25,482 bases of DNA, taken from positions 1-25,482 of the forward strand of contig WGBL01000213.1 in NCBI GenBank assembly GCA_015494375.1, given 5' to 3'. Position 1 is the first letter of the stretch; the number at the start of each line of letters is the position of its first letter. This document shows positions 1 through 25,482 of this stretch, in pieces. The notes below the pieces were generated by a model. It ran no database searches, was not told where the DNA came from, and saw nothing but the letters and a program-made list of their open reading frames with translations. The DNA comes from Hyphomicrobiales bacterium. GTDB taxonomy: Bacteria > Pseudomonadota > Alphaproteobacteria > Rhizobiales > S144-23. Made by a program: the position numbers and the translations under genes.

Positions 1-159
1 AAAAAGGACGCTGTGGTCAAGGTTCTCGCCATGTATGCCGGACCGCACATTCGGGCCAGAAGCAAAAAGGCGGCCTTGGAGGAGATCGAGCGCCATTTCA
101 CCGCGCTCATTTACGAGCGCCACGCCAGCGAGCAGGCCAAGCGCGCCACGCCGTGGTAG
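1..159 (+). CDS. 3' end of an unidentified protein (truncated by window edge)
   Basis: Frame 1 is open from base 1 to TAG at 157-159 (KKDAVVKVLAMYAGPHIRARSKKAALEEIERHFTALIYERHASEQAKRATPW*), with mostly G/C third codon positions. No family recognised. Confidence 0.5.
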   Translation, partial: KKDAVVKVLAMYAGPHIRARSKKAALEEIERHFTALIYERHASEQAKRATPW

Positions 160-228
160 GAGCGGTCGCGGGCTTAATCGCGGCCAGAGGCAGCCGCCAA
201 AGCCTCGTCGACTCTCCGCGCGCCCCCC

Positions 229-1335
229 TCAAACCGCAAAGCGCACGAGCATCACGTCACCGTCCTCGACCACATAGTCGCGGCCCTCGAGGCGCATGCG
301 GCCGGCCTCCTTGGCCCCCGCCTCGCCGCCATAGCGGACATAATCCTCATAGCTGATGGTCTCGGCGCGAATGAAGCCCTTCTCGAAATCGGTGTGGATG
401 GTGCCTGCGGCCCTGGCAGCTGTGGTGCCCTTGGGGATTGTCCAGGCCCGCGCCTCCTTGGGGCCGGCGGTGAAAAACGTAATGAGCCCCAAGAGCGCAT
501 AGCCTGCACGCACCAGGCGATCGAGCCCCGGCTCGGCGAGCCCCAGCTCCTCAAGGTACTCGCGCCGCTCGCCCTCATCGAGCGCCGCCAGCTCAGCCTC
601 GATACGGGCCGAGACGATGATGCTCGAGGCGCCCTGCTCGCGGGCATAGGCGGCAACGAGCGCCGCGTAGCGATTGCCGCGCGCGGCCGCGGCCTCCTCG
701 ACGTTGGCGACATAAAGGACGGGCTTGGCGCTGAGCAAATGGAGCGCGCGAAACGCGGCCCGCTCTTCGGGCGAGATTTCGGCGAGCCGCGCCGGACGCC
801 CCTCCTCGAGCCCCTCTCGAACACGGTCGATAAGCGCCAGGCGCGCCCGCGCCTCTTTGCCTGTCTTGTCCGTCGCCTTGGCCTTTTTCTCGAGCGCGGC
901 CCGCTGCCGCTCGAGGCTCTCGAGGTCGGCGAGCATGAGCTCGGTCTCGACAATCTCGGCATCGCACAAGGGATCAATGCGCCCCTCCACATGGGCCACG
1001 TCCGCGTCCTCGAAGCACCGCAAGACATGGACGATGGCGTCCACCTCGCGAATGTTGCCGAGGAATTGGTTGCCGAGCCCCTCGCCCTTGGATGCGCCTT
1101 TGACGAGCCCTGCGATGTCGACGAACGTCATGCGCGCCGGCACCACGCGCGCCGAGCGGGCGATCCTCGCGATCTCATCAAGGCGCGGATCGCGCACCGG
1201 CACCTCGCCCGTATTGGGCTCGATGGTGCAAAACGGATAGTTCGCCGCCTCGGCCGCCGCGGTCTCGGTGAGCGCATTGAAAAGCGTCGACTTGCCGACA
1301 TTGGGCAGCCCGATGATGCCGCACTTAAAGCCCAT
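229..1335 (-). CDS. ychF: Redox-regulated ATPase YchF (Obg family)
   Basis: 368 aa. GLPNVGKSTLFNALT P-loop, ANYPFCTIEPN, VDIAGLVKGASKGEGLGNQFL, KPVLYVANV, C-terminal TGS region (FFTAGPKEARAW...GFIRAE). Conserved rplY-pth-ychF order. Confidence 0.98.
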   Translation of the reverse strand: MGFKCGIIGLPNVGKSTLFNALTETAAAEAANYPFCTIEPNTGEVPVRDPRLDEIARIARSARVVPARMTFVDIAGLVKGASKGEGLGNQFLGNIREVDAIVHVLRCFEDADVAHVEGRIDPLCDAEIVETELMLADLESLERQRAALEKKAKATDKTGKEARARLALIDRVREGLEEGRPARLAEISPEERAAFRALHLLSAKPVLYVANVEEAAAARGNRYAALVAAYAREQGASSIIVSARIEAELAALDEGERREYLEELGLAEPGLDRLVRAGYALLGLITFFTAGPKEARAWTIPKGTTAARAAGTIHTDFEKGFIRAETISYEDYVRYGGEAGAKEAGRMRLEGRDYVVEDGDVMLVRFAV

Positions 1336-1347
1336 GTCGACCGCTGT

Positions 1348-1452
1348 GTGTCACGCGTCGCGGTGTCACCCGCCGGGGCGTCACCTGTTGGGGTGTCAGG
1401 TGTTGGGGTGTCATCTGTTGGGGCCACCCCTGTCGCGGTGTCACCTGTCGGA
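1348..1452. repeat. Tandem array of 7 x 15-bp degenerate units (consensus GTGTCACCTGTYGGG)
   Basis: Units: gtgtcacgcgtcgcg, gtgtcacccgccggg, gcgtcacctgttggg, gtgtcaggtgttggg, gtgtcatctgttggg, gccacccctgtcgcg, gtgtcacctgtcgga. The array fills the pth-ychF spacer and its last unit contains the pth stop. Confidence 0.92.
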
Positions 1453-2151
1453 GTCGATGTCGTTGATGTCGTTGATGTCCTTGATCACATCCCATTTCTT
1501 GCCCTTTTTGTCCTTCTCGTCCTTCTTGCGCCTTTGCCCTTCTCCCTTTGTGGGCGCAGAAGCGCCGGCCTCATTCTCGCCCTCCTCACGAAGCGCCAGT
1601 GCGACTTCGTTCATGAAGGTGGCGGCCTCGCCCAGAACGAGCAGCGGCGCGGCCTCGGCAATGGCGTCGATCAAGGGCTCGAGCCATTCGCGATCGGCCT
1701 TGGCGAAGTCGCTCAACACATAGGCATGGACGATCTCCTTGCGCCCGGGATGGCCGATGCCTATGCGCACGCGCGTGTAGTCGTTGCCCACGTGGGCCGA
1801 GATCGAGCGAAGGCCATTATGCCCCGCATTGCCGCCCCCCACCTTGACGCGCACCTTGCCGGGGGCGAGGTCGAGCTCGTCGTGAAAGACGATGAGGTCG
1901 TCTGGTGCGAGCTTGAAAAAGCGCACGATCTCGCCGACCGAGCGCCCCGACTCGTTCATATAGGTCTGAGGCTTCAAGAGCAGGCACTTCTTATTGCCGA
2001 GCCGGCCCTCGACCACCTCGCCGCGAAAGCGCGCCCGCCAGGGCCCGAAGCCATGGCGCGTGGCGATGGCGTCAACGGCCATGAAGCCAACATTGTGACG
2101 GTTGTTGGCGTGTTTGGGCCCGGGATTGCCAAGGCCAACGAGAATCTTCAT
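1441..2151 (-). CDS. pth: Peptidyl-tRNA hydrolase with a charged low-complexity C-terminal tail
   Basis: [59 protein letters not shown] motifs. True start is ATG 2151; the upstream part of ORF 1441..2781 is an artefact. 236 aa. Confidence 0.96.
1456..1485. repeat. 9-bp tandem repeat x3 (GATGTCGTT) encoding DINDINDI in the Pth tail
   Basis: gatgtcgtt gatgtcgtt gatgtcctt gat read directly. Confidence 0.85.
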
Positions 2152-2387
2152 GCCGGGCCCCGCATCGTTCACTCGTCCGCCCCGCGTCTGCCTCTCGTTC
2201 GCACATCGGTGCAATTGGGGCTCAGTGTCTGGTTGTTTGGCCGGGCCCGTTTTCTTTGGTTGGCTTTGGCCGAGCCGTTCCAAACGACGCCACCACCAGC
2301 CAAGAAATTGTATGCTCTCCCCCATTAAGGGCCCAATTGGGAGCTTGGCATGAATAGGGGCGCGCTGCGCTCGGAGGCGGCGACCGC

Positions 2388-2407
2388 GGGCGCGCATGGG
2401 CGCGCCC
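2388..2407. other. Perfect GC hairpin downstream of rplY (possible terminator or processing stem, no U-tract)
   Basis: GGGCGCGC-ATGG-GCGCGCCC, 8-bp stem, about 45 bp past the rplY stop. Confidence 0.35.
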
Positions 2408-2452
2408 AACCCGCTCTGCCATGCTCCTTTCGCAGAATCGCGGGCGGGCGGA

Positions 2453-3124
2453 CTACTCCTTGGCCTTGCCCTCGTCCTCCTTCTGGGCTGTGGCCGGAAC
2501 CTCGCCGGCCTCGACCTCGGCGCTTTCCTCCTCCGCGCCCTCCTCCTCGTCCGCGCCACCGGCGGCACCTGCAATGGTGGCGATGGTGAAGTCGCGATCG
2601 GTGATCGCCGGGCGCACATTCGCCGGCAGCTCGATTTGCGAGATATGGAGCGAGTCGCCGATGTCGAGCCCGGAAAGATCGGCCTCAAGGCTCTCGGGGA
2701 TGGCATCGGCGGGGCAGACGACCTCGACCGTATGACGAACGACATTGAGCACGCCGCCGCGTTTGAGGCCGGGCGAGGCATCCTCGTTGACGAATGTGAC
2801 GGTCACCTCGACGGTCACCTCGGCGTCCTCGGCGAGGCGCATGAAATCGACATGGACAAGGAAATCGCGCACCGGGTCGAGTTGCACCTCACGCGGGATG
2901 ACCCGGGTCTTCTTGCCCGCGATATCGAGCATGAAGACGGTCGAGAGCAGTTGCCCGGTCATGTACTGGCGCAAGACATCGCCATAATTGAGCGAAATCG
3001 GCTGCGGCGCCTCGTCGTTGCCATAGACGATTCCCGGCACGCGCCCCTCGCGGCGCAGGGCCCGCGAGACGCCCTTGCCGAGGCGGTCACGCGGGGTTGC
3101 TTGAAGCTCGATCAAATCGGCCAT
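2453..3124 (-). CDS. rplY: 50S ribosomal protein L25 / general stress protein Ctc
   Basis: 223 aa. [53 protein letters not shown], acidic tail. SD GGAGAG 10 nt upstream. Confidence 0.97.
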
Positions 3125-3204
3125 CGGTCTCAGGCTCTCCGTTCAGGCTGTCGGTCTAAGAATTGCTTTGGTCTTGCGTCGCTTTGGCTCACGGTCCAAG
3201 ATTC

Positions 3205-3253
3205 GCTGTGGCTTCGAATGCTGTGGCTTCAAATGAGTGCTGCGGCTTGGGAT
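3205..3253. repeat. 15-bp tandem repeat x2 plus a degenerate third copy in the rplY 5' region
   Basis: gctgtggcttcgaat (3205-3219), gctgtggcttcaaat (3220-3234), gctgcggcttgggat (3239-3253). Confidence 0.8.
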
Positions 3254-3703
3254 GGTGGCTCGCAGCGAGCCCGACACTCGAAGGTCGTGTGAGTAGGTTG
3301 CAAGAGCGGGCGAGCCGCTCCCAACGCCCCCGGGGATGGCGGGGATGGGAGAGCCTAGCTTGCGGCGAGGGACTGTCATTCAACGACAACCCGCATCGCC
3401 CTGTCTCAGGCACACCCGCACCGCCCACAGCGCTGGCCACCACAATCAAGGCGCACACGCTTCTGGGGCGATTCCGATTGAGCGCGCTTATAGAGCACAT
3501 GGCGGAACGAGACAACGGCCTAACTCGCCGCAGCACAGCCATTTCAATTTGTGCTGACGGCGCCTCACGAATGCGCGAGAAACGATGCCGAAGGGGCTCC
3601 TAGTCGTTATGCTGGTGCCAATTCACCGGTAGCCTGCAAGACCGTCAATGGAGCGGTTTGGGAAGCACCTTTCCAGCTCATACGAAGAGGACAACGCACA
3701 AGA

Positions 3704-4651
3704 ATGGTTGGCATTCTTTCGCAAATCACGCGCACTCCAATGGGCGGAGCGCTTTTTCGGCTCACAAGAGCACTCTTTCGGCTCACAAGAACACTCCGGC
3801 TGGCGGCTGGTGTGCTGGCGGCTGGTGTGCTGGCGGCTGGTCTCCGCGCCCCGTTCCTGCTCGCGGTCACGCCTGCCCACGCCGGCATCATCGCACAAAC
3901 GTTCGCCCCCAACCCGAGCGAGGAGGGCGCACGCGTCGATCACAGCGCCTGGGACAAACTGCTCAAGAGCTATGTCAAGCCCGACCCGTCCGGGCTCAAC
4001 CGCATCGACTACAAAGCCTTCAAGGCCAACGGCCATGGCGCGCTCAAGGACTACATCGCCATGCTCGAGGGCGTCGATGTCACCAGGCTTGGTCGCTCCG
4101 AGCAGTTCGCCTATTGGGTCAATCTCTATAACGCCAAGACCATCGACATCGTGCTCGAGCACTATCCGGTGCCCTCGATCAAGAAGATCAACCTCGGCGG
4201 CTCGCTATTCAGCGTGGTGACAGGCGGGCCGTGGGACGCCAAAGTGGTGAAAGTCAACGGTATCAAGCTCAGCCTCAACGATATCGAGCACAAGATCTTG
4301 CGGCCGCTGTTCGGCGATCCGCGGGCCCACTATGTGGTGCACTGCGCCTCGGTGGGCTGCCCAAATCTCGCCCGCGACGCCTTCAATGGAAGCGAGCTCG
4401 ACCGCCAGTTGGAGCACGCGGCCAAGGCCTATATCAACAACCCCCGCGGGGTCACTATCGCCGGTGGCAAGGTCACGGTCTCGAGCATCTACAACTGGTA
4501 TGGTGAGGATTTCGGAGGCAGCGAAAAGGCCATTCTCAAGCATCTGCTCAGATATGCCGACGCCGAGCTGGCGGCCAAGCTCCGGTCGATCAATTCGATC
4601 GATAACTATGAATACGACTGGAGCCTCAATGATGCCGATGCCGCCAACTGA
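3704..4651 (+). CDS. DUF547 domain-containing exported protein
   Basis: HSAWDKLLKSYV, RIDY, AYWVNLYNA, LSLNDIEHKILR, DPRAHYVVHCASVGCP, VSSIYNWYGEDFG and YDWSLND match the DUF547 pattern. ATG 3704 is preceded by AGAGGA (ATG 3740 is an alternative). Hydrophobic signal ends AHA. Confidence 0.88.
   Translation: MVGILSQITRTPMGGALFRLTRALFRLTRTLRLAAGVLAAGVLAAGLRAPFLLAVTPAHAGIIAQTFAPNPSEEGARVDHSAWDKLLKSYVKPDPSGLNRIDYKAFKANGHGALKDYIAMLEGVDVTRLGRSEQFAYWVNLYNAKTIDIVLEHYPVPSIKKINLGGSLFSVVTGGPWDAKVVKVNGIKLSLNDIEHKILRPLFGDPRAHYVVHCASVGCPNLARDAFNGSELDRQLEHAAKAYINNPRGVTIAGGKVTVSSIYNWYGEDFGGSEKAILKHLLRYADAELAAKLRSINSIDNYEYDWSLNDADAAN
3749..3843 (+). repeat. Adjacent 21-bp x2 and 15-bp x3 tandem repeats in the DUF547 signal region
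   Basis: gcgctttttcggctcacaaga / gcactctttcggctcacaaga (3749-3790, ALFRLTR x2). gctggcggctggtgt x2 plus gctggcggctggtct (3799-3843, LAAGV x3). Confidence 0.9.
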
Positions 4652-4658
4652 CAAACCG

Positions 4659-5399
4659 ATGACCGCCGCCGCCGAGACCTCCGAGGGCACCCGCGCCACG
4701 GGTCACCTCGGCCGCCTCGTCGGCCTCGGGATCGCCATCGGCGCACTCGGTCTGCTGTGGTCGCTCTTGCCCTTAGCCGAATGGATCGCCGCTTTTCGCA
4801 CGTGGGTGGCAGCGCAAGGCATCTGGGGGCATGTCTGTTTCGTCGCGGTCTATATCCTTGCCACCGTGGCGCTTGCGCCGGGCTCGCCGCTCACGCTTGC
4901 GGCAGGGCTCGCCTTCGGGTTTTATGCCTTCCCCTCGGTCATCGTCGGCGCCACCATCGGTGCCGCGCTCGCCTTTCTGGTCGGGCGCTATCTAGCGCGG
5001 AGCTGGGTCGCGCGCCAGGTCGCGAAATACCCGACATTCCGGGCCGTCGACCGCGCCATCCATAGCGAGGGCTGGAAGATCGTGGCCCTCATGCGGCTTT
5101 CGCCCTTGGTGCCCTTTAATTTGCAGAACTATTTCTTTGGCGTCACGCGGGTGGGCTTCTGGTCCTATGTGCTTGCCACCTTCTTCGGCATCATGCCGGG
5201 GACGCTGCTTTATGTTTGGCTCGGCACGCTTGGTGCGGTCGGCGCGACCGTGGGCTCGGACGACGCAAGCAGTGGCGAGGCAAGTGCGCTCAAGTGGCTC
5301 GCGCTCATTATTGGGCTCCTGGCGACGGTGCTGGTCACCGTGCTCGTCTCCCGCAAGGCCCGCCGAATGCTCGAGGAAGCCGGCCTCGACGAAGCGTGA
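4659..5399 (+). CDS. TVP38/TMEM64 (DedA/VTT superfamily) membrane protein
   Basis: 246 aa from ATG 4659, 7 nt after the DUF547 stop. LAPGSPLTLAAGLAFG, GATIGAALAFLVGRY, LMRLSPLVPFNLQNY, YVLATFFGIMPGT are SNARE_assoc/VTT hallmarks. Confidence 0.92.
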   Translation: MTAAAETSEGTRATGHLGRLVGLGIAIGALGLLWSLLPLAEWIAAFRTWVAAQGIWGHVCFVAVYILATVALAPGSPLTLAAGLAFGFYAFPSVIVGATIGAALAFLVGRYLARSWVARQVAKYPTFRAVDRAIHSEGWKIVALMRLSPLVPFNLQNYFFGVTRVGFWSYVLATFFGIMPGTLLYVWLGTLGAVGATVGSDDASSGEASALKWLALIIGLLATVLVTVLVSRKARRMLEEAGLDEA

Positions 5400-5433
5400 G
5401 CGGGCGCCGGACTGCACCAGGCGTCGGCCTCGT

Positions 5434-7449
5434 TCAGCCAGGCCACCAGCGCTCCCGCCAGGCCTCGAACATGAGCACATTCCAGAGCGCATACTGGTGA
5501 TTGCGCCGCCCTGTGAGGTGCGCCTCCCAGCGCGCGCGTATGGGCCGAGGCGCAAAGATGCCGCCTTCACGCAGCCGCCGCTCATCAAGCAGCGCCTCCG
5601 CCCAGTCGCGCAGGGGCCCACGCAACCAGTCGTCGATGGGGATGCCGAAGCCCATCTTGGGCCGCTCAACGAGCGCTTTCGGCACATGGCGATAGAGCAC
5701 CTGGCGGAGCAGCCATTTGCCCTGGCCGTCCCTCAACTTGAGCTCCTGGGGCAGGCGCCAGGCGAAGGCCACGACGCGGTGATCGAGGAGCGGCACCCGC
5801 GCTTCAAGCGAGACCGCCATGCTGGCGCGATCGACCTTGGCGAGGATGTCGCATGGCAGATAGCTCAGCGTATCGCGATATTGCATGCGGGCAATCGGCT
5901 CGGGCACCAGCGCCTCGACGCTCGGGTCGGTGAGCACCGTCATGGGCTCGCGCGCACCCATCACCACCTTTTCGGGGTCCGCCCAGTGGCTCGCCACCCG
6001 ATGGTGGAGCGCATCGCCCGAATGGCCCAGGACCGCGGCCAGCTTGTGCATCTTGTCGCCCGCAAGCCGTGGCCGCCATGCCCGCGGCACAAGCCGGAAC
6101 GCCTGGTCCCAGAGGGCTGGCGAGAGCGCCTCGATGGCGCCCGCAAGGGTGCGGCGCAAGGCGCCTGGCAAACGTCCGATGCGCTCGAAAAGGTGGGCCT
6201 GCGTGTAGCGATTGTAGCCCGCAAAGAGCTCGTCGCCGCCATCGCCCGAAAGGCTCACCGTGACATGGCGCCGGGCCAGCATCGAGACAAGGTGGGTGGG
6301 CACCTGCGAGGCGTCGGCAAAGGGCTCGTCGTAGATGTCGGCGAGCTGCGGGATGACGGCCTGCGCCTCTTTGGGCTCGACGATGAGCTCGGTGTGGTCG
6401 GTGCCGAGATGGCGGGCAACGGCCGCGGCCTGGTGGGCCTCGTTATAGTCCTCCTCGCGAAAGCCGATCGAGAAGGTGCGGACGGGGCGCGCGGCGTGCG
6501 CCTGCATGAGGGCGACAACGGTCGATGAGTCGATCCCGCCCGAGAGGAAGGCGCCGAGCGGCACGTCGGCCACCATGCGGCGGGCGACGGCATCGCCCAG
6601 GAGCGCTTCGAGGGCATCGGTCGCCTCTTCTGGCGAGCCTTCAAAGGGCTCCGCTTGCCCCGCCCTCACGACATCGGCCAATTGCCAATAGGGCGCAATC
6701 CGCGGCTCGGCCCAGCCATTGACGCGGGCGCCAGCGCCGGCGCCAACGGGGCCCCGGGGGCCCGCATCGCTTGCTCCATCGCCGGCGGGCTCGAAGCACA
6801 ACAGGTGTCCGGGCGGCAGCTGCCGCACACCCTCATAGATGGTGTGGGGATGGGGGATGTAGTTGTGGCGCATATAGAGCGCGATGGCGTTGCGATCGAG
6901 TGTGCAGGCCTCGCGAAAGCCCGGGAAGGCGTAGAACGGCCTGAGCTCTGAGGCAAAAAGCAGGGCGCCGTCCCTGTTGCGCGCCCAATAGAGCGGCTTG
7001 ATGCCGAGCCGGTCGCGGACAAGCCAGAGGCGGCGCGCCGGGCGCTCCCAGAGGGCGAAGGCGAACATGCCGATGGCGCGCTCGACCGCCTCCTGCACAC
7101 CAAGCACCTCACAGGCCTCGAGCAGGACCTCGGTGTCGGAATGGCCCCGATAGCCCGTCACACGATTGCCCAACAGGGCCTTGAGCTCGCCCGCGTTGTA
7201 GACCTCGCCGTTGTAGCAGATGACGCTGCGCCCGCTGGCCGAGACCATGGGCTGGCGGCCGGCCGGGCTCAGGTCGATAACCGCAAGGCGCCGATGACCG
7301 AACGCAAGCCCCACTTCGGGCTCGCACCAGACGTTCTGCTCATCGGGGCCGCGGTGGGCGATGCTGGCGGCCATGGCGCCGGCAATGCGGGCCATCTCGG
7401 GCTCCGTCAGCCCGCTATGCGGCGCTAGAAATCCGGCAATGCCACACAT
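5434..7449 (-). CDS. asnB: Asparagine synthase (glutamine-hydrolysing) family amidotransferase, likely acting on polysaccharide
   Basis: 671 aa. N-terminal MCGIAG (Ntn Cys), HRGPD, GHRRLAVIDL, YNGEVYN, SDTEVLL, RDRLGIKPLY, FLSGGIDSS, SGDGGDELFAGY, KVDRASMAVSLEARVP. Lies downstream of GT4 and CapD-type genes. Confidence 0.95.
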   Translation of the reverse strand: MCGIAGFLAPHSGLTEPEMARIAGAMAASIAHRGPDEQNVWCEPEVGLAFGHRRLAVIDLSPAGRQPMVSASGRSVICYNGEVYNAGELKALLGNRVTGYRGHSDTEVLLEACEVLGVQEAVERAIGMFAFALWERPARRLWLVRDRLGIKPLYWARNRDGALLFASELRPFYAFPGFREACTLDRNAIALYMRHNYIPHPHTIYEGVRQLPPGHLLCFEPAGDGASDAGPRGPVGAGAGARVNGWAEPRIAPYWQLADVVRAGQAEPFEGSPEEATDALEALLGDAVARRMVADVPLGAFLSGGIDSSTVVALMQAHAARPVRTFSIGFREEDYNEAHQAAAVARHLGTDHTELIVEPKEAQAVIPQLADIYDEPFADASQVPTHLVSMLARRHVTVSLSGDGGDELFAGYNRYTQAHLFERIGRLPGALRRTLAGAIEALSPALWDQAFRLVPRAWRPRLAGDKMHKLAAVLGHSGDALHHRVASHWADPEKVVMGAREPMTVLTDPSVEALVPEPIARMQYRDTLSYLPCDILAKVDRASMAVSLEARVPLLDHRVVAFAWRLPQELKLRDGQGKWLLRQVLYRHVPKALVERPKMGFGIPIDDWLRGPLRDWAEALLDERRLREGGIFAPRPIRARWEAHLTGRRNHQYALWNVLMFEAWRERWWPG

Positions 7450-7516
7450 TGCTCACACTCTGCGCTCAAATCCTGCATGCGCTGCACGGCTGCTTGGCGC
7501 AACGCATTGCCTTGCG

Positions 7517-7557
7517 CAACCACGCGCGAGACGTGGCCCAACCACGTGCGAGACGTG
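7517..7557. repeat. 19-bp direct repeat (period 22, one mismatch) upstream of asnB
   Basis: caaccacgcgcgagacgtg (7517-7535) and caaccacgtgcgagacgtg (7539-7557). Confidence 0.8.
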
Positions 7558-7653
7558 AACGAGGCGCGCAACGCCCAGAAATCCCGACATCGCGCAGACA
7601 GCAAAGCAGTGGGCAGACCCCGGCAAACGCATGCGAGCGCCGCGCCAACTGGG

Positions 7654-9081
7654 CTAGGCCGCGCATTGATCGGCGGTTTGTCCAAGCCCGTGCCCAGGCC
7701 CCAGCCCCAATCCTAGCCCCAGCGCCTCGCACGCCAGGCGGTTGGCGAGGCGGATGTCATAGAGCCGCTCGGCCTTGCGGCGACTGGCGGCCGCCATTGC
7801 GGCGATGAGGTCGGGGCGCTTGAGCACCTGGGCCATGGCACGCGCAAGTGCGCGCGGATCACCCGCCGGCACCAGGTGGCCGTTCACCCCCTCATCGACC
7901 GCCTCGCGCAAGCCTCGCACATCACTCACAATGAGCGGGCGGGCAACGGCTAGGGCCTGCAGCGCGACGTCGTCGGTGCCCGGCGCATGCGCCGGCAGCA
8001 CCACGACATGGGCTTGCGCAAGTGCCTCGGCGAGCCCCATCTGTGGCGCAAGCATCTCCACCGGCGAGCCGAAGGCGGCAAGCGCCTCGCGCGCAATGGC
8101 ATCGCCCTCGCTCCCGTCTGGGCCATAGAGCCGCCATCTGGCGCGCGCCCCTCGGGCGGCAACGAGGCGCGCGGCCTCGAAATAGGTGGCAACCCCCTTG
8201 GCGCGCTCGAGGGGGGCCGCCATCAGAAAGGCAAGGCCCTCGGCGATATCGGGCAACGGCAACTCGCGAACGCGGGCGAGATCGATGCCCGCGCCCCCCA
8301 CCACATGCACCGCAAGTTGGCGCGGCAAGATGCCGGCGCGTGCCAGAGCCTCGGTATCATCGGCGTTGTAGAAGATCGCCGCATGGCTGCGCGCGAGCGC
8401 CAGCCGGTAGAGCCGCCGCAAGGTCTGGTTTCGCACCCGCGCCATGAAGCCCCGCCTGGCGCCCGCGCCCATCTCGAGCAGGACGCGGTCGATCAGCGCA
8501 ACCACGCGGCGCGCCCCAATCATCCGCCCTGCAAGCCCGGCATAGACCGCCCCTTCGAGCTCAAGGCCAAGCAGCGTGCCAAGGCCCCCCGCGCGCAGCA
8601 AACGGGCGAGCAGCGCCAGTGAGCGCACCTGTGCACCCGGCTCGAAACCACGGCCCTGAAGCGGCACCTGATGCACACGAGCGCCGAGCTGCCGGAGGGC
8701 GCGGGCCTCGCCGCCGGCACCAAACGGGGCGAAGCAATCAACCGCCACACCCTCCTCGGCGAGTGCCCGGATGAGACCGCCGGCGAGCGGCTCGATGGCG
8801 CCCGGATTGGCCGCGATAATGCCGAGCGCACCCGCGCCCGTGCGGCTGCGCCCTGCCGGCGCGCGCCGTCGCTCCGTTCGCTCTTGTCCGATCTGCGCCT
8901 GCACCGCCTGTTGGGAGCCCGCCGGTCGCGCCCATTCGCCCTCTTGCCGCCCGGCCTGTGCCCGCTCGGCCTGCCCCGGCGCACCGTGGCGGACCGCTTC
9001 TCGTGCATGACTTGCTTCTCGCGCATCGGACACCTGCCGGCCGCCATCGAGCCTCGCGTATCGCCCCGCACCGTGCTTCAC
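7654..9081 (-). CDS. GT4 (GT-B fold, CapM/WbdH-like) glycosyltransferase with degenerate donor-binding motifs and an N-terminal low-complexity extension
   Basis: Aligns by eye to GT4 CapM-like proteins (LIRAL, RLYRLAL, IFYNADD, GAGIDL, AKGVATYFEAAR, RPLIVSDV, DEGVNGHLVP). Proposed GTG start at 9081 overlaps the upstream TGA (GTGA) with GGGAGG 7 nt upstream. The start is inferred. Confidence 0.85.
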   Translation of the reverse strand: MKHGAGRYARLDGGRQVSDAREASHAREAVRHGAPGQAERAQAGRQEGEWARPAGSQQAVQAQIGQERTERRRAPAGRSRTGAGALGIIAANPGAIEPLAGGLIRALAEEGVAVDCFAPFGAGGEARALRQLGARVHQVPLQGRGFEPGAQVRSLALLARLLRAGGLGTLLGLELEGAVYAGLAGRMIGARRVVALIDRVLLEMGAGARRGFMARVRNQTLRRLYRLALARSHAAIFYNADDTEALARAGILPRQLAVHVVGGAGIDLARVRELPLPDIAEGLAFLMAAPLERAKGVATYFEAARLVAARGARARWRLYGPDGSEGDAIAREALAAFGSPVEMLAPQMGLAEALAQAHVVVLPAHAPGTDDVALQALAVARPLIVSDVRGLREAVDEGVNGHLVPAGDPRALARAMAQVLKRPDLIAAMAAASRRKAERLYDIRLANRLACEALGLGLGLGPGHGLGQTADQCAA

Positions 9082-11138
9082 TTGATGCCCTCCCGGCCGA
9101 TCGCCCCGAAGGCCTCGGCCCCATTGGATGGCGCTCGCATTGGCGATGCACTTGACGACGCTGCGGGAGCCCACTCGGGCGCGCCCTCGAGCCATTTGGC
9201 CTCAACCGTGGCCCCGCCGCCGTTCTCCGGGCGATAGCCGTCGATGGTCTCGGCCAGCACTGCGCGAATTGATGCCGCCTCACCCGTCTTCATGGTCTCC
9301 TCCAGCCGCGAAAGCGCATCATCCAGTTGTTGGCGCGAAAGCAAGGGCTCATTGCTTTGCAGAATTCGCGGATGCGAGGTCTCTTGGGCGTCCTCGCCAA
9401 TCAGCAGCTCCTCATAAAGCTTCTCGCCCCGGCGCAGCCCGGTATAGACGATCTCGATATCGCCATTGGGATTGTCTTCATCGCGCACTTCGCGGCCCAT
9501 CAAACGAATCATCGAGCGTGCAAGATCGTCTATTTTGACCGGCTTGCCCATATCAAGAACGAAGACTTCACCACCTTTTGCCATCGCCCCGGCCTGAATG
9601 ACGAGCTGGGCCGCGTCGGGAATGGACATGAAATAGCGGGTGATCTCCGGATGGGTGACGGTTACCGGGCCGCCCTGGGCGATCTGCTTGCGAAAGCGGC
9701 CGACGACCGAGCCCGAGGAATCGAGCACATTGCCAAAGCGCACCATTGTGAAGATGCAATCGCCCGGCTCCTCTGCCGCCAGCGCCTGCAGGACGAGCTC
9801 GGCCAGGCGCTTGCTCGCCCCCATGACGCTTGTCGGGCGCACCGCCTTGTCGGTCGAGACGAGCACAAACCGCTCGACGCCGCACGAGCGCGCCACATTG
9901 GCGAATGCGCGCGTGGCAAATGTGTTGTTGCGCAACCCCGCTATGGGATTGAGCTCCACCATGGGTACATGCTTGTAGGCGGCGGCATGATAGACGGTGG
10001 CAACGCCATGGACCTCGATCGTGCGGGCGACGAGGTCGCAATCGCCCACCGAGCCGAGCACCGCCACGACCCGCCCCTCCCGGCCGAGGCTGCTCGCAAG
10101 CAGCTCCTGCTCGATCGTATAGAGCGCGGCTTCCGAGATATCGAAGAGAATGAGTTTTTCAGGCCCAAGCCCGACGAGTTGCCGTGTGAGCTCGGAGCCG
10201 ATGGAGCCGCCCGCCCCCGTCACCATCACCACCTTGCCGGCGACCGCCCTGCGCATGAGCCGCTCGTTCGGCGGAATCGGCTCGCGGCCAAGCAGGTCGT
10301 CGGCATCGATATGGCGCAGATCGCTGACCGCCACCCGCCCCGTGGCGATATCGAGCATGGCGGGCAACGTCTTGACCACCACGCGAAAGGCCTCGAGCCG
10401 GCGGATGATGGTGCGGCGGCGGCGGCGCGAGACGTTGGGAAGCGCCAGCAACACCTCCTCGACGTGATTGCGCCGCACGAGCTTGGCGATCTTGTGGGGC
10501 CGGTAGACCTTGAGGCCCGCGAGGTTCTGCCCCCAGAGAGAGGGGTCCTCGTCGATGAAGCCGATGAGCTCATAATCGGGGCTCGCCTTGAGCGCCTCGG
10601 CGAGCTGCACGCCGGTGCGCCCGGCGCCGTAGATGACAGCGGTGGTGGGTGCGCCGTCTGTGTGAAGCCTGGAGAGGTCGGCGGGCAAGAGATCGCGCAG
10701 GAACCAGCCGGCGAGCTGCCGGCTGCCCCAGACGAGCACCATCGAAAAAATGCCGTACATGATTATGGTCGAGCGCGGCAGAAGGCCCGGGATGGCTGCG
10801 AGCAGCACGAGGAGCGCCCAGATGGTGACCGCAAGGCCGACGGCGAGTATGATCCGCCGGGCGCCGGCGGGCCCGATATAGCGCGTGACCAGGCGGTAAA
10901 GGCCGAGGGTGTTGAAGGTGATCACGCCGATGAGGGGCGCCGCGCCGAGGAGCAAGGCGAATTCAACCGTGGGCGGCACATAAAAGGTGCTCAGCCTGAG
11001 TGAGAACCCCGCCCAGAGCGCCAACGAAAGCAGCAAGAAATCGTTGATGATAAGAAGGGCGCGTTTGGGGCCACGCGGCAACTCGAGAAGCCGCTGGCGC
11101 CAGCCGGCGGGGGCGGGTCGGGCGTTGGTCTTGGCCAT
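9078..11138 (-). CDS. Polysaccharide biosynthesis protein CapD/WbpM/PglF type (membrane-anchored UDP-GlcNAc 4,6-dehydratase family)
   Basis: 686 aa. N-terminal TM helices, GAGRTG/GFIDED linker domain, TGAGGSIGSEL, HAAAYKHVPMVE, STDKAVRPTSVMGASKR, VRFGNVLDSSGSV, THPEITRYFM, GLRRGEKLYEEL. Confidence 0.95.
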   Translation of the reverse strand: MAKTNARPAPAGWRQRLLELPRGPKRALLIINDFLLLSLALWAGFSLRLSTFYVPPTVEFALLLGAAPLIGVITFNTLGLYRLVTRYIGPAGARRIILAVGLAVTIWALLVLLAAIPGLLPRSTIIMYGIFSMVLVWGSRQLAGWFLRDLLPADLSRLHTDGAPTTAVIYGAGRTGVQLAEALKASPDYELIGFIDEDPSLWGQNLAGLKVYRPHKIAKLVRRNHVEEVLLALPNVSRRRRRTIIRRLEAFRVVVKTLPAMLDIATGRVAVSDLRHIDADDLLGREPIPPNERLMRRAVAGKVVMVTGAGGSIGSELTRQLVGLGPEKLILFDISEAALYTIEQELLASSLGREGRVVAVLGSVGDCDLVARTIEVHGVATVYHAAAYKHVPMVELNPIAGLRNNTFATRAFANVARSCGVERFVLVSTDKAVRPTSVMGASKRLAELVLQALAAEEPGDCIFTMVRFGNVLDSSGSVVGRFRKQIAQGGPVTVTHPEITRYFMSIPDAAQLVIQAGAMAKGGEVFVLDMGKPVKIDDLARSMIRLMGREVRDEDNPNGDIEIVYTGLRRGEKLYEELLIGEDAQETSHPRILQSNEPLLSRQQLDDALSRLEETMKTGEAASIRAVLAETIDGYRPENGGGATVEAKWLEGAPEWAPAASSSASPMRAPSNGAEAFGAIGREGIK

Positions 11139-11221
11139 GGGCGTCTTTGTTCCACTCGGTTCCGCTCGCTGGCGTGTCTTTTCTGCTCACTCAAGCAACG
11201 TCCGCCGCTCGACGCACAAAA

Positions 11222-11255
11222 CGCATAATCCTCGCCCCCGCATAATCCTTGCCCC
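11222..11255. repeat. 17-bp tandem duplication upstream of the CapD-type gene
   Basis: cgcataatcctcgcccc / cgcataatccttgcccc (one mismatch). Confidence 0.8.
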
Positions 11256-11360
11256 CAAGGCCCCATATCAACACCGCGCACACCACCCTGGGAAGGGCGT
11301 GTTCCAGCTCTCCTGTCGCGATCTCACAATAAGAGCGAATAGGTGCAGCTGGCCCGTAGC

Positions 11361-11413
11361 CAACAAAACAAACAACAAAGAGCGCAACAACAAGCGCCCT
11401 GCAGCAGGGCGCT
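11361..11413 (-). terminator. Probable intrinsic terminator downstream of the SoxW-like gene
   Basis: Perfect 9-bp stem AGCGCCCTG-3nt-CAGGGCGCT (11393-11413), followed on the minus strand by U-rich TGTTGTTGCGCTCTTTGTTGTTTGTTTTGTTG. The U-tract is imperfect. Confidence 0.5.
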
Positions 11414-11582
11414 GACGCGGGCCCCGGCCGCTCACCGGGGACGGCTGCCAGGGTGGCGCACCTGCACCGGCCGGAGCGCCCTGGTCCGCGACGGCATTAC
11501 CGCGCCCGTCTCTCGGCGCACCCGAGGCCGCTGGGGCCGCTGGGCCCGCTTTCTTTAAGCCTGAGGGCTGCAGGCCGGCCGA

Positions 11583-12215
11583 CTACCAGAGCTCGACCTT
11601 CTTGCCCTCGGCCCTGAGCCGGTCGGCATACTCGCTCAACCAGCGCTGGAACCTTGGCTCGGTCTTGTAGCCGCCCGTGTGCACATAGACAAAGGTCGAG
11701 CGAAAGTGGAACGGCTTCCAATAGCCCGTGAGCCGCCAGGCCTCGATCTCGGCACCGCTCTTGCCTTCCTCGACCAATACATCCTTGGTGAAAAACGAAA
11801 GCGTCGGCGTGAAGTTGACGCGCCAGCGGCGCGCGAGCGCCCGCTCCTCCATCGTCTTGCCATCGAAATCGGTCACCTCGCGGGCACCATAGAGATCGAG
11901 TTGCAACACCAGATAATTGTTCTTGATATAATTGACGACCTCTGGAATTCGCAGGTTGACACGATGCATCTCGCGACAGTAGGGGCAGCCGTTCTGCTCC
12001 CAAATGATGGCGAGACTCTTGCCTGCTTCGACCGCCTCTTTGAGATCCTCGCGGAGGTCGAGGAACGACTGGTGGAACCAGGGCTGGGTGTAAAGGCCGT
12101 TGTCGCCCTTGACGGGCTCGGGCAGTCGGTCCGTTGCGGCCTGACTCTTGGGCATGCCGGCAATGGCAAAAAGCGCTGCCGAGCCGATGACGAGGTTTCT
12201 GCGTGAGATATGCAT
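11583..12215 (-). CDS. SoxW-family periplasmic thioredoxin-fold protein
   Basis: 210 aa from ATG 12215 with SD GGGAGG 7 nt upstream. Twin-arginine-like signal MHISRRNLV...SQA. WFHQSFLDLREDL, WEQNGCPYCREMH (CPYC), EVTDFDG, VNFTPT (cis-Pro) and GYWKPFHF are SoxW-like. Confidence 0.85.
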   Translation of the reverse strand: MHISRRNLVIGSAALFAIAGMPKSQAATDRLPEPVKGDNGLYTQPWFHQSFLDLREDLKEAVEAGKSLAIIWEQNGCPYCREMHRVNLRIPEVVNYIKNNYLVLQLDLYGAREVTDFDGKTMEERALARRWRVNFTPTLSFFTKDVLVEEGKSGAEIEAWRLTGYWKPFHFRSTFVYVHTGGYKTEPRFQRWLSEYADRLRAEGKKVELW

Positions 12216-12351
12216 GGGTCGACCTCCCTGGCCAGCGTTCAGACGGCGTTCATCTCGCCAAGTGTAGCATTGTTTGCCAAGTTGCAAAATTCCCCTGATT
12301 CGCTGTTTCACGGGGCGCGCAATCACGAATGCGCCACCGGGCGAGTGGGTG

Positions 12352-12448
12352 ATGCGGCGATGTCATGCGGCAATGCAATGAGGCGATGTGATGCCGCCTT
12401 TCGATGCGGCGATGATGGGGCATCGACATGGCAATGATGCGGCGGGGC
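12352..12448. repeat. Degenerate ~13-bp tandem array (ATGCGGCRATGNN, about 8 units)
   Basis: atgcggcgatgtc atgcggcaatgca atgaggcgatgtg atgccgcctttcg atgcggcgatg atggggcatcgac atggcaatg atgcggcggggc. Confidence 0.8.
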
Positions 12449-12489
12449 AGTTGATGGCCTCGAGAAAGCGGAATGCGCCTATCACCTGA

Positions 12490-12547
12490 AAGGCGGAGAG
12501 AACGCGTAAGGTCGTCCGAAGGCGGAGAGAACGCGTAAGGATGTCCG
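12490..12547. repeat. 29-bp tandem duplication (22-bp perfect core)
   Basis: aaggcggagagaacgcgtaagg at 12490-12511 and 12519-12540, followed by tcgtccg / atgtccg. Confidence 0.9.
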
Positions 12548-12632
12548 CTTGCCCTGCTGATGCAGTCTGTTCTTGATGGGGACGCGTACACAACCACACC
12601 TTGCACGCACACGGCCGGCGCGGAGGGCATGA

Positions 12633-12869
12633 ATGACATCACGACGTAGATTCTGGATCGCTCTGGCCGGGCTCGCGATATTTGGGCTCGCTGGCTATGC
12701 CTTCCTTGATTGCGCAACCCTTGCGCGGGCGGGCAGTGGCGCATGTCGCGCCCGCTGTAAGGAGGCCTATGCCCGCTGCTACAAGGCCACCGGCGGCAAC
12801 CGCCAGATCTGCGATGCCCGCCTCGCGCGCTGTCTCGAGGGTTGCCTCAGGCGCTACCGCATCGATTAG
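12633..12869 (+). CDS. Small secreted cysteine-rich protein (CX3CX6CX10CX6CX3C)
   Basis: 78 aa, SD GGAGGG 5 nt before ATG. Basic N-region (SRRRF), hydrophobic H-region, ARA cleavage-like site, six symmetrically spaced Cys, GC3-rich mature part. Confidence 0.7.
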   Translation: MTSRRRFWIALAGLAIFGLAGYAFLDCATLARAGSGACRARCKEAYARCYKATGGNRQICDARLARCLEGCLRRYRID

Positions 12870-12989
12870 GCCGCAAAATCAGCAAGCTCAAACATGCCGC
12901 CACAAATGGGGCGCCAGTAAAGGCCGGCTCCATACTCGGTCCATACTCCATACAAGGCGTCTCCAACAGTGCCGGCCCTTGCGCGCCGC

Positions 12990-14363
12990 TCAATCCCGGC
13001 CGGCCCCACTTGCGCTCGCCTCGATGGCGTCATCAAAGGTGCGAAGACCCGTGCGCGGCGCGCCCACGAGCACCGCCATATTCCCCGGCAGATGCTCGTT
13101 CTTCCACATCCGGGTGTGCGCCTTGGGGATCTGATCCCAGGGAAAGACCTCCGACATGCAAGGGTCGATCCGACGGTCGATCACGAGCTTGTTGGCCTGG
13201 CTCGCCTGCTTGAGATGGGCAAAATGCGAGCCCTGGATGCGCTTTTGGTGCATCCAGACATAGCGCGCGTCCATGGTGAGGTTGTAGCCCGTGGTGCCGG
13301 CGCAGATCACCACCATGCCGCCGCGCTTGACGACGAATGTCGAGACGGGGAAGGTCGCCTGGCCGGGATGCTCGAAAACGATATCGACATTGACGCCCTT
13401 GCCGGTGATGTCCCAGATCGCCTTGCCGAACTTGCGCACTTCGGCAAACCAGGCCTTGTAATCCTCGCTTCCCACCTGTGGCAGCGGCCCCCAGCAATTG
13501 AAGTTCTTGCGGTTGATCACGCCCTTGGCGCCGAGCTGGATGACATAGTCGCGCTTTTCATCATTGGAGATGACGCCGATGGCGTTGGCGCCGGCGGTCG
13601 CCGCGAGCTGGACGGCAAAGGAGCCGAGCCCGCCCGAGGCGCCCCAGACAAGCACGTTCTGGCCCGGTTTTAAGGTGTGCGGGCGGTGGCCGAAGAGCAT
13701 GCGATAGGCGGTCGCCAGGGTGAGGGTGTAGCAGGCGCTCTCCTCCCAAGTCAGATGCCTGGGGCGTGGCATGAGCTGCTGCGCCTGCACGCAGGTGAAC
13801 TGGGCAAAGGAGCCATCGGGCGTCTCATAGCCCCAGATGCGTTGAGAGGGCGAAAGCATCGGGTCGCCGCCGTTGCATTCCTCATCGTCGCCGTCGTCCT
13901 GATTGCAATGGACAACAACCTCGTCGCCCACCTTCCAGCGCTTCACTTTGCGCCCGACCGCCCAGACGATGCCGGCCGCATCGGAGCCCGCAATGTGATA
14001 GGGGTGCTTGTGTCCATCGAGCGGCGAGATGGGCTTGCCGAGCGCCGCCCAGATGCCGTTGTAGTTGACGCCCGCGGCCATGACGAAAACCAGCACCTCG
14101 TGGCTGTCGAGCTCCCAGGTGGGCACAACCTCGACCTGCATGGCCTCCTCGGGCGGGCCATGGCGCTCCTTGCGGATCGTCCAGGCATACATTTTCTTGG
14201 GCACATGGCCGAGTGGCGGAATCTCGCCGATCTCATAAAGCTCCTTGAGATCGTTCGATGCATTCGATGCATTAGATGCGATTCGTGACGCGGTCTCGGT
14301 CTGTGATGCGGCTTGCGCCTCGGCCCCGGCGGCCGGCCCTTCTGCGACAGCACCCTTGGCCAT
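12990..14363 (-). CDS. ccrA: Crotonyl-CoA carboxylase/reductase (ethylmalonyl-CoA pathway)
   Basis: 457 aa. LYEIGEIPPLGHVP, MAAGVNYNGIWA, IWGYETPDGSFAQF, VWGASGGLG, GMVVICAGTTG, WMHQKRIQGSHFA, NEHLPGNMAVLV. SD GAGGAG upstream. About 35-aa Ala-rich N-terminal extension. Confidence 0.97.
   Translation of the reverse strand: MAKGAVAEGPAAGAEAQAASQTETASRIASNASNASNDLKELYEIGEIPPLGHVPKKMYAWTIRKERHGPPEEAMQVEVVPTWELDSHEVLVFVMAAGVNYNGIWAALGKPISPLDGHKHPYHIAGSDAAGIVWAVGRKVKRWKVGDEVVVHCNQDDGDDEECNGGDPMLSPSQRIWGYETPDGSFAQFTCVQAQQLMPRPRHLTWEESACYTLTLATAYRMLFGHRPHTLKPGQNVLVWGASGGLGSFAVQLAATAGANAIGVISNDEKRDYVIQLGAKGVINRKNFNCWGPLPQVGSEDYKAWFAEVRKFGKAIWDITGKGVNVDIVFEHPGQATFPVSTFVVKRGGMVVICAGTTGYNLTMDARYVWMHQKRIQGSHFAHLKQASQANKLVIDRRIDPCMSEVFPWDQIPKAHTRMWKNEHLPGNMAVLVGAPRTGLRTFDDAIEASASGAGRD
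14254..14280. repeat. 9-bp tandem repeat x3 encoding ASNASNASN in the CcrA N-terminal extension
   Basis: ttcgatgca ttcgatgca ttagatgcg. Confidence 0.8.
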
Positions 14364-14503
14364 TGTGCTTGCCTCTCCTCATTCGAACCCGTCTCGCTCG
14401 GTCCCGGCTCGCCCGAGCCCGCCCGGCGGCGGCACCCGGCGCGTGTCGGTGGCCTGCTGCTTCACTCCTTTCCTACTTTAGAGCCGAGTTCAAGCGCTTT
14501 TTG

Positions 14504-14515
14504 TGCGTTGCAGCA
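14504..14515 (+). promoter_or_regulatory. Candidate PhaR/AniA-type operator upstream of ccrA
   Basis: TGCGTTGCAGCA about 140 bp upstream of the ccrA ATG, next to a T-rich stretch. It fits the TGC-N3-GCA(SMA) motif I recall for rhizobial PhaR. Short motif, so inferential. Confidence 0.4.
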
Positions 14516-14610
14516 TCAGCAATTCGGCCAAGTGGCGCCATGGCGCCGCCGCATTCCGCGGACAGGTGGCAAGAGGGGGCGGCGCTCGGCCCGGCTGGTC
14601 GCTGGTTTAC

Positions 14611-15615
14611 CTACCCCACCTCAAAGCCATGGGCATAGGGGTCGCGCTCGTCGATGAAGATGGTGTTGAGGCCGGTCATGCGCGCCCAGCCGGTGATGCT
14701 CGGGACAATCGCCGGCCGGCCACCGACCTCGGTCTCGGCAACCACGCGGCCCGTAAAGAGCGAGCCGATGATCGATTCGTGCACGAAGGTCTCACCCACC
14801 CTAAGCCGGCCGCGCGCATGCCATTGCGCCATGCGCGCCGAGGTGCCGGTGCCGCAGGGGCTGCGATCAATCGCCCGCGAGCCATAATAGACGGCGTTGC
14901 GCGCATCCGCCTTGGGGTTCTGTGGCCGGCCCGTCCAGAGCACATGGGTGAGGCCTTCGATCGTGGAGTCCTCGGGGTGGACGAACGCCCCCAACTCGTT
15001 GAGGGCGGCGCGCAGCCGCGGGCTCCAGGTGAGCAGATCCTGAACGCTCACATCGGCGAGGTCGGACCACGCTTCCTGCGGGTCGACAATGGCATAGAAG
15101 TTGCCGCCATAGGCGACATCGACGGTGATCTCGCCGAGCCCCTCGACCTCCGCCACAAGCCCTTGTGCGGCGACGAACGACGGCACATTGGTGATCGTCA
15201 CACTTTCCACATGGGGGCCTTCCTGCTCATATTGGGCGACCACCCGGCCGGCGGGCGTATCGAGCCGCAGGCGGCCGGGCTCGGCGGGGCGCACCAGGCC
15301 GTGCTCGATGGCAAATGTGACCGTGCCGATGGTGCCATGGCCACACATCGGCAGGCAGCCCGTGGTCTCGACGTAGAGCACACCAATATCGCAATCGTCG
15401 CGCGTCGGCGGGTAGAGTAGGGCGCCCGACATCATGTCGTGGCCGCGCGGCTCGAACATGAGACCGCGGCGGATCCAGTCGTACTCGGCAAGAAAGTGCT
15501 GGCGCCGCTCGCTCATGGTGCGGCCTTCGAGTGGTGGCACGCCGCCCGCAACGAGCCGCACCGGGTTTCCGCACGTATGGCCGTCGATGCAAAAGAACGT
15601 ATGCCGCGCCTGCAT
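14611..15615 (-). CDS. 4-hydroxyproline 2-epimerase (proline racemase family)
   Basis: IDGHTCGNPVR, LMFEPRGHDMMSG, both catalytic Cys motifs (MCGHGTIG, DRSPCGTGTSA), YGGNFY. ATG 15615 has SD GAGGAG 8 nt upstream, whereas the listed 15633 start is TTG. Confidence 0.92.
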   Translation of the reverse strand: MQARHTFFCIDGHTCGNPVRLVAGGVPPLEGRTMSERRQHFLAEYDWIRRGLMFEPRGHDMMSGALLYPPTRDDCDIGVLYVETTGCLPMCGHGTIGTVTFAIEHGLVRPAEPGRLRLDTPAGRVVAQYEQEGPHVESVTITNVPSFVAAQGLVAEVEGLGEITVDVAYGGNFYAIVDPQEAWSDLADVSVQDLLTWSPRLRAALNELGAFVHPEDSTIEGLTHVLWTGRPQNPKADARNAVYYGSRAIDRSPCGTGTSARMAQWHARGRLRVGETFVHESIIGSLFTGRVVAETEVGGRPAIVPSITGWARMTGLNTIFIDERDPYAHGFEVG

Positions 15616-15793
15616 GGCCCGGCTCCTCTCCAAAGCTCACCCCAAATCGCATGCCGCGGCTGCATGCGCCTGGCTCGCTCCCGGCCCCGGCTTGGTGGCC
15701 GGCTTGGGCTTATGCCGCTTTTCCTGCCGCCTTGCGCCCGCTGAGCGACAAGTTCTGCCGGCGCCGGGCGGGCAACATCTATGAGTTGGCGGC

Positions 15794-16711
15794 CTAATTC
15801 TTCCCCGTGCCCGTCTGCTCCCCGGGCGGTGGCGTACCGCTGACGGTGCGGATGACTGCCGACATGGGACGGCCACCGGCATTGGCGAGCCGACCCTTGA
15901 ATTTCGATTTCAGCTCCTTGTCGTACTTGGGCAGGCTGCTGACGGGCGCTTTCGCCGTCAGATGGACAACCCGGTAGCCCTTGTCCTTGAGCATCTTGAG
16001 GATCTTGGGCATGGCGCGGACCGTCGCCGGCTGGATATCGTGAAAGAGCAGAATGCCTTTGCCCTTCTTTTTCAGGACTTTGAAGAGCCGGCTGATGAGC
16101 CGCTTCTCGCTGCGAATCTTGAAATCAAAGGAATCGATATCGGTCGAGAACACCGCGAGATTGCGCTTGGCGAGATAATCGAGGAGTTCGGGCGAATCTT
16201 TGAGTTGCGGAAACCGGAAGAAGGGGGCGGCACTGTCCTTGACCGCAAAGCGCACCGCACTGATGGTGCTTTCGATCTCCTTTTCGGCCTCGAGAAAGCC
16301 CTTTTTCTTGACCAGCCGCGGCAGATTGGGGTGAGTCCATGTATGGCTGCCGATGGTATGGCCGTCACGGGCCACCTGGCGGAGCACCTCGGGGTAGCCG
16401 AAGGCCTGTTTGCCGGTCGGGAAGAATGTGGCTTTGACGCAGTGCTTGCGCAGCGCCTCGAGGAGCGGCACCGTGCGCTGCGGCAAGGGGCCGTCGTCGA
16501 AGGTGAGCACAACCTCGCCCGGTGCCAGAAAGTCATAGGCCTTGTAGTGCTCGAAACCGAACCCGGGGCCACCCGTTGTGTCGATCTCAACGACGCGGGA
16601 GACACCAAGCCCCTCCTTGTTGCCCGGACAGTTGCCTGCGAACGCGCCTGCCATCCCGCCGCCGATGCCGAGCAGGGCGGCCGCAATCGCAATCGCCAAT
16701 TTTTTGCTCAT
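15794..16711 (-). CDS. Polysaccharide deacetylase (NodB/CE4 family), exported
   Basis: TFDDGP, HTWTHP, FFRFP and ILLFHDI CE4 motifs. Signal peptide MSKKLAIAIAAALLGIGGGMAGAFA. ATG 16711 has GAAGGAG 6 nt upstream. Confidence 0.93.
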   Translation of the reverse strand: MSKKLAIAIAAALLGIGGGMAGAFAGNCPGNKEGLGVSRVVEIDTTGGPGFGFEHYKAYDFLAPGEVVLTFDDGPLPQRTVPLLEALRKHCVKATFFPTGKQAFGYPEVLRQVARDGHTIGSHTWTHPNLPRLVKKKGFLEAEKEIESTISAVRFAVKDSAAPFFRFPQLKDSPELLDYLAKRNLAVFSTDIDSFDFKIRSEKRLISRLFKVLKKKGKGILLFHDIQPATVRAMPKILKMLKDKGYRVVHLTAKAPVSSLPKYDKELKSKFKGRLANAGGRPMSAVIRTVSGTPPPGEQTGTGKN

Positions 16712-16856
16712 TGAACGCTCCTTCACCTCATCCCCGCATCATCCCCGCGGGCGTTCTTCTGTTTCCGGAGGTGCCCCATGGGCCCATAGGCGCACATGCC
16801 GCCATGCTAAGCGAGCCGCCCGGCAAAATCACGCAAAAACGCGCCGGCGTCTGTCG

Positions 16857-18650
16857 TCATCCTTCGTGATCCTTCGCAATATCCTTTGGTGGGCGCGCAT
16901 TGCTGGCAACGCGCGTCATGTTGCAAGGCGCAGCTCCTCCTGCTCGCTTTCCGGCAGCGGCTAGGGGCCTTACGGGGCGGCCCTGGCGCTGCCGGGCGCG
17001 CCATTCGGGATCGATCCAATAGGGCGCATTGGAGGCCGGCAGAAGCGGCCGGCCGCGGATCATGTCGGCCACGCGCTCGGCGACCATGATCGTGGGCGCA
17101 TTGAGATTGCCGTTCGTGATCACTGGGAAGACCGATGAATCGACAACGCGGAGGTTCTCAAGCCCGCGCACTCGGCAAGCCTCATCGAGCACCGCCTCAG
17201 GATCGTCGCGCGCGCCCATCTTGCACGTCGCACAAGGGTGATAGGCGCTTTCCGCATTCTCGCGGATCCACGCCTCGAGCTCATCGTCGCCCACAACGTC
17301 CGCCCCCGGCGCGATCTCGGGCCCGCGATAGGCGTCGAACGCCGGCTGTGCCACAACCTCGCGCGCAAGCCGCATGGCGATGCGAAAATCCTCCATATCG
17401 CCGGATGCCGAGAGATAGTTGAATCGAATCTCGGGCGGCTCGCGCACATCGGATGATTTGATGCGCACATGGCCGCGGCTTTTCATCTTGTTGGGCCCGA
17501 CATGGATCTGAAAGCCATGGCCGCGAACGGGCGCGCGGCCATCATAGCGCACGGCTGCGGGCAGAAAATGAAACTGCACGTCGGGCCACTTGATGCCGGC
17601 ACGCGAGCGGATGAATCCACAGGCCTCGAAATGATTGGTGGCGCCGAGCCCGGTGCGGAACAACAGCCACTCGAGCCCGATGCGCAACTTGCCGAAGGGG
17701 CCGAAATAGGCGTTGAGCGAGAGGGGCTCGAGGCAGCGGTATTGGCAAAGGGCCTCGAGGTGGTCCTGGAGGTTGGCGCCGACACCGGGCTTGTCGCACA
17801 ACACTTCGATTCCGGCGCGCCGGAGAACATTGGCGGGACCGATGCCCGAGAGCTGCAAGAGGACGGGCGAGCCGATGGCGCCCGCGGCCAGGATCACCTC
17901 CGAGCGACAGTGGGCCGTCAGCGTTTTGCCGCCCCGCTCGAAGACGACGCCCTTGGCCCGGTAGCCCTTGAAGACGATCCGCCGGGCGAGCGCATGGGTG
18001 AGAATGCGTAAGTTGGGCCGATGCGCGACGGGCTTGAGGTAGGCGTTGGCGGTCGACCAGCGCCAGCCGTTTTTCACCGTCATGTGCATGGGGCCGAAGC
18101 CCTCCTGGCGATAGCCGTTGTAATCGGGCGTCTCGAGATAGCCCGCCTCGACGCCGGCCTTTATGAAGGCGCGGTAGAGGGGGTTTTGCATGCCATTGCC
18201 ATTGCAGGTGGCAAGAGGCCCCTCGCCGCCGCGGTAATCGTCGGCGCCGCCCACCCAACTTTCGGCCTTGCGGAAATAGGGCAGGCAGTGGCGATAGCTC
18301 CAACCGCGGGCGCCGGCGCGCTCCCATTCGTCGAAGTCGCATGGATGCCCGCGGACATAGACCATGCCGTTGATCGACGAGGAGCCGCCAAGCACCTTGC
18401 CGCGGGGTGCATGCAGGCGGCGGCCGTTGAGCGCGCGCTCGGGCACGCTCTCAAAGCCCCAGTTGTAGCGGCGCATCCCCATGGGGATGGCAAACGCCGA
18501 GGGCATCTGAATGAAGATCGAGCGATCGCTGCCCCCGGCCTCGATCAGCAGCACCCGCGTTTGCGGGTCCTCGCTCAGGCGATTGGCGAGTACGGCGCCG
18601 GCCGAGCCGGCACCGACAATCACATAATCGGCCCTCAACTGATCGCCCAT
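16857..18650 (-). CDS. betA: Choline dehydrogenase (GMC oxidoreductase)
   Basis: 597 aa. [80 protein letters not shown]. The C-terminus has a low-complexity tail after the conserved end. Confidence 0.92.
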
Positions 18651-19025
18651 GGCACCGATCCACTGCTATGCCGTCCACACCCGGCTCCAATGCCATTGTT
18701 GGGCGGTGCCGACAAGTGCGCCTCATACCAGCTCAGCCGGCTTTTCCTACATTCCGGCGTGACCTTGCAATGCCGTCCATGGTGCCCTCAAGCCGGGCTA
18801 TCTGGGACAGCCCCTTGCAAATCAATCCGCGATTGCGCTTATCTTTTCCATGGACCTTTCTCCGTTTTCTGATTTGCACATCCCTCGTGCATGGCTCATT
18901 TGAGGCCGATTCGCCCAAGCGGCAAAGGGGGAAGGTCCATCCCATAATCCTCAACGTCATCAACTCAGTTGCGCGTCCTGAGCACCACTTGCACGCCTCG
19001 CCACCCTTGCCCGCTCCCACCCCTG

Positions 19026-19422
19026 GTCATGCCCGGGCGTGACCCACTGCTGTCCGGTAGATTTTTCTGGACATGGCGCATCGCATTGATTCTGCTCCGC
19101 TTCCAGATGGCTCGCGCATTCGGGACACGGTACGGTGCAGCGTTGACTCGCCATTGGTTGGTCCCTCCACCAGCCAGCTTTATTGCCCCCTCCCCCTCGA
19201 GGGGGAGGGTCGGCAAGAGGCGAACGACGAGCCGGAGGCAAGGAGCGGGAAGCTAAGGAGGGGGTGAATCGTGGTGTGCGGTCAATTGGTTATACACATT
19301 CGTTACCTTCCGCAATGACCCCCTCCCGGGCCTCGGGCTTCGCCCTCGGCCCGGCCTCCCCCTAGAAGGGGGAGGCAAAACAACAGTCAACCGGACAGCA
19401 GTGCGTCAAGCGCGGCAATAAC
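19026..19422. mobile_element. Non-autonomous REP/MITE-like element bounded by 33-bp imperfect inverted repeats
   Basis: Left gtcatgcccgggcgtgacccactgctgtccggt (19026-19058) versus reverse complement of 19390-19422, gttattgccgcgcttgacgcactgctgtccggt: 27/33 identical, inner 14 bp perfect. No transposase inside. Confidence 0.65.
19186..19376. repeat. Alphaproteobacterial-type intergenic palindromic mosaic (RIME/CIR-like)
   Basis: Perfect 22-bp palindrome CCCTCCCCCTCGAGGGGGAGGG (19188-19209); second hairpin CCTCCCCC-TAGAA-GGGGGAGG (19355-19375); inner inverted pair GGAGGGGGT (19257-19265) / ACCCCCTCC (19318-19326); hairpin CCGGGCC...GGCCCGG (19326-19354); GAATC at 19266-19270. Confidence 0.8.
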
Positions 19423-19584
19423 GTGTATTTTGTGTTTGTGTCTGTGCACCAGTCTCCACTTCCTGCGCATCGGGCAACGCTCGGGGCGGTACCGCGCTCG
19501 GGGGATATGCAGGAGATAAAAAGCAGCTGTCGTTGATCGTGCCGGGGGCACCTCCCTCAATTCTTGCGGACGGCGGCACCGCTC

Positions 19585-22500
19585 TCAATTCTCCTGCACG
19601 GCGAGCACGCCGTCCACCTCGGCCAGGGCGGCGGCGCGCTGGGGGGAGATGTCGCGCCTCTCGCCGAGCGCGAGGCTGACCTCGCGACCGAGGTCGGGAA
19701 GCCGTACGAGTAGCCGCACCTCGCCCGCGCCCCTTGCCGAGAGCAGCCCCGCCAGCTCATCGAGCGCCGTCGCACCATTGAGCACCACCGTCAGCCGCTC
19801 CTGCACCCGCCCCGCCGCCTCGTCGAGCGACTGCACCCGGTTCACCCTGAGCCGCATGCCCTCGCCATCGTGCTCACGCTCGGCTTCGAGCCGCACAATG
19901 ACGGTGCGCCCCGTCTCGAGCAACCCATCGGCATCTGCCAGCACATCGGAGAAGACGGCCGCCTCGAATTGTCCGCTGGTGTCGGAGAAGACGACAAAGG
20001 CAAAGCGATGCCCGCTCTTGGCGCGGCGTTCGCGACGGCTGACGACAACGCCCGCCAATGTGCCGTGGGCCTCGCCCCGCTCGATCCGCTCCGCAAATGC
20101 GCTCCAGGTCTCAACACCGAGCCTGTCCAGCACCCCCCGATAGTGATCGAGCGGATGGGCGCTCAGGTAAAAGCCCACCGCCTCGAACTCGCGCGCCAGC
20201 CGCTCGGCGGGCCGCCACGGCCTGGTGTGCACAAGCTCGATCGGGGCGGCGGCCACCTCGGCAGGACCATCGGCGAAAAGATCGTTCTGGCCCGAGGCGC
20301 GGTCGCTCGCCATGCGGTGGGCGGCGGCGAGAATGCGCTCGGTGCTCGCATGCAGGGCGCCGCGCTCGGCGCCCAGGCAATCGAGCGCGCCCGATGCTAT
20401 GAGCCGCTCGAGCGCCCGCTTGTTGATCGCTTGCGGCGCGAGCCGACGTGCAAAATCGCCGAGATCGCGATAGGTCCCGGCGCGCTCCCGCTCCGTGACG
20501 ATGGCCTCGGCGGTGCTCTCGCCAACGTTCTTGAGAGCCGCCAGACTGTAACGGATGGCATCCCCTTCCGGCACAAAGTCGTGAGACGAGTGGTTGATGC
20601 ATGGCGGCCGGATCTCGAGCCCCATGGCGCGCGCCTCATCGACAAAGACGGCAAGCTTGTCGGTGTTGCCAAGATCGAGCGTCATCGAGGCGGCCAGGAA
20701 GGCGACCGGATGGTTGGCCTTGAGATAGGCGGTCTGATAGGCGAGCAGCGCATAGGCCGCCGCGTGCGACTTGTTGAAGCCGTAGCCGGCAAACTTGTCG
20801 ACGAGCTCGAATATGTAATTGGCCTGCGCCTCATCCACGCCGTTGGCCACAGCCCCTTCGACAAAGCGCGAGCGCTGTTTGGCCATCTCGGCCTTGATCT
20901 TCTTGCCCATGGCCCGGCGCAACAGGTCGGCCTCGCCCAATGAGTAGCCCGAGAGCACCTGGGCGATCTGCATCACCTGCTCCTGATAGATGATGACGCC
21001 ATAGGTCTCCTCGAGGATGGGCGCCAGCATCTCGTGGGGGTAGCTCACGGGCTCGCGGCCATGCTTGCGGTTGATATAGGTGGGGATGTTGTCCATCGGC
21101 CCCGGCCGATAGAGCGAGACCATGGCGATGATGTCTTCGAAGCGGTCGGGCTTGAGCTGCTTGAGCGCCTCGCGCATGCCCGCCGACTCGAGCTGGAACA
21201 CGCCAATGGTCCGCCCCTCCGACAAGAGCTCGTAGGTCTTGGGATCATCGAGGCCCAAGCGGGCGAAATCGGGCGCCTCGCCCTCGCCCGATTTGCGGAT
21301 GAGCTCGAGCGTCTTGGCGATCACCGTGAGCGTCTTGAGGCCCAGAAAGTCGAACTTCACGAGCCCCGCCGCCTCCACCCACTTCATGTTGAACTGGGTG
21401 GCCGGGATGGCCGAGCGCGGGTCGCGATAGAGCGGCACCAGCTCGGTCAACGGGCGATCGCCGATGACCACACCTGCGGCATGGGTCGAGGCGTGGCGAT
21501 AGAGCCCTTCGAGCTTCTGGCCGATGTCGAGGAGCTTGGCCACCCGGGGGTCCTCGTCGCGCGCCTCGGCGAGCCGCGGCTCGTCGGCTATGGCTTCTGC
21601 GAGGCTTATGGGGTTGGCCGGGTTGTTGGGCACCATCTTAGAGAGCCGGTCGACCTGGCCATAGGGCATCTGCAACACCCGTCCCACGTCACGCAACACC
21701 ATGCGCGCTTGGAGCTTGCCGAAGGTGATGATCTGCGCCACCCGCTCGGCGCCGTATTTCTCCTGAACATAGCGGATGACCTCGTCGCGCCGTTCCTGGC
21801 AAAAGTCGATGTCGAAGTCGGGCATCGAGACCCGCTCAGGGTTGAGAAAGCGCTCAAAAAGGAGCCCGAACCGCAGGGGATCGAGGTCGGTGATGGTGAG
21901 CGCCCAGGCCACGACCGAGCCCGCACCCGAGCCGCGCCCCGGCCCCACGGGAATGCCTTGCGCCTTGGCCCACTTGATAAAGTCGGCAACGATCAGGAAA
22001 TAGCCCGGGTATTGCATATCGCGGATGACGCCGAGCTCGAAGGCGAGCCGCTCGTAATATGCGTCTTCCGTCGTGCCTGGCGCGGGGCCCGACCGTTTGA
22101 GCCGCGCCGCAAGCCCCGCCCGGGCCTGGCGCTCGAGCTCTTTTGCTTCGAGCGCCGTTTGCGCATCGTCCTTGCGGGCCGCGCCGCTGCTTACGAACGG
22201 CGGCAGGATGGGCGCCCGGCTCACTGGGCGGAAGGCCGAGCGCTGTGCCACCTCGATGGTGTTCTCGATTGCCTCTGGCAGATCGTTAAAGAGCGCGGCC
22301 ATCTCGTCCTGGCTCTTGAAATAATGCTCCGGTGTGAGGCGCCGGCGGTCGCGCTCGCTGATATAGCGCCCCTCGGCAATGCAGATGAGGGCGTCGTGGG
22401 CCTCATAGTCGTCGCGGCTTGGAAAATAGGGCTCGTTGGTGGCAACGAGCGGCAGCCCGTGCTCATAGGCGAGCGCGACCAGCCCGGGCTCAATGCGGCG

Positions 22501-23295
22501 CTCGCTCTCGAGCCCGTGGCGCTGCAGCTCGACATAGAGCCGGTCGCCGAAGATGTCGCGGAGCACAAGCAGGCGCTCTTCGGCGAGCGCACCCTGCCCG
22601 TCAGAGAGCGCGCGGTCGATGGGCCCCTCGGGGCCGCCCGTGAGTGCAATCAGCCCCTCGGCATGCGCGGCCAGAAGGGCGAGGGTGACATGGGGCTCGT
22701 GCGTCTCGGCATGGTCGAGATAGGCGCGACTCGCAAGCGCCATGAGGTTGCGATAGCCGGTCTCGTCTTTTGCGAGGAGTGCGATCTCGCCATCGCTTGC
22801 TTGTTTGCGCTCGTCAGAAGCCTCGCCGGGCGCCGTGCCATTCTCGCCATTCCTGCCGCAAGGTGAGGCTGCCGGGCCCCTTCCGTCGGCTCTGGCCGGG
22901 CTTGCGAACGAAAGCGCAAGCGTCGAGCCAATGATCGGCTGAATGCCGGCGGCCGCCACTTTCTCAGAGAACTCGAGGGCACCGAAGAGATTGTTGCTGT
23001 CGGTGATGGCCAGCGCCACGGCGCCATCGGCCTTGGTCAGCTCAACGAGGCGATCGATGGGCAGCGCGCCTTCGAGCAGCGAATAGGCCGTGTGGGTGCG
23101 CAGATGGACGAAGAGGGGCCGCCTGGCGGCCTCTGCTCGTGCGCGGGCCGAGGCCTTGGCCGCTTTCTTCGCGGACCGTGGCCTGGTGGCCGAGGTTGGT
23201 GCGGGGGCTCCTTTACCACTTGGGCCTCTTCTTCGCCGTCCGCTTCGCCCCCCGCTTCGCTCCGCGGTCTGTCGTACCTTCGTTGCCTTTGCCAT
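19585..23295 (-). CDS. dnaE: DNA polymerase III subunit alpha
   Basis: 1236 aa. PHP (HLRTHTAYSLLEG, ITDSNNLFG), GPGRGSGAGS, FERFLNPERVSMPDFDID, KFDFLGLKTLT, GVFQLES, LYRPGP, FAGYGFNKSH, OB fold. No intein or frameshift. ATG 23295 has GGAAGG 5 nt upstream. Confidence 0.98.
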   Translation of the reverse strand: MAKATKVRQTAERSGGRSGRRRRGPSGKGAPAPTSATRPRSAKKAAKASARARAEAARRPLFVHLRTHTAYSLLEGALPIDRLVELTKADGAVALAITDSNNLFGALEFSEKVAAAGIQPIIGSTLALSFASPARADGRGPAASPCGRNGENGTAPGEASDERKQASDGEIALLAKDETGYRNLMALASRAYLDHAETHEPHVTLALLAAHAEGLIALTGGPEGPIDRALSDGQGALAEERLLVLRDIFGDRLYVELQRHGLESERRIEPGLVALAYEHGLPLVATNEPYFPSRDDYEAHDALICIAEGRYISERDRRRLTPEHYFKSQDEMAALFNDLPEAIENTIEVAQRSAFRPVSRAPILPPFVSSGAARKDDAQTALEAKELERQARAGLAARLKRSGPAPGTTEDAYYERLAFELGVIRDMQYPGYFLIVADFIKWAKAQGIPVGPGRGSGAGSVVAWALTITDLDPLRFGLLFERFLNPERVSMPDFDIDFCQERRDEVIRYVQEKYGAERVAQIITFGKLQARMVLRDVGRVLQMPYGQVDRLSKMVPNNPANPISLAEAIADEPRLAEARDEDPRVAKLLDIGQKLEGLYRHASTHAAGVVIGDRPLTELVPLYRDPRSAIPATQFNMKWVEAAGLVKFDFLGLKTLTVIAKTLELIRKSGEGEAPDFARLGLDDPKTYELLSEGRTIGVFQLESAGMREALKQLKPDRFEDIIAMVSLYRPGPMDNIPTYINRKHGREPVSYPHEMLAPILEETYGVIIYQEQVMQIAQVLSGYSLGEADLLRRAMGKKIKAEMAKQRSRFVEGAVANGVDEAQANYIFELVDKFAGYGFNKSHAAAYALLAYQTAYLKANHPVAFLAASMTLDLGNTDKLAVFVDEARAMGLEIRPPCINHSSHDFVPEGDAIRYSLAALKNVGESTAEAIVTERERAGTYRDLGDFARRLAPQAINKRALERLIASGALDCLGAERGALHASTERILAAAHRMASDRASGQNDLFADGPAEVAAAPIELVHTRPWRPAERLAREFEAVGFYLSAHPLDHYRGVLDRLGVETWSAFAERIERGEAHGTLAGVVVSRRERRAKSGHRFAFVVFSDTSGQFEAAVFSDVLADADGLLETGRTVIVRLEAEREHDGEGMRLRVNRVQSLDEAAGRVQERLTVVLNGATALDELAGLLSARGAGEVRLLVRLPDLGREVSLALGERRDISPQRAAALAEVDGVLAVQEN

Positions 23296-23403
23296 TCACG
23301 CCTTCCCGGATCGGCTTGCACACGATCGCAACGCGCGTGGTCTCGTGCCCCCGCGAGTGCTCTGCTCCCCGTGCCCTGCACAGCGCACTGGTCGTGCGAG
23401 GCG

Positions 23404-23471
23404 CCCGACTGAGCCCGACTCACGGGCCCGACCAAGGCCCGACTCGCCGCCGACTCACAAATCCCGACTCA
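23404..23471 (-). promoter_or_regulatory. Tandem CCGAC(T/C) repeat array containing four GANTC (CcrM) sites upstream of dnaE
   Basis: Six units spaced 10-13 bp. GACTC at 23417, 23441, 23452 and 23466, reading TGAGTCG, CGAGTCG, TGAGTCG and TGAGTCG on the dnaE coding strand. Confidence 0.7.
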
Positions 23472-23576
23472 CTAATACTGAATAATGCCCGCCCCACGCC
23501 CCACTGCAACCGGCCGAGGGGCGGGCGGTGGACGAGCCGCGCAGCGAGGCGCGAGGCGCCTCAGTGGCAAGGCGCC

Positions 23577-24275
23577 TCAGTCGATGGGATGTAGAACACC
23601 CCCCTCGAGCTTGAGCACGCGATCCATGCGCTCGGCCAGCGCCATGTTGTGGGTGGCGACGAGGGCCGCAACGCCGGCGCCCCGCACCAGCGCGATGAGC
23701 TCATCAAAGACGCGATCGGCCGTCTCGGGGTCGAGATTGCCCGTAGGCTCATCGGCGAGCAGCAGCGTGTCGCCATTGCCCGCGCGCTCGCCAATGAGCC
23801 ACGGGTGCTGCTCGCCGCCCGAAAGCTCGCCGGGACGATGCCCGTGCCGGCCATCGAGCCCCAGGCGCCCAAGCAGCTCCGCCGCCCGCACCTCGGCCTC
23901 GCGCCGCCCGCGGCCCATGATGCGTTGCGGCAGCACGACATTCTCGAGGGCCGAGAACTCGGGCAAGAGGTGATGGAACTGATAGACATAGCCGATCTCA
24001 CGGCGGCGAATGCGGGTCCGCTCGCTGTCGGCAAGGCGCGTGCAGTCGCGACCGTCAAGGATCACCTGGCCCGCATCGGGGCGCTCGAGGAGCCCCGCCA
24101 TGTGGAGAAGCGAAGACTTGCCCGCGCCCGAGGGCCCGACAAGCCCCACGATCTCGCCACCATGGAGGGCGGCCGAGGCGCCTCTCAAAACATGGATCTC
24201 GCGCGGACCCTGGCGATAGGTGCGCACGAGCCCCTCGAGGCGGAGGGTCGCCTGCTCGGTATTTGTCCTTTGCAT
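23577..24275 (-). CDS. lolD: Lipoprotein-releasing ABC transporter ATP-binding protein LolD, carrying an internal 41-bp inversion
   Basis: 232 aa. Walker A GPSGAGKS, Q-loop YQFHHLLPEF, signature LSGGEQ, Walker B/D-loop LLADEPTGNLD, H-loop VATH. The 15 residues between signature and Walker B are non-canonical in this orientation. Directly follows lolC/E. Confidence 0.93.
   Translation of the reverse strand: MQRTNTEQATLRLEGLVRTYRQGPREIHVLRGASAALHGGEIVGLVGPSGAGKSSLLHMAGLLERPDAGQVILDGRDCTRLADSERTRIRRREIGYVYQFHHLLPEFSALENVVLPQRIMGRGRREAEVRAAELLGRLGLDGRHGHRPGELSGGEQHPWLIGERAGNGDTLLLADEPTGNLDPETADRVFDELIALVRGAGVAALVATHNMALAERMDRVLKLEGGVLHPID
23753..23817. other. Intragenic inversion: 41-bp segment (23765-23805) flanked by perfect 12-bp inverted repeats
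   Basis: CGGCGAGCAGCA (23753-23764) and TGCTGCTCGCCG (23806-23817) are exact reverse complements. The + strand reads [21 protein letters not shown], the canonical ABC-ATPase sequence, inside a minus-strand gene. Confidence 0.95.
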
Positions 24276-24282
24276 GGCGCCC

Positions 24283-25482
24283 CTACTCGTACCTCAGCGC
24301 TTCGACCGGGTCCAATCGAGAGGCGCGCCAGGAGGGATAGAGCGTCGCCAGCACCGAAATCACCACCCCCATCGCCACAATCAGTGCGGTCTGTGTCACA
24401 TCCATGCGCGCCGGCAGGCTCGCCAGATAATAGAACTCGGGATCGAACAGCTTGGTGCCGGTGAGCCGGGAGATGAACTGGCGCACGCTCTCGATGTTCT
24501 CGCAAACGATGACACCGAGCAGCAGCCCGGCCAGCGTACCAACAATCCCGATGCTCGCCCCGGTGATCAGGAAGACGCGCATGACCGCGCCCTTGGTCGC
24601 ACCCATCGTACGCAGAATGGCAATGTCGCGCCCCTTGTCTTTGACGAGCATGATGAGGCCCGAGATGATGTTGAGCGCCGCCACGAGCACGATGAGGCTC
24701 AGGATCAGGAACATGACATTGCGCTCGACCTCAAGCACGGTGAAGAAGCTGGCATTGCGCTCGGTCCAGTCGGTGACGAAATGGCGCGGTGCACCGGCAA
24801 TCGTCAGCCGCTCCTTGATTTCGGCGATGTTCTCGGGATCGTCCACCATCACCTCGAGCACGGTCACCGCGTCGCGACTGTTGAAAAAGCGCTGCGCCTC
24901 GGCGAGCGGCATGAAGATGATGCTGCGGTCGTATTCCGACATCCCGATCTTGAAGATGGCGGTGATGGGATAGCGCTTGATGTTGGGCTTGGTGCCAAAG
25001 ACGGTCGCCCGGCCACGCGGATTGACGAGCGTGACCGTATCACCGACGCGGACCTGAAGCTGGCTTGCCATCCGGCTGCCGATGGCGATTGCGGCACGGC
25101 CATCGAACCCCTCGAGCGAGCCGTCGACGATATTGCCACCGACAAGGGGCATGCGTGCGATGTCGGCGCCGCGCATGCCGCGCACAAGCGCGCCCACGCT
25201 CGTGGCCGGCCCCGCGACCATCACCTGACCCTCGACGAGGGGCATGACACTCACCACGCCCTCGACGCGCGCAAGCTTCTGCGCCACCTCGTCAAAGCCG
25301 GTGAACGGCTCGCCGACCCTATGGACGACGGCATGGCCATTGACGCCCAGGATCTTCTCGAAGAGCTCGGCGCGAAAGCCGTTCATCACCGCCATGACAA
25401 TAATGAGCGTGGCAATGCCCAGCATGATGCCGAGAAAGGAAAAACCGGCGATCACCGAAATGAACCCCTCGCGCCGGCGCGA
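24283..25482 (-). CDS. lolE: Lipoprotein-releasing ABC transporter permease LolC/E (5' end outside window)
   Basis: Frame is open to the window edge (SRRREGFISVIAGFSFLGIMLGIATLIIVMAVMNGF). Also FKIGMSEYD, ERNVMFLIL, AALNIISGLIMLVKDKGRDIAILRTMGA, ATLYPSWRASRLDPVEALRYE. Confidence 0.95.
   Translation of the reverse strand, partial: SRRREGFISVIAGFSFLGIMLGIATLIIVMAVMNGFRAELFEKILGVNGHAVVHRVGEPFTGFDEVAQKLARVEGVVSVMPLVEGQVMVAGPATSVGALVRGMRGADIARMPLVGGNIVDGSLEGFDGRAAIAIGSRMASQLQVRVGDTVTLVNPRGRATVFGTKPNIKRYPITAIFKIGMSEYDRSIIFMPLAEAQRFFNSRDAVTVLEVMVDDPENIAEIKERLTIAGAPRHFVTDWTERNASFFTVLEVERNVMFLILSLIVLVAALNIISGLIMLVKDKGRDIAILRTMGATKGAVMRVFLITGASIGIVGTLAGLLLGVIVCENIESVRQFISRLTGTKLFDPEFYYLASLPARMDVTQTALIVAMGVVISVLATLYPSWRASRLDPVEALRYE

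Follow-up and report, generated by a model that had tools for sequence, protein, structure and literature searches.

The lolD-dnaE spacer and its repeat array

The DNA analysed here (the window) is a stretch of 25,482 nt that corresponds to contig C213 of a metagenome-assembled genome of 2.81 Mb in 465 contigs, with 64% G+C and a completeness of 88.6%. The source genome was found in three hydrothermal-vent metagenome runs, all of one study, and its owner is an uncultured, deep-branching lineage of the Hyphomicrobiales. The named relatives identified by DnaE are Hyphomicrobiales with 50-61% identity, belonging to Xanthobacteraceae, Methyloceanibacter, Hyphomicrobiaceae, Aestuariivirgaceae, and Parvibaculaceae. 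The genome search yielded kin at the level of the order at best, and among the metagenome contigs searched for closer relatives the best DnaE identity was 64%.

The structural genes lolC/E (24283-25482), lolD (23577-24275), and dnaE (19585-23295) are all encoded on the minus strand, lolD being the same-strand gene upstream of dnaE, and this lolD-dnaE synteny is seen in about half of the order-level relatives. The dnaE gene codes for the replicative DNA polymerase III alpha subunit of 1236 amino acids and matches model NF004226 with 1482.8 bits (cut-off 1002). Its start codon, the ATG at 23295, is the sole in-frame ATG, GTG, or TTG upstream of the conserved FVHL block, is immediately preceded by an in-frame TGA, and was called identically in a second assembly. 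The N-terminus of DnaE (23122-23295, minus strand) is a basic extension of 58 amino acids rich in Arg, Lys, and Ala, which is absent from most relatives. By our own count its first 30 or so codons have a third-position G+C of about 47%, compared with 82% gene-wide; the extension also contains a strong AAGGAG that is not followed by a start codon, and in a co-occurring strain it carries a 12-bp in-frame deletion at 23239. As a separate observation, opposite-strand joints around a 41-bp segment of lolD (23752-23817) are present in contigs of all three runs.

Within the lolD-dnaE spacer, positions 23404-23472 are occupied by an array of six direct units of about 11 bp. On the plus strand their CCGAC sequences start at 23406, 23415, 23428, 23439, 23450, and 23464, with a spacing of 9-14 nt, and on the minus strand the units read, in this order, GTGAGTCGGG, GTGAGTCGGC, GCGAGTCGGG, CTTGGTCGGG, GTGAGTCGGG, and CTCAGTCGGG, separated by spacers of 1-5 nt. 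Four of the six units contain GACTC, and thus a GANTC site, at 23466-23470, 23452-23456, 23441-23445, and 23417-23421, respectively for units 6, 5, 4, and 2. Numbered so that the dnaE-proximal unit is unit 1, and all taken on the minus strand, unit 6 (23463-23472) has an intact TGAGTCG box, lies nearest to a -10-like patch and, according to the alignment described below, takes the place equivalent to that of the single conserved box of relatives. Unit 5 (23449-23458) also has an intact TGAGTCG box and is part of a 14-nt tandem pair (D2), unit 4 (23438-23447) has an intact CGAGTCG box, and unit 2 (23414-23423) has again an intact TGAGTCG box in a 10-mer identical to unit 6 (D5). Unit 3 (23427-23436) and, in the reference, unit 1 (23404-23413) are degenerate and devoid of GANTC. 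The dnaE strand therefore shows TGAGTCG three times and CGAGTCG once, all four boxes fit YGAKTCG/YGAKTCK in dnaE orientation, and they lie 122-175 nt 5' of the A of the ATG at 23295. The core common to all six units is GTCGG, not GANTC. The initial annotation had described six CCGAC(T/C) units, four of them with GACTC reading YGAGTCG on the dnaE strand at 122-175 bp from the ATG, and every detail of this description holds, as does its statement that the array adjoins an AT-rich patch (CACTAATACTGAATAAT, 23470-23486). The remaining dnaE leader (23296-23403, minus strand) carries the Shine-Dalgarno sequence GGAAGG at 23306-23301. No Rfam match at E ≤ 1 was obtained for 23150-23650, and the 189-nt dnaE leader has no excess structure (folding z of +1.55 relative to shuffles).

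Candidate promoter and terminator elements upstream of the array

The AT-rich patch in front of unit 6 (23473-23487, minus strand) includes two putative -10 hexamers, CATTAT (23487-23482) and CAGTAT (23480-23475), and upstream of it (23498-23509, minus strand) two putative -35 hexamers are present, TTGCAG (23509-23504) and TGGGGC (23503-23498). They may be paired as TTGCAG-16-CATTAT and TGGGGC-17-CAGTAT, directly before unit 6. These candidate hexamers match 3-4 of the 6 consensus positions for sigma-70, which is below the threshold of the strict scan, and the strict sigma-70 consensus scan of 23200-23700 gave no promoter. With either pair, the boxes would be located at about +1/+8, +15/+22, +26/+33, and +50/+57 relative to the predicted start, and two or three of them would fall inside +1 to +33, as judged from two sub-threshold hexamer pairs. 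Readings of the AT-rich patch as a CtrA box (TTAA-N7-TTAA) or as an alphaproteobacterial LexA box (GAAC-N7-GAAC) were dropped, as by eye neither fits ATTATTCAGTATTA.

The AT-rich patch is at the same time the U-rich tail of a GC-rich hairpin located after lolD (23487-23526, minus strand; I2), which consists of nine perfect pairs plus more, is followed by AUUAUUCAGUAUU, and folds with -31.5 kcal/mol (z -2.0). As the tail contains 4 U in 8, it fails the rule of the strict terminator scan (23200-23700), and the hairpin is possibly a weak lolCDE terminator that overlaps the -35 and spacer candidates. The patch and the hairpin might accordingly be a lolCDE terminator only, in which case the array would lie in non-functional spacer and dnaE would be transcribed from a promoter elsewhere or by read-through from lolD. 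The folding energy of the hairpin, the tail that follows it, and the lack of a strict promoter match in the spacer agree with this, whereas the U-tract is weak and is left uncalled by the strict scan. Furthermore, the patch is the only AT-rich segment resembling a -10 element from the hairpin to the dnaE ATG, and therefore, if the hairpin terminates, the dnaE promoter must overlap the AT-rich patch; a terminator hairpin is compatible with a promoter at this place. Relatives that do not have lolD upstream of dnaE also retain a promoter-like block with its box (see below). Altogether, we consider it quite improbable that there is a terminator only.

CcrM, GcrA, and the distribution of GANTC in the genome

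Both genes named in the initial annotation, ccrM and gcrA, are present in the genome. The CcrM orthologue is encoded by an ORF of 396 amino acids on contig C81, which is the sole N6_N4_Mtase match of the genome and aligns at 553.8 bits with CcrM from Caulobacter (PDB 6PBD); the alignment spans residues 14-363 of a chain of 366 residues and takes in the C-terminal domain. The GcrA orthologue is encoded by an ORF of 176 amino acids on contig C404 that matches PF07750 with 168.8 bits and the structures PDB 7YE1, 5YIU, and 5YIX, both the DNA-binding and the sigma-interacting domains being covered. Residues W3, W15, R33, N34, I37, and G38 are identical, and R33, N34, I37, and G38 are the residues that form the methyl pockets of GcrA (PMC5887438). 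Acting on sigma-70 RNA polymerase, GcrA activates mainly promoters with methylated YGAKTCK/YGAKTCG sites (PMC4647560; PMC9976885), and the proposal that the sites upstream of dnaE are CcrM-type GANTC sites within the extended GcrA motif agrees with these published consensus sequences. The centre of a GcrA box lies close to -20 or -30 or between +2 and +30 (PMC4647560; PMC9976885). GcrA is monomeric, acts 1:1 with RNA polymerase, and uses one box at most promoters (PMC9976885); PmipZ has two boxes, at +4 and +12 (PMC4647560; PMC9976885). The direct regulon of GcrA in Caulobacter includes a single gene of the replisome, namely dnaE (PMC4647560). Two cross-checks of the regulon were uninformative, as no true MipZ was found in the genome via PF09140 and no GANTC is present between ftsA and the directly following ftsZ.

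The GANTC sequence is depleted in the window (40 observed versus 105 ± 10 in shuffles) and in the whole genome, where 3457 sites were counted and about 9270 are expected from composition (observed/expected 0.37). Its density is 1.58 per kb outside and 1.05 per kb inside called genes, the about 1750 genes having been called with a crude GC3-based caller. Depletion together with a higher density outside genes is the pattern of CcrM-bearing Alphaproteobacteria (PMC3973325). A density of at least four GANTC per 60 bp is reached at no more than five loci in the 2.81 Mb. The genome has 962 YGAKTCG sites, and if these were independent, about 0.002 same-strand four-site clusters within 56 bp would be expected by our own arithmetic, an expectation that is inapplicable to the dnaE cluster because its sites are copies of a tandem repeat. 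Among the called genes, dnaE alone has four forward YGAKTCG boxes in the 250 nt before it, and no other gene has more than two. Short arrays are frequent (TRF reports 49 in the 25-kb window and 3126 in the genome), and the 340 short-period arrays of the genome that have 3.5 copies or more include 4 with GANTC in the unit. This is the frequency expected by chance, and therefore the dnaE cluster by itself is not beyond chance. The case for more than chance rests on which unit was copied, on its place and orientation, and on the comparative context.

Other clusters of GANTC were noted in the genome. The densest one, with 10 sites, is located between mnmE and mnmG on contig C215 (about 1290-1525, locus L114) and contains a perfect parS-type palindrome, TGTTTCACGTGAAACA, with GACTC-N4-GATTC before it and seven GGATTCC-type sites after it, so that an array of methylation sites adjoins a centromere-like site. 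The same layout of two GANTC, palindrome, and GGATTCC array is found upstream of mnmG at loci L209 (13 GANTC) and L210 (7 GANTC), which belong to other families of the same order. On contig C306 (2136-2195, locus L116), five GANTC occur within about 140 bp in a long stretch that lacks ORFs of 110 amino acids or more and precedes the dnaA ORF by about 900 nt; the cluster might represent a dnaA promoter under the control of methylation or a region close to the origin. The remaining two of the five loci with at least four GANTC per 60 bp are on contig C25 (1674-1713), next to ORFs that have no Pfam match, and on contig C258 (11479-11523). The latter is a tandem repeat of TTCAGAGTC with 3.6 copies and lies within or next to ORFs that likewise have no Pfam match, with a peptidase M1 gene nearby.

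The common GTCGG core raises the question of whether the array might be an operator for another protein that binds the direct repeat GTCGG(G), such as a response regulator, the GANTC sites being incidental. None of the six units lacks the core, not even the two that have no GANTC, and with 9-14 nt the units are spaced at close to one turn of DNA. On the other hand, clusters of GTCGG, GTCGGG, or AGTCGG are otherwise absent from the genome, the dnaE array being unique, and hence there is no signature of a regulon; moreover, the block found in relatives is single-copy and centred on GAGTCG. To our knowledge, no regulator with a GTCGG(G)-repeat site has been described, which also counts against such an operator, and we judge it very improbable. 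The ideas of a dispersed repeat and of a second regulon were ruled out by the same lack of other GTCGG-type arrays.

A single GAGTCG box is conserved in dnaE leaders of relatives

In the 350 nt before the conserved DnaE N-terminus, at least one GANTC was found at 71 of 78 named Hyphomicrobiales dnaE loci, and YGAKTCK was found in forward orientation at 31 and in reverse orientation at 14 of them; as these loci are kin, the counts overstate their independence. Sites at orthologous dnaE promoters, a point raised in the initial annotation, are thus present, and most clearly so in 23 dnaE leaders from Bradyrhizobium, Tardiphaga, and Xanthobacteraceae, in which GAGTCG, mostly as GCGAGTCGGC, is single and invariant (alignment A2), these 23 loci being one related clade and the relatives compared with the window being distant at the level of family or more. 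The box belongs to a block with the invariant or near-invariant order TGGACn, a gap-free but unconserved spacer of 17 nt, CAC(C/G)AT, about 8 nt, and GAGTCG, located 70-110 nt before the start codon of MPSAGFVH. The block is non-coding, as many loci have the dnaE frame closed upstream of it, and the box occurs in all three frames. A reading of TGGACn...CAC(C/G)AT as a hairpin was dropped when RNAalifold gave no conserved pairs for the 23-locus alignment. Two conserved hexamers with a fixed spacing and a free spacer are the signature of a putative promoter, and relative to it the centre of the GAGTCG box would be at about +5. About half of the 23 loci have a further GANTC, placed within the -35-like hexamer. 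We know of no published description of a conserved single GAGTCG box at these dnaE leaders.

The units of the window share the GAGTCGG core with the box of the 23 loci, unit 4 differing from GCGAGTCGGC at the last base only. MAFFT pairs CAGTAT of the window with CACCAT and GTGGGGC with GTGGACT, in a weak alignment with a mean column identity of 47%, and because of this weakness the positional equivalence of the window promoter and the Bradyrhizobium-type promoters is inferred. In 30 order-level relatives, the region upstream of dnaE lacks an array and contains between 0 and 4 GANTC in scattered positions; a GANTC cluster is likewise absent from the relatives that, within the order, are nearest by DnaE. 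Origin of the element by tandem duplication of one box, as had been proposed, is in line with the repeat analysis and with the single equivalent box in other Hyphomicrobiales. In the nearest LolD relative (L120, a JGI contig; 74%), TGAGTCGATTC is located downstream of lolD, 13 nt before a perfect TATAAT (1215-1260); it contains two overlapping GANTC, of which one is in a consensus box, and corresponds to the -30 class of positions. This contig ends before any recognisable dnaE.

Different elements were observed in other groups. In a Methyloceanibacter-type clade (L129-L150, L180), a conserved element GGGGATATGTC ... CCCTTC ... GGCCGAATCCG.GAGGGTGA is present 60-140 nt before the DnaE N-terminus; its GAATC is invariant with flanks outside the GcrA consensus, and pairing of CCCTTC with GAGGG is possible. 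In seven order-level relatives (L010, L020, L022, L026, L027, L028, and L030), a hexamer similar to TTGACA is found 150-350 nt upstream of dnaE. It overlaps a LexA-box-type motif GAAC-N7-GAAC, which is absent from the window, and in these seven a small hydrophobic ORF follows the motif between the upstream gene and dnaE.

Strain variation and the extra copies

Strains were compared by using the Logan contigs of three runs that cover the array, which amount to few unitigs from one study. Single-base variants of co-occurring strains affect several units: 23446 G>A converts the CGAGTCG of unit 4 into TGAGTCG, 23442 A>C destroys the GANTC of unit 4, and 23411 G>C, a low-quality call, together with 23412 A>C provides unit 1 with a fifth GANTC that has a poor 5' flank (GGAGTCG). 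A further variant, 23473 T>C, is located just past the -10-like hexamer. At thin coverage, the contigs of the three runs showed neither a change in unit number nor an indel in the array. Two related contigs found via the LolD 90% cluster, L117 (a Logan contig) and L118 (an NCBI MAG contig), have the same number of array units and encode LolD variants that form separate members of this cluster; the spacer of L118 is identical to that of the window, and L118 may derive from the same samples.

The array, with 5 variants in 69 bp, is no less variable than the remaining spacer, with 12 in 212 bp. In the nine-base core, there are 5 differences in 54 positions, from which by our own arithmetic neutral decay predicts about 3 of 6 seven-base boxes to be intact. 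As 4 are seen, the number of intact boxes fits neutral decay, and therefore there is no sign of selection on the extra boxes.

These data bear on the possibility that the array is a neutral product of slippage, in which a GANTC segment was copied by chance, no unit or only the original one is regulatory, and dnaE expression is independent of the array. Such an origin agrees with the chance rate of GANTC-bearing arrays, with the variant density and the number of intact boxes, and with other tandem indels that distinguish strains nearby, namely a 14-bp tandem duplication behind 23310 and the deletion at 23239 mentioned above. Against it stand the facts that the copied unit is the GAGTCGG core, which is invariant at dnaE leaders of another family, that the units are in dnaE orientation directly after the only AT-rich -10-like patch, that the Caulobacter dnaE orthologue is a GcrA target, and that the array is unique in the genome. 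We regard a purely neutral array as rather unlikely.

Discussion

On balance, the array is probably part of a dnaE promoter that is read by GcrA and CcrM and whose single box was multiplied by tandem duplication or slippage. Two other GANTC clusters of the genome, one upstream of dnaA and one beside a parS-type site, are also counted in favour of this reading. The lolD-dnaE spacer would then be the dnaE promoter and early leader within a CcrM/GcrA-type cell-cycle circuit. In such a circuit, CcrM would methylate the adenines of the four GANTC sites, GcrA on sigma-70 RNA polymerase would read a methylated YGAGTCG box just downstream of the start site, and dnaE transcription would rise in S phase, as at 'downstream box' promoters of Caulobacter such as PmipZ. 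One box in the ancestral position may have given rise to the six units by local tandem duplications of a unit of about 10-14 nt with the core GAGTCGG, the multiplication running downstream into the leader, and two units may since have lost the GA of GANTC. We infer the methylation of the sites, the start site, the dependence on GcrA, and the effect of extra boxes.

The extra boxes are probably of small or neutral effect and at most raise the odds that polymerase-bound GcrA finds a box. It is unlikely that the multiplied boxes are functional, as a landing strip for GcrA-loaded RNA polymerase or for several GcrA molecules, with gain and loss of GANTC acting as gain control. If they were, the three, four, or five GANTC sites of different strains would represent an evolvable S-phase dosage of the replicative polymerase, and such a box-dosage mechanism would be new for GcrA, which is thought to work with one box per promoter. 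The initial annotation had gone further in this direction. Its functional multi-site cassette fits poorly with a monomeric GcrA that acts 1:1 and mostly at one box (PMC9976885) and with an intact-box count expected from neutral decay. Its suggestion that copy number tunes expression finds no counterpart in the contigs, in which unit number does not vary and single-base variants make and break GANTC. Sensing of fork passage by the array is not supported either, as the discrimination by GcrA of hemi- from fully methylated DNA was left open (PMC4647560).

The closest parallels are the PmipZ-type promoters of Caulobacter crescentus, with which the window shares the extended motif, TGAGTCG being the better PmipZ box (PMC4647560; PMC9976885). 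As at the downstream-box promoters of Caulobacter, the boxes follow just after a -10-like element, predicted in the present case, and CcrM and a GcrA with the methyl-reading residues are encoded; dnaE itself is in the GcrA regulon of Caulobacter. In contrast to Caulobacter, where there is mostly one box and PmipZ has two, the window has four intact and two decayed boxes in a tandem array that is predicted to reach to about +50/+57. Promoters with several GANTC are known from Agrobacterium tumefaciens, where Pddl has five and the repE promoter PE-Ch2 has three (PMC13687562). These are likewise from the Hyphomicrobiales, have several GANTC per promoter region, and are linked to replication or division. 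Methylation-dependent binding of GcrA, reported for Pddl and PE-Ch2 (PMC13687562), would be a further likeness. They differ in that a single motif (M3) appears to matter in Pddl and in that the Agrobacterium sites, which do not all have consensus flanks, are not repeats of a single unit in tandem (PMC13687562). The Bradyrhizobium-type dnaE leaders have in common with the window the GAGTCGG core, its orientation, its place after a CAnnAT hexamer, and its non-coding upstream position, whereas their box is present in single copy, often with a second GANTC in the -35-like hexamer, and the window has six units. The dnaA and ctrA P1 promoters of Caulobacter, which are discussed in PMC4647560, are regulated by methylation state. 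They resemble the present case as promoters of replication or cell-cycle genes with GANTC, and this genome has a cluster of five sites upstream of dnaA; they differ in that the models proposed for them depend on a fully methylated promoter becoming hemi-methylated when the fork passes, and of such a switch the window gives no evidence.

Read in this way, the array elaborates locally on a cell-cycle control system that has been described before, and both the target gene, from Caulobacter, and promoters with several GANTC were already known. The main new result is the comparative sequence evidence from Hyphomicrobiales dnaE leaders, which points to a conserved promoter box. The practical value of the finding is modest; it offers a testable prediction for alphaproteobacterial cell-cycle transcription and no new type of system. 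The vent lineage would provide a natural series from zero to six boxes, with which one could examine whether the number of boxes matters for a monomeric regulator. If the proposed reading is true, methylation-read control of dnaE by GcrA, so far demonstrated in Caulobacter only, would extend to the Hyphomicrobiales, covering both a deep-branching lineage from hydrothermal vents and the Bradyrhizobium group.

Follow-up and report, generated by a model that had tools for sequence, protein, structure and literature searches.

The inversion found within lolD of the Hyphomicrobiales bacterium assembly GCA_015494375.1 is, judged from assembled contigs, most probably a strand-switch chimera or an assembly artefact, and the inverted form is most likely not a state of the genome that occurs at appreciable frequency. 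The window, i.e. the whole stretch of 25,482 nucleotides that was analysed, is the entire contig C213, the longest contig of a fragmented MAG from a hydrothermal vent (465 contigs, 2.81 Mb, 88.6% complete); its features are collected in Table 1. The original prediction had interpreted the inverted segment in three ways, as one state of a reversible switch giving two LolD isoforms, as a fixed lesion rescued by a paralogue, or as an amplification or assembly artefact. The last of these is favoured by our results, as the inversion is confined to the deposited contig and independent assemblies are canonical, and the first two were not borne out.

Table 1 Features of the window, with positions counted from its first nucleotide
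Feature	Position	Strand	Sequence or remark
dnaE, downstream of lolD	19585-23295	-	
First arm of the natural 10-bp inverted repeat within dnaE	22544-22553		TCGCCGAAGA; 23-bp spacer to the second arm
Second arm of the natural 10-bp inverted repeat within dnaE	22577-22586		TCTTCGGCGA
lolD, ATP-binding subunit of LolCDE	23577-24275	-	232 aa; contains the inverted segment; top NCBIfam family TIGR02211
Left arm of the perfect 12-bp inverted repeat	23753-23764		CGGCGAGCAGCA (+ strand); on the gene strand, the (L)LLA(D) Walker-B codons
Core of the inversion	23765-23805		41 bp; aa 157-171; inverted here relative to all independent records
Right arm of the perfect 12-bp inverted repeat	23806-23817		TGCTGCTCGCCG (+ strand); on the gene strand, the GGEQ signature-motif codons
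lolC/E-type permease gene, immediately upstream of lolD, truncated by the contig end	24283-25482	-	TIGR02212

In a search of the NCBIfam models, the deposited lolD product was best matched by TIGR02211 (LolD) with 211.2 bits, and its canonical form, obtained by flipping the core, with 247.3 bits, which puts the cost of the flip against this model at 36 bits. The curated equivalog cut-off of 307.75 bits is reached in neither orientation, although LolD is the top-scoring family for both. A LolC/E-type permease, the neighbour expected of a LolD, is encoded by the adjoining gene and scores 453 bits against TIGR02212 (lolCE), above the curated cut-off of 362.45 bits. The nearest solved structures are those of Escherichia coli LolD in LolCDE (7v8l, 7arh, 7mdx and others), with which the canonical window protein aligns over residues 10-228 (E 1.5e-62); the two have in common the segment LSGGE(R/Q)QRVAIARAL...LADEP and the adjacent lolC/E permease gene, whereas in the deposited protein 13 of the 15 residues at 157-171 are replaced by the antisense reading. 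The nearest named homologues in the protein cluster search are alphaproteobacterial, for instance those of Rhizobium and Hoeflea, and the relatives in the species collection are kin at the level of the order only, with a top LolD identity of 64%.

The deposited minus-strand reading frame encodes GELSGGEQ-HPWLIGERAGNGDTL-LLADEPTGNLD. The repeat finder returned the perfect 12-bp inverted repeats that had been described around a 41-bp core, and reverse-complementing this core in silico gave, again as described, the textbook LolD segment at unchanged length and with no stop codon in either orientation. Thirteen residues (157-160, 162-166 and 168-171) are altered by the flip. Comparison of the codons agreed with the further claim that the repeats are the gene's own GEQ(Q) and (V)LLA codons: GGC-GAG-CAG-CA (G-E-Q-Q/H) reverse-complements codon by codon to TG-CTG-CTC-GCC (V/L-L-L-A), and since the arms are reverse complements of each other in frame, the flip keeps the frame. 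The inner 5-bp pair (CATTG at 23774-23778 and CAATG at 23792-23796) is also present as claimed. The canonical strand folds as a hairpin, with a 12-bp stem and inner pairs, at -27.5 kcal/mol (z -3.1). The segment of arms and core lies wholly within one coding sequence, as an intragenic inverton would; the spacer has been swapped exactly for its own reverse complement with nothing gained or lost, as in the product of a template switch; and both junctions sit at the 12-bp reverse-complementary arms, as in a chimera.

The deposited orientation contains, in addition, a second inverted repeat of 15 nt (14 of 15 positions matching, at 23746-23760 and 23786-23800), which dominates the predicted fold of the deposited strand (-28.5 kcal/mol). 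Since LANEP (165-169) and LADEP (173-177) use near-identical codons, this pair is a direct repeat, 24 nt apart, in the canonical orientation, where it forms a potential slippage site.

The stretch is present in three public runs, which are hydrothermal vent metagenomes of one study taken from separate samples (X1, X2 and X3), and their Logan contigs were compared with the window over 23300-24600. Logan contigs drop rare variants and are read here as evidence of presence, not of absence. The X1 contig (record 2, 2070 bp, depth 16) matches 23413-23764 and 23806-24600 on one strand but the 41-bp core on the other, with joints at 23764/23805 and 23765/23806 and 12 bases assignable to either side. 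The X3 contig (record 17, 284 bp, depth 4.1) has the same canonical structure, and the X2 contig (record 11, 177 bp, depth 10.1), which covers the left junction only, passes from left flank and arm into a core whose orientation is the reverse of that in the window. At the level of Logan contigs, with rare variants dropped, all three runs are canonical, and the junction in the orientation of the window is spanned by none of the contigs listed for X1, X2 and X3.

The protein encoded by the window falls into a 90%-identity cluster of three members, the other two being encoded by a Logan contig (L038, SRR10312500_1211373) and by contig JALUIU010000675.1 (L039) of a sister MAG deposited at NCBI, GCA_027057525.1. 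Both of these proteins (P0002 and P0003) have the canonical segment, with the signature helix and Walker B intact, and the protein with the inverted segment is known from one contig only, the deposited one. Over 1893 aligned bases, L039 and the window disagree at 28, of which 27 lie within the core and all vanish after flipping; the two are then equal at 1892 of 1893 bases, and the residual mismatch is at the end of the L039 contig. L038 has the identical 27 core mismatches together with 11 SNPs scattered over 2070 bp, and is, by its sequence, a different strain from the window. As all 27 core mismatches vanish on flipping in both L038 and L039, what separates them from the window here is a clean inversion, exact to the base, rather than a chance resemblance. 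Moreover, L039 carries the alleles of the window at seven SNP sites (23446-23581), and therefore the window's own haplotype exists in the canonical form. The inversion is thus unreproduced by the independent assemblies, i.e. the three Logan assemblies and the second NCBI MAG, as would be expected of an artefact, and the real organism most likely has, to judge from these contigs, an ordinary, functional LolCDE system.

With regard to the haplotypes themselves, the X1 strain (L038) differs from the window in, among others, the last lolD codon (D232G), with variation at 23446-23581 and 24790-24820, and X2 carries a third haplotype with 11 differences within 23984-24537. The possibility that the contig combines two strains fused at the inversion, to which the X1 SNPs on one side only had pointed, was considered and ruled out, since L039 shares the haplotype of the window on both sides and X1 represents another strain.

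We propose the following series of steps for the origin of the deposited sequence. The natural 12-bp inverted repeat of canonical lolD would let a single strand fold into a hairpin, and during library preparation or amplification strands may switch template at the arms, giving fold-back chimeric molecules. A switch at the left arm would produce left flank, arm, inverted core, arm and reversed left flank, and a switch at the right arm would produce the mirror image, so that the two kinds of chimera together would furnish both junctions of the configuration seen in the window. An assembler that accepts both junctions could then thread left flank, inverted core and right flank into a stop-free inversion of 41 bp; it can thread the inverted core because the 65-bp unit of arm, core and arm has identical k-mers both ways. 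We infer the exact step behind the double junction, that is, the read chimeras and the assembler or merging stage that was involved. The weakest link of the artefact explanation is that two minority edges would have been taken consecutively by the assembler, which is unusual. Against a pervasive internal error stands the observation that one of the 30 signature-to-Walker-B segments of ABC ATPases in the MAG is flipped, the aberrant one being that of lolD; the lolD repeat of 12 bp is the longest among these 30 sites (the next longest is 9 bp), which fits lolD as the sole site affected.

Signs of strand switching are found elsewhere in the MAG data. At 27 of 930 contig ends, the last 15-130 nt repeat, in reverse complement, a sequence that lies 0-339 nt further inward, compared with 0 of 18,600 random internal cut points; examples of such fold-back ends are the 3' end of C14 (130-nt arm, 3-nt loop), the 3' end of C314 (129-nt arm), C299, C73 and C124. 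Similarly, perfect inverted repeats of at least 18 nt within 500 nt touch a contig end in 32 cases, and only 5 are internal spaced pairs, the other internal repeats of this class being short simple palindromes. The sequence of these fold-back ends is probably spurious, and false gene fragments could result from it. The sister contig L039 ends in the same manner, as it leaves the gene strand at the 10-bp repeat in dnaE, runs 12 nt back on the opposite strand and stops, which gives a terminal fold-back (L039:1881-1902) with a 22-nt arm and a 23-nt loop, 1.2 kb from the lolD site and at a place where the window is normal. A 10-bp repeat is far below the k-mer lengths normally used by de Bruijn assemblers, and therefore the L039 junction must come from strand-switched reads. 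Further strand-switch junctions above background, as the artefact explanation would predict, are thus present in the MAG data.

Artefacts of this kind have been described previously. Artefact chimeric fragments arise when end repair joins single strands through short reverse-complementary regions (SimFFPE/FilterFFPE, PMC8458033). In MDA, inverted sequences make up more than 85% of the chimeras, and complementarity of 2-21 nt primes more than 70% of the junctions (Lasken and Stockwell 2007, PMC1855051). The lolD inversion is like these chimeras in that the switch is at a short (12 nt) complementary stretch, in that the MAG data hold many other strand-switch junctions and in that the inversion is missing from independent assemblies. 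It differs in that the classic product has a single junction, whereas the two junctions in lolD make an in-place inversion inside a contig. A paper on the study behind SRR10312500 or GCA_027057525.1 / JALUIU01 was sought for the library method, and none was found.

The inverted allele had been thought impaired, and the conservation of the affected residues supports this. Among 115 homologues with equal spacing, Q157, R163 and P169 are invariant, R158, A160 and A164 are conserved at 99%, V159 at 97% and A166 at 87%; conservation is 87-100% at nine of the 13 recoded positions, and at those nine the deposited residue occurs in 0-1% of the homologues. With the flip, the stretch that separates the signature motif from Walker B has one proline, four glycines and charged residues where a buried helix would be, and the intact ABC signature helix and Walker B are missing in the deposited LolD (HPWLIGERAGNGDTL). 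On these grounds, a LolD of the deposited form would probably not work. No second lolD was found in the 88.6% complete MAG, the next ABC ATPase being 38% identical. LolCDE is essential in model Gram-negative bacteria. The loss of conserved residues, the lack of a second lolD and the essentiality of LolCDE together make a dominant population with the inverted allele implausible. The proposed fixed lesion rescued by a paralogue is not supported, given the lack of a second lolD and the canonical state of the same haplotype in the sister MAG.

The inversion could also have arisen as a real mutation, by a template switch during replication in vivo that inverted the spacer at the hairpin, with the resulting loss-of-function allele of lolD, transient or tolerated in the population, common enough in the source sample to be assembled. 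In the four-point model of Loytynoja and Goldman 2017 (PMC5453318), who cite Ripley 1982 for the inter-strand switch, such a switch inverts the spacer of an inverted repeat, and the form of the lolD product is exactly as predicted, the spacer being replaced base-exactly by its reverse complement and nothing else being altered. The strand folds into a stable hairpin, and no repeat of this kind in the genome is longer than the 12-bp one, which would make lolD the likeliest site to flip. In addition, the source run of the MAG may lie outside the three runs compared, and as the window haplotype is not dominant in X1, the inverted allele may still be common in another sample. However, the template switch of the model arises in living cells, whereas the inverted form of lolD is known from the deposited contig alone. 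The window haplotype is canonical in the sister MAG, the three runs of the study yield canonical contigs only and the inverted-junction words are complete in no indexed run. The mutation would also destroy nine residues of at least 87% conservation in the helix between signature motif and Walker B with no paralogue at hand, the essentiality of LolCDE makes a high frequency unlikely, and the dataset demonstrably contains artefactual strand switches. We therefore regard an in-vivo origin as unlikely, and a strand-switch or assembly artefact as the better explanation of the deposited contig.

Further inverted copies were sought among public runs, proteins and genomes. The run index was queried with 113 bases spanning both inverted junctions, sampled as 8 words (31-mers). 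X1 and X3 hold 0.63 of the words, X2 0.50 and other runs at most 0.25; a run that holds the canonical form only is expected to have about 57% of the words, because k-mers within the unit of arm, core and arm are identical in both orientations. The full set of inverted-junction words (8 sampled) is held by no indexed public run. Unrelated metagenomes from soil, freshwater, sediment and hot springs contain two of the 31-mers (share 0.25 of the 8 sampled), and the depth of vent-run contigs peaks at 190-290 at 23740-23783. The DNA of the signature helix is near-identical across many GC-rich bacteria and is therefore a place at which metagenome assembly graphs tangle.

At the protein level, a search with residues 140-185 against 5.8 billion clusters gave 94 bits for the protein's own cluster and at most 52 bits for the other matches listed, and the flipped peptide is absent from all 121 other proteins among these. 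The lolD genes of 28 relatives are all canonical, and the corresponding repeat in them is at most 9 bp long, i.e. it is unconserved as DNA. A DNA pattern made of the signature codons followed by the reverse-complemented RVAIARA helix was scanned across 185,579 species genomes, as a partial test that covers GGC-GGC-GAG codon usage and RVA(I/M)ARA-type helices. None of its 56 matches is a flipped ABC ATPase; they were rejected as canonical genes with a chance-fitting ARA(I/M)AT helix or as antisense or unrelated contexts. A scan of JGI metagenomes with the exact gene flanks and a free 41-nt core gave no additional copy of the species. Its sole match, L096:1991-2075 (Ga0310900_10002172), is an ABC ATPase of an unrelated organism in which the core is canonical (QQRVAIAKAIAHKPM). 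The 22-nt flanks of this match are identical to those of the window on both sides, the perfect 12-bp inverted repeat included, and on the evidence of its sequence the repeat recurs there by codon convergence, without a flip. A screen for other micro-inversions in the MAG by GC content at third codon positions was dropped, as the two orientations of the lolD core are similar in this respect (13/15 versus 11/15, hand-judged).

These searches do not support the suggestion that other GC-rich ABC ATPases may flip likewise, since no case was seen among the 29 other sites of the MAG, the 28 relatives and the 121 listed proteins, and no real one in the partial-pattern scan of the species genomes. The accompanying premise, that GEQQ...LLA codons often form the inverted repeat, has weak support: among the 30 sites of the MAG the 12 bp of lolD are the maximum, the next longest repeat being 9 bp, and the lolD genes of the 28 relatives have repeats of 9 bp or less.

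The same observations bear on the proposal of a reversible intragenic inverton, whether enzyme-mediated or a spontaneous hairpin flip-flop, by which LolD would alternate between an active isoform and an inactive or alternative one. That recoding intragenic invertons exist is known from the work of Chanin et al., 'Intragenic DNA inversions expand bacterial coding capacity' (bioRxiv 10.1101/2023.03.11.532203), in which examples down to 57 bp were confirmed in Bacteroides thetaiotaomicron. The lolD segment resembles these in being frame-preserving and stop-free in its recoding, in lying wholly inside a gene between inverted repeats and in having a size near that of the 57-bp BT0375, and both orientations do occur among the public records of the vent population. 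However, the second orientation is that of a single deposited contig and its junctions are in no independent assembly or indexed run; as for both orientations in one sample, the three runs are canonical in contigs that drop rare variants, and no run has the complete inverted-junction words. In the cited paper itself, 49 of 59 intragenic invertons predicted from metagenomic short reads could not be confirmed. The lolD repeat consists of conserved codons of the family. It is unconserved as DNA in the 28 relatives, none of which is flipped, and the target is a conserved helix in the catalytic core of an essential housekeeping ATPase; the alternative peptide has no counterpart among the closest proteins listed.

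A possible enzyme for such a switch was looked for as well. A profile search of the MAG (88.6% complete) gave no match to the serine invertase family PF00239. Three PF00589 genes are present, all on contigs other than C213, and at least two of them look like ordinary XerC/D by size and count; an invertase able to act on the lolD repeats was not found in this 88.6% complete MAG. The original prediction was correct in that the window has no recombinase gene, none being present on C213. Taken together, we consider a reversible inverton in lolD to be very improbable. Hairpin-loop inversions are known in organelle genomes, and the hairpin of GGEQQ and LLA codons might by analogy act as a spontaneous, enzyme-independent flip-flop site, so that part of the population would carry a revertible LolD-off allele; this, too, we find scarcely credible.

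The artefact explanation has consequences for data quality. Where a micro-inversion is base-exact and introduces no stop, the ORF stays at full length and gets through gene calling and domain annotation, and as a result the public protein record carries 13 nonsense residues in the catalytic core, which should be treated as wrong. The hunt for invertons in metagenomes calls for caution in the same way, since strand-switch chimeras at hairpins can mimic recoding invertons. Where codon usage is GC-rich, conserved motifs (here GGEQ and LLA) are encoded by codons that reverse-complement each other in frame and so give rise to such hairpins. A real reversible flip in an essential ATPase, if true, would represent a novel and striking form of phase variation, and the evidence speaks against it; were the flip-flop reading true, it would mean heterogeneity of lipoprotein export in the vent population. 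For the biology of the organism, the inversion is most likely of no consequence, and the organism almost certainly has an ordinary lolD.
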